Shown here: positions 1 through 64,000 of the stretch, in pieces
Numbering within the stretch: position 1 is the first letter of the stretch
Layout of the letters: the number at the start of each line of letters is the position of its first letter
Assembly: GCA_977020255.1 (NCBI GenBank)
Contig: CDROCS010001101.1
Location: forward strand, 310,001 to 374,000
DNA length: 64,000 bases
Reading direction: 5' to 3'
Source of the DNA: Obrimoposthia wandeli
Taxonomy: Eukaryota
The notes under the pieces: generated by a model
The model's database searches: none
Seen by the model: only the letters and a program-made list of their open reading frames with translations
What the model was told of the DNA's origin: nothing
Program-made: the position numbers and the translations under genes

Positions 1-422
1 TGAAAGAAATACTCTTTCGCGCAGCGGTTCGCGTAAAAGTGCCATTGGTATTGGTCGCAAACCATTGGATACGAGTCCCTGCGTCTCCATATATTTCAAT
101 GACCCAGGTACCATCAGGCTTTGATGTGGCAGATGATCACATTGTATTGAAAGTTGCTAAAGACGATCTGGTTATTACTTCTGACATTCCATTAGCCGCC
201 GAAGTTATCGAAAAAGGCGCACATGTGATCACGTCTCGTGGTGAAAAATACACGTTGAGTAATATTCGAGAGCGTCTTAATATGCGGGACTTTATGGATA
301 CGATGCGGGCAAGTGGTGAAAATACTGGGGGTCCACCAGCGTTAGGACCAAAAGATAAACAAGCATTTGGTAATGCGCTTGATCAATATCTTGCCAAGTA
401 CGCCAACAAAAGCAATGCGTAA
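1..422 (+). CDS. yaiI: YaiI/YqxD (DUF188, UPF0178) family protein, 5'-truncated by window edge
   Basis: Frame is open from base 3 ([20 protein letters not shown]...), so the real start is upstream of the window. Motifs [17 protein letters not shown] and [19 protein letters not shown] are typical of DUF188. Confidence 0.88.
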
Positions 423-445
423 TCATCCTGTACACTAAATCATTT

Positions 446-480
446 ATCTATAACAACCATCTATAGCAACCACCTATAGA
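446..480. repeat. Short degenerate 13-nt tandem repeat, about 2.7 copies
   Basis: atctataacaacc / atctatagcaacc / acctataga read directly in the yaiI-NYN intergenic region. Confidence 0.7.
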
Positions 481-503
481 AACGATGTAAACCGGAGCAG
501 CTT

Positions 504-977
504 GTGCAAAAAATAGCAGTGTTTGTTGACGTACAGAATATCTATTACACCACGCGTCAGAGTTATGGCCGTCAGTTTAATTATCGCAAGCTATGGCAGC
601 ATTTATTGCTACAAGGCGATGTTGTCACGGCTTACGCTTATGCCATTGATCGCGGTGATGATCAACAACGAAAATTTCAAGACGCACTGAAACATATTGG
701 CTTTGATGTAAAACTAAAGCCTTTTATCCAGCGTAGCGATGGCAGTGCCAAGGGTGATTGGGATGTAGGTATCACGATCGATGTATTACAAGTTGCAGAA
801 TCCGTTGATACCGTTGTATTACTTTCAGGCGATGGTGACTTTGCAATCTTACTCGATACGATCAAAGCACGTCATCAAGTCAGAGCTGAAGTATATGGCG
901 TACCGGCACTAACAGCGAATGCATTAATGAATAGTGCGACGGTGTTCAATCCAATTAATGAAGATTTTCTACTGTAG
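504..977 (+). CDS. NYN domain (LabA/DUF88) PIN-fold protein
   Basis: Motifs FVDVQN, KGDWDVGITID and LLSGDGDF. GTG start preceded by GGAG. Confidence 0.9.
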   Translation: MQKIAVFVDVQNIYYTTRQSYGRQFNYRKLWQHLLLQGDVVTAYAYAIDRGDDQQRKFQDALKHIGFDVKLKPFIQRSDGSAKGDWDVGITIDVLQVAESVDTVVLLSGDGDFAILLDTIKARHQVRAEVYGVPALTANALMNSATVFNPINEDFLL

Positions 978-1046
978 GTTTTAAATTGTAGATTGCCATT
1001 AACGCAAGCATTACGGACCACATATAAGCGTATTACAGATTGTTAG

Positions 1047-1080
1047 ATTCACGTTTTTTCTACAAATTGAATGTTAAATT
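1047..1080 (+). promoter_or_regulatory. Predicted gtrA promoter: OmpR/PhoB-type direct repeat plus extended -10
   Basis: TTCAC(1048-52)-N6-TCTAC(1059-63) lies at -39..-24 relative to TG-T-TAAATT (1072-80). Confidence 0.55.
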
Positions 1081-1111
1081 GGCTATTTACACAACTCACA
1101 GTCTAAAAAAT

Positions 1112-1501
1112 ATGAATCACAAGTATGTTAAATTTGCGCTGGTCGGTGGTATGGGGTTTATCGTCGATTTGTTGGCGATGATATTATTTTCAACATTCCT
1201 CCCATTATTAAGCGCTCGATTACTCGCATTTTTTTTTGCCGTAAACAGTAACTGGCTTTTAAATCGCAGTTTCACATTTAAAACTCAACAAGAGAATAGT
1301 AACGGCAGTTTGATGCAAGAGTGGAGTAAGTTTCTATCTGCATCTTGCGTTGGCGCAATTCCAAATCTGCTTTGCTATTGGTTATTAGTTACTGGGCTGT
1401 CACTCACAGGTAATACCGCGATCATCGCGATTATTCCGGGTATTATATTTGGCATGCTCGTTAATTACTTACTGGCAGACCGTTGGGTATTTAGTAAGTA
1501 A
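1112..1501 (+). CDS. GtrA family undecaprenyl-phosphate-sugar flippase
   Basis: KFALVGGMGFIVD, WLLNRSFTF and YLLADRWVF motifs with 4 hydrophobic segments. ATG 1112 is preferred over the track's TTG 1040 because the predicted promoter lies at 1047-1080. Confidence 0.88.
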   Translation: MNHKYVKFALVGGMGFIVDLLAMILFSTFLPLLSARLLAFFFAVNSNWLLNRSFTFKTQQENSNGSLMQEWSKFLSASCVGAIPNLLCYWLLVTGLSLTGNTAIIAIIPGIIFGMLVNYLLADRWVFSK

Positions 1502-1531
1502 TTAACTACTCTGACGGTATTATCAGTCGTA

Positions 1532-2785
1532 CTACAGAGATATAATGGCGCTACAGCCACCAGCGTCATTGTTTACCAGCTCAAATTGCCAGTTATATTT
1601 ACGGCAAATATCTCTAGTAATAAGTAATCCCAAGCCATGCCCTTCATCACCACGTTGCTTATGATAAAGGCCGCAGCCCGTGTCGTTCACTGAGATTGAT
1701 TGAGCATCAACAACAATATTGACCTCGCCAAGGCTTGTGCACCTAAACGCATTTTTTAATAAATTGCCCAATAAGAGCTTAAACGCAACTTCGGGCATTA
1801 TTATTTCAATATCCTGCTTTATCTCAATGTTAACAACAACAGGTTTGGTATTTAATAAGGCACTATGGGTATCAACAATTGCCATTATTTCTGCTTTACT
1901 GAGCTTGCGATGGGACAGTTCTAAATCTTTTTCAGATTTTGTTAAGGATAACAGCGCCTCTATAAAGTCATTCATTTCATTTGTAGCACTTTGTAAACGC
2001 GTTTGCTGTTTTTTAATAAATTCAGGTTCATTACTGTAGCTCAGCAAATTGGTAGCGCCCTTCATGACCATGAGTGGCGTACGCAATTCATGGCTCGCCA
2101 TACGATTAAAGGCACGTTCTCGTTCGATTAACGCGTTTTTCTGTTGTTGATTCTTATTATAACTATCAACAAGCTGAAGCAGTTCTTTAGTAGCGATACC
2201 CGGTGGTAACTCAATATCACTAGTATCATCCGGTGAGCGACTTGCTATTTGTTTAGCAAACACAGAGATGGGAGCCGTTAAGCGTTCAGAGATCCGCATA
2301 ACAACGAGTAGCGCAATCAGTAAAAGTACCAATGAAATCAAAGATTGCCATGATTGAGTCCACATGATCTCTTCTTCACCGAGTTCAAACGCAGGATCAT
2401 TATGGACAACATAAATAAACTGTTCTTGTTTATTCGAAGTTGCTAGTTTCATCAAAAAGAATTCTGTACCTAAAGAATTACTTTGCTGGATCTCGATAGC
2501 TTCATCAATAGGCAAAAATATATTTTCATCCACGAGATCAGGCAATGTCACACGGTCCATATAACCAGTCGTAAACTCATCAATTTTAAACGAGCGGCTT
2601 TCCTGACTCAGTTTTGACTTTTCAACAATAGATTCTTTTTGTAACAAGAGTCTATTTTGAATACTTAATTTCTCAATACTTTCCAACGTAGAATCAAGTA
2701 CGGTCCCGTGGATCAAGATGATCACAAACGCGACAATTGAAAAATAAATAAATGTAAGCTGTTTAGCCGAATGTACCTTCGCCAT
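1532..2785 (-). CDS. Sensor histidine kinase, ColS-like (TM-periplasm-TM-HAMP-HisKA-HATPase)
   Basis: H-box FNRMASHELRTPL, N-box GNLLKNA, G1 DTGCG, G2 GHGLGL, two TM segments, and periplasmic FELGE before TM2. Confidence 0.88.
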   Translation of the reverse strand: MAKVHSAKQLTFIYFSIVAFVIILIHGTVLDSTLESIEKLSIQNRLLLQKESIVEKSKLSQESRSFKIDEFTTGYMDRVTLPDLVDENIFLPIDEAIEIQQSNSLGTEFFLMKLATSNKQEQFIYVVHNDPAFELGEEEIMWTQSWQSLISLVLLLIALLVVMRISERLTAPISVFAKQIASRSPDDTSDIELPPGIATKELLQLVDSYNKNQQQKNALIERERAFNRMASHELRTPLMVMKGATNLLSYSNEPEFIKKQQTRLQSATNEMNDFIEALLSLTKSEKDLELSHRKLSKAEIMAIVDTHSALLNTKPVVVNIEIKQDIEIIMPEVAFKLLLGNLLKNAFRCTSLGEVNIVVDAQSISVNDTGCGLYHKQRGDEGHGLGLLITRDICRKYNWQFELVNNDAGGCSAIISL

Positions 2786-2799
2786 ATTGAACCCTAAGT

Positions 2800-3477
2800 T
2801 TAACGATTTACAGAGACAAGTTGATAACCAATTTTTGATAGGGTTTTAATATAGTGCTGCTGAAAAGGCTTATCAACTTGGTTACGTAATTGGTAAATAT
2901 GACTACGAAGAATATCGCCTTCTGGTTCATCCTCGCCCCAAATGGCATTAATTATTTCATTTTTAGTGACAATTTCTGGGGTTCTCATCATGAGTAATTT
3001 TAATATCGTAAATTGAGTAGGATTAAGCTCAAAATTACAACCATTACGAGAGGCTATATGGGTTTTTAAATCGAGTGATAATTCTTCAAACGATAGGATT
3101 TTAGCCGCATTTTTACCACTACGTCGGCGATGTAGTGCTTGAATTCGAGCACCTAGAATATCAAGATCAAATGGTTTAATAAGGTAATCATCAGCACCAC
3201 AATCAAAACCTGCCAGTGTATCTTCACGGGTATCACGTGCGGTTAACATTAAGATAGGCGTGTCATCACCCTGCTCTCTTAGTTTTTGACAGACTGTGAG
3301 TCCATCCATACGGGGCATTTGAACATCCAAAATGATTAAATCATAATAATTGTTACTCGCAAGTTCATAACCCTGAACACCATCCTGTGCATAATCTAAG
3401 GTGTAACCTTTGATTTCAAAAAAATCAAAAATGATCCCCGCTATATCTTGATGATCTTCAACTAACAATATTTTCAT
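2800..3477 (-). CDS. OmpR-family response regulator, ColR-like
   Basis: MKILLVED, LIILD, MLTARD and GADDYLIKPF. The C-terminus LNP...WGEDEPEGDILRSHIYQLRNQVDKPF closely resembles ColR as I recall it. Confidence 0.92.
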   Translation of the reverse strand: MKILLVEDHQDIAGIIFDFFEIKGYTLDYAQDGVQGYELASNNYYDLIILDVQMPRMDGLTVCQKLREQGDDTPILMLTARDTREDTLAGFDCGADDYLIKPFDLDILGARIQALHRRRSGKNAAKILSFEELSLDLKTHIASRNGCNFELNPTQFTILKLLMMRTPEIVTKNEIINAIWGEDEPEGDILRSHIYQLRNQVDKPFQQHYIKTLSKIGYQLVSVNR

Positions 3478-3510
3478 AATAGCTTAACCCAATAAATTGA
3501 TTACACCTTT

Positions 3511-3563
3511 ATTATGCCAAATACCATGTCGAATTAATGTAAAAATGTAAAAAACTTGTCGAA
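3511..3563 (-). promoter_or_regulatory. Predicted autoregulated promoter of the RR-HK operon with two direct-repeat boxes
   Basis: Minus strand: TCGAC-N6-TTTAC (3562-3547), then TTTAC-N6-TCGAC (3543-3528, at -39..-24), then TG-G-CATAAT (3519-3511). Confidence 0.55.
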
Positions 3564-3571
3564 AACATTTA

Positions 3572-3608
3572 TTCCACATGACCTTCACTAAAATGAGCAT
3601 ATTAGAAT
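3572..3608 (+). promoter_or_regulatory. Predicted promoter of the GT2-ArnT operon with a direct-repeat box
   Basis: TCCAC(3573-77)-N6-TTCAC(3584-88) upstream of TAGAAT (3603-08). Confidence 0.5.
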
Positions 3609-3626
3609 CCACTTCGGAATTTTCAT

Positions 3627-4718
3627 ATGCCAGCCAGTATTACATCCATTACAGAGCATCGCGATGTCCTTAAAGCCAAAACAACGCCTTTATTGTCTAT
3701 CGTCATTCCGTTTTTCAATGAAGATGAAGTGCTAAGCGAATGTCACCAACGGGTTGTCGCTGTACTTGATACATTATCTGAACCGTGCGAAATCATTTAT
3801 GTGGATGACGGCAGCAGTGATAAATCATGGGCACAAGTAATCAATTTCACAGCCAATAATCATACCGTACGCTGTATTAAACTGAGTCGTAATTTTGGTA
3901 AAGAATCAGCGATGACAGCAGGCATGATAAATACAACGGCTCGCGCTGTTATCTTACTCGACGCAGATTTACAAGATCCACCAGAACTCATCCCTGAAAT
4001 GGTTAGTGAATGGGAAAATGGCTATGATGTCGTTAACATGCAACGTAAACAGCGTCATGGTGAAAATTGGCTGAAACGTTCAACAGCCTATCTATTTTAT
4101 AAAGTCATTAATCGTTTAGCTGATATTGAGATGCCACGTAATGTAGGAGACTTTAGATTATTAGATCGTAAGGTCGTTGATGTGATTAACGCATTGCCAG
4201 AACGTAATCGTTTTATGAAGGGCTTACTTTCATGGCCTGGATTTAATACTTGTACGCTGCAATTTGATCGTGACGCCCGTCAAGCTGGTACCACTAAATG
4301 GAACTACGCAAAACTGATCCATCTTGCATTTGAAGGGATCACATCTTTTAGTATTCGACCATTACGTATCGCTACAGCCGCAGGTCTAGTTGCCTCTGTA
4401 ATATCTGTAATGATGGCGATTTTCCTTGTCAGTAAAACACTGTTCTGGGGTGATCCTGTAGCTGGTTACCCCTCATTAATGACCGTAGTGCTATTACTTG
4501 GTGGTATGCAGCTGTTATCTATTGGTTTAATGGGTGAGTATGTGGGCCGCTTATTTATCGAATCAAAACAACGTCCTAACTTTGTTGTCATGAATGAAAG
4601 TTGTACCACGCCAAATGTAAACGTCACCTCGCATAATCATGTTAACCAAAGCATTCATCAAAGTACCTATCAAACACATAACGCAAACTTTAAACAAGGC
4701 TCGTCTTCACATGTCTAA
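3627..4718 (+). CDS. GT2 polyprenol-phosphate glycosyltransferase (GtrB/ArnC/YfdH-like)
   Basis: SIVIPFFNE, YVDDGSSD, LSRNFGKESA, LDADLQDPP, GDFRLLDR, RFMKGL and two C-terminal TM helices followed by GEYVGR. Confidence 0.93.
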   Translation: MPASITSITEHRDVLKAKTTPLLSIVIPFFNEDEVLSECHQRVVAVLDTLSEPCEIIYVDDGSSDKSWAQVINFTANNHTVRCIKLSRNFGKESAMTAGMINTTARAVILLDADLQDPPELIPEMVSEWENGYDVVNMQRKQRHGENWLKRSTAYLFYKVINRLADIEMPRNVGDFRLLDRKVVDVINALPERNRFMKGLLSWPGFNTCTLQFDRDARQAGTTKWNYAKLIHLAFEGITSFSIRPLRIATAAGLVASVISVMMAIFLVSKTLFWGDPVAGYPSLMTVVLLLGGMQLLSIGLMGEYVGRLFIESKQRPNFVVMNESCTTPNVNVTSHNHVNQSIHQSTYQTHNANFKQGSSSHV

Positions 4719-6189
4719 AGCAGTAAATCATTTATCTTTAACCAAAATAGCCATCACCTTAGTGGTGACAGCAATCGCGATCAGATTATTTACCCTTGGT
4801 TTTTTTCCGCTCATGGATACTACCGAGGCTCGGTATGGCGAAATGGCCAGGATCATGGCTGAAACTGGTAACTGGATCACACCAATGTTCGATTACAACG
4901 TACCATTTTGGGGGAAACCACCATTATTTACTTGGATGAGCGCGGCGGGTATTTCGATATTTGGATTAAACGAATTTGCAGTTCGGATCCCACACCTACT
5001 CGCAGGTGGATTAATATTATCACTCGTTGGTTTACTCGCTTATAGCATAGTACCATCACTAAGCCGTTTAGAACGAAAGCAAGAAGGCTGGTTAGCTGCT
5101 GGTATCTTAGCGACAACAGCGACCTTTATTGTGGTCACTGGTGCTGTGATGACTGACACTGCCCTCACGTTAGGTATTACCCTTAGCATGGTTGCATTTT
5201 GGCTGAACTATAAAAATAAATCAGCCTTATGGGGACATTTATTTTTTATTGGTCTGACAATCGGTATGTTAGCAAAGGGACCTCTCGCATTAGTCTTGAT
5301 TGGTATAAGCTTATTTATATGGGCGCTGTTTAATAAAACGTGGATGAGCATGTTCCGTAGTTTACCCTGGAAAACCGGTATTCCACTGTTTCTTGCAACC
5401 AGCTTACCTTGGTATATCATCGCAGAATATTCATCTCCGGGTTTCCTTAACTACTTTATCGTTGGCGAGCATATCAAACGTTTCCTCGTGAGCGGCTGGC
5501 AAGGTGATTTATACGGTACAGCACACAAAGAGATCAAAGGGACAATCTGGGTATTTGCGATTGTGTCTGCCCTACCTTGGACGCCTATATTTATTTACCA
5601 ATGGGTTAAAAGTTTACAGATAACCATCAACACGAAGCGTGACTCAAAAGTACAAGAAGAAGACGATAGCATTGAGCTTAACTATACGAGTTTTTTGTGG
5701 GCTTGGTTATTATCACCACTATTACTATTTACATTTAGTGGCAATATTCTTTCGAGTTATGTGATGCCTTGCTTACCGGCGTTTGCTTTATTGATGGTGA
5801 CTTACCAGCGTAACAACCCATTATCGAGTAAAGTATATAAAACAGGGTTTATTGCACCGGTATTAATTTTGATTATTGCTATCTTATTACGTACTGAAAT
5901 AACGAGTAAACAGTCTGAAAAAGGCTTGATGCAAGCTTGGTCAAAACAAGCTCAGAATAGCGAGTTAATCTATATAGACAAACGACCATTCTCAGCTCAA
6001 TTTTATTCTCGAGGCGTCGCAGTTGAACGTAAAATAAAACTCGAAGTTGCAGTACAAGACATCACTAAAGACACCTATTTTGTTATACGTAAATCAAACG
6101 AAACGAAATTTTTAATCAAGAGCTTACCACAGTGTAAACTTATCAAAGAAGCGAAAAAACGTGTACTGGTATTCTGTACCGCACGTTAA
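4711..6189 (+). CDS. ArnT/PMT-like (GT-C fold) lipid-carrier-dependent glycosyltransferase
   Basis: DTTEARYGEMARIMAETGNWITP, FWGKPPL and LAKGP motifs, many TM segments. ATG 4711 overlaps the GT2 stop and is preferred to the track start at 4639. Confidence 0.9.
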   Translation: MSKAVNHLSLTKIAITLVVTAIAIRLFTLGFFPLMDTTEARYGEMARIMAETGNWITPMFDYNVPFWGKPPLFTWMSAAGISIFGLNEFAVRIPHLLAGGLILSLVGLLAYSIVPSLSRLERKQEGWLAAGILATTATFIVVTGAVMTDTALTLGITLSMVAFWLNYKNKSALWGHLFFIGLTIGMLAKGPLALVLIGISLFIWALFNKTWMSMFRSLPWKTGIPLFLATSLPWYIIAEYSSPGFLNYFIVGEHIKRFLVSGWQGDLYGTAHKEIKGTIWVFAIVSALPWTPIFIYQWVKSLQITINTKRDSKVQEEDDSIELNYTSFLWAWLLSPLLLFTFSGNILSSYVMPCLPAFALLMVTYQRNNPLSSKVYKTGFIAPVLILIIAILLRTEITSKQSEKGLMQAWSKQAQNSELIYIDKRPFSAQFYSRGVAVERKIKLEVAVQDITKDTYFVIRKSNETKFLIKSLPQCKLIKEAKKRVLVFCTAR

Positions 6190-6257
6190 TGATAATTCAT
6201 ATCCGTGATAGCTAGTCATTAAGCTATTCACAAGATTTCCATTAATAGCATCACCTG

Positions 6258-6297
6258 ATGCAAGTTAGTGATATACACTAACTTGCATTTTTTGTTT
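6258..6297 (+). terminator. Intrinsic terminator of the GT2-ArnT operon
   Basis: Perfect 13-bp stem atgcaagttagtg/cactaacttgcat followed by a T-rich tract. Confidence 0.8.
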
Positions 6298-6375
6298 AAA
6301 ATTCACTATATAGCATGATATGAAAGGCTTAAATAACCTACACTAGTAAGATACATAACTTACTGAGTAGCCTAT

Positions 6376-7281
6376 ATGCATATATTAATTACGGGAGGTA
6401 CTGGCTTCATCGGCCAAGCATTTATTAATACCTTCCAGTCTGATTATGATTTTACCGTATTAACTCGTAATATCAGTAACGCCAAACGTACATTTGCACA
6501 TATACCGAGTCATAACATAAAGTTCATCACGCAATTTAATGAATTACCAGATGAAATCCATATCGATGCAGTCATCAATCTAGCTGGTTCACCTATTATG
6601 GATAAAATGTGGAGCGACAAACACAAACATGTTCTGGAATCGAGTCGTTGGGAAATAACCCAACAGCTGGTTGATTTAATATCAGCCAAGACAATCACGC
6701 CAAGCGTATTTATCAGTGGTTCAGCCATTGGTATTTACGGTCGTCAAGATGATCAGATTATTGATGAACAATACCAAGATTACCACCCAGAATACTCTAG
6801 CCACTTGTGCGAACATTGGGAAGAAACAGCTCGAGCAGCCAGCCCGTTAACCCGTACCGCAATAATGAGAACAGGCATTGTATTGGCTAAAGATAAAGGC
6901 GCTTTACAAAAAATGGCCTTGCCGTTTAAATTAGGACTTGGTGGCCCTATCGGGCAAGGGAAGCAATATATGTCTTGGATACATATTGATGATATGGTCT
7001 CAGCAATGAATTATTTATTACAAAACAATTCGCTCTCTGGCACATTTAATCTTACCGCACCAAACGCTGTCACCAATCGTGATTTTTCAACTCAATTGGC
7101 CGCTTGCTTTGATAAAAAAGCACGTTTCACAACGCCAACACTGGTATTACGTTTATTACTCGGCGAGCGTGCGGACCTGATTATTTATGGGCAACGTGTC
7201 ATACCAACACACCTAGTAGATTCAGGTTTTAAATTTAAGTATGATACGTTAGACCAAGCATTCTCAGAAATTTATGCTTAA
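6376..7281 (+). CDS. yfcH: TIGR01777 family NAD-dependent epimerase/oxidoreductase (DUF1731)
   Basis: ILITGGTGFIG, VINLAG, FISGSAIG, GPIGQGKQYMSWIHIDD, FNLTAP. Confidence 0.92.
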   Translation: MHILITGGTGFIGQAFINTFQSDYDFTVLTRNISNAKRTFAHIPSHNIKFITQFNELPDEIHIDAVINLAGSPIMDKMWSDKHKHVLESSRWEITQQLVDLISAKTITPSVFISGSAIGIYGRQDDQIIDEQYQDYHPEYSSHLCEHWEETARAASPLTRTAIMRTGIVLAKDKGALQKMALPFKLGLGGPIGQGKQYMSWIHIDDMVSAMNYLLQNNSLSGTFNLTAPNAVTNRDFSTQLAACFDKKARFTTPTLVLRLLLGERADLIIYGQRVIPTHLVDSGFKFKYDTLDQAFSEIYA

Positions 7282-7619
7282 TACTCACGCTTTCTTGCTA
7301 GTCTAATTGCGTCGAATATATTCACTAACCAGACACAAAGTAACATAACAGTGGCATAGTAAACACCTTGAGTATCAAGACTTGCCATCTGTTGTGTCAC
7401 CAATGTATTTATACTCAGTACATCAATCTGCCCGCCAGACTGCAGCACCTTATCGATGATTAATTGTGTTTGTGTCATGGTGACATCTATAATCACATAG
7501 AGCGGTATCACGGCTGCAATTGCAAATACACCTGCCAGTATATATCGCTTTAACCACCAATGTGCCGCACCAGGAAACAAGAACGCAGCCAACAGACCTG
7601 CTTTAACAATATTACTCAT
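7278..7619 (-). CDS. Small conserved membrane protein (DUF6677-like)
   Basis: AAFLFPGAAHWWLKRY start, three hydrophobic segments, NIFDA end. Confidence 0.7.
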   Translation of the reverse strand: MSNIVKAGLLAAFLFPGAAHWWLKRYILAGVFAIAAVIPLYVIIDVTMTQTQLIIDKVLQSGGQIDVLSINTLVTQQMASLDTQGVYYATVMLLCVWLVNIFDAIRLARKREY

Positions 7620-7637
7620 AAACCATCCTAAATGAAT

Positions 7638-9242
7638 TCAACTAGCGATAAACAGTAGTGGTAATAGTAACAGACACAAAGAGTGAAATGTAACGCGCAT
7701 TGGTTTAAAGACAAAACCGAGCATAAATAGAATAAAGATAAGCACGCTAGCATTCGGATAAACACCACTGATTAGTTGCTCTTGCTCGAGCCAAATAGCA
7801 TCATTTACCGTTACCCTTGCCCAAATAGCTTGAATTCGATTTAAAACATCATTCACAATCATGAGTAATAGACCGCTAACCTTCGGGGTGATACCAACTA
7901 AGAGCACGGCTATCAACAACACGGGTAATACAAATACACTAAAAATAGGAATGAAAATCAAGTTGATGATGACAGAGATTAAGCTAACGCCCGAGAACAC
8001 CGACAGTTGCATCGGCAACATAAATAATGTCAATAGTACTTGGCTATGGCAAAGGTATACTAGCTTGCTTACAACTGCCTGTGCCGCCAATTTAATACGA
8101 TAACACTTGATACGATACCAAACTGCAATCACATTACCTTGCTTATCTAGCTCATTCACCTCACTCTTTTCACCAACATGGCTCTGCTGTTTGTTTAGCC
8201 AAACCAATATAAAGACAGCAGCCATAGCGAAAAAGGATAACCAAAAGCTAACCGAGAATGCCGTCAATGGATCGACGACTAAGGTAACCAACAGCATAAT
8301 AGAAAACAACTGTAACAACGTTACTTTATAATATTGCAGTCGATAAAGGCTGTGGATACCCAATAAAATGATCGCCCTTAACGCTGGTAACGAAAACCCC
8401 GCTATCCACGCATAAAATAGAGCTGCGAGCAAACTAAGCACTAAAGTAATACTTAGTTGATAAGGCTGATTAAATACTCTCAATAATGGCTGTATACAGG
8501 CATAAAAAAAGCCAAATATAAGCCCTATATGCAAACCAGAGATAGCCACAAGGTGCCCAATCCCTAATAATTTAAACTGCGTCCATAATTCATTACTAAT
8601 GTAACTCCTATCACCAAAACTTAACGCATACAGCATAGGGTTACTGTTGTCAGGCAAAATTGATTTAAATACTTGGTACAACTCCCCACGTAAACTAAAC
8701 TTAGAGTTGATTATTTCGCCTTTATCAATAAAACCGGTATAACGTATATGATGTGCTAATAATCTCGATTCTTTGGTATCGATAAGGCGTACCTTAAATC
8801 GCCATACTTGACCAATACCTAAGTCTCCTTCGTAGTGGTACTCTGGGTTTAGCCACTTTAACCTAAGCTTTGGCTGATAATAAGGCGTCTCCTGACCATT
8901 AATGTCAATGACGTTCACATCAAACGAAAGTCGATTTTTATTATTTACTAATGTTATTAGTTCGGCTGTTATGATATTGTCTTCAACTACTCTTTTTGAT
9001 GATTCTTTGTATTGCCACTTTGTATTAAGCAGTAACATATTTGCTTCATTTATGACGTTATTTTTATATATTACAGACCAAGACAGAGTAATAAACAGCA
9101 ATACTAATATAGGTGTTATCTTCAAGTAAAAAATGGTAAAGGCAGCGACTGCCATTATCGTAATATATTCAATACGTTCGATATCAATAAAGAACATACT
9201 TATTAATATGGTAATGGAAAGTAATATGGCCTTAAAGGGCAT
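7638..9242 (-). CDS. comEC: ComEC/Rec2 DNA uptake channel, short form without the metallo-beta-lactamase domain
   Basis: LSFGDRS, HLVAISGLHIG, GFSLPALRA, SFWLSF and NLIFIP competence-domain motifs. The ORF ends at 534 aa after a TM helix. Confidence 0.88.
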   Translation of the reverse strand: MPFKAILLSITILISMFFIDIERIEYITIMAVAAFTIFYLKITPILVLLFITLSWSVIYKNNVINEANMLLLNTKWQYKESSKRVVEDNIITAELITLVNNKNRLSFDVNVIDINGQETPYYQPKLRLKWLNPEYHYEGDLGIGQVWRFKVRLIDTKESRLLAHHIRYTGFIDKGEIINSKFSLRGELYQVFKSILPDNSNPMLYALSFGDRSYISNELWTQFKLLGIGHLVAISGLHIGLIFGFFYACIQPLLRVFNQPYQLSITLVLSLLAALFYAWIAGFSLPALRAIILLGIHSLYRLQYYKVTLLQLFSIMLLVTLVVDPLTAFSVSFWLSFFAMAAVFILVWLNKQQSHVGEKSEVNELDKQGNVIAVWYRIKCYRIKLAAQAVVSKLVYLCHSQVLLTLFMLPMQLSVFSGVSLISVIINLIFIPIFSVFVLPVLLIAVLLVGITPKVSGLLLMIVNDVLNRIQAIWARVTVNDAIWLEQEQLISGVYPNASVLIFILFMLGFVFKPMRVTFHSLCLLLLPLLFIAS

Positions 9243-9270
9243 TCATTACCCCTGACATTTGATTAGAATT

Positions 9271-9789
9271 ATGCCTAAGAATTTAATTAAAAAATATCTC
9301 CCAAACCCTGAATCAATCAAAGAACATAAGCATCTTAGAATCTTTGGTGATTTACTAAATAACGCAAACCTTTGGCACTTAAATCGCCGCTCAGCTGCTG
9401 GTGCTTTTGCTGTTGGTCTATTTATGGCCTTTGTACCAGTGCCTTTCCAGATGTTGCTGGCAGCTGGTTTTGCCATTTTATTTCGTGTTAACTTACCGCT
9501 CTCTGTCGCCCTTGTATGGCTATCTAACCCAGTGACTATGCCACCGATGTTTTATGCCACTTATGTCTTAGGCGCGTGGATATTACAAGTACCCGTACAT
9601 CCATTCTCCTTTGAATTAACAATGGAATGGCTGATACAGGCAATATCGTTATATGGCCCTGCTTTTTTACTAGGCTGCTTTGTATCTGGTACATTCTTTT
9701 CTATTCTTGGTTATTTTAGTATCCGCTGGCTATGGCGCTGGAAAATAATCAATGCATGGAACAAACGTAAAGAGTCACGCACAAAATAA
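9271..9789 (+). CDS. DUF2062 domain membrane protein
   Basis: NLWHLNRRSAAGAFAVGLF, NLPLSVALVWLSNPVTMPP. ATG 9271 (MPKNLIKKYLP) is preferred to TTG 9259. Confidence 0.9.
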   Translation: MPKNLIKKYLPNPESIKEHKHLRIFGDLLNNANLWHLNRRSAAGAFAVGLFMAFVPVPFQMLLAAGFAILFRVNLPLSVALVWLSNPVTMPPMFYATYVLGAWILQVPVHPFSFELTMEWLIQAISLYGPAFLLGCFVSGTFFSILGYFSIRWLWRWKIINAWNKRKESRTK

Positions 9790-9803
9790 CAATTGAAAAT
9801 GCG

Positions 9804-9840
9804 AAGGCCACAGCACTAAACCAGTGATGTGGCCTTTTTT
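9804..9840 (+). terminator. Intrinsic terminator after the DUF2062 gene
   Basis: aaggccaca...tgtggcctt stem followed by a T run. Confidence 0.8.
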
Positions 9841-10064
9841 ATGTTCTATGTTCTTTGACGAATTTGGACAATGAGTGCATGCGAGCTATCTTGACGATCT
9901 CCAGACCGCAGTTTTTATCAGCTGTAAAGGGCATGAATGTCGAGTTAGGCTAGCGTAATAAATATAGTTGTAAAAAGGTAAGGAGCATGGGTAAGGCTAG
10001 ATATGATAGAGCAGGACGCTAAACTGTGGCCAAATCCGTTGACCACAAAGTTATAATTTATTCG

Positions 10065-10457
10065 TTATTCTTCAATACCGTCTTTAATAAACCAAACGTT
10101 AGTAAAGCCTAGTTTAGTAAAATGATTTTTACGGAACTCTCTGACAGATTTAGTACCCTTAGATACATCTTCAACTTGTTTTTCCATCATCATATATTGC
10201 GTTAGATCGATCCCTTCTTCTGCAGCAACTGCTTCATAAATATGGTGAAACTTGCGATATGAGAATGGAATCTTCTTATCTTCTTTGTTATAAGTATAGG
10301 TAACTAGGTGGGCCAAAATGCCTCCAAATAATAATTGAATTCGATAGTCGTTTAACGAATATCGAGATCTTACTGATAATTTATCAAAATTGAACTGATA
10401 ATTTGTGCAGATAATACCACACTCGCCCCTTTCGTCAAAAGTTGAGTCTGGTATCAC
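10065..10457 (-). CDS. AT-rich hypothetical ORF or gene fragment
   Basis: Open frame of 130 codons from GTG 10457, 13 nt after the ycfH stop. No strong SD and no recognisable motif. An imperfect hairpin (tgtggccaa...ttgaccaca) lies near 10025-10047. Confidence 0.4.
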   Translation of the reverse strand: MIPDSTFDERGECGIICTNYQFNFDKLSVRSRYSLNDYRIQLLFGGILAHLVTYTYNKEDKKIPFSYRKFHHIYEAVAAEEGIDLTQYMMMEKQVEDVSKGTKSVREFRKNHFTKLGFTNVWFIKDGIEE

Positions 10458-10470
10458 GCTTATGTCGATA

Positions 10471-11244
10471 TTACTTTTTAGCGTTAAACAGCTTAAAGTA
10501 GTTATCTGTTGTTGTTTCTGCGAGTTCAGCAAAGCTTACACCGCGCAACTCAGCAACAAACTCCGCAACAGCTCGTACATACGCTGGTTGATTCTCTTTA
10601 CCACGGTACGGAACAGGCGCGAGGTATGGAGAGTCCGTTTCAACAAGTAAACGGTCAGCTGGAATTGTCTTCACAACTTCTTGTAAATCTTTCGCTGATT
10701 TAAATGTCACAATACCAGAAATAGAGATATAAAAGCCCATTTCTAATACCGCAGCAGCCATCGCATCAGATTCAGTGAAACAATGGATAACACCGCCAAT
10801 TTGCTCTGCACCTTCTTCTTTTAAGATGCGGATAGTATCGTCAACAGCACCACGGGTATGAATAATCAGCGGTTTTTTTAGTTCAATAGCCACTTGAATG
10901 TGATTACGGAATGACGCTTGCTGAATATCCTTATTTTCAGGTGAATAGAAATAATCTAAACCCGTTTCACCAATAGCAACGACTTTTTCATTTTGTGCTA
11001 ATGCCAATAACTCTGACTTTTCGTACTCATCTTCAAGGTTAAGTGGATGAACACCACACGAAGCGTGAATATTATCAAAATCAGCAATCAATTCGATCAT
11101 CGTTTTAAAACGCGGCAATGTGACTGACACGCTAAGTAAGTGTGAAACACCGCGTTCAGTTGCTTTGTTCACAACGTCCGCAAGGTCGGTATGAATGGTA
11201 TCGTAATTTAATCCATCTAAATGGCAATGAGAATCTACTAGCAT
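10471..11244 (-). CDS. ycfH: TatD family DNase YcfH
   Basis: DSHCHLD, GVHP, AIGETGLDY, PLIIHTR, GVIHCF, LVETDSPYLAP. Confidence 0.95.
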   Translation of the reverse strand: MLVDSHCHLDGLNYDTIHTDLADVVNKATERGVSHLLSVSVTLPRFKTMIELIADFDNIHASCGVHPLNLEDEYEKSELLALAQNEKVVAIGETGLDYFYSPENKDIQQASFRNHIQVAIELKKPLIIHTRGAVDDTIRILKEEGAEQIGGVIHCFTESDAMAAAVLEMGFYISISGIVTFKSAKDLQEVVKTIPADRLLVETDSPYLAPVPYRGKENQPAYVRAVAEFVAELRGVSFAELAETTTDNYFKLFNAKK

Positions 11245-11245
11245 A

Positions 11246-12217
11246 TTAATTTATAAATCTTTTAAGTTTGATCAAAAAGGACAGCACTAAGGTCTCAGCC
11301 GTTAAATTATTATTTTGCATTAATAACTGACGAAGCTCTGTTAGTTCTGATTGTAGTTGAGTAATCTTATCTGCTGATAATTGTGTGGAAAAATGCGTTA
11401 ACCACTCTAGTTGGTCAGTATTAACAATATAATCAATACTCACTCCTCGAGCCACTTTCTGTAAATCCAGTAAGATAAATTGTAACCAAGATAATTTTTC
11501 TAATGTTCGGTCTGAAATAATTTCACATAAACGTGTAATAGCCGCTGGCTGTTGCGTTAACAAGGCGATATTAGAAAATATCTCTTTACGTAAATCATCA
11601 TCGCCATTATTTAAATAACTTAGCGTGTGTAAAGGTGCGCCATGATTAACCCGGATCGCAGTCAACGTAGGACTTTCAATCGGGAACTGCTGTTGCAACC
11701 AAGTTAATGTATCTTGCTCTGCTGGTGCTGGCAGGTGTAATTTCTGACAACGGCTAAAAATTGTCGGCAATACTTGCGCTTTATTTTCAGCAAGTAAAAT
11801 AATATAACTGCCATCACTCGGCTCTTCTAACGTTTTAAGTAAGGCGTTAGCTGACGCGAGATTAAAACTTTCAGCATGCTCGATGATCACAACCTTATTA
11901 CCGCCAAGTTGTGAGTGTTCATTTAACTTCTGGCTGATGTTACGGATTAGATCAACACCAATGACTTTACCCGGCTCTGTAGAAACCAAGTAATAATCAG
12001 GATGTACACTGGTCTCGAATAACTGACATGGGTGACAATCATGACAAGGTTCCCAACCGATAGGCTCTTTACAGAGTAACGTTTGAGCTAGCACCTGTGC
12101 GTAAGACAACTTCCCCATACCGTTAGGACTGGTAATAAACAAAGCATGATGCAAACGACCCGCTGTCATTTGCGTTTGCTGTTTTTCCCAATGCGGTAAT
12201 AACCAAGGATATAGCAT
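11246..12217 (-). CDS. holB: DNA polymerase III subunit delta-prime
   Basis: GRLHHALFI, C-C-C-C zinc motif, HPD, ASANALLKTLEEP, TIFSRCQ. Confidence 0.95.
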   Translation of the reverse strand: MLYPWLLPHWEKQQTQMTAGRLHHALFITSPNGMGKLSYAQVLAQTLLCKEPIGWEPCHDCHPCQLFETSVHPDYYLVSTEPGKVIGVDLIRNISQKLNEHSQLGGNKVVIIEHAESFNLASANALLKTLEEPSDGSYIILLAENKAQVLPTIFSRCQKLHLPAPAEQDTLTWLQQQFPIESPTLTAIRVNHGAPLHTLSYLNNGDDDLRKEIFSNIALLTQQPAAITRLCEIISDRTLEKLSWLQFILLDLQKVARGVSIDYIVNTDQLEWLTHFSTQLSADKITQLQSELTELRQLLMQNNNLTAETLVLSFLIKLKRFIN

Positions 12218-12221
12218 CTTA

Positions 12222-12881
12222 TTAATCTACATTGTTGTGATGACAATTAACATTAGCAGTTAATACGTCACGAATTTGTAATTGCACGTTATCAATATTC
12301 TGACCAGCATCGACACTATAAATACTGTCGTCTGCAGCAGCAAGCTCTTGGTATTTAGCACCGATACGCTGGAAAAAAGACAATTGTTCTAACTCAATGC
12401 GATCTAACTCGCCACGCACTTTTGCACGCTGCAAACCAACTGCAGGATCAATATCTAATAATAACGTCACATCAGGTTTAAAGTCACCAATCGCAACATG
12501 GCGTAATGTATTTAATACATCAATATCAAAACCGCGACCACCACCTTGATAAGCGATAGAAGACAAGTCATGGCGATCGCCAACAACCCATTGGCCTTTC
12601 GCTAACGCAGGCTTAATTACATTTTCAACGAGCTGTGCGCGTGCTGCATACATCAACATGAGTTCAGCGGATTCGGTTAACGGTTCTTCGGTATCAACGT
12701 CTTTAACAATCGCACGCATTTTCTCAGCTAATTTTGTGCCGCCAGGTTCACGTGTGGTGATCACATCCGTGATCCCCTGCTCTGCCAGCCAATTAATTAC
12801 AGTGCTAACTGCGGTACTTTTACCTGCGCCTTCAAGGCCTTCGATTACTAAAAATTTTGCTTGCACAATGACTCTCTTCAA
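12222..12881 (-). CDS. tmk: Thymidylate (dTMP) kinase; real start is probably the GTG 15 nt inside (MQAKF)
   Basis: [42 protein letters not shown]. Confidence 0.95.
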
Positions 12882-12882
12882 T

Positions 12883-13881
12883 TTATTTCTTTAAAATGTA
12901 TTTACGAACAGCACGATTGTGTTCTTTTAAATTCTTGGAAAAATAGTGGCCGCCATCGCCGCTGGCAACAAAGTACAAATAATTTGTTGTTGCTGGGTGT
13001 AATGCAGCATCAATCGATGTTTTACCGACCATAGCTATAGGCGTTGGTGGTAGTCGCTTAATCACGTAAGTGTTGTAAGCCGTTTTTTGACGTAAATCTT
13101 TACGGCGAATATTGCCTTTATAATCATCACCCATCCCATAAATAACAGTAGGATCGGTTTGCAGACGCATACGCCTATTCAAACGATTGATAAACACAGA
13201 GCCAACTGTCGTTCTTTCACTTTCCAAGCCTGTTTCTTTTTCAATAATCGAGGCAAGGATCAATGCTTCATAGGCACTTTTAAGCGGTAATTTTTTATCT
13301 CTTGATTGCCATGCTTCATCTAAATAAGCTTGTAACTTTTTATGTGACTTTAGGTACAAAGCAGAAACTAAGGTACCTTCAGGATAGAAATAAGTTTCTG
13401 GGAGCAGCAGTCCTTCAAGTTTTGGATTATCGATGTTTAACAGCTGTGCTATCTCTGGTTCAGATAAGCCCGCGGTATCATCAATAATACCGCTCGCTTG
13501 CGATAATTGCTGACGCCACTCTTTAAATGTAGAGCCTTCGATAAAAGTGATTTTATGCTGGAATTCATCACCAGAGACAAGGTGTTCAAATAATGTTTTA
13601 AAGTCCCAACCTGCTGTGACTTTATAAGATCCAAGCTTGATCTTGGTAATATTCGGATGCTGCTTGAAAAATAAGCGTAAGAATACTTTGGATTCCATAT
13701 CTGGTGCTGCAATCATGCTATTTGCAATTGATCGGGCAGTATCACCTGAAGCAACAGTTAAAACCTGATCGGATTGAACACGATCAACAGAAACAAAGGA
13801 TTGATAGCGTGAATAAAAAAGTACGCATGCAATAAGTAGAATGGTAAACAATAAGGAAACAGCTGTGATTATTTTTTTCAT
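12883..13881 (-). CDS. mltG: Endolytic peptidoglycan transglycosylase MltG (YceG)
   Basis: [40 protein letters not shown]. Confidence 0.95.
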
Positions 13882-13936
13882 GGCTCGATGCGTAAATTAA
13901 ATTCAACGCACATTTTACACCAATGAAAAATTGTTT

Positions 13937-13974
13937 GATACATGTAAGGTGTGTTTAATCGCCTTACATGTATC
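13937..13974. other. Perfect 13-bp inverted repeat downstream of fabF, possible terminator
   Basis: gatacatgtaagg ... ccttacatgtatc with a 12-nt loop. Confidence 0.6.
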
Positions 13975-14051
13975 TATCAAATAGCAAAAAAACATTTATT
14001 TTTCATGTTAGCCATAAAAAATAAAGTCCCTCGCTTTATGTTTTTGATATT

Positions 14052-15299
14052 TTAGTCTGCTTTTTTAAATAGCAGAGAACCGTTAGTACCGCCGAAACCA
14101 AATGAATTGGATAATGCATATTCCATATTCACAGGGCGAGCACCGTCAGTCACATAATCAAGATCACAACCTTCGCTTGGATTTTCCAAGTTAATTGTTG
14201 GCGGTAAAATTTGATCTTTCAATGCCAGAATCGTAAAGATAGCTTCAATTGCACCAGCAGCACCTAATAGATGACCAGTCATTGATTTTGTTGAGCTAAC
14301 AGCAAGTTTATAAGCATGCTCACCAAATACTGATTTCACGGCAGCTGTTTCAGCTTTATCACCAGCAGGTGTTGATGTGCCATGGGCATTCACATAACCC
14401 ACTTTATCTGCGGTAATACCCGCATCAGCAATTGCATTATTCATTGATAACGCAGCGCCTGCACCGTCTTCAGGTGGTGATGTCATGTGGAATGCATCGC
14501 CACTCATACCAAAACCAGCTAATTCAGCATAAATAGTAGCACCACGAGCAACGGCGTGCTCATACTCTTCCAGCACTAATATGCCAGCGCCATCACCCAG
14601 CACAAAACCATCACGGTCTTTATCCCAAGGTCGACTTGCTTTCTGCGGTTCATCATTACGTGTTGAAAGCGCTTTAGCAGAACCAAAACCAGCCATCCCC
14701 ATTTCAGTAGAGGCTTTTTCAGCGCCGCCAGCAACCATCACATCTGCATCACCATAAGCGATCATGCGTGCTGATTGGCCAATACAGTGTGTACCTGATG
14801 TACATGCTGTCGCAATGGCAATGTTAGGACCTTTAAGGTTATTTCGAATAGAGACATGACCAGCAACCATATTAACGATTGTTGATGGTACGAAAAATGG
14901 GCTTACTTTACGTGCGCCGCCTTTAGCGAAACTCTGCACGTTTTGCTCGATAAGACCTAAGCCACCGATACCAGAGCCGATAGCAGTACCGATACGAGTT
15001 GCATTCTGCTCTGTGATGTCTAAACCAGAGTCTGTTAAAGCTTGTTCTGCAGCTGCAATACCATATTGAATGAATAAATCCATTTTACGGCAGTCTTTGC
15101 GATTGATCCCGACAGATTCTGCGTCAAAGTCATTAACTAAGCCAGCAAACTTTGTTGAAAAATTAGTGGTATCAAAGTGCTCAATATTTTCAATGCCGCT
15201 GATACCAGATTTAATCGCTTCCCATGCTGTTGCAACAGTGTTGCCAACCGGTGAAACAATACCTAATCCTGTAATTACAACTCTTCTATTATTAGCCAC
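14052..15299 (-). CDS. fabF: 3-oxoacyl-ACP synthase II
   Basis: [16 protein letters not shown] (catalytic Cys), [24 protein letters not shown]. Confidence 0.97.
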
Positions 15300-15319
15300 A
15301 CTTGTTCTCCAAAATAGGC

Positions 15320-15347
15320 AAAAAAAAAGCGGTCTTGCGACCGCTTT
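15320..15347 (-). terminator. Intrinsic terminator between acpP and fabF
   Basis: Minus strand aaagcggtc-GCAA-gaccgcttt followed by a T run. Confidence 0.85.
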
Positions 15348-15414
15348 AACATTTATAAAGTAATTAGATAATCACTTTAATTGATTATGTCTCAGAGAGA
15401 ACTAATCAGCTGAA

Positions 15415-15651
15415 TTATTCAGCGCTAGAAACAACGTAGTCGATTGCAGCTTGAACAGTAGTGATTTTCTCTGCTTCATCATCAGGGATATCAGTATCGA
15501 ATTCTTCTTCTAGAGCCATAACAAGTTCAACTGTATCTAGAGAATCTGCACCTAGGTCATCAACAAAAGAAGCTTCGTTTTTAACTTCTTCTTCTTTAAC
15601 ACCAAGTTGTTCAATAATGATTTTTTTTACGCGTTCTTCGAAGTTACTCAT
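15415..15651 (-). CDS. acpP: Acyl carrier protein
   Basis: [20 protein letters not shown] phosphopantetheine motif. Confidence 0.98.
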
Positions 15652-15692
15652 TTTTTACTTTCCTTTGAAAAATATATAATGCTTTAATTAGC

Positions 15693-15746
15693 AGTTTATT
15701 GATTACTCATAAACTTGCAAGCCTTAACTCGGTGGTCAAACCACGA
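15693..15746 (-). promoter_or_regulatory. acpP promoter with an upstream FadR-like site
   Basis: TTGCAA(15720-15)-N16-TAAACT(15698-93). The 17-mer cggTGGTCaaACCAcga (15730-46) fits the FadR core TGGTCnGACCA. Confidence 0.55.
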
Positions 15747-15793
15747 TTGGTGAAAAAGATCGCAAATTTACAAACAAAATCAAATATAAATGG

Positions 15794-16528
15794 CTAAGCC
15801 ATGTACATGCCGCCATTTACATGGATGGTTTCACCCGTAATATAGCTTGCACCATCAGATGCTAAAAATCCAACTGTTTCAGCTATCTCAGTAGTACTAC
15901 CAAGACGACTGGTTGGTACTTGAGCTAAAATTGTTTGTTTTTGTTCTTCCGTTAATTCAGCTGTCATATCTGTTTCGATAAAACCAGGTGCAACTGCATT
16001 AACAGTGATACCGCGAGACGCGACTTCACTTGCAAGCGACTTAGTAAAACCTAACAATCCTGATTTAGCGGCTGCATAGTTCGCTTGGCCACCATTACCA
16101 GTTGTCCCAACAACAGAACCGATATTAATAATACGGCCATGGCGTTGTTTCATCATGCCACGTAAGCAAGGCTTACATAAACGGTATAATGAGGTCAAGT
16201 TAGTATCGATAACATTACACCATTCATCTTCTTTCATGCGCAAGAAGATGTTATCTGCTGTAATACCAGCGTTATTCACTAGAATATCAATGTGTCCAAC
16301 TTGCGTTTTTATTTCTGCATAAAGTGCGTCAACTGAATCTTGGCTTGTCACATTAAGCTCTAAGCCAAAACCAGCATCACCTAAATAGGCGCCAATACGT
16401 TCAGCACCTTGTGCAGATGTTGCAGTACCAATTACTTTGGCACCTAATTTAGCAAAATGTTCCGCAATTGCACGGCCAATACCACGGCTTGCGCCTGTAA
16501 CAAGTACTGTCTTATCTGAAAAACTCAT
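15794..16528 (-). CDS. fabG: 3-oxoacyl-ACP reductase
   Basis: VTGASRGIG, LVNNAGIT, NYAAAK, VNAVAPGFI, VNGG. Confidence 0.97.
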   Translation of the reverse strand: MSFSDKTVLVTGASRGIGRAIAEHFAKLGAKVIGTATSAQGAERIGAYLGDAGFGLELNVTSQDSVDALYAEIKTQVGHIDILVNNAGITADNIFLRMKEDEWCNVIDTNLTSLYRLCKPCLRGMMKQRHGRIINIGSVVGTTGNGGQANYAAAKSGLLGFTKSLASEVASRGITVNAVAPGFIETDMTAELTEEQKQTILAQVPTSRLGSTTEIAETVGFLASDGASYITGETIHVNGGMYMA

Positions 16529-16544
16529 TTATTTATTCCTAATA

Positions 16545-17468
16545 TTATACAAAATCAGCAATAGTTGCTTGATTGTTCACTGCACTACCTTTGATCGTTT
16601 TATCGATACGTTTTACAAGACCTGTTAATACTTTGCCAGGTCCAAATTCGTATAGTGCTGTAATTTCTTGTTGTGCCATTGTTTCAATTACTTCAGTCCA
16701 GCGTACTGGCATGTATAGTTGACGAACAAGTGCATCTTTAATACTTTCTGCATCTACTGGTGCCGCGACATCAACATTATTGATTAACTTGATGACAGGC
16801 GTATTAAATGTCACTTTTTCTAGTGCTAATTTTAATTCATCAGCAGCTGGTTTCATCAATGAACAATGTGAAGGTACACTTACTGGTAACGGCATAACAC
16901 GTCGAGCGCCCGCCGCTACACATAATTCAGATGCACGTGCTACTGCCGCTTTATTACCCGCAATAACAACTTGACCAGGTGAATTAAAGTTAACAGCTGA
17001 TACGACTTCATCTTCAGCCGCTGTTACGCAAGCTGCGATGATTGCATCGTTATCGAGACCAATCACAGCAGCCATTGCGCCAATACCCTGAGGTACAGCT
17101 TGCTGCATTAACTGACCACGCAATTCGACAAGCGCAATTGCATCTTCGAATTTAATCACTCCAGCACAAACAAGTGCTGAATATTCACCAAGACTGTGAC
17201 CGGCAACTAATGCAGGTTTAAAATCTTCTTTCGCGGCGGCTATGCGCCACAATGCAACAGAAGTAGCCAATAATGCAGGTTGCGTAATATGAGTTTGGCT
17301 TAATTCTTCAACTGTTCCATTTTGCACTAAATCCCATAGATCATAACCAAGTATTTCACTTGCTTGGGCAAACGTTTGTTCTACAACTAAATGGTCTGCA
17401 GCAAGATCTGCAAGCATACCGATTGTTTGTGAACCTTGACCAGGGAATACTACTGCATACTTTGACAT
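16545..17468 (-). CDS. fabD: Malonyl-CoA:ACP transacylase
   Basis: FPGQGSQ, TQPAL, GHSLGEY, R..LMQ, VSVPSH. Confidence 0.97.
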   Translation of the reverse strand: MSKYAVVFPGQGSQTIGMLADLAADHLVVEQTFAQASEILGYDLWDLVQNGTVEELSQTHITQPALLATSVALWRIAAAKEDFKPALVAGHSLGEYSALVCAGVIKFEDAIALVELRGQLMQQAVPQGIGAMAAVIGLDNDAIIAACVTAAEDEVVSAVNFNSPGQVVIAGNKAAVARASELCVAAGARRVMPLPVSVPSHCSLMKPAADELKLALEKVTFNTPVIKLINNVDVAAPVDAESIKDALVRQLYMPVRWTEVIETMAQQEITALYEFGPGKVLTGLVKRIDKTIKGSAVNNQATIADFV

Positions 17469-17600
17469 AAATTACCTATAAAAAATTAACAAAGATTCAT
17501 GTATCAATATAAAAATGAACTTATCTAACTAAAAAGTAATATGAGGATATCGATTGGATTTTTCAAGAGAAGAGGCAAATAAAATAATAAAAATAGGGCC

Positions 17601-18614
17601 TTAATCAATAATATCAAGACTAGCGGATATTTTGCTTACCAACCCGCTTTCAATTTCTTTTACAGCCTGTTCAATTGCAAATTCAAAGGCAACCTGTTCA
17701 GCATTACCATGACTCTTAATTACAATACCCGACAATCCTAACAAAGTTGCACCGTTATACTGGTCGGGTTTCAAACGTCTTAGACTGTTCATTATCAGTG
17801 GTTTGACCAATAATGATAATAATTTAGTGAATATGTTGTTATTTGATACAGATGTTAACTGAGAAATAACCAAATCAACAACACCTTCACTTGTCTTAAG
17901 TGCGACATTGCCTGTAAAACCATCGCAGACAATGACATCCGCTTTACCTGAGAAAATATCGTTCCCTTCAATGAAACCAATATAGTTTAGATTTTGATTT
18001 TCAGAAAGTAATTGAGCGGCATGTTTAACTAAGTCATTACCTTTAATATCTTCTTGGCCGACATTAAGTAACGCAACGCGAGGATTAGGAATATTACCGA
18101 CGTGCTCAGCAAGCGCAGACCCCATTAATGCAAATTGCAATAATGCATCAGCATCACAACTGACATTAACACCCAAATCAAGCATATAAACAGGCTGCTT
18201 AGTCATAGAGGGCAGTGCAGAAACAAGCGCAGGTCGATCTACAAACGGCAGTACTTTAAGTAAATATCGAGAAAGCACCATCAGTGCGCCGGTGTTACCC
18301 GCACTGACACAAGCTTGCGCTTTGCCTTCACGGACAAGGTTCAATGCCATACGCATAGAGGATTGCTTAAAATTACGCAGCGCTAATGCTGGAGCAAGAT
18401 CCATGGGTATATCATCGAGACTAGGGATAATTATAAAACGAGATTTAATAGACGTAGAGGTATTCTGCAATAATGAAATTATTTCAGTTTCGTTACCGAC
18501 AAGGTATATAGAAAGGTTCTTATACTTTTTCAGTATATTGATTGCGGCGGGGATAGTGACATGGGGACCGAAATCGCCCCCCATGGCATCTAACGCAATG
18601 GTTAGATTAGGCAA
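17601..18614 (-). CDS. plsX: Phosphate acyltransferase PlsX (TTG start)
   Basis: IALDAMGGDFGP, SAGNTGAL, VIVCDGFTGNVALKTSEG, YNGATLLGL, VIKSHG. Confidence 0.96.
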   Translation of the reverse strand: MPNLTIALDAMGGDFGPHVTIPAAINILKKYKNLSIYLVGNETEIISLLQNTSTSIKSRFIIIPSLDDIPMDLAPALALRNFKQSSMRMALNLVREGKAQACVSAGNTGALMVLSRYLLKVLPFVDRPALVSALPSMTKQPVYMLDLGVNVSCDADALLQFALMGSALAEHVGNIPNPRVALLNVGQEDIKGNDLVKHAAQLLSENQNLNYIGFIEGNDIFSGKADVIVCDGFTGNVALKTSEGVVDLVISQLTSVSNNNIFTKLLSLLVKPLIMNSLRRLKPDQYNGATLLGLSGIVIKSHGNAEQVAFEFAIEQAVKEIESGLVSKISASLDIID

Positions 18615-18624
18615 AGTAAATAAC

Positions 18625-18795
18625 TTATTTGTTAATTACTTTAACGCCTTTGTAGTAACCATCAGCTGTTACGTTGTGACGTAGGTGAGTTTCACCTGAA
18701 GTCACGTCAACAGTTGTAGCTGCTGCAGTTAGAGCGTCATGTGAACGACGTTGACCGCGGCGAGAGCGAGTTACTTTACTTTTTTGTACAGCCAT
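18625..18795 (-). CDS. rpmF: 50S ribosomal protein L32 (not in ORF track, 56 aa)
   Basis: Hand translation gives [56 protein letters not shown] with a GGAG SD. Confidence 0.96.
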
Positions 18796-18811
18796 TGGCC
18801 TATACTCCTGA

Positions 18812-19333
18812 TTACTTGCGCTTTAATTCAGATAAAGCGGCAAATGGGTTGGGCTGCTCATCAGCAGGCTCGATTTCACCAAAACTCATTTCATTTGGAT
18901 TCACTGAACAATCTTCCACTTCGTGCAAAGCAACAAGCGGTAAATTGATAATCACTTCATCTTCAATCATTGATATTTGATTTATTTCGCCATTTGCATC
19001 CAATTCAATGGGCTCATAAGCATCTGGCAGATCATCGACCTGTGAATCATTTTTCACAGGACTATATCTAAATTCGGTGTCACAAGCTTGCGTAAATATC
19101 CCGCCACAGCGCTGACATTCAAGGTTAACAGTTAGTGATACGCTACCCTGTATCACTATAAGACCTTGATCATCTTTGCTGAACGATATTGATACATCAG
19201 CATCACTTGGTTCACCTGCCGTTGCATCCGTAATACGTTTCAACAGACGGCCTTCAACACAAGTGTTGAAATCCAATCTTTGTTGAGCAGTACGATAAGG
19301 ATCAACAGTTACTGGTAGTTTTACCTTTTTCAT
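18812..19333 (-). CDS. yceD: 23S rRNA accumulation protein YceD (DUF177)
   Basis: [39 protein letters not shown] 19333 is preferred to 19393. Confidence 0.93.
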
Positions 19334-19464
19334 AGGTTGCGGATAATATAGATTCATCATGTGAGAGTCAAAAGGAAAATGAAAAAAAATCATATTTCCC
19401 TACAAAAAAAGGTTGGTTGCCGTTAAAATCATCAAATAATTAAATAATTGATGATAGATAAACC

Positions 19465-20052
19465 ATGAAACCTAAACTAATCCTTGCTTCAACATCGCCA
19501 TTTCGTAAACAGATATTAGAAAAACTAAACTGCCCTTTCGATACCTTCAACCCAAAAGTTGATGAAACCGTCAAGCCAAACGAAACCGCTGAAATGTTAG
19601 TATCACGCCTAGCACTAGAAAAAGCTCAATCTGCCAGTCGGGAGTATAGTAACTCAATATCGATCGGATCGGATCAGGTTTGTGTCATTAATAACAAAAT
19701 AATAGGTAAACCCGGTAATTATGAAACAGCTTTTGCACAATTATCTGCCGTTTCTGCACAAAATATAACTTTTTACACAGGGCTTTCTGTTGTAAATCAA
19801 TGCACAGGTCGTACAGATACGCTAGTTGAAAAGTTTATTGTGCACTTTAGAACATTAACGAGCAGTCAAATTCGTTATTATCTTGAAACTGAACAGCCTT
19901 ATAATTGCGCTGGTAGCTTTATGTGTGAGGGACTTGGGATCGCTTTATTTTCCAAATTAGAAGGTAAAGATCCAAATACCTTGATCGGATTACCCTTGAT
20001 TAGTTTAGTGGAAATTCTACAAGAACAAGGTTACGACGTACTTTCAAATTAA
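19465..20052 (+). CDS. yceF: Maf-like nucleoside triphosphate pyrophosphatase YceF
   Basis: LILASTSPFR, VDET, IGSDQV, EQPYNCAGSF, PNTLIGLPL. Confidence 0.93.
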   Translation: MKPKLILASTSPFRKQILEKLNCPFDTFNPKVDETVKPNETAEMLVSRLALEKAQSASREYSNSISIGSDQVCVINNKIIGKPGNYETAFAQLSAVSAQNITFYTGLSVVNQCTGRTDTLVEKFIVHFRTLTSSQIRYYLETEQPYNCAGSFMCEGLGIALFSKLEGKDPNTLIGLPLISLVEILQEQGYDVLSN

Positions 20053-20070
20053 AATAAATAGATATCGAAT

Positions 20071-20107
20071 ACAACAAAGCCAATATCAAGGATACTGGCT
20101 TTGTTGT
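20071..20107. terminator. Bidirectional terminator between convergent yceF and rluC
   Basis: acaacaaagcca...tggctttgttgt inverted repeat. Confidence 0.75.
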
Positions 20108-20145
20108 TTAACTAACGTATAAACACATATTAATGATGTTTATAT

Positions 20146-21099
20146 TTAGCACTTTTTCATTTTTTCTAACGCTCTAACAAGTGCCATATCTAATGGCGCT
20201 TCAACTTCTTGCGTTTCTTCTGTACCAGGGTTAAAGAACTGTAAGCGCGCTGCATGTAAGAACAAGCGCTTCAAGCCTAAGCCGTTCATGTGCTTAGTAA
20301 ACCCTGTATCGCCATATTTATCATCACAAGCAATCGGATGACCGGCATGTAAAGCATGAACACGGATCTGATGCGTACGACCTGTAATAGGACTTGCTTG
20401 CACTAGCGTGCCATGTTCATAACGCTGTATGATGCTGAAACGAGTTTGAGATTCCTTACCTTCGCTGTCAACACGTACAAGTCGTTCACCTGAGCTTACT
20501 GTGTTCTTTAATAGTGGTGCATTTACAATTCGAGAACTGCGTGGCCATGCGCCAGCAACAAGTGCTTGGTAATCTTTTCGCATTGTTTTTAAACGCAGTT
20601 GCTCATGTAATGCTTTTAGCGTGCTACGTTTTTTAGCAACAAGTAAACAACCCGATGTATCACGATCTAGACGGTGTACCAATTCTAAGAACTTACTATC
20701 AGGGCGGATAGCACGTAAGCCTTCGATAAGGCCAAAGCTTAATCCACTACCACCATGTACAGCCATGCCTGATGGCTTATTGATAACGATTAAGTAGTTA
20801 TCTTCATAGATGATTTGCGTTTCTAGTGCGCGCACAGAATCTAAGTTTGCTGATGGTGAAATAGCTTCAGTTTCAGAAACTCGTACTGGTGGAACACGTA
20901 CAATATCATTTGGCTGCAGTTTATACTCAGGCTTGATTCTTCCTTTGTTAACTCTCACCTCACCTTTACGAATGATGCGGTAAATCATACTTTTTGGCAC
21001 ACCTTTTAATTTGGTGCGTAAAAAGTTATCAATGCGTTGGCCTTGATAATCTTCAGTAATAGTCACAAATTCTACTTTAGGTGAAATTTTATCAGTCAT
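20146..21099 (-). CDS. rluC: 23S rRNA pseudouridine synthase C
   Basis: S4 domain (QRIDNFL, IYRIIRKGEVRVN), VHRLDRDTSG, GRTHQIRVH, LFLHA. Confidence 0.96.
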   Translation of the reverse strand: MTDKISPKVEFVTITEDYQGQRIDNFLRTKLKGVPKSMIYRIIRKGEVRVNKGRIKPEYKLQPNDIVRVPPVRVSETEAISPSANLDSVRALETQIIYEDNYLIVINKPSGMAVHGGSGLSFGLIEGLRAIRPDSKFLELVHRLDRDTSGCLLVAKKRSTLKALHEQLRLKTMRKDYQALVAGAWPRSSRIVNAPLLKNTVSSGERLVRVDSEGKESQTRFSIIQRYEHGTLVQASPITGRTHQIRVHALHAGHPIACDDKYGDTGFTKHMNGLGLKRLFLHAARLQFFNPGTEETQEVEAPLDMALVRALEKMKKC

Positions 21100-21499
21100 A
21101 ATTATTTTATTGTCTAACTCAAATGCGTTTAGGTATCAATTTGAAACATATTTCTAAATTGAATGGAAAGTTATCTTGCTATATTAATACAGGCAGTGGG
21201 ATAATACCCTCTGTACTGCTAAAAAAATACAGCCAAGAGTGATAATGGCTTTAGTATATCTGCTATTGATGTAAATAATCATTTATTTATATCAATAAAT
21301 ACAGAATAACCAGGATGTCGTTATTCTTGCTGCGGGTTTTTAGCATACATTTTGTATATAAGGTGTACGTTGATAGGGAGTTTCATTTATCCAGTAGGAT
21401 ACCACCTCCCACTATATCAACTTCTATATAAAACACCTTTCGATTGCAATTATACACGTTAGTTATTGATGGAATCTAATAAGTGCGGAAATAATCGTA

Positions 21500-21640
21500 A
21501 GACACTTAATCACATATTAGAGCATCTGATAGCGCCTTAATTTAAACAGCCGAGAGGTTGATTATCTTACAGACACAAGGCCTGATGTACATCTAACTAA
21601 TTTATCCAAGCATGAAAATTAATTTATAAGAATAAAAAAA
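21500..21640 (+). promoter_or_regulatory. Part of the rne 5' leader (autoregulatory UTR); boundaries uncertain
   Basis: 541-nt rluC-rne intergenic region. cagccgagaggttg (21547-60) resembles the conserved CAGCCGGGAGG element I recall from gammaproteobacterial rne leaders. Confidence 0.4.
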
Positions 21641-24600
21641 ATGAAAAGAATGTTAATTAATGCAACTCAAAAAGAAGAGTTGCGCGTTGCGCTAGTAGAT
21701 GGACAACGCCTTTACGATTTAGATATTGAAAGCCCTGGTCACGAACAAAAGAAAGCTAACATCTACAAAGGTAAAATTACTCGTGTAGAGCCTAGTTTAG
21801 AAGCTGCTTTTGTTGATTATGGTGCAGACCGTCACGGTTTCCTTCCTCTTAAAGAAATCTCTCGCACTTACTTCAAGCCAGGTTCAGGTAAGCAACGCGG
21901 ACGTCCAAGTATCAAGGATGTTGTTGCTGAAGGCACTGAAGTTATTGTACAGATTGAAAAAGAAGAACGTGGCAATAAAGGTGCAGCATTAACGACATTT
22001 GTTAGTTTAGCTGGTAGTTACCTTGTTCTTATGCCAAACAACCCTCGCGCCGGCGGTATTTCTCGTCGCATTGAAGGTGATGAGCGTACTGAATTAAAAT
22101 CTGCTCTTTCTACATTAGAATTACCAGAAGGCATGGGACTGATTGTTCGTACTGCTGGTGTTGGTAAATCGGCTGAAGAACTAGAGTGGGATCTTAAAGT
22201 ACTGTTAAATCATTGGGGAGCAATCCAAGATAGCGCTAAAGACCGTCAAGGTACCTTCTTAATTCATCAAGAAAGTAACGTAATTGCGCGTGCAATACGT
22301 GACTACCTTCGTCGTGATATTGGCGAAATCCTAATTGACCATCCAAAAGCATTTGAAGAAGCAAAAAACCGTATCAAATTAATACGTCCAGATTTTATCG
22401 ACCGTATTAAATTATATCAAGGTGACGTGCCTTTATTCAATCATTACCAAATTGAAACTCAAATCGAATCAGCATTCCAACGCGAAGTTCGCTTACCTTC
22501 AGGTGGTTCAATCGTTATTGACCCAACCGAAGCGTTAACATCAATCGATATTAACTCAGCACGAGCTACACGCGGTGGAGATATTGAAGAGACAGCGCTA
22601 ACGACTAACCTAGAAGCCGCAGATGAAGTTGCACGTCAACTACGTCTTCGTGATCTTGGTGGTCTTGTTGTTATCGACTTTATCGATATGGGTCCAGTTA
22701 AGAACCAACGTGAAGTAGAAAACTGCTTACGCGATGCAGTACGTCAAGATCGAGCTCGTATTCAATTAGGTCGAATCTCTCGATTTGGTTTGATGGAAAT
22801 GTCTCGTCAACGTATCCGCCCTTCTCTTGGTGAATCAAGTACGCATGTTTGCCCACGCTGTGATGGTCAAGGCACTATCCGTGATAATGAATCTTTAGCA
22901 CTTTCTATACTTCGTCTAATCGAAGAAGAATCGCTTAAAGAAAATACCAATCACATTGTAGCCCAAGTACCAGTACCAGTTGCTGCTTACTTACTGAATG
23001 AAAAACGTAATTCAATTCTTCGTTTAGAAAAACGTTATAAAGTTAAAAGCTTCATCATTCCAAATGAGAATCTACAAACACCTCATTTTGAAGTATCTCG
23101 TGTTAAAGCTGATGACGATAACTCAGATTTAGCAAGTACTGATTTAGCACAACCTCGCGAATTCACTCGTTATGAACCGAAAGTAAATACCGAGACAGTT
23201 CAGCCGCTTGTGCAACAAATCAATACAACTGAAGCGAAAACAGCTAGACCAAGTCCAGTTGCTCAAAAGACTGCACCAACTAAAAAACCTCAAGCACCTG
23301 CGCAAGTTAAGTCAGCTAAACCTGCCGTAGATAAAGAGTCAGTATTTAGTCGCCTTGGTAAAGCAATTACAGGATTCTTTAGTAGCGAAGAAAAAGTTGT
23401 CGTTAAAAAAGAAGTTGTTCAAGAAACGCCTAAAAAACCGGTTACGGATAAAACCCCGACTAACCGTAATAATGATGAACCGCGTAAACCACGTAATCGT
23501 CGTAATCGTAAGCCTCGTACACCTGAAAACGTTGAAAGCAAACAACAAAGCGATGCTAAAAAATCGGATGTTGAAATAAAACAACATAATAAGTACGAAG
23601 CAAAACAAAAGACACAGGTTCAAAGTAAACAGGTTGTAGAGCCAGTACAGCCAAAACAAGTAAAAGAAATAAAAGAAGAAAGTACTCCTCAAAATCAAGC
23701 TGTTTTAGCTGAGCGTCGTCAACGTCGTAACATGCGTAAAAAAGTTCGAGTAACGAGTGACGAACAGCAAGTAAAAGTTCAACCAGAGCAAGTTGCTGTA
23801 TCATCAGAGGTTTCAAGCAATACTAATCGTGATGAAAGTACACAACCAGCTAAGCGCACTCGTCGTAGCCCTCGAAATGCTAAAACGAATGATGCTCAAA
23901 AAGTTGAACTTGAACAAGTAGAGACTACAACAGCAGTTAAAACTGAAGTAGCTAAACCTGTTACCGCTGAAGTAACTAAACCTGTTACCGCTGAAGTAAC
24001 TAAACCTGTTACCGCTGAAGTAACTAAACCTGTTACCGCTGAAGCAGCTAAACCTGTTACCGCTGAAGTAACTAAACCTGTTACCGCTGAAGCAGCTAAA
24101 CCTGTTACTGCTGAAGTAACTAAACCTGTTACCGCTGAAGCAGCTAAACCTGTTACCGCTGAAGTAACTAAACCGGTTACCGCAGAAGCAGCTAAACCTG
24201 TTACGGCTAAAGCAACACGACCTGTTACTGCTGAAGCAACTCGACCTGTTACTGCTCAAGTAACTAAACCTGTTATCGCTGAAGTGACTAAACCGGTTAC
24301 AGCTAAAGTAACTAAACCTGTTGCTGTAACGGCTAAAGCAGCTCGACCTGTAATGCACACAGCAGCTGCAGCTAAACCTGCTGCAGTGGTTGAAGATACG
24401 GCGGTAGTCGTAGCTCCTACAGCTAAAGCATCTGCAGAACGCGTCAAGATTGAAACTAAATCTGTAACGCGTCAAATGCATACGGCACCTGCAACACGTC
24501 CAGGCTCTGCTCCGGTTGTTGTTGAAACTCCAGTTGTTGTTGAAACTCCGGTTGTTGCTGAAACTCCAGTTGTTGTTGAAACTCCAGTTGTTGCTGAAAC

Positions 24601-25078
24601 TCCGGTTGTTGTTGAAACTCCAGTTGTTGTTGAAACTCCAGTTGTTGCTGAAGCTCCGGTTGTTGTTGAAACTCCAGTTGTTGCTGAAACTCCAGTTGTT
24701 GCTGAAACTCCGGTTGTTGCTGAAACTCCGGTTGTTGTTGAAACTCCGGTTGTTGTTGAAACTCCGGTTGTTGTTGAAACTCCGGTTGTTGTTGAAACTC
24801 CAGTTGTTGCTGAAACTCCGGTTGTTGTTGAAACGCCTGTAGCTTATAAAGCTATCGACGTAACGCCACTTGCGGCATTACAAGCTGAAGGTACAACATC
24901 TAAGAAAACTAACTTCACAGTTGAAATGGCAAGACCTCAACAGGTTGCACCATCAACAAGTAACTTTGTTGCTAAAGTTGGAGTTGTTCAACGCCCATCG
25001 ATTGATGTTGCGGCTGGACCTGGTGGTAGTCAATTTGCTTCGTCAGCGAGCAAATCACCTACTACATTAGCTAAATAA
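21641..25078 (+). CDS. rne: Ribonuclease E
   Basis: [36 protein letters not shown]. Amphipathic [17 protein letters not shown], Arg-rich segments and a C-terminal PNPase-site-like [13 protein letters not shown]. Confidence 0.98.
23945..24328 (+). repeat. In-frame 24-nt tandem array in rne, about 16 copies, encoding E(V/A)(T/A)KPVTA
   Basis: Unit gaagtaactaaacctgttaccgct. Units 4-11 alternate EVT/EAA (48-nt higher-order period); the last five units are degenerate. Confidence 0.95.
24512..24835 (+). repeat. In-frame 18-nt tandem array in rne, 18 copies, encoding PVV(V/A)ET
   Basis: Unit cc[ag]gttgttg[tc]tgaaact counted codon by codon. Confidence 0.95.
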
Positions 25079-25112
25079 TAACGACTATTAAATAATAATA
25101 ATTAGCTAAATT

Positions 25113-25139
25113 AAAAGCCGCATAAATTGCGGCTTTTTT
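25113..25139 (+). terminator. rne intrinsic terminator
   Basis: aaaagccgca-taaat-tgcggctttttt. Confidence 0.85.
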
Positions 25140-25249
25140 AGTATTTACTTAAATACTTTTTACTTTCTATTTTTTAAAAAGGATCATGTCAATTCCGCAT
25201 GATCCTTTTATATTTTATTCATTAATGACAACTCGGTAACTTAAAATTT

Positions 25250-26809
25250 ATGTTCGAATTTCCAAAATATTCCATGGCATCAGTTAAAAATGATGTTTTA
25301 TCTGGCTTAACCGTTGCACTCGCACTTGTGCCAGAAGCGGTTGCATTTGCTTTTGTAGCAGGTGTTGAACCTTTAGTAGGCTTGTATGCTGCCTTTATGG
25401 TTGGTTTAATTACCGCTATTTTTGGTGGTCGCCCAGGTATGATCTCTGGCGCAACAGGAGCTATGGCTGTTGTAATGGTGGCGTTAGTTGCTGATAATGG
25501 CGTGCAATACTTATTTGCCGCCGTAGTCCTTGCAGGTCTATTGCAAGTATTAGCTGGTGTATTTAAGCTCGGTAAGTTCATTCGTATCGTGCCACATCCT
25601 GTAATGATGGGTTTTGTTAACGGCCTTGCAATTGTTATTTTCCTCGCTCAGCTTGGTCAATTCAAATTCATTGACACAAATGGTGATCTTGCTTGGTTAC
25701 AAGGATCTCAGCTGTATCTCATGCTTGGTCTAGTTGCGCTTACAATGGCAATCATTCATTTCTTACCTAAGTTCACTAAAGCGATCCCCTCTTCGCTTGT
25801 GGCGATTGTGTCTGTAACATTAATTGTTTATTACATGGGCCTTGATACGCGTACAGTGGTAGATTTTGTTCGCTCAATGACAGGTGATGACAATGCGACA
25901 ATCTCAGGTTCATTACCAACATTCAGTATTCCAAGCGTACCATTTACGCTTGAAACACTTTACATCATCCTACCTTACTCATTAATTCTTGCTGCCGTTG
26001 GTTTGATTGAATCACTACTTACACTAACCGTTATTGATGAAATGACCGGTACACGTGGTAAAGGCAACCAAGAATGTGTTGCACAAGGTGCTTCAAACAT
26101 CGTAAACGGTTTCTTTGGTGCTATGGGTGGTTGTGCAATGATTGGTCAATCAATGATCAACATTAACTCTGGCGGTCGTGGTCGTTTATCAGGTATCACA
26201 GCAGCTATCTCACTGCTCCTATTTATCCTGTTCTTCTCATCACTTATTGAAGTGATTCCACTAGCTGCGCTTGTTGGTGTAATGTTCATGGTTGTGATTG
26301 GTACATTTGAGTGGGCAACATTCCGTGTTATGCGTAAGATCCCGAAAGCAGATACGTTCGTGATTGTACTTGTAACGGTTGTCACTGTGTTTACCGATTT
26401 AGCGGTTGCAGTAATCATCGGTGTTATTGTTTCAGCGCTACGTTTCGCATGGGAACACGCAGCACACATCAATACTGAAACATCAACTGAAGAGTCTGGT
26501 AGTAAAGTATATAAAGTTAACGGTCCATTATTCTTCGGTTCTGTTAGCCATTTCTTAGAGCTATTTGATACAGCGAATGATCCACAAGATGTAATCATTG
26601 ATTTTGCTAACTCACGTGTTTGTGATCACTCTGCAATTGAAGCGATTGATACGCTAGCTGAGCGCTATATTGCTGAAGGTAAAGCATTACACCTTCGTCA
26701 CCTTTCATTAGAGTGTAAGCAATTAATGAAACGTGCTGGAGACTTGATTGAAGTAAATTTAATCGAAGATCCTGAATACCATATCGCATCAGATAAATTA
26801 GGCGGCTAA
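25250..26809 (+). CDS. SulP/SLC26 family anion transporter with C-terminal STAS domain
   Basis: [53 protein letters not shown]. Confidence 0.95.
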
Positions 26810-26891
26810 TACGCCTCTACCCTACTTCTTTTCATTAAGTTGTAGGGTAGAAAATGTATTCATTGTTATAAAGCTAATTTATAACAGGCAT

Positions 26892-26918
26892 AAAAAAACC
26901 GGCATTAGCCGGTTTTTT
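26892..26918. terminator. Bidirectional terminator between sulP and ihfA
   Basis: aaaaaaaccggc-atta-gccggtttttt. Confidence 0.88.
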
Positions 26919-26934
26919 ATTCTCTGATGAAACG

Positions 26935-27228
26935 TTAATCTTTTACGATTGTTTCTACTTTCGCTTTTAATTTCTGACCTGGTTTAAAAGTCACAACGCG
27001 ACGAGCTGTAATTGGTATATCTTCACCTGTTTTAGGGTTACGACCTGGTCGCTCCCCTTTATCACGTAGGTCAAAATTACCAAAACCAGATATTTTAACT
27101 TGTTCGTTTACTTCTAAAGATAAACGGATCTCTTCAAAGAAAGCTTCTACCATTTCTTTAGATTCACGTTTACTTAGACCAACATCGTTAAATAATGTTT
27201 CTGCAATATCAGCTTTGGTTAGTGCCAT
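26935..27228 (-). CDS. ihfA: Integration host factor alpha subunit
   Basis: [29 protein letters not shown]; directly after pheT. Confidence 0.98.
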
Positions 27229-27231
27229 AAA

Positions 27232-29619
27232 TTAATCCCTCAAGGATGCATTGAATTCAGATGAAATAGCTTCAACAATATTATTAACTGCTTCAGATAT
27301 CTCTTTTTCTTCCAAGGTGCGTGATATATCTTGTAAGGTTAAGCTGATAGCTAGGCTCTTATGCCCTTCCACAACACCTGTACCTTGGTATACATCAAAC
27401 AAGTTTATGCCAACTAACTGATTATCGCCAACTTTTTTGATTAAGTTCAGCACATCACCCGCATTAACATCGTCTTTAACAATCATAGCGATGTCACGAC
27501 GGTTAGCAGGAAACTTAGATACATCAGCAGCTTGCGGTAATTTACGAGCAGTTAACGTTGCAAGTTCAATCTCCAGAATAATAGTTGAACCATTAAGGCC
27601 TAACTTCTTCTCTAGTGAAGGATGGATTGCACCAATATGACCAACAGAACGTCCAGCATAGAAAATCTCAGCACTTTGACCAGGGTGTAAACCAGGATGA
27701 CTTGCGCGTTTAAGCACGAATTCATCGGTATTACAGGTTTGGTCTAATAATGCATCTAAATCACCTTTAAGGTCGAAATAGTCTACCGCTTTACTTTCTT
27801 GAGCCCAAGATTCAGCATTCGCTGTACCAGCAATAATAGCGCCAAGCATAGGCACTTGCAGTACACCGTTTTCAACTGATTCATCTTTAATAAAAGTCAG
27901 GCCAGTTTCAAATAAACGAATACGTTGTTGTTGACGTTTTTGGTTAGCTACAACAGCCTCAACCAAACCTGTAAACATACTCACACGCATTACAGACATC
28001 TCAATCGAAATTGGGTGCGGTAATGTCAGGTGGTCTGCTTCAGGGTGAAGTAACCATTGACGTTTAGGATCTACAAAGCTATATGTAATTGCTTCTTGGA
28101 ATCCACGGTCAACCATTAGATCACGAATACGACGAACAGGTAATATAGCTTCGTTATGGTCAGTCATCTTCAATGGTGCAACAGGTGCAACATTTGGGAT
28201 GTTATTGTAACCAAATACACGAGCTACTTCTTCAATCAAATCAACTTCAACTTCGATGTCGAAACGGAATGATGGAGAAGTCACAGTCCATGTATCATTT
28301 TCAAACGTAGGTGCTAGACCTAATGTGTTTAAAATGTCAGTTACTTTCGCATCATCAACGTGGAAACCAATTACTTTATCTAATTGATGTCGACGTAAAT
28401 TGATTGGCGCATGTTTTGGTAATGTCGCTTCAGTTGTTACATCAACAACAGGGGCAACTTCACCACCACAAATTTCAACGATTAACTGTGTAGCACGTTC
28501 CATTGCTTGGTACTGCAGTTCAAAATCAACACCACGTTCAAAACGATGTGAAGAGTCTGTATGCAAGCCATATGCACGAGCACGACCAGTAATAGCTAAC
28601 GGGCTAAAGAATGCAGACTCTAATAAGATAGAGTTAGTTGCAGCCGTTACACCTGTTTTTTCGCCACCGAAGATACCAGCCATTGCGATAGCACCAGAGT
28701 CATCAGCAATGACAAGCGTATTATCGTTTAACTTAACTTCGTTGCCGTCAAGCAGCGTTAATTTTTCATCTTGAATAGCAAGACGAACATTAATCGCACC
28801 AGTCAATGTTGCAAGATCAAATGCATGCATTGGTTGACCAAGTTCTAACAATACATAGTTAGTTACGTCAACAACAGGGTCAATTGAGCGTGTACCACAA
28901 CGACGTAGACGTTCTACCATCCATAGCGGTGTTTTCGCTGTCATATCAAGGTTACTGATCACACGACCAAGGTAACGAGGACATTGTTCAGTCGCAGTAA
29001 CAGTAACACTTAGCGTTTCAGCACTTGTTTCTGTTGCGTTAGTCCATTCTGGAGCCGTTACAGCGATGTTGTTTAACACGCCTACTTCACGAGCAATACC
29101 AGCAATGCTTAAGCAATCTGCACGGTTAGGTGTTAGATCAACTTCAATCGTAACATCATCAAGGCCAAGGAATTCACGGATACAAGTACCCGGTACTGCA
29201 TCTGCAGGTAATTCAATGATACCTTCAGCTGATTCAGCCATGCCCATTTCAGATTCAGAACAAAGCATACCAAACGATGGTTGACCACGTAGTTTTGCTT
29301 TTTTGATTTTGAAATCGCCAGGTAATACAGCGCCGACAGTTGCAACAGCAACTTTAAGGCCTGCACGGCAGTTAGATGCGCCGCATACGATGTCGATTAA
29401 CTCTTCAGCACCGATATCGATTTTAGTTACTTGTAATTTATCTGCATCTGGATGCTGACCACATTCAACAACGTGACCGACAACGATACCAGTGAAATCA
29501 CCAGCAACAGCATCAATGCCGTCAACTTCAAGACCAGCCATCGTAATTTGATGCGCTAGTTCTTCATTTGTAAGACCTGGTTTAACCCAAGTTTGTAACC
29601 ATTCATTACTGAATTTCAT
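27232..29619 (-). CDS. pheT: Phenylalanyl-tRNA synthetase beta subunit
   Basis: [51 protein letters not shown]. Confidence 0.98.
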
Positions 29620-29633
29620 TATAGTGTCCTATC

Positions 29634-30677
<1,044 letters not shown>

Positions 30678-30707
30678 TTACTCAAAATTAAGCTGAAGCG
30701 CTAGTCC

Positions 30708-33596
30708 TTAAGCTGAATCAAGTTGTTCATTATCAACAAAATCGACTAAAAGTCGAGGTTTGGCTATTAAATAGCCTTGCACATAATCAATGCCGATTTC
30801 TGATAATATATTTTTGATATTTTCATTTTCAACATATTCGGCAACCGTCTTGATATTAACCGCCCTCGCGATATCATTAAATGACTTAACCATAGTATAA
30901 TCAATGTTATCCGTTTCAATATTTTCGACAAATGCGCCATCAATTTTGAGTTGATCAATCGGCAGTTTTTTAATGTAACTATATGAAGAAAAGCCACTAC
31001 CAAAATCATCCAAACTAAAACGACAGCCTAATGCTTTAAATTTATTCATAAACAAAATCGTTTGATCGAAATCCATAATAGCTTGGCTTTCTGTAATTTC
31101 AAAACATAACTTTTCTGGCGGAATACCATACGTGACTATCGTGTTCTCAATATAGCTGTGCATACTGCGATCAACTAAAGATTGACCACATAAATTGATA
31201 GAAGCAGAACTCAGATTAGCAAGGTGCTGAGGATTAGATGATAACCACTGACAGTAGGTTTTTACCACCCAACGATCTAACTGAGTCATAAAATTATAGT
31301 TTTCGGCCGCGGCAATAAACTCACTCGGTGATTGTAAGTTACCTTCTACATCTCTTAATCGCAGTAAGATTTCATAACGATAACCTTCTTTAATATCAGT
31401 TGATAATGGCATTATCGTTTGAAATGCTAATTCGAATCTATTTTCATCTAACGCTTCACGTAAAACGCCAATCCAGCGCATTTCACGTTGATGGCCCAGC
31501 ATCACATCATTACATTTACTGTATACGTGAACACGATTTCGCCCCTGCTCTTTGGCTGTAAAGCAGGCGGTATCAGCAAGGCTTAACGCTTGTGCAAAGT
31601 TTGCAATTGATTCGTCTAAAGTAACGATACCAATACTCACTCCTAATACAAAGTGACGTCCTTTATGCGTAAACCTAAAATCTTCGATACCACAACGGAT
31701 AGTATCTGCAACTTCTAAGGCATTATCAAAATTGGTGTGATTAAGTAAAATACCAAATTCATCTCCTCCTAAGCGTGCTAATACCGCCGTTTCATCAAGA
31801 AACGATTTTAAAACGACCGTAATTTTTTTCAGTAATGAATCACCGATATCATGTCCGCATATATCGTTAACTAATTTAAACTGATCAAGATCCATATACA
31901 GCAGGATATTGTCAGTCGTTAACGCACGATTACTTTCTAGAGCCTCTCCGACTAACTTCTCAAAATGTATGCGATTAACCAACCCAGTGAGCTGATCATA
32001 CTTTGCAATAGACTCCAGTTTAATCTCATGCTGTTTACGTTTCGTGGTATTCACGAATGAACCATCAATAACAGTAATATCGGGTTGAACATTGAAACGC
32101 ATATTAATCTCGCCATGAAATACCTCGCCATAACGATCATACCCCGTCATTTCGATGTTATTCACTTCCCCTTCAATATGAAGTGCTTCGATTATTTGAT
32201 CGCGTAGGAGTGGTTCAGCATAGAATTCTTCCGTTTTAAAATGACCACACTTGTTCATTTCTTCAAGATTAGTAAACCCTAATATATGGCACATTGAAGT
32301 ATTAATTGCTAATATTTTGCCATCTATTGATGTTGTAAACATACCCTCGGCTGCATTTTGAAATACACTGTAATAACGCTCATTAACTGATGTCATTTGT
32401 TTTTCTACATCTTTTTTAGCGACTCTGTCGTGCGCCATTTGTTTTGCAAAATTCCAGCATAAATAAACCAATACAATTAATGCCGAGCATGCTGATACAT
32501 AATCAGAAAACTCAAAATCACCAAGTAAGCCAAAGCGTGTGAGAATATGTATATCAATACCGAGTATAAAATACACCAAAGATAGTACATAAAACCGTAC
32601 ATCTTTCGACTCATCATGAATAAAAAACAAGCCACATACGATCGACAGTAACGTAATGCCTAACGCTAGAGCAGAAATTAAAATAATACTGATTTTAAAT
32701 GAGAATAATAACGGACTTGAAATAACAAGTAAGGAAGCAATAATTAACATTTTTATCGATAGCGAAAACCAAAAACGGTAGCGTAATGTAAGTAGTTGTC
32801 GTGCGAACAAACTCAGGTTTAATCCAATCCCCCCCATTAACATCACAATGATTGAATCATAATATTGGGTAATAAAGTTGATTTTGTAGACAAACCCAAA
32901 ACCTTCTATTATCCATATAACTGATAAATAACAGATAATAAAAACGATATATTGAATCAAGCGTACTTCTTGCAGATGAATATACAAAAAGCTCAAGTAA
33001 CAGATCATCATTAAGAATAAGCCAATAAACAGTCCTACCATTAATTTATGCTGTGATTGCTTATCAATAAAATCGCTAGCATTCCAAATCATGAGGGGCG
33101 TTTGTAAAAAGGCACTTGTTTTAAGACGAATAAAGTAGTTCGTTGTTTCACCAGCACCTATCTTAAAGCCCGTAGAAAACGTCAGATTAGACATATTATC
33201 GTCATTATGACGGCGAGTGCCTAATCTTTTCAAAATCGTACTACCATCATCATTAAGCAAATATAAATCAATGTTATCTAATAACGAATCACCAAAATCA
33301 ATAATGAGGTATTTATCAACATTAGCTTCATTGACAATTTTGCCCTTGAACCAGAACGTACTATCTGAAAACCCAAAGTTAAAATGAGTTTGGTTACTTT
33401 GAACCCACGGAATCGATGACTGTCTTTGAGATAAAGAATCAAATGTATACGAATTACTTTTATCTTCGAAATATTTCATCGATGAACCAAGACGAGCAAC
33501 TTCGAAATCAGAGTCGATGATAGTCCCTTCTGCCTTTGCAAAAGTACTAGTAAGACTGAATACAGTGATCAGAAATATGGATAATAAAAAATGCAT
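30708..33596 (-). CDS. 7TMR-DISMED2 / 7TM-DISM / PAS / GGDEF / EAL c-di-GMP enzyme
   Basis: FNFGFSDSTFWF (DISMED2), 7 TM segments, FQNAAEG (PAS), DLDQFKLVND..GH..GD, ARLGGDEF, EILLRL, DDFGSGFSS, LKIDG, AEYVE, QGY. Confidence 0.9.
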   Translation of the reverse strand: MHFLLSIFLITVFSLTSTFAKAEGTIIDSDFEVARLGSSMKYFEDKSNSYTFDSLSQRQSSIPWVQSNQTHFNFGFSDSTFWFKGKIVNEANVDKYLIIDFGDSLLDNIDLYLLNDDGSTILKRLGTRRHNDDNMSNLTFSTGFKIGAGETTNYFIRLKTSAFLQTPLMIWNASDFIDKQSQHKLMVGLFIGLFLMMICYLSFLYIHLQEVRLIQYIVFIICYLSVIWIIEGFGFVYKINFITQYYDSIIVMLMGGIGLNLSLFARQLLTLRYRFWFSLSIKMLIIASLLVISSPLLFSFKISIILISALALGITLLSIVCGLFFIHDESKDVRFYVLSLVYFILGIDIHILTRFGLLGDFEFSDYVSACSALIVLVYLCWNFAKQMAHDRVAKKDVEKQMTSVNERYYSVFQNAAEGMFTTSIDGKILAINTSMCHILGFTNLEEMNKCGHFKTEEFYAEPLLRDQIIEALHIEGEVNNIEMTGYDRYGEVFHGEINMRFNVQPDITVIDGSFVNTTKRKQHEIKLESIAKYDQLTGLVNRIHFEKLVGEALESNRALTTDNILLYMDLDQFKLVNDICGHDIGDSLLKKITVVLKSFLDETAVLARLGGDEFGILLNHTNFDNALEVADTIRCGIEDFRFTHKGRHFVLGVSIGIVTLDESIANFAQALSLADTACFTAKEQGRNRVHVYSKCNDVMLGHQREMRWIGVLREALDENRFELAFQTIMPLSTDIKEGYRYEILLRLRDVEGNLQSPSEFIAAAENYNFMTQLDRWVVKTYCQWLSSNPQHLANLSSASINLCGQSLVDRSMHSYIENTIVTYGIPPEKLCFEITESQAIMDFDQTILFMNKFKALGCRFSLDDFGSGFSSYSYIKKLPIDQLKIDGAFVENIETDNIDYTMVKSFNDIARAVNIKTVAEYVENENIKNILSEIGIDYVQGYLIAKPRLLVDFVDNEQLDSA

Positions 33597-33862
33597 AAAG
33601 TTGAATATCTATCTCAAAATTATTTTAAATTGATAAATCGATACTACAGAAAAGCATTATGCAAGTATATAGAGGGCTTTATAGACAGACGTTTATAGTT
33701 ATTTTATCGCGAAGTAGGTTTAATTATTTATAGGTAATAGTATTAGATTATGACTAGGCAGATAGTATGAATTTCTAGAGGTGTGGTATTCGTTACAGCT
33801 ATATCTGATATATGGCTATTATGATATGTCGATATGAATAAAGTGTATATTACAGAAACTAA

Positions 33863-33884
33863 AAAGGAGGCCGAAGCCTCCTTT
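33863..33884 (-). terminator. rplT intrinsic terminator
   Basis: Minus strand aaaggaggc-TTCG-gcctccttttt (UUCG tetraloop). Confidence 0.88.
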
Positions 33885-33910
33885 GATAACATTTACTTAA
33901 TTAATTAAAA

Positions 33911-34267
33911 TTAAGCAACTGCTTCTTTTGCTTTATTTACTAGTACAGTAAATGCCGCTTTATCGAATACAGCAATGTCTGCTAAGATCTTACGATCGAT
34001 TTCAATAGAGGCGTGTTTAAGGCCATTAATGAAACGGCTGTAAGACATACCATTTTGACGTGCAGCAGCGTTAATACGTGTAATCCATAATTGACGGAAT
34101 TGACGTTTACGTTGACGACGGTCACGGTAAGCATATTGACCAGCTTTAGTAACTGCTTGGAAGGCTACACGATAAACTCGTGAACGAGCTCCGTAATAAC
34201 CTTTAGCTTGTTTTAAGACTTTCTTGTGACGAGCACGTGCAACAACACCGCGTTTAACTCTAGGCAT
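33911..34267 (-). CDS. rplT: 50S ribosomal protein L20
   Basis: [44 protein letters not shown]. Confidence 0.99.
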
Positions 34268-34294
34268 AACTAATTTCCTCTTTTATATCTAAAA

Positions 34295-34489
34295 TTAAGC
34301 GTATGGAAGCATACGTTTTACAGATGCTACATCAGATGCTGCAACCATTTGCGTACCACGAAGGTGACGTTTACGTTTAGTGCTCTTCTTGGTCAAAATA
34401 TGACGTAGGTGAGACTGTTTGCGTTTAAAACCATTAGCGGTTTTTTTAAAGCGCTTTGCAGCGCCTTTATTCGATTTCAACTTAGGCAT
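34295..34489 (-). CDS. rpmI: 50S ribosomal protein L35 (start corrected to ATG 34489)
   Basis: [17 protein letters not shown]...HILTKK; 64 aa with GGAG SD. Confidence 0.97.
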
Positions 34490-34600
34490 TATAACTCCGC
34501 ATTGTTGAATATTAATGAATAATAATAAGGCGAGCACAAGTGTTTAAACACTCATACTACTTGGAAGCACCTACTATTTCTTTTTTGGGGCTAACACCAT
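34490..34600 (-). promoter_or_regulatory. Probable L20-binding translational operator at the infC/rpmI junction
   Basis: Position equivalent to the known E. coli/Vibrio L20 operator, with acaatgcggag next to the SD. Structure not folded. Confidence 0.35.
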
Positions 34601-35116
34601 TACAGCTTGACGACCTTCCATTTTCGGGAAAGCCTCCACGACTGCAATTTCTTTTAGATCGTCTTTAATACGATTTAAAAGATCAAAGCCTAAGCTCTGG
34701 TGCGCCATTTCTCGACCTCGGAAACGCAGCGTAATTTTTGCTTTGTTACCTTCTTCGAGGAAGCGAGTCAGGTTGCGTAGTTTTACCTGATAATCGCCAG
34801 TGTCAGTTCCAGGTCGGAATTTAATTTCCTTAACCTGAACCCGAATTTGCTTTTTCTTCTGCTCTTTAACAGACTTACTTTTCTCGTATATGAATTTACC
34901 GTAATCCATCACACGGCAAACAGGAGGCTCGGCATTCGGGCTAATTTCTACAAGATCTAGACTTAACTCTTCTGCTTTAGCAAGAGCATCTCTTATAGAT
35001 ACGATTCCAATTACTTCACCGTCAGCACCGTTTAAGCGACATTCTGGTATACGAATTTCTTCGTTTATACGATGTTGTCTGGTCGTCTGTTGTTGACCTT
35101 TTTTTCCGCCTTTTAT
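34574..35116 (-). CDS. infC: Translation initiation factor IF-3, non-canonical ATA start (180 aa)
   Basis: GGAGG-7 nt-ATA AAA GGC GGA AAA; [17 protein letters not shown] and FRGREMAH are in frame with the track ORF 34574..34912. Confidence 0.93.
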
Positions 35117-37047
35117 AACGAATCCTCCAAAGTTATTTTACCGCGGCTATTGACTTCTGTTTGTAATTTACTAATGAAGTCATCTAACTTCATAGTACCT
35201 AAGTCAACGCCCTTACGAGTACGTACTGCAATTTCTCCTGATTCGACTTCTTTATCGCCGATAACCAAAAGATAAGGCACACGTTTCAAAGTATGTTCGC
35301 GGATTTTAAAGCCTATCTTCTCATTTCTCAAGTCTAATTTTGCTCTAATGCCTATTTTCTTCATTTTTTCTACAAATTCTGTAGCAAAAACAGCCTGTTT
35401 GTCTGTAATGTTCATTACAACAGCTTGAACAGGTGAAATCCAAGTAGGGAAAAGACCAGCGTATTCTTCAATTAGAATACCAATGAAGCGCTCAAGAGAC
35501 CCTAAAATCGCTCGGTGAATCATAACAGGCGTATCACGACCGTTATTTTCACACACGTATTCAGCACCTAATTTCTCAGGCATAGAGAAGTCTAACTGGA
35601 TTGTACCACATTGCCACGCTCGATCTAAGCAATCATGCAAAGTAAATTCAATCTTAGGACCATAAAATGCGCCCTCGCCTTCTTGTATCTCGTAGCTTAG
35701 GCCACTTGCAGTTAATGCATCAGCAAGTGCTTTCTCTGATTTATCCCAAGTTTCGTCACTACCTACACGATTTTCAGGGCGTGTTGACAGTTTAATTTCG
35801 ATATCTTTGAAACCAAACGTTTCATAAGTTTCGAAAACCATCTTGATACAGTCAGATACTTCTTGCTGTATTTGGTCTTCAGTACAGAAGATGTGAGCAT
35901 CATCCTGTGTGAAGCCACGTACACGCATCAAGCCATGTAGCGAACCAGATGGTTCATTACGGTGACATGAGCCAAACTCAGCCATACGTAATGGTAAATC
36001 ACGGTAAGATTTTAAACCTTGGTTATAAATCTGTACGTGACCAGGACAGTTCATTGGTTTAATCGCGTATTCACGATTTTCCGAATGCGTACAGAACATA
36101 CCGTCTGCGTATTTGTCCCAGTGACCTGATTTTTCCCACAAGCTACGATCCATGATTTGTGGACCTTTAACTTCTTGGTAGTTAAAGTCACGTAATTTTT
36201 CACGAATGAACGTTTCTAACTCACGGAAAATCGTCCAACCATCGTTATGCCAGAACACCATGCCCGGAGCATCTTCTTGCATATGGTAAAGATCTAACTG
36301 CTTACCGATTTTACGGTGATCACGTTTTTCTGCTTCAACAAGACGCTGTAAATATTCTTTAAGGTCTTTTTTATCAGTCCAAGCTGTGCCGTATACACGT
36401 TGTAACATTTTGTTGTCAGAATTACCGCGCCAGTATGCGCCTGCAACAGACATTAATTTAAAATGTTGGCAATGTTTCATTACTGGAACATGCGGACCAC
36501 GACACATATCGATGTATTCTTGGTGATGATATAAAGCAGGCGTTTCGTCTTTGCCGATGTTCTCGTCTAAGATTGCTACTTTATAAGTTTCACCGCGCGC
36601 TTCAAATGTATCGCGCGCTTCTTGCCAAGATACAACTTGCTTAACAACTTGATAGTTAGTCTTAACAAGCTTAGTCATGTGCTTTTCTAGCTTAGCTAGA
36701 TCAGCTTCACTAATTGGTTCTTCCATTTCGACGTCATAATAGAAGCCTTTATCAATGGTAGGACCAATAGCCATCTTGGTATTTGGCCATAATTGCTTAA
36801 TAGCATGACCAAGTAAATGCGCACAAGAGTGACGAATGATCTCTAAACCATCAGCATCTTTAGATGTAATGATTTCGATTGCTGAATCTTCAGTGATCAG
36901 GTCACATGCGTCAACACGCTCACCGTTAACACGGCCAGCGATACACGCTTTAGCAAGACCAGAACTGATATCTGCGGCAATATCCATAATTGATACTGGA
37001 TTGTCAAATTGACGCTGAGCGCCATCTGGAAGAGTAATAACAGGCAT
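35113..37047 (-). CDS. thrS: Threonyl-tRNA synthetase
   Basis: [58 protein letters not shown]. Confidence 0.99.
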
Positions 37048-37060
37048 TTTATATCCTTTT

Positions 37061-37119
37061 TGCAGTGATGCTGCCTACGATGCAGCGTTTGCATAAATTA
37101 TGGTGTTAGTAGCACACCA
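37061..37119 (-). promoter_or_regulatory. thrS translational operator (tRNA-Thr anticodon-arm mimic)
   Basis: mRNA hairpin gcugc-auCGUag-gcagc (5-bp stem, 7-nt loop with CGU at the anticodon position) inside a ugca/ugca outer stem next to the SD. A second hairpin lies at 37101-37119. Confidence 0.75.
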
Positions 37120-37403
37120 AGTGATAATGTTCAGCGAAGTGTTAAGTTATAAATAACTAACACCCACTAATAAACTGAAATTTGAGTTTCACGTTCTGTC
37201 ATCGGCAACAAAATTGTCAGCGAATGAGCAAAAGTAAAACTATAAGTAGAAAGAAATTTCAGACCAAGTATTATATAGAATTACTTTATAATTACACGGC
37301 TTTTGTTAATTTCGCGTCAATTTATCGCTATATAAAAGAATAAATACGCAATTTTCAATTAACCTCAGCCTCTATAATTTCACAAGCAATGGAATATCAT
37401 ACA

Positions 37404-38228
37404 ATGTCATACACCGGTCATATCAGTAAAATGGTTTCAACTCTCAATGCAGATAGCAGCGTAAGTTACCAGCTACCCCTCGACGATACGCTGATTCCGT
37501 TAAACGAATTTATCGGTAAATCAATCACAATGACGCACACTGGCAACATACATTGCTTGAGCTGTGGAAAAAAAACCAAGAAAAGCTATTCACAAGGCCA
37601 CTGCTTTGTTTGTACACGTAAGCTAGCAAGTTGTGACATGTGTATTATGAAACCAGAAACATGCCACTACGAGCACGGTACATGTCGTCAACCCGAATGG
37701 GCTGATGATTTCTGTATGACTGACCATTATGTTTACCTTTCAAATACATCCGCATTAAAAGTCGGCATTACTCGCCACACACAATTGCCTACACGTTGGA
37801 TTGATCAAGGTGCTACACAGGGCCTGCCTATATTCAAAGTTAAGACTCGCCTGATATCTGGGCTAGTTGAAACCGCACTTGCTGAATACATTGGTGATAA
37901 AACCAACTGGCGTACAATGCTCAAAGGCGAAAACGCCGACCTTGATTTAAAAGCAGAGGCTGCACGCTTAATGCCTTTAATCGAAGAGCAGTTAGGTCAT
38001 ATCGAAATGATGTACGGCTTAGATGCTATTGAAGAGCTTGAAGAAGAGATTGTGACGATTAACTATCCTGTTACTGAGCACCCAACAAAAATCGTCTCAC
38101 ATAACTTTGATAAAGAACCCGTTGTCACTGGTGTACTACAAGGAATTAAAGGCCAATATCTGTTTCTGGATACCGGCGTGATCAACATGCGTAAATTTTC
38201 CAGCTATGAGATCACCTTTACAGCCTAA
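37404..38228 (+). CDS. DUF2797 domain protein
   Basis: Cys-rich CLSCGKKT..SYSQGHC, HYVYL..S..KVGITR, RWIDQGA, GIKGQYL, NMRKF. ATG 37404 or 37389. Confidence 0.88.
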   Translation: MSYTGHISKMVSTLNADSSVSYQLPLDDTLIPLNEFIGKSITMTHTGNIHCLSCGKKTKKSYSQGHCFVCTRKLASCDMCIMKPETCHYEHGTCRQPEWADDFCMTDHYVYLSNTSALKVGITRHTQLPTRWIDQGATQGLPIFKVKTRLISGLVETALAEYIGDKTNWRTMLKGENADLDLKAEAARLMPLIEEQLGHIEMMYGLDAIEELEEEIVTINYPVTEHPTKIVSHNFDKEPVVTGVLQGIKGQYLFLDTGVINMRKFSSYEITFTA

Positions 38229-38271
38229 TTAGCTGACCTAACTGTCAACATATAATTAAAGCTTACGTGAC

Positions 38272-38300
38272 ACTGACCGTTAACTTCGGTCAGTTATTTG
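38272..38300 (+). terminator. Probable terminator after the DUF2797 gene
   Basis: actgaccg-N7-cggtcagt followed by tatttg (weak U tract). Confidence 0.5.
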
Positions 38301-38536
38301 ACCTGCATCACACTAATTTATACCATATTTTGTATTCCCCAGCATTTACTCTCCCTTTTTTACTCATTCTCAGTATTAAATACATAAAAAACTTAAAAAT
38401 AACCAAAACTACAGTGATTAAAACTGCTTATTACGTGATTTAATGACCACATATTCCACTCACAGTTAAACATCCAGTTTATAAGTGATGAATAAAACAT
38501 TTTAAACACGATATTAATCTAATTGGAGATAAGCAA

Positions 38537-38992
38537 GTGCAAGTTAAAGCCCCTTTCTGCGTTCGTAATGCCGCAGCTGATACATTCGCAATGGTAGTAT
38601 TTAGTTTTGTTGTGGGTATGTTGATTGAGATTTTTGTCTCAGGGATGTCGTTTCAACAATCTTTAGCTTCTAGAATGGTGTCAATACCAGTAAATATTGC
38701 CATTGCTTATCCGTATGGTTTATATCGTGACTTTATTATTAAAAGCTTTGCTAAATTAGTGAAGAATAAATTGAGTAAACAGCTTGGTGATACATTTGCT
38801 TATGTTTCTTTCCAATCACCTGTTTATGCATTAATTCTGTTATCTGTTGGTGCGGACTTCGCTCAGATCGTCACTGCAGTATCAAGTAATGCGGTTGTAT
38901 CTTGCTTTGTAGGTGTGTTTTACGGCCAGTTCCTTGACTTATGCCGTAAGCTATTTCGCGTACCTGGTTATCATGCAGGTATTAGCGCTTAA
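38537..38992 (+). CDS. alaE: L-alanine exporter AlaE
   Basis: [42 protein letters not shown]. Confidence 0.92.
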
Positions 38993-38999
38993 TAAATAT

Positions 39000-39030
39000 A
39001 ATGCAAAGGCATTTCAAGTGCCTTTGCATT
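39000..39030. terminator. Terminator between convergent alaE and speG
   Basis: aatgcaaaggca-N7-tgcctttgcatt. Confidence 0.75.
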
Positions 39031-39094
39031 CTCACATATTAGAGCTTGTAACAAATGCTAAATAATTCAGCTCCGATGAACCAGAACTGTACGA

Positions 39095-39619
39095 TTAGGC
39101 ATAGTGTACAATTGCGTAAGCATCTTGCAGTACATACATGCGTTTAACATCGCAGTACTGACCATTAATGAAAATCTCTTTCACCAAATGCCCCTCTTCA
39201 ATGAAACCACATTTTTGGTACAAATGAATCGCTTTTTCATTATCAATCGCCACATGCAGATATACTTTATGCAGGTTTAAAATGGTGAAAGCATAATTCA
39301 GAGCGCGATCAATCAAGGCCATGGCGTAACCTTTACCTTGGAATTCAGGGGTAATGATAATTTGAAATTCGGCATTACGGTGGATAGTATTAATCTCAAC
39401 AAGCTCAACAAGACCAACCATTTCATCATCCGTGTTTTCGACTATAAAGCGACGCTCAGTCTTGTCATGGATGTGTTTATTATACAGCTCTTCCAGTTCG
39501 TCAAATGATTCATAAGGTTCCTCAAACCAATAAGACATAATCGTACGATTATTATTGAGCTGATGAATAAAGCGTAAGTCGGTTCTTTCCAACGCACGGA
39601 GTCTAATTTCACTTGTCAT
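39095..39619 (-). CDS. speG: Spermidine N1-acetyltransferase
   Basis: [48 protein letters not shown]. Confidence 0.93.
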
Positions 39620-39877
39620 AAAACATTCCTATCAAATACATAGATTCAATCTCTAAAAACAAACAATTAATACCAACCCAACATAATCCATATCGGATAC
39701 GATAATGGCATAGATATTCGAGATATTTATACCACCTATTGAGAGGATAAGGAAAGAAATTTAAACACCAGTGTTAGCCTCTGCCGCGCGTATTTCAATT
39801 TATTCGCTTGGCTTTATATATTGCGATAATAACGAGTTATCTTGGCATTGAAATATAACCAATACCGAATAACATGA

Positions 39878-40762
39878 TTAGCTCGCCATGGTGATCATTT
39901 CTAAATCTTGGTCGGACTTTAACGTCAGGGTAATCTTAACCGCGTTATATTCAGCTAAGCTCTGTACGTGTGAACCACCGCAAGGCATCGTAATACTTTC
40001 GCCAATACCTAAGTCACAACACCAAAAGCGTGAGTCGGTCAATAAGTCACCTTCTCGTTTCATCAAAACAGGCGCTTGAGTCGTGATCCAAGTTGCTAGA
40101 ACATCATTCACTTTAGCTTCAATAGTCGCAAGATCAGTAAGCATTTCTGCTACATTAAGACCTCGTTTTTTCAGCGTTTTACCTAAACGGTAAGTGTCAG
40201 TTGATTGATTTTCAGAAACTAAACTTAATTCCTGTGCATACGAATGAAAATCACGGTTATTTAACGCATCTTTACGCGATGCATCTTTGCGCCAATAAGC
40301 TTGCTCAAGTACTTTGTTTAATGCAAAAGAAGCTAAGTGCCCAGCACTGTGCCCGCGACTAAGTGTAGCTTGATAGTCCGCATCCACAATTAGCTCGACA
40401 GTGTCATTCACGTTTAATAGCAAGTCAGCGGCTAATTCATGGACAACCACAAAATGCCAACCAGCTTCACCACGCTTTACAGGTATATCAGCGCCTTTAT
40501 ATAGTTTGTTATTTTCTATATCGAAGGCACCAGTCACGCAGTCTGTTACTGCATGTTGTTTACCTTCAAATACTAGAAAGCCTTTATCTGCTGGGTGATC
40601 AGCCCAAATATGGCTCACAGGATGGAATGGTGTATTGTCAGTCACGACACAAATACTGCTATCTGTTTGTTCAACCCATGATACCTGCGCTATCGCTTGC
40701 GTTATTCCTTGGGTAAAAAGTACTTCGGTTGGTTTTACTTGAGGAGTTAATACTTCAGACAT
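39878..40762 (-). CDS. AlaX-like free-standing tRNA editing / tRNA_SAD metal-dependent hydrolase
   Basis: TPFHP.......DKG N-terminal motif, HSAGH (HxxxH) and CGGSH (CxxxH) zinc ligands. Confidence 0.82.
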   Translation of the reverse strand: MSEVLTPQVKPTEVLFTQGITQAIAQVSWVEQTDSSICVVTDNTPFHPVSHIWADHPADKGFLVFEGKQHAVTDCVTGAFDIENNKLYKGADIPVKRGEAGWHFVVVHELAADLLLNVNDTVELIVDADYQATLSRGHSAGHLASFALNKVLEQAYWRKDASRKDALNNRDFHSYAQELSLVSENQSTDTYRLGKTLKKRGLNVAEMLTDLATIEAKVNDVLATWITTQAPVLMKREGDLLTDSRFWCCDLGIGESITMPCGGSHVQSLAEYNAVKITLTLKSDQDLEMITMAS

Positions 40763-40840
40763 CTAAATTCCTTGGGGTAACAAAAGTTATGGCTGGATAA
40801 TATCACTTCTTACAGCCAACTTCATATGAACTAAAAACCG

Positions 40841-42157
40841 CTATAGTTTTTCTAGTTGATTAATTATCTTTTGATATATCAACCAAGCGGTTAATCCAGC
40901 AAGTGTATTACCGACTAGGACACCTACAAATAGACCTTGAATATCTGCGACTTGTGAACCAACCCATAAACATGGCAGGAAGAAAGCGAATAAACGTAAT
41001 GCCGAAATAGTCAGTGCAACGTATGATCTTGCAAGCGCATTGGAAACAGAAACCATCAACATACAAATACCCAACGGGCCAAGACTTAATGGCACAATAA
41101 GCAAGTGCGAATTAAGGATACTTGCTACATTTGGTTCGCTAGTCATCAGGTCTGCAAGCTGAGTAGAAATGAAGAAAGTGATAACCGCAATGATAAACTG
41201 AAAGCCGAGAATAAACTTACAAGCAATACTGACTAATTGGCGGATCTCTGCAATTTTATTTTGCCCTAATAAACGCCCTACCATAGGTGGCATCGACATA
41301 GTTAGTGCCAGTACGGAAACAATAGAGAAGAATTCAAATCGAGAGCCTAGCGCCCAAGCTGCAACGGCTGCGGCACCATAACTAGCCAGCAGTTTAGTCG
41401 CCAGCATTGAAGAAAGCGGTGGTAAGAGTTGACTGGTCATGGCAGGTCCCATGATATTACCAAGCGAGCGAACACTTGCTGCAACATCGAGGTTGCTCCA
41501 ATCGAAACAGACCCAGTGCTTTCGAGTTACTTTCGGTGCGACAAACAAAACGCCGATACCAAAAGCAATGATCGTGGCAAGAGCTGCACCGTTAATCCCC
41601 AGATCAAAGGTGAAAATAAAAATAGGATCAAGCACTAGATTAATCACACTGGTTACCATCATCATAGTACCAGGTAACATGGTGTTGCCATTCGCCCGAC
41701 AAATACTGTAATAAAAATACAATAAAGCCCCTACCCATGCACTCACCAACCAGACTGGCCAGTAACCATCGATAACGGAATACACTGAATCAGGCGCGCT
41801 TAACAAAGCCAAAATAGGTTCTCGAATGAACCATAATAAAACACAAATCACAGCAACGCCAACACCGCCTATCATCAGCACTAAGCCACCTAATTGCTTG
41901 GCATACTGCGTTTGTCCTGCGCCTAATGCTCTTGAGATGACAGCGGTTGTGGCAATACCCAACCCAACCTGAATACCAATAATGATCATTTGGATCGGCA
42001 GCGTGAAGCCCTGTGTGGCAAGGGGCAGTATTCCTAGCTGCCCGATAAACGCACTGTCGACCAGCTGAAAACTCATCAATGACAATACACCAAACAACAT
42101 TGGCCAAGTCATTTTAAATAATTGACGAGCGAGAGGTAGGTCTGATTTAGAAAACAT
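40841..42157 (-). CDS. MATE family efflux transporter
   Basis: MTWPMLFG, LVDSAFIGQLG, RANGNT, NLVLDPIFIF, GINGAALAT. Start at ATG 42157 or GTG 42166. Confidence 0.92.
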   Translation of the reverse strand: MFSKSDLPLARQLFKMTWPMLFGVLSLMSFQLVDSAFIGQLGILPLATQGFTLPIQMIIIGIQVGLGIATTAVISRALGAGQTQYAKQLGGLVLMIGGVGVAVICVLLWFIREPILALLSAPDSVYSVIDGYWPVWLVSAWVGALLYFYYSICRANGNTMLPGTMMMVTSVINLVLDPIFIFTFDLGINGAALATIIAFGIGVLFVAPKVTRKHWVCFDWSNLDVAASVRSLGNIMGPAMTSQLLPPLSSMLATKLLASYGAAAVAAWALGSRFEFFSIVSVLALTMSMPPMVGRLLGQNKIAEIRQLVSIACKFILGFQFIIAVITFFISTQLADLMTSEPNVASILNSHLLIVPLSLGPLGICMLMVSVSNALARSYVALTISALRLFAFFLPCLWVGSQVADIQGLFVGVLVGNTLAGLTAWLIYQKIINQLEKL

Positions 42158-42165
42158 TGTATTCA

Positions 42166-43413
42166 CTATTTATTACCTAACTCACGTGCTGGCTGCACTG
42201 AACAGGCTTTATTCGCGGGATAAATTGTTGCAACAACACTCATTACCATAGCCACACCACCAACCACCAGCACATCATTCAATGCAAGTTGTGACGGTAA
42301 AAAGTTGATAAAGTAAATATCACCCGACAAGAATTTATGGCCGATCAAACCTTCGATAAACTTGATTATCACCGTCAGATTCTCTGAGATTAAAATACCC
42401 AGTATTGTGCCAGAAAGCACACCCAGAATACCGTTGATACCGCCGTGTACAATAAAGATCAAACGCAGTAATGCATTGGATGCACCCATGGTTTTTAAAA
42501 TCGCAATATCAGCACGCTTATCATTAACAGCCATGACTAAGGTCGTCACGATATTAAAACAAGCAACCGCAATCACTAAAATCAAAATAACATACATCAA
42601 GCTTTTAACCATTTGAATATCTTGGTATAAAAATCCCTGACTCGTCATCCAGCTACGAATATACAAGTAATGATCTAACTTACTCCCCGCTTCACGCACA
42701 ATACGATTAGCAGCAAAGATATCAGACACTTTAATGCTCATACCATCCGCTTTAAACGCTTTGTCTTGAATATCTTGTGCTGCGCTCAAAGGGATATAAG
42801 CAAGATTATTATCTAACTGACCGCTAAGGTGAATAATTCCCGCAATAGTAAAGCTAAAACGACGTGGTGATTTAAATGAATTACCTGACTGCTGCGACAA
42901 TAATACTGTGACAGAGTCACCAAGCACTAAATTCAACTCTTTGGCAATACCACGCCCGATAACCACAGTACGGTTATTAACAGGATCATTTAAACTGTCC
43001 CAACTGCCCTCTTCAACATAACGATACACTTCAGAAACTTGTTTCTCAGCCTCACTATCAACAGCACGAAGTTGCACCGCCTTTAGTTCATTGCCCTTTT
43101 GTAATAAACCGTTAAGTTTAATAAAAGGAGCAGCCCCAACAACTTCCGGATGCGTAAGTAATTTGTCTTGAGTACGCTGCCAATCATTAAAGGGTTGATT
43201 TACCCCTTCAAGCTCGCCATTAGGCACAACCGCTAATATTCTATTTTTCAGCTCATATTCGAACCCGTTCATTGCTGACAAACCAATGATCAATACCATC
43301 ACGCCTAACGCGATACCAACCGTTGATGACGCCGAGATGAACGCGATAAAGCCATTACGGCGTTTAGACGAGGTATATCTCAATCCGATATAAGCCGCTA
43401 ACGGACGAAACAT
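42166..43413 (-). CDS. lolE: Lipoprotein-releasing ABC transporter permease LolE
   Basis: IGLRY...NGFIAFIS, AMNGFE.EL..RIL, VACFNIVTTLVMAV.DKRADIAILKTMGA. Confidence 0.95.
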   Translation of the reverse strand: MFRPLAAYIGLRYTSSKRRNGFIAFISASSTVGIALGVMVLIIGLSAMNGFEYELKNRILAVVPNGELEGVNQPFNDWQRTQDKLLTHPEVVGAAPFIKLNGLLQKGNELKAVQLRAVDSEAEKQVSEVYRYVEEGSWDSLNDPVNNRTVVIGRGIAKELNLVLGDSVTVLLSQQSGNSFKSPRRFSFTIAGIIHLSGQLDNNLAYIPLSAAQDIQDKAFKADGMSIKVSDIFAANRIVREAGSKLDHYLYIRSWMTSQGFLYQDIQMVKSLMYVILILVIAVACFNIVTTLVMAVNDKRADIAILKTMGASNALLRLIFIVHGGINGILGVLSGTILGILISENLTVIIKFIEGLIGHKFLSGDIYFINFLPSQLALNDVLVVGGVAMVMSVVATIYPANKACSVQPARELGNK

Positions 43414-44132
43414 TATACTTCCTCCATCACTGTATTTACTTGCTGGGTTGCGGTATCGCTAGACAATACACCATCCACCATATGTAAAGTACGCCCTAAT
43501 CGGTTAGCTAGATCTTCATCATGGGTAACGATAATAAAAGCGGTATCGCACGTTTCATTTAATTCTTTAATCAAATTAAAAATAGTATCCGCACTACCTT
43601 GATCTAGGTTACCAGTCGGTTCATCTGCTAACACAATATTCGGTTCATTAATTAACGCTCGAGCAATAGCAACACGTTGGCGTTCACCACCCGAAAGTTC
43701 ACTCGGTTTATGTTCAACACGATGCGATAACCCAACGCGTTCTAACATAGCCAAGGCTTTTTCTTTCGCTAACGTCACCTTCATACCCGCGATCAATAAT
43801 GGCATACAGACATTTTCTAACGCGGTGAACTCATTCAGCAAGTGATGAAATTGATACACAAAACCCATATTCTGATTACGCATTGCCGCTTGTTGTGACT
43901 GTGACATGCTATGAATATCTATACCATTAAGATGCACAGAGCCTGACGTTGGTGTATCTAACGCGCCCATCAAATGCAGTAAAGTACTTTTACCTGAACC
44001 AGAACGACCAACAATCGCAATTAACTCGCCTTTTTCGACCGTCAACGACACTTGCTTTAATACGTGAGTATCAAGATTACCTTCTTGGTAAATTTTTTCG
44101 AGATTATTGCAAACTAATAAAGAATTATTCAT
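43413..44132 (-). CDS. lolD: Lipoprotein-releasing ABC transporter ATPase LolD
   Basis: [49 protein letters not shown]. Confidence 0.96.
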
Positions 44133-45354
44133 AACGTAATGCCTCGGCAGGTTTTACATTTGCCGCTCTAAATGCAGGATAAAGTGTTGCGAGTAGACTT
44201 AATGCAATCGCACCGAAGATAATTGACGCGATCTGCGACCAATCAAATAAAACAGGTAATAAACGTGCGCCACCGGATGCTTGCGCTAACAGGTTAAGTC
44301 CAATCAATGACATAAATTCATTCAGGTTGGCCGCTAGCAGTATACCTAAAAGGCCACCAGCAATAGCACCTAACACACCAGTCCAAGCACCTTGTATAAC
44401 AAATATCTGTACAATCGTCGGCCTATTCATACCTAGCGTTTTCATAATAGCCACATCAGTTTCTTTCTCTGTCACTAACATCACTAACGATGACAAGATA
44501 TTAAACACAGCAACAGTAATGATTAAAAACAACAATAAACCAATCATGTTCTTTTCCATTCTCACGGCTTGGAACAATTCACCACGCGCAGTTTGCCAGT
44601 CGAGTGAATCAAAGCTATTAATGAAATATTCACGACTCGCTAACTCATTCACTGAAAATGGGTCATTCACAAACACCCGATGTTGCATTGGCGCTGAAGC
44701 AGATAAACGAACCAACTTACCCGCGTCGACAATATTCACTAGCACTTGCGTCGCTTCAACATCAGAACCGACAGCGTAAATTCCCACAACAGTAAACTTA
44801 CGTTGACTCGGTACTCGTCCCATCGGTGTAAATACACTGCCTTTAGTCGAGATAAGTCTTATTTTATCGCCAAGCTTAGCATTCAAAGAAGTAGCCATAC
44901 TGCGACCAATAATGATGTTGTATTTACCGGGTTGCAATAAGGTAATATCGCCAATAATCATATTCTGACGGATCACGTCCCACTGCGGGTAGGAAGATGG
45001 GTCAATGCCTTGTAACTGCGCACCTTGGATCTGGCTTTTACTCTGCACCATGGCATCAGCTTGTAAGAAAGGCGTCACGGCCGCAACCAAGGGATCATTT
45101 GCTAATGCCAACAAACTCGCATCGACATCAGTCACGTCTGATTTTGGTGTGACGATAACATGTGGAACAGCCCCGAGAATACGGGTTTTTAAATCTTGCT
45201 CAAAACCATTCATTACCGATAACACGGTGATCAGCGCTAATACACCTATGGTGATACCAGCTGTCGAGAATAGAGTAATGAATGATACAAATCGATTGTT
45301 GCGTTTCGAGCGGGTATAACGCAAGCCGATGAATAAACTGAGAGGGTAATACAT
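44125..45354 (-). CDS. lolC: Lipoprotein-releasing ABC transporter permease LolC
   Basis: [37 protein letters not shown]. Confidence 0.95.
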
Positions 45355-45571
45355 AAATAGATTAAGAAGACCTTGCTAAAAACTGCCTTTCATTCTAGAG
45401 GCATGCCCACTAATGAGCAAGTAAAATCATGTCTTAACGCTAACTTGTGAGCGATTGCTTATTCTCGTTGAAAACAGCGCGTTAAAAGCTAAATCCAATA
45501 AACTAAACATGAAAAATAAAAATTAATATGCCACAATGATTGGTTAGCTATCTAGAAAAGGATGACGGCGA

Positions 45572-46174
45572 ATGACTCAACAATATTTTTCTATTAAACA
45601 CAGTTTATCTGTCAATATTGAACCGGTTTCGATTGATACAGTCCCAACATCGCGATTGGCACTGGAAAACGAAATGCCAATCCCATTTAAAATGGCCAAT
45701 GATGTTGCCGAAATCGACAGCAACGCGCTCCGTTCAATCCGCAATATAGGTGAACAGGCTGACGCATTGGCTGATTTTTTACAGATGCAAAACAATAAAA
45801 TCAATTTAATTATGGGCTATGTATTAGCACAGCAAGATCACCCCGAATCACGTTTTAATACCACTGTATTTGGGGCCGGTGAAGTTAAATTTTTAGCGCA
45901 TGGTGATTTAGCATTAGAACAAGCAGTTCGTATTAAGATATTCTTACCTAATGATTCATCTGCGATCTATTGCTATGGCACAATCTCGGCACGTGAAGCA
46001 CAAGAAACAGATAACACACTGATTGAATACACAGCATCCTATACGCGTATCCGCGATATCGACCGAGAAATATTAATACGTGCCACATTGCGTATTCAAC
46101 AGTTACAACTTAAACACCGTGCAGAACAACGCCAACAACAAGATCTGCAAGATGATCAACAACTGATCCCTTAA
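45572..46174 (+). CDS. PilZ-domain-like protein conserved between lolC and mfd (Vibrio PlzB-like)
   Basis: Synteny plus motifs KINLIMGYVL, FGAG, LKIFL...AIYCYG, DREILIRATL. Confidence 0.7.
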   Translation: MTQQYFSIKHSLSVNIEPVSIDTVPTSRLALENEMPIPFKMANDVAEIDSNALRSIRNIGEQADALADFLQMQNNKINLIMGYVLAQQDHPESRFNTTVFGAGEVKFLAHGDLALEQAVRIKIFLPNDSSAIYCYGTISAREAQETDNTLIEYTASYTRIRDIDREILIRATLRIQQLQLKHRAEQRQQQDLQDDQQLIP

Positions 46175-46211
46175 CTCATTCCTTACTTATGACGATTAGA
46201 TTACTGACATT

Positions 46212-49200
46212 ATGAAATCAACAGCTATTCTCTCTTTACCCTTACCGAAAAAACAAGGCGACAAGATCGCCTACGGTAATCTTGTCGGCAGTAGCCTTGC
46301 ATTCACACTTGCAGAACTGTGCTTACAAACGAAATCACCTATCCTTGCAGTTGTCGCTGATACGCCAAGTGCATTAAAATTAGAACAAGAAGTACGCCAT
46401 TTTTTAGGCGATAATAAACCATTAATCACCTTCCCTGATTGGGAAACGCTGCCGTATGATAATTTTTCACCACATCAAGATATTATCTCGCAGCGTATTC
46501 ATGCCCTACACCGTTTTCAGCAAACAACCAGCGGCCTTATTATTGTATCGGTTAGCACCTTAATGCAACGTATCGCCCCGGTGAGTTTTTTAGATCAGCA
46601 TAGTTTGATCGTTAAAACGGGCGATAAAATTGATATGCACGCAATGCGCCAGCGTTTAGAGACCAGCGGTTATAATGCCGTAGAGCAAGTTCTAGAGCAT
46701 GGTGAATTTTCTGCACGTGGTTCTATTCTTGACCTTTACCCAATGGGCAGTACATCGCCGTTTCGCATCGACTTCTTTGATGATGAAGTAGAAGAGATCC
46801 GCGGGTTTAATACCGAGACTCAACGCTCGGAAGGAACCCTTGAAGCAATCAACTTACTGCCAGCTCATGAATTCCCCACTGACGCTAAAGCAATAGAACT
46901 ATTCCGCCAACAGTTTAGAGCATTGTTTACACCATCGCGTGAAGCAGAGTCGGTATATCAGCAAGTCAGTAAAGGCTTCTTACCTACAGGTATTGAGTAT
47001 TACCACCCATTATTTTTAACTGAAACTGCTACCTTATTTGATTATTTACCGAAACAACTGACTATCGTTCAAGTGGGTGAATTATATCAAGCATCAGAAG
47101 CTTTCTTTCAAGACGTTGAAAAACGTTATGAAGACCGCAGATATGATATTCAACGACCATTACTGACGCCTAGTGCACTCTACTTACCGGTTTCAGAATT
47201 ATTCCAAGCCCTTGGTCAGTATAGTAAAGTCAGCTTAAGCAATGCACTACTGAGTGACAAAGCCGGTAATACCAACCTAGGTTTTAGTAAATTACCTGAA
47301 ATATCAGTCAATCATCAGAAAAAAGCGCCACTTGCGCCACTGCTTGAGTTCATAGAAGGGTTTGACGGTAAAATCATCTTTAGCGTTGAATCGGAAGGTC
47401 GTCGTGAAACATTATTAGAGCTACTCGAAAAAACCAAGCTTAAGCCGAAAGCAATCACCAGTATCGCCAAATTCTTAAAAGCTAAACCTGCAGTTGGTAT
47501 TTGGGTTAGCCAGTGTGAAAATAGCTTTATTATTGATGACCTCAATGTCGCCATTATTTGTGAAAACGAATTGCTTGGTCACAAGATCATACAACGTCGT
47601 CGCACCGATAAAAAAGTACAAGCCAACAATGATGCTTTAGTCAGAAACCTGACCGAGTTAAGTATCGGTCAACCGGTTGTGCATATCGAACACGGTGTCG
47701 GCCGTTATCTAGGTCTGCAGATCATTGAAAATGCAGGCATGGCGACTGAATTCTTAACCCTTGAATACGCCAATGCTGCGAAACTTTATGTTCCAGTCTC
47801 GGCTTTGCACCTTATCAGCCGTTATAGCGGTGCCGGTGAGGCATCAGCGCCGTTACATAAACTTGGTAGTGATAGCTGGGAGAAATCCAAAACGAAAGCA
47901 ATGGAACGAGTACGTGACGTTGCTGCAGAGTTATTGGATATTTACGCACAGCGTGCAGCTAAAAGTGGCTTTCAATATAAGTGCGATAAAGAATCTTACG
48001 CAGCCTTTGCTGATGGCTTCCCGTTTGAAGAAACTGACGATCAAAAAACCGCCATTCAAGCCGTCATGGATGATATGCGCCAAGACAAAACCATGGACCG
48101 CCTGGTTTGTGGTGATGTAGGCTTTGGTAAAACAGAAGTGGCCATGCGTGCAGCCTTCATGTCGATAATGAACGACAAACAAGTTGCCGTGCTTGTGCCA
48201 ACTACCTTGCTTGCACAACAACATTTTGAGAACTTCAAAGATCGCTTTGCCAACTGGCCTGTACGTGTTGAAGTTATCTCACGTTTTAAAACAGCCAAAG
48301 AACAAAAGCTGATTTTAGAAGATGTTAAAAATGGCAAAGTTGACTTGTTGATCGGCACACATAAATTACTCAGTAATCAAATCAAGTTTTCTGATCTAGG
48401 CTTACTGATCATTGATGAAGAGCATCGCTTTGGTGTCCGTCAGAAAGAAAAAGTCAAAGCCCTGCGTGCAGACATTGATATCTTAACGCTAACAGCAACG
48501 CCGATCCCAAGAACGCTAAACATGGCGATGAACGGTATGCGTGATTTATCTATCATCGCTACACCGCCCGCTAAACGTTTAGCTGTTAAAACATTCGTAC
48601 GCCAATATGATGACAACACTGTAAAAGAAGCCATCATGCGTGAAATTATGCGCGGTGGCCAAGTTTACTTCTTACATAACAATGTCGATTCAATTGATAA
48701 AACCGTAGAAGCTCTGACGTTACTTATTCCTGAAGCGCGTATTGTTGCCGCCCACGGTCAAATGGCAGAGCGCGAATTAGAATCTGTCATGGCTGATTTC
48801 TACCATCAGCGTTTTAATGTATTGGTCTGTACTACGATTATTGAAACCGGTATTGATATTCCAAGTGCCAATACCATCATCATGGATCGCGCAGATAACT
48901 TAGGTTTAGCACAGCTACACCAATTACGTGGCCGTGTTGGTCGTTCTCATCACCAAGCTTATGCTTACTTATTAACGCCGCATCCAAAACGTATCACGAG
49001 TGATGCCAAAAAGCGTCTTGAAGCGATAGCATCGTTAGAGGATTTAGGTGCTGGTTTCACATTAGCAACACACGATCTTGAGATCCGTGGTGCAGGTGAA
49101 CTGCTGGGCGATGAACAAAGTGGTCAAATTAGCTCTATTGGTTTTTCTCTGTATATGGATATGCTCGACCAAGCAGTAAAAAGCATTAAAAGTGGTAAAT

Positions 49201-49688
49201 CAATATCACTTGAAGAAGCACTAAAAAGCCAGACCGAAATTGAGTTACGTGTACCAGCACTCATACCCGATGATTACATTCATGACGTTAATATTCGTTT
49301 ATCACTATATAAACGCATCGCCAGTTGTCAAAATGAAGATCAACTACGCGAGGTACAAGTAGAGCTGATTGATCGTTTTGGTTTGTTGCCTGATAACGCT
49401 AAAAACTTGATCCGTCAAACCGAATTAAAACTGCAAGCCGCGCCTTTAGGTATTAAACGACTTGAAATAGGTCCCGCTGGTGGCTATATTAGCTTTGGTG
49501 AAGATAATCAGGTTGATGTGGGTTATCTTATCCGTCTTATCCAGCAACAGCCTCGTGTTTACAGCATGGATGGACCATCAAAATTGAAGTTTGCAATCAA
49601 ATCACCGGATGCAAAAGATCGAGTACAACTAGTCGAAGCTATGCTGGTTGAATTTGCAAAAAATAAGATTGCAGGAGTTAAACGTTGA
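46212..49688 (+). CDS. mfd: Transcription-repair coupling factor
   Basis: FPDWETLPYD, VVHIEHGVGRY, CGDVGFGKTE, DEEHRFG, TATPIPR, QLRGRVGRS, GAGELLG. Confidence 0.98.
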   Translation: MKSTAILSLPLPKKQGDKIAYGNLVGSSLAFTLAELCLQTKSPILAVVADTPSALKLEQEVRHFLGDNKPLITFPDWETLPYDNFSPHQDIISQRIHALHRFQQTTSGLIIVSVSTLMQRIAPVSFLDQHSLIVKTGDKIDMHAMRQRLETSGYNAVEQVLEHGEFSARGSILDLYPMGSTSPFRIDFFDDEVEEIRGFNTETQRSEGTLEAINLLPAHEFPTDAKAIELFRQQFRALFTPSREAESVYQQVSKGFLPTGIEYYHPLFLTETATLFDYLPKQLTIVQVGELYQASEAFFQDVEKRYEDRRYDIQRPLLTPSALYLPVSELFQALGQYSKVSLSNALLSDKAGNTNLGFSKLPEISVNHQKKAPLAPLLEFIEGFDGKIIFSVESEGRRETLLELLEKTKLKPKAITSIAKFLKAKPAVGIWVSQCENSFIIDDLNVAIICENELLGHKIIQRRRTDKKVQANNDALVRNLTELSIGQPVVHIEHGVGRYLGLQIIENAGMATEFLTLEYANAAKLYVPVSALHLISRYSGAGEASAPLHKLGSDSWEKSKTKAMERVRDVAAELLDIYAQRAAKSGFQYKCDKESYAAFADGFPFEETDDQKTAIQAVMDDMRQDKTMDRLVCGDVGFGKTEVAMRAAFMSIMNDKQVAVLVPTTLLAQQHFENFKDRFANWPVRVEVISRFKTAKEQKLILEDVKNGKVDLLIGTHKLLSNQIKFSDLGLLIIDEEHRFGVRQKEKVKALRADIDILTLTATPIPRTLNMAMNGMRDLSIIATPPAKRLAVKTFVRQYDDNTVKEAIMREIMRGGQVYFLHNNVDSIDKTVEALTLLIPEARIVAAHGQMAERELESVMADFYHQRFNVLVCTTIIETGIDIPSANTIIMDRADNLGLAQLHQLRGRVGRSHHQAYAYLLTPHPKRITSDAKKRLEAIASLEDLGAGFTLATHDLEIRGAGELLGDEQSGQISSIGFSLYMDMLDQAVKSIKSGKSISLEEALKSQTEIELRVPALIPDDYIHDVNIRLSLYKRIASCQNEDQLREVQVELIDRFGLLPDNAKNLIRQTELKLQAAPLGIKRLEIGPAGGYISFGEDNQVDVGYLIRLIQQQPRVYSMDGPSKLKFAIKSPDAKDRVQLVEAMLVEFAKNKIAGVKR

Positions 49689-51028
49689 AAAAATCGTTAA
49701 TTAGTTTATTAGTAGGTCTCTCTATTGGCAGTTCATTTGCAGTAAGCGCTGCAGAAGAAGATCGTTGGTTTGAAGTAGAAGTCATTTTATTCGACCGTAA
49801 TATCGATCCCGCTAAAGTGATTGAACATTGGGATCCGTCTTTATATCCAACGTACTCTAAAGTAAATAAAGACCCGATGGCATTATTCATCAATGATAGT
49901 AATTTGCTCAATAAAAATAGCCGCGATGCTAACAATGTTGACACTTTCAGTAAGACAATAACAACTGGCTTACAGCCAACGCTTATTGACGATAGTGAAA
50001 CTTTGCCTGTTTTTGGTGATGACAGTGACAAGCCCACTTTTGTAACGCCAGATATAGATAGCGATATCATAAGCTCAACACATGTGGTTATTGATGGCGC
50101 AAACTTAAAAAGTAAAGCCCAAGATCCAGCTTTACAAATTGTCCCAGCTAATGAATTACAACTGACTAAACAATTTACAGCATTAAACGAACATGCTAAT
50201 TATAATGTCGTGTTACATACAGCATGGCGTATGCAACCCAAGGATCGTACTAAAGCAATACCGATTCGATTGTTTGCAGGGCAGAATTACCAACAACAGT
50301 ACAAACAAAACGGTGATGCGATTTTAAGACAGGCCGCGCCGCTTGTTGCTGAAACAGTGCCAGCGACAATAGCATCGAGTGATAATATTGCAGGTGACTC
50401 ACAGGTTATCGATTTGGATAACGCAACATCGCTCAGTGGCGCTATAGCACGACAAGATACCGATACTAACCTATCTGCGCCTGCCACCCAAAAATCAGTA
50501 ATACCTGCTGTTCCTGCAACACCAGTGTGGAAAATAGATGGTGAATTGACTATCTATCTAGAGCATTACCTTTACGCCAAAACAAATCTGTTTGTACGTA
50601 AAGAAGGTAATAAAGTGATTACTGCAGAACAAATGGTCGAACAACAAGCATCAGAATCTGACGTTGCTATTAATCCTGAAAAAATTGATCTGCTAGAACG
50701 ACTCGGCATACATCTAGAGCCAAAGCAAAGTGACCATCGCGAGGCCATCATATCTGCTGATGCCACTCTAGATAACGATTTTATTGTTGATGACGTTGCC
50801 GACGCCAAAAGTGGCTTAACTAACGAAATCACCACTATGGATGTAGCTGTAGGTCAAGAGCCACAAGATAAAGTGGTGCCTTTCTTACAGAGTTATCCAA
50901 TGCAGCAACTACGCGTTATTCGAAGTGGTGAAATTCATTACCTTGATCACCCGATGTTTGGCATGCTCATTCAAATACGTAAGTATGAGCCGCCAATGCC
51001 AAAAGATGCTACCGATACAGCGCAGTAA
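49685..51028 (+). CDS. csiV: Peptidoglycan-binding protein CsiV family
   Basis: Signal peptide, WFEVEVILF, VVLHTAWRMQ, IDG.L.IYLEHYLY, VIRSGEIHYLDHPMFGMLIQIR. TTG start overlaps the mfd TGA. Confidence 0.88.
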   Translation: MKKSLISLLVGLSIGSSFAVSAAEEDRWFEVEVILFDRNIDPAKVIEHWDPSLYPTYSKVNKDPMALFINDSNLLNKNSRDANNVDTFSKTITTGLQPTLIDDSETLPVFGDDSDKPTFVTPDIDSDIISSTHVVIDGANLKSKAQDPALQIVPANELQLTKQFTALNEHANYNVVLHTAWRMQPKDRTKAIPIRLFAGQNYQQQYKQNGDAILRQAAPLVAETVPATIASSDNIAGDSQVIDLDNATSLSGAIARQDTDTNLSAPATQKSVIPAVPATPVWKIDGELTIYLEHYLYAKTNLFVRKEGNKVITAEQMVEQQASESDVAINPEKIDLLERLGIHLEPKQSDHREAIISADATLDNDFIVDDVADAKSGLTNEITTMDVAVGQEPQDKVVPFLQSYPMQQLRVIRSGEIHYLDHPMFGMLIQIRKYEPPMPKDATDTAQ

Positions 51029-51034
51029 TCACCA

Positions 51035-52891
51035 TTAATTACCTTTGAGCGTCACCATCGTTATGAAGGTTCTTAATATAATCATCACATCTGCTTTCAG
51101 CCAGCGAGAAAAACTCGTTAGGCTTAAAGCATATGCGTGGTCCCAATAGAGCTTATTTTGCACATCTTCTAAGCACGTATCTGCCCCTTGCGATATTTGT
51201 GCTAAACCTGTAATACCAGGCCTAACACCATTAGTTCGCTCCAAGTAATAAGGGATCTTCTCTTCTAGTTTGCCACAGAACACTGGGCGCTCAGGTCGAG
51301 GACCAACAATGGCCATATCGCCAAGTAATACATTAATCAATTGTGGCAGTTCATCTATTCTCGTTTGACGTAAAAAGCGCCCTACCGACGTTATCCTTGT
51401 ATCTTTTTTTTGCGCCCACACAGGTCCTGATTTTGATTCTGACTCAACCCCCATCGTTCTAAACTTAATTAACATGAATACTTCAACATATTCATTTTTA
51501 ATTTCACCTACACGTAATTGACGATAGAACACCGGCCCCTTAGAGTTTAATTTAATCGCCAGAGCAACGAAAGGCACAAGCGGTGTGATAACAATCAATG
51601 CTGCAATCGAAATAAGGATATCGCTGACGCGTTTTGGGATCACAACACTTTTTTGCTGATAATTAGATGTCGCTTGCTGCTCTGAGCTGATCTTAATCCA
51701 GGTACCACGATCTAAGCCGAAAAGGTAGCGCAGACCGCCATAAAAACTCGCCATATAACCTGTCGCAATATAATACAATGAGGCCCAAGGTTGCTTTACA
51801 GGTGCTGCATCAAATAACAGAGCGAAGGCTGAACCACCATACAAAGCGCACTGCCCCAACCACAAAAACCAGGCTGTATTTGCAACAAAAATAGACTGAC
51901 TATTGGTTAAAAAGAAAGTAAGAAAAAATAATACTAATAGATTAAATGGCATCAACGTACGTAAGAATTTCCCACTAAAAAAATTAAAACTGGTTAAACC
52001 ATTTTTCGATGAAAACAGCCCCCTTAACCTTAAGGCCTGCTGAACATTACCAGCACCAATACGTGTTCTGCGAGTAAAATCATTAGTCGTATTTGTTGCT
52101 TCCATCTCGATAATCGAAATGCGTTCATCCATCACAGCACGATAACCACGGCTAACTAACAGCATTGGAAAAACAAAATCATCATTGATGGTATCAACCG
52201 GTATCTGTTCAAACAAAGAGGCTTTAATCGCATACAGTGCGCCAGGGGGACCGATAATTGAACCAGTTATACTTTCAGCTTTACGAATGTTACGTTGGTA
52301 ATCCCAGTAATGCGCTTCACCTTTAGAACCATGCTCATAAAGCTGGTAATCACCCGTCACAACGCCTACGTCCTTTTCGGCCATTCTATGCGCAAATATT
52401 TGCATCGCATCAATCGAGATAAGCGCGCTCACATCGCTTAAAACGAGAATGTCTGACGTCGATTTATGTCGCATCAACAATTTATTGATCACATGAACCT
52501 TGCCGTTATTACTTTCAGCAACATCTAATTCAATCGTTATATCGTGTGCTGTAAATTGGGGTAAATATTCATTAGCAATAGTAACTGAATCATCAGTACA
52601 GCCATCAAAACCAAGCACAATTTTAAGTTTATCAGCGGGATAATCGAGCATGAGTAAGTTACTTAGTTTAGCGCCTAAATGCTTAGACTCGTTATAAACA
52701 GGCATGACAATAGTGATATTAGGAAGAGCAGAATCGACATCATTCGATACGTAGTTTCGAGATTCAAAAGTATCTATGTTGTTATCTGATTGCTTATACT
52801 TAACGTAATATTGCAGTAACTTAGGGTAAATCCAATGATGATAAATAAACAAATTAATCGATACTGCCGTACCAAATAAAAGCCAATCCAT
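51035..52891 (-). CDS. Fusion of a membrane GT2 glycosyltransferase (SypQ-like) and an undecaprenyl-phosphate priming sugar transferase (SypR-like)
   Basis: N-part: IYHHWIYP TM, VMPVYNE, FDGCTD, TINDDF, RRTRIGAGN, TM helices. C-part: KR..D.....L, GPVFYRQ.RVG, KFRTM, IDELPQL.NVL.GDM.IVGPRPE, PGITGLAQ. Confidence 0.88.
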   Translation of the reverse strand: MDWLLFGTAVSINLFIYHHWIYPKLLQYYVKYKQSDNNIDTFESRNYVSNDVDSALPNITIVMPVYNESKHLGAKLSNLLMLDYPADKLKIVLGFDGCTDDSVTIANEYLPQFTAHDITIELDVAESNNGKVHVINKLLMRHKSTSDILVLSDVSALISIDAMQIFAHRMAEKDVGVVTGDYQLYEHGSKGEAHYWDYQRNIRKAESITGSIIGPPGALYAIKASLFEQIPVDTINDDFVFPMLLVSRGYRAVMDERISIIEMEATNTTNDFTRRTRIGAGNVQQALRLRGLFSSKNGLTSFNFFSGKFLRTLMPFNLLVLFFLTFFLTNSQSIFVANTAWFLWLGQCALYGGSAFALLFDAAPVKQPWASLYYIATGYMASFYGGLRYLFGLDRGTWIKISSEQQATSNYQQKSVVIPKRVSDILISIAALIVITPLVPFVALAIKLNSKGPVFYRQLRVGEIKNEYVEVFMLIKFRTMGVESESKSGPVWAQKKDTRITSVGRFLRQTRIDELPQLINVLLGDMAIVGPRPERPVFCGKLEEKIPYYLERTNGVRPGITGLAQISQGADTCLEDVQNKLYWDHAYALSLTSFSRWLKADVMIILRTFITMVTLKGN

Positions 52892-52893
52892 AG

Positions 52894-53955
52894 CTACTCC
52901 TTAATTAATTGATTATAAGCTTTAATCATCGTTCTGATATCAAAGTACTTAATGATAAAATCACGTGGGTTATATTCACTTGTCCGTTTCATCTGTGTTT
53001 GGATCGCTATGTGAAATTCATTAACCGTATTTACCGTAATCAAATGCCCGGTTTTCTGACATACACCTTCACGCACAGCACCAACATCACTACAGAGAAC
53101 GGGTACGTTACAAGACTGAGACTCTAAAATAGATAAAGGTAAGCCTTCATTAGATGAGGTTAATACAAACAAATCTAACTGATGATAAAAACCAACCATA
53201 TCATCAACATAACCAATAAATTTAACTTTAGTTGATAGGTCTAGTTCTTGCACTAGTTTATTCAAATTTCGTTTTTCTGGGCCATCACCAGCAATATATA
53301 GCTCAACACCTGGAATATCCGCAACCGATTTTATCAAGATATCTAATGATTTCTCTTTTACTAATCTCGCCGCACAACCGATCTTAAACACTCTGCTATT
53401 CGGCTTATAACGCAAGTGATGTAAACAAGGTAAAAATTTTTCGGTATCAATACCATTCAAAATGGTCACAGGTTTAACACCTAGACCGAGTACTTGCGAT
53501 AATTGCACTCCAACAGCCTCTGCATCGGCAACTAAAGTAATATGATTTAATCGCAGCATTAACTTAGTCATTTGTAATTGCTTATTATCACGTAAATGCC
53601 ATGCATCATGTTCGGTATGAATATGCTGTATATTAGCTAATCGTAGTGTTGCCATTACGCCATAAAGTAGCGGCCCTATGTGATGGGTATGGATAATGTC
53701 AGCACGTAGCATCGTTAATACTTTTTTTAACCGTTTTATTGTCGACAGCTTGAACCCCGGCGCTTTGTCCAAAAATATCAACCGTTCTTGATAAGCTTTA
53801 AGCGTCGGCCATTGCTGTAAACACGCTGATTTTTCACCTTCCAACGCAACAATATACACCTCGATACCAGAATCTTGTAACCGCATGATATCAAAAACTA
53901 ATTTCTCAATACCTCCCGGTTTTAAATGCTGAATTATTTCAACCATGATTTTCAT
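52894..53955 (-). CDS. GT4 glycosyltransferase (SypP-like)
   Basis: HLKPGGIE, HTEH, NGID, CAARL..EK, IAGDG, EGLPLSILE. ATG 53955 follows an AAGGA SD. Confidence 0.9.
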   Translation of the reverse strand: MKIMVEIIQHLKPGGIEKLVFDIMRLQDSGIEVYIVALEGEKSACLQQWPTLKAYQERLIFLDKAPGFKLSTIKRLKKVLTMLRADIIHTHHIGPLLYGVMATLRLANIQHIHTEHDAWHLRDNKQLQMTKLMLRLNHITLVADAEAVGVQLSQVLGLGVKPVTILNGIDTEKFLPCLHHLRYKPNSRVFKIGCAARLVKEKSLDILIKSVADIPGVELYIAGDGPEKRNLNKLVQELDLSTKVKFIGYVDDMVGFYHQLDLFVLTSSNEGLPLSILESQSCNVPVLCSDVGAVREGVCQKTGHLITVNTVNEFHIAIQTQMKRTSEYNPRDFIIKYFDIRTMIKAYNQLIKE

Positions 53956-55408
53956 TATTGCTGTCCTTTTCATAATCAATCGAAGGTAATCGCGCAAGAA
54001 TATTCATATCATCAAAAACACTGATTTTTTTAATATGCCACAACGTATCATCTAATAACTCGACCAAGACAGTCAAACCGATACCACCACCAATACCGCC
54101 TATCAAACCAACGACAAGGTAGACAAGCAAGGTTAAATTAGTCGGATAACCAGGTGTGAATGCTCTATCGATCACTTTGATCTTTTCAGATTCTTCATGA
54201 CGTCCTAACTCGCCTGTAACCTTAGCCATTTCATGGCGATTAAGCAGATCATGATAGAGTTTAGTATTCACAGACAAGTCCCGTTCCAGTGCACTAAGCT
54301 CCTTCGCTACATCTGCCTCCATCGCCACATTATTGGTTAACTGCTTAGATTGTTTGTGCAACATTGCAATTTCATTCTCTAACTGAATAACCCGTGACTG
54401 CGCCGTTTGTAGATTTTCTAACTGTGATAGCAATAGTGAAGGCCTTTTATTCTCTCCATCACCACCCTCAACCACAGAGGCTAGATTCCACAATTGATTT
54501 AGCTGCTCATCAGTCAACTCAACATTTTTACTGAGTAACTTCTGCTGCTCATTTTTTAAATTATTTAACTGTAATTCGACAGATTGTACTTTTGAATGAC
54601 TGCGCGTGTAGCTTGCTTTCAATAATGACAGTTTCGCTTCTGCCGATACAATTTGCTCTTCAACGATACCAATCACCGGATTCGTTTGAGCTAATTTAAG
54701 TTTCAAACTTTTTAACTGCCCATAAGCACCAGACAATTCAATGTCTTTATCGCGAATGTCTCTGTACATAGAAAACAAAGTTTGATTGTTTTGCATAAAT
54801 AATTCAGGTAATACACCAAGGTGCTCACGACGAAAGGCAGCCATTTTTCCTTCTGCAATCACGAGTTTTTCGCGTCTTAAATCGAGCTGCGCAAGTAAAA
54901 ACTTTTCTGATGAAATAATCGATGCCCGGCTGGGTGCCATTAAGCTTTCAATGAACAATTGGCTAACTGAATTTAAAATAGACTCCATTTGGCCTGGTTC
55001 ATCCCATTTCAGGGTAATAATAACCAAGTCCGTACCAGATAAGGTTAATGTGATCGCATCTGAAAGTTGACCGACAATCAAATCCCTTGAGCGATAATCA
55101 CTATTTTCATCTATTAGGCTATTTTGTTCTGCAACCGTGAATAAAATATGTCGACTATGCACTAATACCCGTAACGCGACCATACGGTCTTCAAGGTTAA
55201 AAGACACCGATAAATCTTCAAGAAACGGGTTAAGCAATGCACTTTCTTGGACCAAAATAGAAGTGTGAGATATATACCGTTTAGGGGTCAGAATACTCAT
55301 AGAGAACGCAATTAAGATCGCCAAAATAATAGAAATACTGGAATAATAACGGCGACGCCACATTATTTCGATAAACTGATAAATATTACCCCAAATAATC
55401 GTACCCAT
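53939..55408 (-). CDS. Polysaccharide co-polymerase / chain-length determinant (Wzz/GumC, SypO-like), no kinase domain
   Basis: WRRRY + TM, LVQESALLNPFLEDLSV, long coiled coil, Y.DLL.R.E.AKVTG.LG, KVID, C-terminal TM. Confidence 0.88.
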   Translation of the reverse strand: MGTIIWGNIYQFIEIMWRRRYYSSISIILAILIAFSMSILTPKRYISHTSILVQESALLNPFLEDLSVSFNLEDRMVALRVLVHSRHILFTVAEQNSLIDENSDYRSRDLIVGQLSDAITLTLSGTDLVIITLKWDEPGQMESILNSVSQLFIESLMAPSRASIISSEKFLLAQLDLRREKLVIAEGKMAAFRREHLGVLPELFMQNNQTLFSMYRDIRDKDIELSGAYGQLKSLKLKLAQTNPVIGIVEEQIVSAEAKLSLLKASYTRSHSKVQSVELQLNNLKNEQQKLLSKNVELTDEQLNQLWNLASVVEGGDGENKRPSLLLSQLENLQTAQSRVIQLENEIAMLHKQSKQLTNNVAMEADVAKELSALERDLSVNTKLYHDLLNRHEMAKVTGELGRHEESEKIKVIDRAFTPGYPTNLTLLVYLVVGLIGGIGGGIGLTVLVELLDDTLWHIKKISVFDDMNILARLPSIDYEKDSNNENHG

Positions 55409-55410
55409 AA

Positions 55411-55941
55411 TTACAACCGAGTACTTTTGAGTAAGCCTACAGGTTTCTGCGTTGACACCCCTGTTGTTTGGATAATGTTCTCCTCAATAAGAACTGAGTC
55501 GAACGCTACAGCGGGATCGTAACTAATTCGAATAACCTCATTATGCTTCGCTAACGCTTTAATAACAGATTGCACACGTTGGTGGCCAATCGATAAAGCA
55601 GCATAATCACTCTCTGCTTTTGCTTTCCCATAACTTATGATCGCACCATTTTGCCAATCGTATAAATAAAGCAACCGCTTATTCTGACTATCGGTTAACA
55701 TCACTTGTTTATATTCAAACACAAAATTTAATTTTCTTGCCGTTACTGCCGATTCATTAGCCGAATTAGCAGAATTAGCAGAATTAGCAGAATTAGCAGA
55801 GGTATTATTCGACAATTCGGTAAGTTGCCCTGCCATTTCCATCGACATATCTTCTGGTGCACTCGCGCACCCATATAGCAATACCAAAGGAACGAACATC
55901 AGTTTAACTCGCGCACGTTGATAATGAATAAATCCGTTCAT
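55411..55941 (-). CDS. Putative lipoprotein with a degenerate OmpA-like C-terminal domain
   Basis: Lipobox-like LYGC, SAN-repeat linker, FEYKQVMLTDSQ and LSIGHQRVQSV resembling the OmpA_C pattern. Confidence 0.6.
   Translation of the reverse strand: MNGFIHYQRARVKLMFVPLVLLYGCASAPEDMSMEMAGQLTELSNNTSANSANSANSANSANESAVTARKLNFVFEYKQVMLTDSQNKRLLYLYDWQNGAIISYGKAKAESDYAALSIGHQRVQSVIKALAKHNEVIRISYDPAVAFDSVLIEENIIQTTGVSTQKPVGLLKSTRL
55756..55800. repeat. 9-nt in-frame tandem repeat (gaattagca x4 perfect, about 5 in total), encoding (SAN)5
   Basis: Read directly at 55763-55798 plus partial flanks. Confidence 0.92.
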
Positions 55942-55989
55942 ATTACACTCCCTTACTCTTATACATCTGTTGCTGTTATACAGATGACT

Positions 55990-57204
55990 TTACATTAATG
56001 ATGCAACGTCGATTTTTTCTGCCACTAGTCGAGTGACAAGTTCACAACGAGCTTGCCAACTTGCTGTTTCAACCCTTTTTCGTGATCTACTTTTTAACTT
56101 AACTAATGCCTTGGGCGACAAAGCAAGCGCTTGATTTAACTGTGCTAACATTTCATATTTATCCTCAGCCACATAGATACAATCAGCAAACGGCAATACA
56201 GCAGGATATCGAGTACTTAGAATAGGCTGGCCGATAGCGAGGTATTCCCTTAATTTTAATGGATTACAGGCACGTATTTGCTCATTATCAACAAAGGGAA
56301 TAAGTGATACTTGCCAATTAGCTGCATATTGAATCAGTTGTTCGTGAGGCATATTGGGCAAATGAATAAGATTGCTCGCTTTAAAAAGTTCACAATTAAC
56401 AATTTCAATTTTGCCAATAAATAAAAACGTCACATCAGGTCTAGATTGCGCAAGAAACGTGATTAATTCAAAATCCAACCACGTCGTAATACTGCCATAA
56501 TAACCAACAACTAAATCTGATTTAGGGTAGTTATCTGGACGTTTATGGCTACTAGAAAAGTGTACTAGGTCAACCCCGTGAGGTAATACATAGGTTTTGT
56601 CTTGTGGATATTGTCGTGCTATTACCTCACTCGCTGCAAAGATAATATCAGCCTCTTCAACAAGTGCGATCTCTTCCCGTCTCACTTGCTTATGATCAAC
56701 ACCATTTAATGCACTAAAATCATCACCAGCATAATAAACCACCACATCTTCTTCTAATGCTCCAATAACACAGCGAGCGGTCGGTAATGAGAGCCACAAT
56801 ATTCTGGGTACCTTGTCCTCGGTTTCATTTTTACCAAGCAACGCACGAGTTTGATACGTCAGTAATAAACGATTTATCACATAAGCAACCTGGCAACCTG
56901 GCCAAGGGATCGCAACAGGGGCCAGTATAGCCAAAGGTTGCACATCATTTGTTAATGTTGACTCACCCTGATTAAAGTCATTATTTGTGGCATGTTTTAA
57001 CTGCTTAAACTTTTCAATAATACGTTTACTATCGCTTAATTTAGGTTTTCTCAAGCCAATAGAATTAACCCAATATAACTGATTATTTACAGCCATACAT
57101 TTCATTAAATGTTGTGTACTACTGGGATGGCGTCCCCAATCTTCACCAAATACAATCCATTGCCAATTTGTCAGAGTGCGCTGTTTTATAGTGTCTTTTT
57201 TCAT
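55990..57204 (-). CDS. GT-B glycosyltransferase (TuaH/SypN-like)
   Basis: FGEDWGRHPSSTQHL, WVNSIGLR.P, YYAGDDF, PHGVD, ACNPLKLREYLA.G. Confidence 0.88.
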   Translation of the reverse strand: MKKDTIKQRTLTNWQWIVFGEDWGRHPSSTQHLMKCMAVNNQLYWVNSIGLRKPKLSDSKRIIEKFKQLKHATNNDFNQGESTLTNDVQPLAILAPVAIPWPGCQVAYVINRLLLTYQTRALLGKNETEDKVPRILWLSLPTARCVIGALEEDVVVYYAGDDFSALNGVDHKQVRREEIALVEEADIIFAASEVIARQYPQDKTYVLPHGVDLVHFSSSHKRPDNYPKSDLVVGYYGSITTWLDFELITFLAQSRPDVTFLFIGKIEIVNCELFKASNLIHLPNMPHEQLIQYAANWQVSLIPFVDNEQIRACNPLKLREYLAIGQPILSTRYPAVLPFADCIYVAEDKYEMLAQLNQALALSPKALVKLKSRSRKRVETASWQARCELVTRLVAEKIDVASLM

Positions 57205-57905
57205 AATGCTTTAATGACCTTAGCTGGAATGCCACCAGCAAGTACACCCGCAGGTAAATCATGGGTGACAATACTTCCAGCAGCGACGATGGTGCCCTCA
57301 CCGATAGTCACACCCGCCATGACACTCACGCCAGTCGCCAGCCACACGTCACGTTTAAGTATAATGTCACCAACTTGCGATTCATGATCTGCAGCGCCCG
57401 CAGCACGCTCTTGTGCATCTATCGGATGTCCTGGGTAACCAGCAAGAAATACCCGGCCAGCTAATCTGACATTATCTTCAATAATAATATTGCCTCCGAC
57501 GGCAATATTATTCTGCCAATTAATATCGACATTATTACCAATGATTAACCTAGATGGTTTGCCATTCATACTACGGCCACTTAATGTTGATATGCCAGAC
57601 ACACGGCAGTTATCACCGAGCGCAATGGTTAAATGACCAAGTATCAAAGGCATGCCTGAATACAAATACAGCTTACTGGGTTTGGTTAGTAATCGACTTT
57701 TAAATAATGGTGTCCAGTAGATAACTCTTAACATATTGGCCAAAAGTTGGGATATAAAAAGGTGAGTTCTTAAAATAAAAGGATGTAAAACAGGGACTAC
57801 TGGAATAGAAAATTGCATTAACCCTCGGATATAACGATGGCAGGTTCTAGCTGGTCGGCTATCTTCTCTCTTCAGCCACAGCTTTAATGAATTAAGCATA
57901 TCCAT
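57201..57905 (-). CDS. Hexapeptide-repeat (LbH) O-acyltransferase (SypM-like)
   Basis: LYSGMP, IIGNNVDI, HP.D...R..G, VWL..GV.V..GVTIGEG.IVAAGSIVT..LP...LAGG.PA. Confidence 0.88.
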   Translation of the reverse strand: MDMLNSLKLWLKREDSRPARTCHRYIRGLMQFSIPVVPVLHPFILRTHLFISQLLANMLRVIYWTPLFKSRLLTKPSKLYLYSGMPLILGHLTIALGDNCRVSGISTLSGRSMNGKPSRLIIGNNVDINWQNNIAVGGNIIIEDNVRLAGRVFLAGYPGHPIDAQERAAGAADHESQVGDIILKRDVWLATGVSVMAGVTIGEGTIVAAGSIVTHDLPAGVLAGGIPAKVIKAL

Positions 57906-58093
57906 ATAATTACGTCCTTTGCCATTACTGAATCATTTAGCAAGAATAGACCATATAAAAACAATAGGTTAAATAAGCTTGAAAAATAATAAAGATTAAA
58001 ATCAGCTACATCACAGCCGATATTATTTAAATCGACTAAGCTCATTATTAATGCAAAGGATTTGTCATTTAAAGAAATTAAGGTGGTGCGAAG

Positions 58094-59017
58094 ATGAAAC
58101 CAATCGTGAGCGTCATTATTCCAAGTAAGGACTGCCTTTCTACTCTACCTCGCGCAATTGAAAGTGTTTGGCTGCAAGGTATTAAAAAAATTGAAATCGT
58201 AATTATTGATGATGGTTCCACAGATAAAAGCTGGGAATGGATATGTCAATTATGCCGTAAACACAATAATATTATTGCATTAAAGTTAGACTCTGAAGGT
58301 TCCTCAACGGCACGAAATCATGCAGCTAGGCTTGCTAGTGGTACATACATTGCTTTTCTAGATGCCGACACATTTTGGTATCAACACAAGTTACAACAAC
58401 AAATAACATTTATGGAAGACAATCCACAAGTGGGCATTAGCTTTACTAATTGTGAGGTAATGAACGAAAAAAGTGAAGTAACACATGACCGCTTTACCTG
58501 TAGTGATGATTTCAAGCAACAGGCACTTCAGCAAACCCAAGATGCATTTGTCATTCCTCAAGGTGCTGCAACTATTTTTTCAGAGAATGTCATTGGTACA
58601 TCGACCGTACTTGTTAGGCGAGATCTGTACTTAGCGTTAGATGGCTTTGACCATAATATAAAGTTAGTCTCTGATTGGGACCTTTGGCTAAAATTTGCAT
58701 TACACACAGCGATAGGTTGTATCAAAAAACCATTAACCGCTAGCGTCTGCAAAAAAATAGTGGTTAGTAATCAAATGAAACAATTAAAAGCAATGGAACA
58801 AGTCATCAAGCGCTATGAAAACAAAATAAAAACAATTGACCCTTACGCGGTGCATTCTGCGCATGCACATTTATTAGCGTCCTATGCTCAATATTACCGT
58901 CAAAAGTCTTGCCCTCGCAAAGCCTTAGCTTGTGATTTCAAGGCTTTGTGTGAACAACCCACTCCACAGCATTTTCGCAATATATTAACCGACTTGAAAC
59001 TCACTATCCAAATGTAG
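58094..59017 (+). CDS. GT2 family glycosyltransferase, divergent from the polysaccharide operon
   Basis: VSVIIP, IIDDGSTD, ARN, IAFLDAD, SDWDLWL. Confidence 0.9.
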   Translation: MKPIVSVIIPSKDCLSTLPRAIESVWLQGIKKIEIVIIDDGSTDKSWEWICQLCRKHNNIIALKLDSEGSSTARNHAARLASGTYIAFLDADTFWYQHKLQQQITFMEDNPQVGISFTNCEVMNEKSEVTHDRFTCSDDFKQQALQQTQDAFVIPQGAATIFSENVIGTSTVLVRRDLYLALDGFDHNIKLVSDWDLWLKFALHTAIGCIKKPLTASVCKKIVVSNQMKQLKAMEQVIKRYENKIKTIDPYAVHSAHAHLLASYAQYYRQKSCPRKALACDFKALCEQPTPQHFRNILTDLKLTIQM

Positions 59018-59145
59018 TCGAGAGGAGAATAGCTGAATACGTGTTCATTCATTACCACGCCGGCTAACTCATAAAGCACCTACCATAACGATAAGTAATA
59101 TATCGAAATAGTACGTAATGACGTTATAAGTAAGCCTTATTATTC

Positions 59146-59189
59146 ACCTGTGATCTACCTGATATTAACCTGTGATCAACCTGCTATTA
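59146..59189. repeat. 22-nt direct repeat x2 with an 11-nt sub-period at the ybgI stop
   Basis: acctgtgatctacctgatatta / acctgtgatcaacctgctatta. Confidence 0.8.
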
Positions 59190-59948
59190 AACTGGGTTAT
59201 CAATATCAATAAAGGTAACGTCTAGACCTTTCTCTTCAGCCAGCCATTCACCTAAAGCTTTAACACCATAACGTTCAGTCGCATGATGCCCCGCAGCGAA
59301 GAAACTCATGCCCGCTTCACGTGCCAAATGGATTGTTTGTTCAGAAGCTTCACCACTAATGAATGCATCAATACCCTGCTCTATCGCCAGTTCGATATAG
59401 CTTTGACCGCCACCTGTACACCAAGCAACAGATTTAATCGGCTTACCAGCATCCACAACAAGAGGTGCACGGTTAAGTTGAATTTCAATACGCAGCGTTA
59501 GCTCTGCCGTTGAGATTTCCTCTTCAAACTTGCCAACCAAAGCAACACTGGCTTTATCCCAAGGTTCTAAGCCACGGCGTACGGTAATTCCCAGTAATTT
59601 AGCCAATTCTACGTTATTACCCAGTTCAGGGTGAATATCGAGCGGTAAGTGATACGCGTATAAATTGATATCATTTTTAATCAGCGTTTTAATGCGGTTA
59701 TATTTAATGCCCGTAATCGCTGGGGATTCATTTTTCCAAAAATAGCCATGATGAACTAAAATTGCATCAGCTTGCAGTTCGACAGCTGCATCGATTAATG
59801 CTTGAGACGCTGTGACACCAGTGACAACTTTTGTCACTGTGTCTTTACCCTGAACTTGCAATCCATTAACCGTAAAGTCACGTACGCGATGCGGTTGCAT
59901 AAATTCAGTTAAGATGTTTTCAAGTTTTTTATTGTTAAGAGAGGCCAT
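59187..59948 (-). CDS. ybgI: Nif3-like dinuclear metal-centre hexameric protein (DUF34)
   Basis: NGLQVQG, VHHG, YHLPLD.HP..GNN, CTGG, GHHATE. Confidence 0.95.
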   Translation of the reverse strand: MASLNNKKLENILTEFMQPHRVRDFTVNGLQVQGKDTVTKVVTGVTASQALIDAAVELQADAILVHHGYFWKNESPAITGIKYNRIKTLIKNDINLYAYHLPLDIHPELGNNVELAKLLGITVRRGLEPWDKASVALVGKFEEEISTAELTLRIEIQLNRAPLVVDAGKPIKSVAWCTGGGQSYIELAIEQGIDAFISGEASEQTIHLAREAGMSFFAAGHHATERYGVKALGEWLAEEKGLDVTFIDIDNPV

Positions 59949-60123
59949 GCCTGCTCCTCATGTTATTGGTGTATAGGTTAAGATTACATATATACGTTAA
60001 GTTTAAAGCTTAAGCAATCAACAACGCCCATGGGTAAATTTTAAGCGAAAAAAAACCACTACAACCACTGAGATATCAAAATCAAAGTCGTTGAGTGGTT
60101 TGTACGCGAGTTATTTAAACCGA

Positions 60124-60160
60124 GTTACATAGACCTAGCTATATAACTAGGTCTATAACT
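60124..60160. other. Inverted repeat immediately after the fabV stop
   Basis: atagacctag(60130-39)-N7/8-ctaggtctat(60147-56), extended by agtt/aact; no adjacent U tract. Confidence 0.65.
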
Positions 60161-61364
60161 AGCTCAGCGTAATTGGTTCAAAATCAACAATTGGATTAAC
60201 GTCAGCATCATAATCAACGCCTTCAATACCAAAACCAAATAATGCTAAGAACTCATCTTTGTAATATTGATAATCCGTTGTTTCGAATAAATTGTCATCA
60301 GTCACTTCATCCCACAACTTCACACAAGTCGCTTGAATGTCATCACGTAGTTCCCAGTCATCTAAACGTAGACGATTTTTGTCGTCTAATTTAGCATGAC
60401 TAATACCTTGCGGATAAAGTGAACCACGGAATAAACGTGAAATTTGCTCTAGACAACCTTCGTGTAAACCATGTTCTTTCATCACACGGAAAGCCATCGC
60501 AATGTAAAGCGGCATGACAGGAATAGCTGCACTTGCTTGAGTAACAACACTCTTAAGCACAGCAACATTAGCGCTACCGCCAGTCACTTTAAGGTCAGCA
60601 TCAATAGCGTGAGCGGCACGATCAAGATCTTGCTTCGCTTTACCTAATGCGCCATCCCAATAGATAGGCCAAGTAAGCTCGGTACCGATATAGCTATAAG
60701 CAACTGTTTTACAACCGTCAGATAATACGCCGGCATCAGATAATGCAGACATCCACAATTCCCAATCTTCACCACCCATAACGGTAATAGTATCTTGGAT
60801 CTCTTGCTCTGTCGCAGGTTCAACACTTGCTTCAAATAACGTGTTTTTATTGGTATCAACTGCTTTCGCTGTATATGTTTCACCAATTGGTTTTAGGCAA
60901 GAACGAACAACTTCGCCCGTGCTTGGTAATTTACGTACTGGCGATGCCAATGAGTAAACAACCAGATCAATTTGACCTAAATCTTCTTTAATTAGATTAA
61001 TTGCAGTTTGTTTTGCTTGATCAGAAAAAGCGTCGCCATTAATGCTCTTTGCATATAGGCCTTCTTCTGCAGCATATTTTTCAAATGCAGCACTGTTATA
61101 CCAACCAGCTGTACCCGGCTTTCTTTCTGTAGCCGGTTTTTCGAAAAATACACCAATCGTTGCAGCGCCACCACCGAATGCAGCAGTAATACGCGACGAA
61201 AGTCCGTAACCACTTGATGAGCCGACTACTAGAACACGTTTTGGTGCATTATCGATTGCGCCTTGTTCTTTATTATACTGTATCTGTTCTTTAACATTTA
61301 AATCACAACCAGTAGGATGAGTAGTGGTACAGATGAAGCCACGAGTTTTTGGTTTAATAATCAT
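60159..61364 (-). CDS. fabV: Enoyl-ACP reductase FabV (trans-2-enoyl-CoA reductase family)
   Basis: [45 protein letters not shown]8-K ([10 protein letters not shown]), FGF. ATG 61364 is preferred. Confidence 0.96.
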
Positions 61365-61679
61365 ATTATCTTCGCAATGTTGAGACACAGTGGACAGGAT
61401 AAAAGTTTCTGAAAAATTAAGCACCTATTTTTTGCCATTTTTCATCTGGTTGGAGTTCTAACCACAAAAAATAGAGGGTATTTGAGCAAACAAAATACGA
61501 TATGGAGTCATCACGAAGCAAGGAGACTACATAAACCCGCTATATTAACAGCGCGATATAAACAGGCTATGCATTAGGGTGCTTTTACACTAATATGCAG
61601 CCTTTATAACGTTTGCTTGCTCATTTAGATTTATCCTCATACGCAACAAATGCATTGTTAATAAATAGAGAAGAGTAAT

Positions 61680-62336
61680 ATGCAGAACATTAGCCAAGCT
61701 GAAACTTACCTATTCGATCTGGACGATACCCTTTATTGCCCTTCCTTAGGCATACTAAAGCAAGTTGAATCGCGGATGCACCACTTTATTGCTAACGCTC
61801 TTTCTCTGCCATTACACGAGGCAACTGTATTATCTAACCACTATTACAAGCGTTATGGCGGCACAGTTAAGGGGTTAGTAAAGCACCACAACATTAGCCG
61901 CGATGATTTCATTCATTATTGTCACGATGTGGATATGACGGCGTTAACAATTCAGCCAAACATTATCAGTCAGATAAACCAATTATCTGGTCGTAAAATA
62001 ATTTATACCAACTCACCAAAGCATTACGCGACCAAGGTTTTAACTAAGTTAGCTTTAATCGACAGTTTTGATGCTATATTTTCATTAGAAGATGCTAATT
62101 ATGAGCTAAAACCACACAATGCCAGCTACCAACAGCTTTGTGAGACACACGCCATTAATCACCATAAAACAGTGTTCTTTGATGATCAATTACGTAATCT
62201 AAAACCAGCAAAAGCCCTTGGTATGACTACGGTCTGGGTTTCAGGTTCAGAGCAAGTCGTGACAGATTTGAACTATACTGCAGATTACGAAACAAATAAT
62301 TTAACCCAGTTTTTCAACTTGTTACAAACAAGCTAA
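61680..62336 (+). CDS. HAD-family pyrimidine 5'-nucleotidase
   Basis: FDLDDTLY, Y..YGGT..GL, YTNS, LKP, FFDD..RNL..AK.LGM.T. Confidence 0.88.
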   Translation: MQNISQAETYLFDLDDTLYCPSLGILKQVESRMHHFIANALSLPLHEATVLSNHYYKRYGGTVKGLVKHHNISRDDFIHYCHDVDMTALTIQPNIISQINQLSGRKIIYTNSPKHYATKVLTKLALIDSFDAIFSLEDANYELKPHNASYQQLCETHAINHHKTVFFDDQLRNLKPAKALGMTTVWVSGSEQVVTDLNYTADYETNNLTQFFNLLQTS

Positions 62337-62356
62337 AGATTTATTGCCACTTTTAA

Positions 62357-62392
62357 TCGCAAAACACGTAGTAAGTGGCTATAATCCGCCCT
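62357..62392 (+). promoter_or_regulatory. Predicted sigma70 promoter of ygiQ with a GC-rich discriminator
   Basis: TCGCAA-N17-TATAAT followed by CCGCCC. Confidence 0.55.
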
Positions 62393-62491
62393 CAGTAACG
62401 ACTGGCGTTCTCATTGTTGTATTTATCCCAGTCGTGAAAATAGCCTTCGCAATTAACTTTGCGCACTAAAATTAATACCCAAGAGTACTTT

Positions 62492-64000
62492 ATGCAAACT
62501 GCCAAAGATCTTTTTTCATATCCAAAATTTCAGAATCGGGTGACAAAACCCGCACCGTTTTTGCCAATGACACGTGCAGAAATGGATATACTCGGTTGGG
62601 ATAGCTGTGACGTTATTGTCGTTACAGGTGACGCGTATGTCGATCACCCAAGTTTTGGTATGGCTATTATCGGCAGAACCTTAGAAGCACAGGGCTTCCG
62701 CGTTGGTATCATTTCTCAACCAGATTGGGAAAGTGTAGAACCATTTAAAGAATTAGGTCGTCCGAATCTATTTTTTGGTGTTACCTCAGGTAACATGGAT
62801 TCGATGATTAACCGTTATACATCAGATCTTAAATTACGTCATGATGATGCTTATACACCAGGTGACATCGGCGGCAAACGTCCCGATCGCGCTGTTTTAG
62901 TTTATACCCAACGTTGTAAGCAAGCATTTAAAGAAGTGCCTGTTGTGATTGGTGGTATTGAAGCAAGTTTACGCCGTATTGCCCATTATGATTATTGGTC
63001 TGATAAAGTACGTGGTTCTGTATTACCCGATTCAAAAGCTGACATGCTTATTTACGGTAATGCTGAACGTCCACTTATTCAAGTGGCACATCGTTTAGCC
63101 AATGGCGAATCGATCAAAGACATTAAAGATGTACGTGGTACGGGCGTAATGCTTAAAGAACCACTGCCTACTTGGAAAGGTCTTGATTCTCGCACCTTAG
63201 ATACACCAGGAAAAATCGAACCAATTATCAGTCCTTATACTGAAATTGATGAAACCTGTTCTAAACAAGATTCACAAGAACAAGTAATCGATAATTCAGA
63301 CGCTAACGTCGCTAAACCAGTCGTTATGCAAGCACCTAAGCAAATGCCATGGCATGAAACTTATATTCGCCTGCCTGATATGGAAACAGTGAAAAAAGAT
63401 AAAATGTTATATGCGCATACATCACGTGTATTTCATCAAGAAACTAACCCTATTTCATCACGTGCATTGATTCAAAAACACGGCGCACGTGAAGTATGGT
63501 TAAACCCACCAGCAACACCACTTGCTGAAGGTGAAATGGATGGCGTATTCGATCTAGCCTATGCACGCGTTCCACACCCAAGTTATGGCGATCAAAAGAT
63601 CCCTGCTTATGACATGATCAAAACGTCGATCAACATTATGCGCGGTTGTTTTGGTGGTTGCTCTTTCTGTTCGATTACCGAACATGAAGGCCGTGTAATT
63701 CAAAGTCGTTCTGAAGATTCGATTGTGAAAGAAATGGAAGCTATCCGCGATAAAGTACCCGGTTTCACCGGTGTTATTTCCGATCTTGGTGGCCCAACGG
63801 CAAACATGTACAAATTAGGCTGTATGAGTGCCAAAGCAGAAGCGACTTGTCGCCGTCTGTCTTGCATCTTCCCGTCAATTTGTGCACATATGGATACAGA
63901 CCATACACCAACAATTGATTTATACCGTCGTGCACGTAAAGTACCGGGCATTAAGAAAATCTTAATTGCATCAGGCGTACGTTATGATTTAGCGATTGAA
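62492..64000 (+). CDS. ygiQ: YgiQ family (UPF0313) radical SAM protein, 3'-truncated by window edge (missing from ORF track)
   Basis: Hand translation gives [43 protein letters not shown] and later [22 protein letters not shown] (CxxxCxxC). Confidence 0.95.

Follow-up and report, generated by a model that had tools for sequence, protein, structure and literature searches.

Tolerance to metals and cationic peptides is shaped by sensor-controlled remodelling of lipopolysaccharide (LPS), and the system of this kind against which the present locus can best be set is the PP0035-PP0034-PP0033 triad of Pseudomonas putida. A ColR site has been footprinted at PP0035, a member of the GtrA family (PMC2689224), and PP0035-33 is activated by ColR (PMC2689224) and induced by zinc (54-fold and 127-fold; PMC4074579, PMC6066579), so that it ranks with the envelope genes that respond most strongly to zinc in the list for strain KT2440 (PMC6066579). 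Deletion of PP0035-33 lowers the Zn MIC from 5 to 4 mM, a small effect (PMC4074579, PMC6066579), and no report on the product of the three enzymes was found in the literature. In the cognate sensor, ColS, residues E126 and E129 are needed for the sensing of Zn and Fe (PMC4074579). The published consensus of the ColR box is (T/C)(T/C)NA(C/G)NN(T/C)TTTTT(C/G)AC. The related RaxRH pair of Xanthomonas also adjoins an arnT-like gene (PMC8306577).

The window analysed here, a Moritella stretch of 64,000 nucleotides, contains a five-gene unit at positions 1048-6297, in which gtrA on the forward strand is followed by a histidine kinase and an OmpR-type response regulator on the reverse strand, and then by a GT2 gene, a GT-C gene and a terminator on the forward strand. 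All five genes are ordered and oriented as in the preliminary description. The start given there, 1047, falls at a regulator box (1048-1063) and is not the start of a gene. The features of the unit are as follows.

1048-1063, forward strand: ColR-type regulator box TTCACGTTTTTTCTAC, placed 64 nt ahead of the gtrA ATG, 14/16 of the ColR consensus
1112-1501, forward strand: gtrA (PF04138 GtrA_DPMS_TM, E 1e-23, 84.2 bits against a gathering cut-off of 26.1)
1532-2785, reverse strand: sensor histidine kinase, 417 aa (HisKA and HATPase_c domains)
2800-3477, reverse strand: OmpR-family response regulator, 225 aa (Response_reg and Trans_reg_C domains)
3547-3577, no strand assigned: palindromic operator of 31 nt between the regulator and GT2 genes, GTAAAAAACTTGTCGA / AAACATTTATTCCAC, recognised by cross-genus alignment
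3589-3594, forward strand: likely -10 hexamer TAAAAT of the GT2/GT-C promoter, a conserved TAnnnT predicted from the alignment
3627-4718, forward strand: GT2, GtrB-like polyprenyl-phosphate glycosyltransferase (PF00535, E 7.5e-31)
4711-6189, forward strand: GT-C, 492 aa, PP0033 subfamily, predicted ArnT-like fold (PF02366 PMT, 85 bits)
6257-6297, forward strand: intrinsic terminator ending the GT2/GT-C operon (hairpin 6257-6289 with a 14-bp stem, then a T-run)

The gtrA ATG at 1112 is internal to an open reading frame that opens at TTG 1040, and the frame of the GT-C gene opens at 4639; the GT2 stop and the GT-C ATG overlap by 8 nt (ATGTCTAA). The terminator folds with -19.2 kcal/mol (z = -5.85 relative to shuffled sequences). 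A search for island boundaries near the Moritella copy found no tRNA genes in positions 1-12000 and an even GC content throughout the region.

Comparison with 80 related loci in other genomes of some 20 genera showed that the recurrent gene families are these five only, present in 80, 77, 73, 72 and 66 loci, the last figure being that of gtrA. The next commonest neighbour family occurs in 20 of the 80, every one of them Vibrio. Three gene orders and a variety of neighbourhoods are seen for the unit, and no sugar-tailoring or further lipid A genes were found as conserved members of it in the 80 loci. The trees of the regulator and of GT-C resolve into the same three clades, so that the unit evolves as a whole, and on this comparative evidence the five genes are inherited together. 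The preliminary description had seen a synthase, a flippase and a periplasmic transferase wrapped around their own two-component system, and this arrangement is therefore real and conserved as a unit. Relatives of the cassette occur among marine Gammaproteobacteria, many Vibrio, Aliivibrio and Shewanella included, and also on conjugative and mobilizable plasmids, which supports its earlier characterization as portable. As was also anticipated, the literature search found no paper on the cassette in Moritella or other marine genera, and nothing relevant on Moritella lipid A enzymes or on links between undecaprenyl-phosphate-glucose, ArnT-like enzymes and zinc.

The putative control elements are found at both forward transcription units. 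The box at 1048-1063 is the top match in the entire 64-kb window (19.0 bits, using a matrix built from the operators of other genera), and a box upstream of gtrA is likewise present in Moritella, Photobacterium (16/16), Psychromonas, Oceanospirillum and Marinomonas. A box of its own is seen only where gtrA is a separate transcription unit and is absent where gtrA follows GT-C in an operon. The operator at 3547-3577 is a degenerate copy of GTGAAAAAAATGTCA-W-TGACATTTTTTTCAC, each half of which matches the published P. putida ColR box. Calling it from the window alone failed, since its left half (3547-3562) matches at 14/16 positions and scores just 11.8 bits, under the best score of shuffled sequence, and it was recognised only when the genera were aligned. 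In that alignment the palindrome lies upstream of the GT2 ATG at an unvarying spacing of about 80 nt, and a TAnnnT is kept 42 nt past the operator start; this conserved position means that the right half of the operator overlaps the predicted -35. Exact matches to the ColR consensus occur in 24 of 70 module intergenic regions (2.3 per kb), against 0.033 per kb in the other non-coding DNA of the same loci, an enrichment of about 70-fold. By these sequence criteria, the promoters of GT2/GT-C and of gtrA bear a conserved box of the type bound by Pseudomonas ColR.

The kinase is of the EnvZ type with two transmembrane helices (TM1 at residues ~12-30, TM2 at ~148-166) and a periplasmic loop of ~117 aa, compared with 96-99 aa in ColS. 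Directly before TM2 is the motif FELGEEE (134-140), which contains an ExxE as in ColS, where FExRE stands at the end of the periplasmic loop adjoining TM2 (PMC4074579); the Arg is missing from the window kinase. A search of the PDB for ColR/ColS sequences found none, and the reference used in the tree and in the comparisons was a plasmid-borne locus (L088, loop of ~99 aa), validated as ColRS-type by synteny, a FEARE motif and exact ColR boxes, which stood in for the chromosomal ColR of P. putida and P. aeruginosa. Relative to this reference the regulator is 46% identical and its recognition helix, LRSHIYQLRNQVDKPF, is close, while the kinase is 27% identical in a BLAST alignment that starts only at residue 123. 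In the regulator tree the module clade (support 97) lies within a group (support 98) that includes ColR-like regulators and from which BasR/QseB and CusR are excluded; in this tree it is sister to L088 and not nested in a ColR clade. A word search that started from a regulator labelled Salinisphaera (L033) returned, among its best 120 matches, only marine relatives of at least 54% identity and no Pseudomonas. A divergent lpxE/PAP2 gene and downstream genes for a methyltransferase and an InaA-type kinase, present at L088, were not found beside the sensor pair either in the window or at any of the 80 loci. Hence the term ColRS-like, as originally applied to the pair, is apt in view of the ExxE by TM2, the ColR-type boxes, the recognition helix and the sister-clade position, although the overall similarity of the kinase is low, and with these limits the kinase and regulator can be called ColRS-like with fair confidence.

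Of the three enzymes, the gtrA product is a small four-helix membrane protein and the presumed flippase for the lipid-linked sugar. GT2 consists of a catalytic domain with a DADLQD (DxD) motif and C-terminal membrane helices. It scores 325 bits over residues 17-322 against Synechocystis GtrB (sll0501, PDB 5EKP) and 163 bits against ArnC, while the NCBIfam models for PgfS (297 bits) and ArnC (181 bits) are both matched under their cut-offs. By sequence, GT2 is GtrB-like and much nearer GtrB than ArnC; it is 55% identical to the glucose-transferring GtrB, a level of identity that does not fix the sugar. The GT2 of Moritella ends in a tail rich in His and Asn, which is specific to that genus, and a His-rich tail was rejected as a feature of the family.

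For GT-C, the sole match in a sequence search of the PDB was ArnT of C. metallidurans (CmArnT, E 1.6e-15), and identity to E. coli ArnT is 27%. The AlphaFold2 model (pLDDT 87.6) has the GT-C fold, in which a membrane core of the ArnT type is joined to a periplasmic domain at the C-terminus, and its top Foldseek match is 5F15 (E 6e-17, TM 0.72). Among the key residues of CmArnT (D55/R58, E84/K85, D158/K203, H265/H267, R270 and Y345), R58, K85, K203, R270 and Y345 are kept, the full set of kept positions in GT-C numbering being R41, K69, K189, H254, R257 and Y350, and a conserved Asp, D149, is near the position of CmArnT D158. D55 is replaced by T38, two residues after an invariant D36, while G68 stands in place of E84 and G252 in place of H265. 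With E84 and H265 missing and the first Asp displaced by two positions, GT-C could have an acceptor other than that of ArnT. GT-C was rejected as an ArnT equivalog, scoring 123.8 bits with NF009784 against a cut-off of 567. Instead, the motifs DT[TS]E.RY, VPFWGKPP, GEH..R[FY] and W.GDLYG..H are common to GT-C and to the PP0033-like protein of a P. putida plasmid copy (L081), which also carries the exact published ColR box of PP0035. From sequence and model, GT-C is thus assigned a predicted ArnT-like fold and membership of the PP0033 subfamily. The P. putida operon of gtrA, GT2 and GT-C under ColR was correctly cited in the preliminary description.

With moderate confidence, the unit is proposed to be a self-regulated cassette whose three components glycosylate the cell envelope. 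The kinase would sense a periplasmic cue, most likely an excess of Zn- or Fe-type cations, by means of the acidic ExxE patch by TM2 and would phosphorylate the regulator, which would bind at two sites, the palindromic operator that overlaps the -35 ahead of GT2/GT-C and the lone gtrA box, activating both units and probably also autoregulating its own divergent operon. GT2 would make an undecaprenyl-phosphate-hexose on the cytoplasmic side, drawing on a housekeeping nucleotide sugar that is most likely UDP-glucose, the lipid-linked sugar would be flipped by GtrA, and GT-C would transfer the sugar in the periplasm, most likely onto lipid A or the LPS inner core, where it would mask anionic sites and lower cation binding. 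Sugar, acceptor and signal are those that we infer, and the same applies to the envelope as target and to metal or membrane stress as signal.

The cassette could operate as proposed and yet respond to a signal other than metal excess, for instance cationic peptides, pH, low temperature, pressure or damage to the outer membrane in general, an alternative that appears somewhat unlikely. Consistent with it, the periplasmic domain of the kinase has no detectable similarity to ColS beyond the motif, and the ExxE, strict in the clade of the window, is degenerate in two others, those of Vibrio and Colwellia. No metal genes were seen in the chromosomal neighbourhoods of the marine loci, and a Paracoccus copy has a regulator from a different family. 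Against it, all clades have an invariant Glu followed by acidic residues ahead of TM2, the plasmid copies are surrounded by Zn/Cd/Co/Hg/Mn genes, and the Pseudomonas counterpart is strongly induced by zinc. Related triads also lie in czc/cadA metal islands, and one small plasmid has the triad behind czcCBA.

The second alternative concerns the acceptor, as GT-C may, under the same wiring, decorate the outer core, the O-antigen or a different polysaccharide of the surface in the manner of phage Gtr systems. A GtrB-like GT2 and a GtrA flippase are the classic partners in serotype conversion, E84 and H265 of CmArnT are lost, and ArnT-fold enzymes that glycosylate core sugars exist, namely the Rgt enzymes of Rhizobium. 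However, phage-type GtrC/GtrII is unrelated in sequence (a gtrA/B/II cluster of Pseudomonas donghuensis was rejected as a relative for being of this phage GtrII type, another family), and the ArnT fold is matched ten orders of magnitude better than any other GT-C, the next fold having an E of 1.7e-6. In addition, no O-antigen or capsule genes adjoin the module in any genus among the 80 loci, and an Alteromonas plasmid has the triad set among lipid A enzymes, so that a polysaccharide acceptor is judged improbable. One related triad is flanked by PAP2, an EptA-like sulfatase-family gene and DgkA.

A still less probable reading, which we regard as very unlikely, takes GT-C for a PMT-like protein O-glycosyltransferase that acts under stress on proteins of the periplasm or outer membrane. 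Its Pfam match is to the PMT family, its relatives are called 'glycosyltransferase family 39' by NCBI, and GT2 scores 297 bits with PgfS, which is named merely glycosyltransferase in NCBIfam and is tied to a streptococcal protein-glycosylation pathway. PMT structures, however, match the model over partial length and with E values of only ~1e-5 to 1e-2, against 6e-17 for ArnT, the MIR domain typical of eukaryotic PMTs is absent from GT-C, and no conserved candidate substrate gene was found within the unit in the 80 loci. Finally, that the two-component system just neighbours the glycosylation genes and controls other targets is scarcely credible, for although five loci (L032, L034, L042, L047 and L073) have the triad with no adjacent sensor pair and the Pseudomonas regulator is unlinked to its triad, in over 70 loci the pair is found next to the glycosylation genes whichever of the three gene orders applies, it co-diverges with GT-C, and the conserved operator lies in the intergenic region that it shares with these genes.

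The analysis shows that the PP0035-33-type triad is widespread and often accompanied by its own ColRS-like sensor, that a ColR-type operator is used by the triad across bacterial orders, and that the triad travels on plasmids alongside metal-efflux and lipid A-modifying genes. This provides a compact and genetically clean system of one sensor, one operator and three enzymes, useful for finding the modification and its trigger. It is tentatively suggested, as a possibility that we hold with some doubt, that an undescribed and probably uncharged hexose on the anionic sites of lipid A or the inner core serves as a cation-triggered shield, and that this is a widespread mobile trait of marine Gammaproteobacteria, of metal-resistance plasmids and of the P. 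putida metal island. If true, the wiring with one sensor and one operator would at last make it possible to solve the chemistry of the PP0033-35 family, a question since 2009.

With the lipid A-remodelling systems ColS/ColR of Pseudomonas and RaxH/RaxR of Xanthomonas, the sensor pair has in common the EnvZ/OmpR-type architecture, the ExxE by TM2, the ColR-type box, a similar recognition helix and envelope-modifying targets; unlike these, the marine pair has no adjacent lpxE/PAP2, eptA or InaA-kinase genes and its regulators form a clade of their own. ColS/ColR responds to an excess of Zn, Fe(III), Mn or Cd with activation, and it is by inference that a metal cue is extended to the marine cassette. 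The PmrAB-controlled Ara4N system of ArnT, ArnC and ArnEF has the same logic, in which a GT2 makes a lipid-linked sugar that is flipped and then transferred by a GT-C of the same fold, and the undecaprenyl-phosphate-binding residues of ArnT are retained. The marine enzymes, however, are far under the ArnT and ArnC equivalog cut-offs, the flippase is GtrA and not ArnE/F, none of arnA/B/C/D/E/F is present in the window region or in the recurrent gene set, and the sugar is probably neutral rather than cationic like Ara4N. The GtrA/GtrB/GtrC glucosylation systems and the Gram-positive CsbB/GtcA/YfhO share GtrA and GtrB homologues and the same division of labour, but in contrast to prophage serotype conversion the third marine enzyme has a predicted ArnT fold, and the unit has a chromosomal or plasmid home and its own sensor. 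PP0035-PP0034-PP0033 is the same triad of GtrA, GT2 and GT-C with the same type of regulator box upstream. While in P. putida a single operon within a czc/cadA island comprises the triad and the regulator genes are elsewhere, beside PAP2 and PP0903-0905, the marine unit has a sister-clade sensor pair embedded in it, a palindromic operator, a separate gtrA and a GT-C of ~37% identity.

The order and orientation of the five genes proposed in the preliminary description were upheld by an ORF listing and family scans, which place the features in the window as follows:

1112-1501, + strand, gtrA (PF04138, 84 bits)
1532-2785, - strand, histidine kinase (HK; ORF listing, family scans)
2800-3477, - strand, OmpR-type regulator (RR; ORF listing, family scans)
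3627-4718, + strand, GT2 (ORF listing, family scans)
4711-6189, + strand, GT-C (ORF listing, family scans)
6257-6289 plus T-run, intrinsic terminator (-19.2 kcal/mol, z = -5.85)

The GT2 stop and the GT-C ATG overlap by 8 nt. None of the flanking genes is related to the unit, these being YaiI, an NYN-domain gene, a yfcH-like oxidoreductase (after the terminator) and a ComEC-like gene. The GC content is even over this region, no tRNA genes were found near the Moritella unit, and the nearest relatives of the GT-C are from Moritella (84-96% identity). The ComEC-like ORF at 7638-9242 (- strand, 534 aa), for which the Competence domain was the only Pfam match reported, is 62-65% identical among Moritella, which is below the conservation of its neighbors.

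The unit was compared across 80 loci from about 20 genera, retrieved through an alignment of GT-C relatives (at least 566 confirmed in all), and gene orders were read by mapping the window proteins onto these loci. Three orders were found:

Order A: gtrA (+), HK (-), RR (-), divergent from GT2 (+), GT-C (+); Moritella, Photobacterium, Psychromonas, Marinomonas, Oceanospirillum, Salinisphaera
Order B: HK (-), RR (-), divergent from GT2 (+), GT-C (+), gtrA (+); Vibrio, Shewanella
Order C: gtrA (-), divergent from GT2 (+), GT-C (+), RR (+), HK (+); Colwellia, Cognaticolwellia, Pseudoalteromonas, Psychrosphaera, others

When all ORFs of the 80 loci were clustered, the only recurrent families were the five of the unit (in 80, 77, 73, 72, and 66 loci), the sixth commonest family being present in 20 loci, exclusively of Vibrio. 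The regulator and GT-C trees contain the same three clades, which agree with the gene orders, and the sensor pair and the enzymes therefore diverged together. Reduced units also occur: Enterovibrio and Grimontia (L012, L013, L016-L018, L030) have order A with gtrA absent within 10 kb, and Photobacterium damselae (L014) keeps the regulator, kinase and GT-C, with GT2 and gtrA absent nearby. In Photobacterium and Psychromonas, gtrA is adjoined by a gene for a DUF368/VCA0040-like undecaprenyl-phosphate translocase (PF04018, E 9e-104; L003:5383-6294, - strand, with equivalents at this position in L004-L010 and L019), which may recycle the carrier freed by the GT-C in the periplasm.

Cross-genus alignment of the regions between regulator and GT2 revealed a shared 31-nt palindrome, GTGAAAAAAATGTCA-W-TGACATTTTTTTCAC, which in most genera begins about 80 nt 5' of the GT2 ATG. 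A TAnnnT element is kept 42 nt from the start of the palindrome, which puts its right half over the predicted -35. Both halves correspond to the 16-nt consensus derived from ColR footprints in Pseudomonas putida by Kivistik et al. (PMC2689224), and exact copies of this consensus are present in 24 of 70 intergenic regions of the unit, or 2.3 per kb versus 0.033 per kb in the rest of the non-coding DNA in these loci. In order A gtrA forms a transcription unit by itself and is preceded by a box of its own, about 40-110 nt 5' of the ATG; no such box was found upstream of gtrA where it follows the GT-C. No site in the 64 kb of the window scores higher than its gtrA box (1048-1063, TTCACGTTTTTTCTAC) against a matrix derived from other genera, while the putative divergent operator (3547-3577) is too degenerate to be recognized from the window sequence alone.

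How closely the sensor pair resembles ColRS was assessed using as reference a P. aeruginosa plasmid locus (L088), in place of chromosomal ColR. L088 qualifies as ColRS-type by its divergent PAP2 gene, by the methyltransferase and InaA-kinase genes downstream, by a kinase with FEARE ahead of its second transmembrane helix (TM2) and a periplasmic loop near 99 aa, and by exact ColR boxes at 5965 (-) and 7942 (+). The window kinase has two transmembrane helices, a loop of about 117 aa and FELGEEE immediately before TM2, a position where all clades share an invariant Glu and, after it, acidic residues, and where ExxE is strict in the clade of the window. The loop of P. putida ColS is 96 aa and has FExRE (E126/E129) in the same place, which is required for Zn and Fe(III) sensing (PMC4074579). 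Identity to the L088 reference is 46% for the window regulator and 27% for the kinase, and the recognition helix is LRSHIYQLRNQVDKPF in the window regulator, LRSHIHQLRQVLDKPF in L088 and LEVHIHNLRDKVGKA in BasR. The label "ColRS-like" given in the preliminary description is a fair one: the module regulators group (support 98) with the L088 reference, a Xanthomonas regulator, the regulator of a Marinobacter plasmid module and an mcr-8-linked regulator, with E. coli BasR/QseB and CusR outside, and within this group they make up a clade of their own (support 97). The best 120 matches in a word search seeded with a module regulator were all marine relatives. Our reading is that the window pair would be a sister lineage of ColRS that shares its DNA specificity, and not ColRS itself.

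Two plasmid loci in this group have distinct layouts. L088:2452-11999 is a complete ColRS-type lipid A-remodeling locus adjoining a Tn3 transposase, in which PAP2 and one of two sulfatase-family genes are transcribed away from a group made up of regulator, kinase, methyltransferase, InaA-type kinase, DgkA and the other sulfatase-family gene. The mcr-8-linked locus of a Klebsiella pneumoniae plasmid (L094:1346-6944) has the order mcr-8.2, IS3, regulator, kinase, dgkA; its regulator, 43% identical to that of the window and on 59 Klebsiella plasmids, lies within the well-supported group of ColR-like and module regulators.

A counterpart of the triad of GtrA, GT2, and GT-C (GT39) is known in P. 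putida, where PP0035 is bound and activated by ColR (PMC2689224). With 1.5 mM Zn, PP0033 is up 54-fold and PP0035 127-fold (PMC6066579), and deletion of PP0035-33 lowers the Zn MIC from 5 to 4 mM, this being the sole tested ColR-regulated locus, colR itself aside, where a single deletion does so (PMC4074579). A P. putida plasmid (L081) has a LysR gene, gtrA, GT2 and GT39 behind an exact copy of the published PP0035 ColR box; the GT39 has every motif of the GT-C subfamily, and the triad is flanked by czcA, a P-type ATPase, a heavy-metal sensor pair and a CDF transporter. The earlier view of the unit as portable is supported by triad copies on conjugative plasmids of Marinobacter (gtrA-GT2-GT39-RR-HK, adjoining a sulfatase-family gene, MntP and DmeF) and Paracoccus (L086:4615-9776; HK and RR divergent from GT39, GT2 and GtrA, with mer genes alongside) and on a mobilizable 16.6-kb MOBQ plasmid of Pantoea agglomerans (L082:838-10026; czcCBA-gtrA-GT2-GT39). 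In the last, a TolC-like gene and czcB/czcA directly precede gtrA, GT2 and GT39, followed by IS26, a metal-efflux operon fused to the triad. On an Alteromonas plasmid, GT2, GT39 and a GtrA-sized gene lie between PAP2, a sulfatase-family gene and a hydrolase on one side and DgkA on the other. The Paracoccus regulator does not belong to the ColR-like group, L086 showed no ColR box, and its triad seems to have acquired another sensor. Judged by gene content, these plasmid contexts speak for mobility, for a link to metals and for LPS as the target. The cue sensed by the kinase would probably be cations; a non-metal signal is less likely.

Turning to the enzymes, the GT2 scores 325 bits to Synechocystis GtrB (sll0501) versus 163 bits to ArnC and is under the PgfS and ArnC cut-offs. 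Its His/Asn/Gln-rich tail (4600-4715, about 40 aa, five His) has a comparable form in other Moritella only, the tails of other genera being unrelated low-complexity sequence. The sole match of the GT-C by sequence to solved structures is ArnT of Cupriavidus metallidurans (CmArnT, PDB 5F15), and its score to the ArnT family is 124 bits versus a cut-off of 567. Its AF2 model (pLDDT 87.6, pTM 0.89) matches ArnT with E 6e-17 and TM 0.72, followed by ALG12 (1.7e-6), with PMTs weaker still. The CmArnT carrier-phosphate residues K85, R270 and Y345 are invariant in the GT-C family as K69, R257 and Y350, as are R58 and K203 (R41, K189), and the invariant D149 lies near the position of D158. Unlike CmArnT, the GT-C has Gly for E84 and H265 and a first Asp two residues earlier, and its subfamily motifs (DT[TS]E.RY, VPFWGKPP, GEH..R[FY], W.GDLYG..H) are missing from E. 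coli ArnT. The sugar transferred is probably glucose or another common hexose, because the unit includes no tailoring gene, and the acceptor would probably be lipid A or the inner core. Decoration of O-antigen or the outer core is an improbable role for the GT-C, and protein O-glycosylation, the activity of the weakly matching PMTs, a very improbable one.

The predicted wiring of sensor, regulator, operator and three enzymes is well supported by these comparisons. In the literature searched, no description was found of an embedded, co-diverging sensor pair, of a palindromic ColR-type operator conserved across orders, of the breadth of the unit's distribution or of plasmid copies of the unit or triad. 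Two-component control of lipid-linked, three-component envelope glycosylation is of a kind already known, examples being PmrAB-arn, ColRS-PP0035-33 and RaxRH beside arnT.

Follow-up and report, generated by a model that had tools for sequence, protein, structure and literature searches.

A Moritella gene that joins a membrane GT2 glycosyltransferase to a lipid-carrier priming enzyme

The syp locus of Vibrio fischeri, Aliivibrio salmonicida and V. parahaemolyticus encodes a transmembrane GT2 glycosyltransferase, SypQ, and a sugar transferase, SypR, with the same domain order as in the protein described here. Published syp loci also encode SypK, a polysaccharide biosynthesis protein of the Wzx flippase family, and SypL, an O-antigen polymerase, and disruption of sypQ in A. 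salmonicida abolishes biofilm formation and rugosity (PMC6420764). SypR of V. parahaemolyticus was inactive with the available panel of UDP-sugars (PMC11257628). The chemistry of the Syp polysaccharide is poorly defined; V. fischeri needs the polysaccharide to colonise squid, and several vibrios need it to form biofilms. In a published class of enzymes, BiPGT, the core of a monotopic phosphoglycosyl transferase (PGT) is fused to a second catalytic domain, either a glycosyltransferase or an acetyltransferase, and the class explicitly takes in glycosyltransferase fusions at the N- or the C-terminus (PMC11257628, PMC10942596). Among membrane GT2 enzymes of known structure, PcManGT has three antiparallel transmembrane (TM) helices (PMC10569066).

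The window, a stretch of 64,000 nucleotides (positions 310,001 to 374,000 of contig CDROCS010001101.1), contains a Moritella gene in which a membrane GT2 is joined to a lipid-carrier priming enzyme. A first-pass annotation had read this gene as one uninterrupted frame of 618 codons, and the listing of open reading frames bears this out (Table 1). The encoded protein consists of a membrane GT2 (aa 1-395), a polar linker and a complete monotopic PGT (aa 420-618). Pfam places Glycos_transf_2 at aa 60-216 (35.1 bits, cut-off 23.3), Glyco_tranf_2_3 at aa 57-189 and Bac_transf (PF02397) at aa 420-613 (182.9 bits, cut-off 27, E 5.5e-54), with profile positions 1-178 of 179 covered by the PGT half. 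In an AF2 model with a mean pLDDT of 90.4, an N-terminal TM helix is followed by a GT-A domain, an interface helix that carries RRTRI, two TM helices, an amphipathic helix, the linker and a PglC-like domain. The Pfam matches and the model agree with the layout annotated earlier for approximately aa 1-395, in which a GT2 domain is flanked by TM segments. The complete Bac_transf domain had been placed near base 51636; it starts at codon 420 (bases 51632-51634), at most two bases away, and the short polar linker that had been noted in front of it is also present (ISSEQQATSNYQQK, aa 401-414). Since the pTM is 0.68 and the linker is modelled with low confidence (pLDDT below 50 at aa 401-408), the model does not fix the placement of the two active sites relative to each other.

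Table 1. Features of the fusion gene and of the adjoining cluster (positions in the window)
Feature	Position	Strand	Basis and remarks
GT2-PGT fusion ORF, whole, 618 aa, ATG start	51035..52891	-	Stop codon 51035-51037; ORF listing and both Pfam domains
TM1, aa 2-32, N-terminus predicted outside	52796..52888	-	AF2 helix 2-32; aligns with TM1 of PcManGT
GT-A catalytic domain, aa 51-262	52106..52741	-	Pfam PF00535 and PF13641; invariant alignment columns
Interface helix, aa 268-288	52028..52090	-	AF2 helix 268-288; R274-R275-T-R277-I278 at bases 52058-52072, the QxxRW position of processive GT2 synthases
Amphipathic SGKxLR segment, then TM2-TM3 hairpin, aa 299-359	51815..51997	-	AF2 helices 299-328 and 334-359
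Amphipathic helix, aa 369-390	51722..51787	-	Taken as a cytoplasmic interface helix like IF3
Linker, aa 391-419	51635..51721	-	In split relatives, GT2 stop codon, short spacer and PGT start lie here
Re-entrant membrane helix of PGT (predicted), aa 420-449	51545..51634	-	AF2 helix 414-449; K420-R421, D424, T437-P438 break
PGT catalytic domain, aa 450-618	51038..51544	-	D513-E514 dyad at bases 51350-51355; G530-P-R-P-E534
GT4 glycosyltransferase, SypP position	52894..53997	-	Pfam Glycos_transf_1 and Glyco_transf_4; two bases upstream of fusion gene
Chain-length-determinant-like protein, SypO position	53939..55408	-	Pfam GNVR; TIGR03007 pepcterm_ChnLen E 1.4e-61; TM 21-43, 422-453
176-aa lipoprotein	55411..55941	-	Lipobox LYGC, SAN repeats
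TuaH-like GT-B glycosyltransferase, soluble, SypN position	55990..57204	-	NF047676 TuaH E 3.5e-22; no TM segments
Hexapeptide-repeat O-acetyltransferase, SypM position	57201..57905	-	Pfam Hexapep; WbbJ-/WcaF-like; first gene of minus-strand operon
Soluble GT2 glycosyltransferase, divergent	58094..59017	+	Pfam Glycos_transf_2 E 1.7e-28; TuaG-/EpsE-like

Judged by its sequence, the C-terminal half is a monotopic PGT with all catalytic motifs intact. K420 and R421 are invariant, and D424 nearly so, in the part that corresponds to the PGT re-entrant helix; these motifs and an alignment with PglC (PglC residues -1 to 183) point to the re-entrant membrane helix typical of monotopic PGTs. The D513-E514 dyad and the G530-P-R-P-E534 segment that contains the PRP motif are both invariant in 116 sequences. 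The PGT half matches WbaP (8t53) with a Z score of 20.2 and a profile E value of 3.7e-39, and PglC (8e37) with a Z score of 17.8, at 34-35% identity to the two proteins. Its nearest stand-alone relatives are small PGTs of 210-220 aa from Vibrio, Aliivibrio and Endozoicomonas, which are 54-61% identical to it.

The N-terminal half, as modelled, is a PcManGT-like GT2 of the three-TM, "minimal cellulose-synthase-like" type. It superimposes on PcManGT (PDB 6YV7) with a Z score of 34.0 and an rmsd of 3.5 Å over 342 of 346 residues, at 21% identity (profile E 1.3e-32; Foldseek target-normalised TM-score 0.80). The Z scores for the processive synthases HAS and BcsA are 24.6 and 23.1, respectively, with BcsA residues 97-505 aligned to residues 1-400 of the model, and those for ArnC, DPMS and GtrB are 15.0-16.7. 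The similarity to PgaC, NodC and CelA is weak, and the PgaC_IcaA model TIGR03937 scores 47.4 bits, against a cut-off of 422.3, with aa 48-255 alone aligned. An IcaA/PgaC-like nature of this half, which the label "IcaA/SypQ-type" given at first would imply, is therefore not supported, the closest structure being the three-TM PcManGT and not a channel-forming synthase. Processive synthases have a channel of at least five TM helices, against three plus interface helices in the predicted model, and no PgaD-like or PilZ-like partner accompanies the fusion.

Invariant residues of the GT-A domain include E68, D96/G97/D100, N128-G130-K131, D153-V-S155 and, in the catalytic-base region, N236-D237-D238. 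In the phmmer alignment, the DAD of PcManGT falls on D153-V-S155 and its ADD on N236-D237-D238; the catalytic Asp region of PcManGT (PMC12595478) aligns with that of the GT2 half. In place of a canonical DxD, D-V-S is found in all 116 sequences, which suggests that metal or donor binding may be unusual throughout the family. The replacement of QxxRW by RRTRI that had been pointed out before is real (aa 274-278); it is, however, no local peculiarity, since none of R274, R275 and R277 varies among 116 relatives, the conservation of I278 reaches at least 90%, and stand-alone GT2s also carry what is a family-wide RRxR[I/L/M] motif.

A hydropathy scan at a threshold of 1.6 detected neither TM1 nor TM3 and placed a false TM segment within the GT-A fold (aa 148-167). 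The topology was based instead on the AF2 model, on structural homology and on a family-wide analysis of charge. Around TM1, the N-terminus carries a mean net charge of -0.4 and the following loop +0.9 (116 sequences); the RRTRI interface-helix segment carries +3.2 and the next segment, aa 289-311, +4.1. The loop that connects TM2 and TM3 has a family-wide mean length of 1.3 residues and is uncharged. The helix at aa 369-390 has a family mean hydropathy of 0.79, a hydrophobic moment of 0.84 in the fusion protein and net positive flanks on both sides, and stand-alone GT2s terminate shortly past the matching helix with a basic tail. With a total of three TM helices, so short a TM2-TM3 loop and net positive charge on either side of helix 369-390, the linker and both catalytic domains are predicted to lie in the cytoplasm, which answers, on the model and the family-wide charges, the question of domain orientation that the first-pass annotation had raised.

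Marine bacteria commonly carry this fusion, an ordinary representative of an architecture that is already annotated. It is present in 117 of the 120 best protein clusters. At the DNA level, fused and split forms were told apart by translating the junction, and a full-length tblastn or six-frame match alone was not counted as a fusion. By this measure, 32 of the 80 best species loci are fused, and the other 48 have an in-frame stop; in the alignment of the 80 junctions, the split loci show a single stop and a few codons exactly at the site of the fusion linker. Fusions occur in 28 of 151 sampled Vibrionaceae genomes (there were 56 full-length Vibrionaceae matches, 28 of them with an in-frame stop at the junction), and wherever a sampled Vibrionaceae genome shows the GT2 half, the PGT, split or fused, almost always adjoins it. 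One syntenic relative (L081) has the GT2 and lacks the PGT domain; thus, the GT2 is not strictly dependent on a fused primer enzyme. A quick tree implies at least five changes between the fused and split states, of which the strongly supported branches force only one, and it carries long-branch warnings.

The assumption that the two parts are "normally separate genes" is therefore not supported. Nor is the ranking of the gene as the strongest protein-level novelty of the window, the architecture being this widespread and fusions of PGTs with glycosyltransferases having been published as BiPGT (PMC11257628, PMC10942596). A single open reading frame with GT2 and Bac_transf domains agrees with the definition of that class (PMC11257628). 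A literature search with PF02397 and PF00535 returned EPS cluster annotations only and nothing on a membrane-GT2/PGT fusion; in public sources, the fused Photobacterium proteins are named SypR.

Both halves are under strong purifying selection, with dN/dS of at most 0.08 in each (five Moritella genes), and pN is 0.15-0.25 in the linker against 0.05-0.14 in the two domains. The frame was also followed in other strains, and six other Moritella sequences, at 80-90% identity, keep it open; five Moritella copies besides the one described here are free of in-frame stops. They include M. marina ATCC 15381 (P0003, 90% identity), Moritella sp. Urea-trap-13 (P0004, 89%), three further Moritella loci (L001-L003, 80-86%) and a second Moritella contig of the same assembly (L085; 87% amino acid and 80% nucleotide identity).

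The order of genes around the fusion (acetyltransferase, glycosyltransferase, chain-length protein, GT4, GT2, PGT) is that of sypM-N-O-P-Q-R (table in PMC6420764). In each of the 80 loci, the GT4 gene has the GT2 and PGT genes, fused or split, as its neighbour; by tblastn, the TuaH-like glycosyltransferase is found in 75 of the 80 and all five genes in 71, and matches to the 176-aa lipoprotein are confined to the Moritella loci L001-L003. The cluster comprises seven genes bounded by NIF3 and CsiV/mfd, compared with 18 in a full syp locus; absent from it are sypA-L, which stand for regulators, the SypC exporter, the SypK flippase, the SypL polymerase and three glycosyltransferases. No flippase or polymerase gene was found in the local cluster; Wzc-like, Wza-like, Wzx and Wzy-like genes are located 55-64 kb upstream on the same contig (Wzx and Wzy genes at 303.7-306.5 kb of the contig) and are possible partners in trans. 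A search for sigma-54 promoters, with which a full syp locus is equipped, gave 59 matches, against 56.5 expected by chance, and in the sole intergenic candidate, at 58053-58067, the -24 GG is broken; no match was credible.

In our view, the fusion is probably a bifunctional enzyme with both domains in the cytoplasm, which catalyses the first step of repeat-unit assembly on undecaprenyl phosphate (Und-P) and also an early second one. It would act in the inner membrane as part of a Wzx/Wzy-dependent exopolysaccharide pathway of the syp type. On the cytoplasmic side, the C-terminal SypR-type small monotopic PGT would transfer a sugar-1-phosphate from a nucleotide sugar to Und-P; the N-terminal SypQ-type GT2 would hold the resulting Und-PP-sugar by means of its three TM helices and its basic interface helices (RRxR, SGKxLR), and its GT-A domain would add an early sugar, probably the second. 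The GT4, the TuaH-like glycosyltransferase, the soluble GT2 and the acetyltransferase encoded nearby would then complete the repeat unit, with flipping, polymerisation and export supplied in trans. The fusion would have arisen when adjacent sypQ-like and sypR-like genes lost the stop codon and the short spacer that separated them, and it would hold the two enzymes as neighbours in the membrane at a ratio of 1:1. The analysis establishes what the domains are, that their motifs are intact, that they are under purifying selection and remain adjacent, how the topology is predicted and where the junction lies; we infer the order of the reactions, the addition of a single sugar, the identities of the sugars and any channelling of substrate. 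A self-priming bifunctional enzyme, as the first-pass annotation had proposed, is the most economical reading, given the fusion, the intact PGT motifs and the predicted cytoplasmic location of both domains.

The same annotation had considered a hybrid of synthase-type and Wzy-type assembly. In such a self-primed synthase, a processive GT2 would extend a homopolymer from the Und-PP-sugar that the fused PGT makes, and two three-TM "half tunnels" might pair as a channel. A precedent may be seen in the Salmonella O:54 O-antigen, which is synthase-dependent and is elongated by WbbF on a primer made by WecA. The cellulose-synthase-like fold, with the Z scores to HAS and BcsA given above, the weak PgaC/NodC/CelA similarity and a local cluster that lacks a flippase and a polymerase are in keeping with this idea. 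Nothing, however, favours processivity: where channel-forming synthases have six to eight TM helices, the GT2 half has three; I, L or M stands throughout the family in place of the QxxRW Trp; and the PgaC_IcaA score stays far below its cut-off. Moreover, syp loci of the same gene order encode SypK and SypL (PMC6420764), three further glycosyltransferases adjoin the fusion gene, and Wzx and Wzy-like genes are present on the contig. We therefore regard a self-primed synthase as unlikely. We are equally doubtful of a proposal of which such a synthase is the radical version, namely that the GT2 half-tunnel and the PGT re-entrant helix form one composite undecaprenyl-binding site that retains Und-PP-sugar between steps 1 and 2, with SypR-type PGTs inactive without SypQ, although a dependence of this kind would explain the negative assay of V. 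parahaemolyticus SypR.

It is likewise improbable that the GT2 is a polyprenyl-phosphate glycosyltransferase, akin to DPMS, GtrB or ArnC, that makes Und-P-sugar and was joined to the PGT by their common use of Und-P. PcManGT is reportedly dolichyl-phosphate-dependent, and a single phosphate could find its binding site in the basic residues that are invariant at the membrane face; nonetheless, the Z scores for ArnC, DPMS and GtrB are far below those of 23-34 for PcManGT, HAS and BcsA, and the local cluster has no GT-C enzyme for the periplasmic use of Und-P-sugar.

Very unlikely, too, is a protein with a catalytically dead half that acts as scaffold or membrane anchor to the other, for instance with the DxS GT2 as an N-terminal membrane module like the four-helix bundle of large PGTs. 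The DxD is degenerate in all 116 sequences, and large PGTs do have non-catalytic N-terminal modules (PMC10942596), but the invariance of S155, D153, D237, D238, E68, D96 and D100, together with a dN/dS of about 0.05, is the pattern expected of an active site, and stand-alone GT2 versions exist that are required for biofilm formation (PMC6420764). That the single frame is an artefact of an assembly error that lost a stop, or that an internal start yields two proteins, is hardly credible: in 48 of the 80 related loci only an in-frame stop parts the two genes, but the open frames of the six other Moritella sequences come from independent assemblies that include an isolate genome, more than 100 fused protein clusters belong to other genera, the sole internal alternative start, a GTG at codon 417, has no Shine-Dalgarno sequence, and the next Met, M475, lies downstream of the PGT membrane helix.

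The occurrence of the pair now as one gene, now as two with just one in-frame stop between them, argues strongly, on comparative grounds, that SypQ and SypR act together. For assays and cryo-EM of the first two membrane steps, the fusions that occur naturally in Moritella and Photobacterium offer ready-made single-chain constructs.

Set beside known systems, the PGT half has in common with PglC and WbaP the KR...D re-entrant helix, the S/T-P break, the Asp-Glu dyad and the PRP motif; the N-terminal partner in WbaP is a four-helix bundle with a nucleotide-binding domain, whereas here it is a GT2. The protein fits the BiPGT class of Imperiali and Allen by the definition of the class. With PgaC/IcaA, BcsA and hyaluronan synthase, the GT2 half shares the combination of GT-A domain, interface helices and TM helices; it differs from them in having three TM helices, as opposed to five to eight in channel-forming processive synthases, and in carrying RRxR[I/L/M], without the Trp, where those enzymes have Q(R/Q)xRW with its acceptor-stacking Trp. 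PcManGT, the membrane GT2 mannosyltransferase of Pyrobaculum calidifontis, is archaeal, has no fused PGT and keeps the canonical DAD where the fusion family has DVS. To the split genes of the Vibrionaceae, the PGT half is 51-58% and the GT2 half 37-44% identical; SypQ and SypR are separate proteins in the syp loci, while in Moritella they correspond to one polypeptide, encoded in a cluster into which a Moritella-specific lipoprotein gene has been inserted.

The single-frame fusion of a membrane GT2 to a phosphoglycosyl transferase (PGT) proposed in the first-pass annotation was confirmed by the ORF listing and by Pfam domains, and the linker and RRTRI motif named there were both located. For the EPS_sugtrans, WcaJ and WbaP models of NCBIfam, the match was confined to their C-terminal catalytic portion.

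Features of the fusion gene and other genes of the window
Feature	Position	Strand	Remarks
Fusion gene	51035-52891	-	one open frame, 618 aa, ATG start
Glyco_tranf_2_3	aa 57-189 of fusion		Pfam
Glycos_transf_2	aa 60-216 of fusion		Pfam
RRTRI	aa 274-278 of fusion
Linker ISSEQQATSNYQQK	aa 401-414 of fusion
Bac_transf	aa 420-613 of fusion		Pfam, E 5.5e-54, nearly entire profile
GT4	upstream of fusion gene	same
Chain-length-determinant-like protein	upstream	same	TIGR03007-like
176-aa lipoprotein	55411-55941	-	lipobox LYGC, run of SAN repeats
Soluble TuaH-like GT	upstream	same
Hexapeptide acetyltransferase	upstream	same
Soluble GT2		divergent
Histidine kinase	1532-2785	-	two-component system
Response regulator	2800-3477	-	two-component system
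Divergent GT2	3627-4718	+	adjoins two-component system
516-aa ORF	4639-6189		adjoins two-component system

An AF2 model of the fusion protein, built from 116 sequences, was confident (mean pLDDT 90.4, pTM 0.68). The N-terminal half superposes nearly in full on the Pyrobaculum calidifontis mannosyltransferase PcManGT (PDB 6YV7; Z 34.0, rmsd 3.5 Å, 342 of 346 residues; profile search E 1.3e-32); PcManGT is itself a membrane GT2, and its three TM helices run antiparallel (PMC10569066). Next came the hyaluronan and cellulose synthases (Z 23-25), and ArnC, DPMS and GtrB scored lower (Z 15-17). The label "IcaA-type" given earlier to this GT2 does not hold, as the PgaC_IcaA model (NCBIfam) matched weakly, scoring 47 bits where the cut-off is 422. 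The DAD of PcManGT aligns with D-V-S of the fusion's GT2, and its catalytic-base region (the base is D223; PMC12595478) with N-D-D. GT2 invariants include E68, D96/D100, D153-x-S155, N236-D237-D238, R274-R275-x-R277, K308 and R311. Since R274-R275-x-R277 is invariant, RRxR[I/L/M] is a family signature; the motif is also present in the stand-alone GT2s P0050 and P0051 and in split Vibrio genes, and is no peculiarity of the fusion gene. The C-terminal half resembles WbaP (Z 20.2) and PglC (Z 17.8), with 34-35% identity, and retains K420-R421, D424, the T437-P438 break, the D513-E514 dyad and GPRPE. When searched alone, its nearest relatives were stand-alone small PGTs (210-220 aa, 54-61% identity) of Vibrio, Aliivibrio, Endozoicomonas and Motilimonas. 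This half is of the SypR type.

Charge statistics over the 116 sequences showed a slightly acidic N-terminus, a strongly basic loop past TM1 and 268-311 region, and an uncharged TM2-TM3 loop of 1.3 residues on average. The helix 369-390 has net positive flanks on both sides (+1.5 and +2.0) and, in the window protein, is amphipathic (hydrophobic moment 0.84) and weakly hydrophobic; stand-alone GT2s stop directly past its equivalent, with a basic tail. BcsA residues 97-505 align with model residues 1-400, and the helix lies at what we take to be the position of BcsA interface helix IF3. On these grounds the chain is predicted to start N-out with TM1, followed by the cytoplasmic GT-A domain, an interface helix, the TM2-TM3 hairpin and a second interface helix; a cytoplasmic linker would then lead to the re-entrant helix and the cytoplasmic PGT. 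Both active sites would face the cytoplasm.

We favour, with moderate confidence, a model in which the PGT half would prime undecaprenyl phosphate (Und-P), and the PcManGT-like half would hold the Und-PP-sugar by its three TM helices and the basic residues at its interface, and add an early sugar, probably the second. Neighbouring enzymes would complete the repeat unit, with Wzx, Wzy and export functions supplied in trans. A self-primed processive synthase seems unlikely to us, and the synthase/Wzy hybrid proposed earlier is likewise weakened, because the architecture has three TMs, the Trp is missing, and published syp loci contain flippase-family (SypK) and polymerase (SypL) genes. We give equally little credence to the GT2 half acting as a polyprenyl-phosphate GT, with Und-P used in common by it and the PGT. 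None of the UDP-sugars tried with Vibrio parahaemolyticus SypR gave activity (PMC11257628), which leaves room for the idea that SypR needs SypQ.

That one half is catalytically dead is quite improbable. A comparison of five Moritella genes shows saturation at synonymous sites (pS 0.6-0.75) and a pN of 0.05-0.14 in both domains, so that dN/dS is 0.08 or lower in both; the linker diverges at roughly double the rate of the domains and gains no stop. M. marina ATCC 15381 (P0003, 90% identity) has the same open frame, as do Moritella sp. Urea-trap-13 (P0004), three additional assemblies of Moritella (L001-L003, 80-86%) and another, distinct Moritella contig within the window's own assembly (C1350, locus L085; 87% aa and 80% nt identity), where synteny is identical. 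A separate translation start for the C-terminal domain finds little room: GTG at codon 417 is the sole internal alternative start, with no Shine-Dalgarno sequence upstream. The open frame is real and the gene well conserved, and an artefact, or two separate translation products, is very improbable. The assembly itself (1.35 Gb, 6,912 contigs) must, given its size, be mixed or host-associated. Two or more distinct genomes of Moritella are present in it (contigs C1101, which carries the window, and C1350), and contigs C2834 and C1802 have Bac_transf matches in fusion-size open frames of 605 and 588 aa.

A word-based protein search retrieved 1,319 relatives. Among the 120 top-ranked clusters, 117 combine PF02397 with a GT2 Pfam domain in one protein of ca. 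555-666 aa; their sources are Moritella, Photobacterium, Thaumasiovibrio, Agarivorans, Alteromonas, Echinimonas, Hyphomicrobiales, Azorhizobium and a zetaproteobacterial MAG. A species-genome scan confirmed 498 relatives, and at the 80 loci kept, fused and split forms were called by translating the junction. True fusions account for 32 of the 80; the other 48 carry a stop precisely at the junction, leaving separate GT2 and PGT genes, often in the same frame. Among 151 sampled Vibrionaceae genomes, 28 were fused, 28 split in frame and ca. 45 split with separate matches, the remainder having no pair. These counts do not support the statement that sypQ and sypR are normally separate. Split pairs (within L004-L080) are a trap for architecture counts, since in-frame pairs with a short gap are reported by six-frame or tblastn searches as full-length "fusions". 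As seen in the junction alignment, the split GT2 terminates shortly past its conserved tail motif, G-x-W-(T/K)-R, and 3-30 codons separate this end from the PGT start; in fused forms, a polar linker replaces stop and spacer. In a quick tree, Moritella and Photobacterium form an all-fused group of 24 (SH-aLRT 97) and the remaining fused lineages are dispersed among split ones, with at least five state changes, of which strongly supported branches force only one.

The Moritella locus is bordered by NIF3 and CsiV/mfd. Its lipoprotein, without a Pfam family, sits between SypN-like and SypO-like genes and was found in Moritella loci only (L001-L003). With its TTG start as listed, the GT4 ORF overlaps the end of the chain-length gene by 59 bases (53939-53997); the true start is probably further downstream, since relatives align only from ca. 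aa 15. A search for a sigma-54 promoter at this locus gave no credible site. A syntenic MAG locus (L081; GCA_052426985.1, 3124-10712) contains NIF3, a GT2 on the reverse strand, an acetyltransferase, a 401-aa GT, a GT4 and the stand-alone GT2 P0050 (406 aa, sharing 55% identity with the GT2 half of the fusion), and has no PGT domain, chain-length gene or lipoprotein. Elsewhere in the window, the genes at 1532-6189 may form a module for the regulated modification of lipid or glycan.

A second, compact polysaccharide locus lies on the same contig, 55-64 kb upstream of the fusion gene (C1101:296907-306469; L082 6907-9737, L083 987-7764). It encodes a Wzc-like kinase, a small Wza-like exporter, a WbaP-type large PGT, an acyltransferase_3, a Wzx flippase, a Wzy-like polymerase and a beta-helix protein; none of its genes was recognised as that of an ordinary GT. 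By gene content it looks complementary to the GT-rich, machinery-poor locus at 51035-59017.

The fusion had been ranked as the strongest protein-level novelty of the window. However, the architecture is widespread, PGTs fused to glycosyltransferases or acetyltransferases are a published class, BiPGT (PMC11257628, PMC10942596), and public databases already list fused proteins under the names "sugar transferase" or "SypR". Our literature search, which did not reach the primary sequence-network paper, found no paper describing or assaying a SypQ-SypR fusion. In the Moritella locus the order of acetyltransferase, GT, chain-length protein, GT4, GT2 and PGT is that of sypM-N-O-P-Q-R of Aliivibrio salmonicida, in which biofilm and rugosity are lost on sypQ disruption (PMC6420764). 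By tblastn, all five genes were found in 71 of the 80 loci. Unlike the syp locus, the Moritella locus has no sypA-L.
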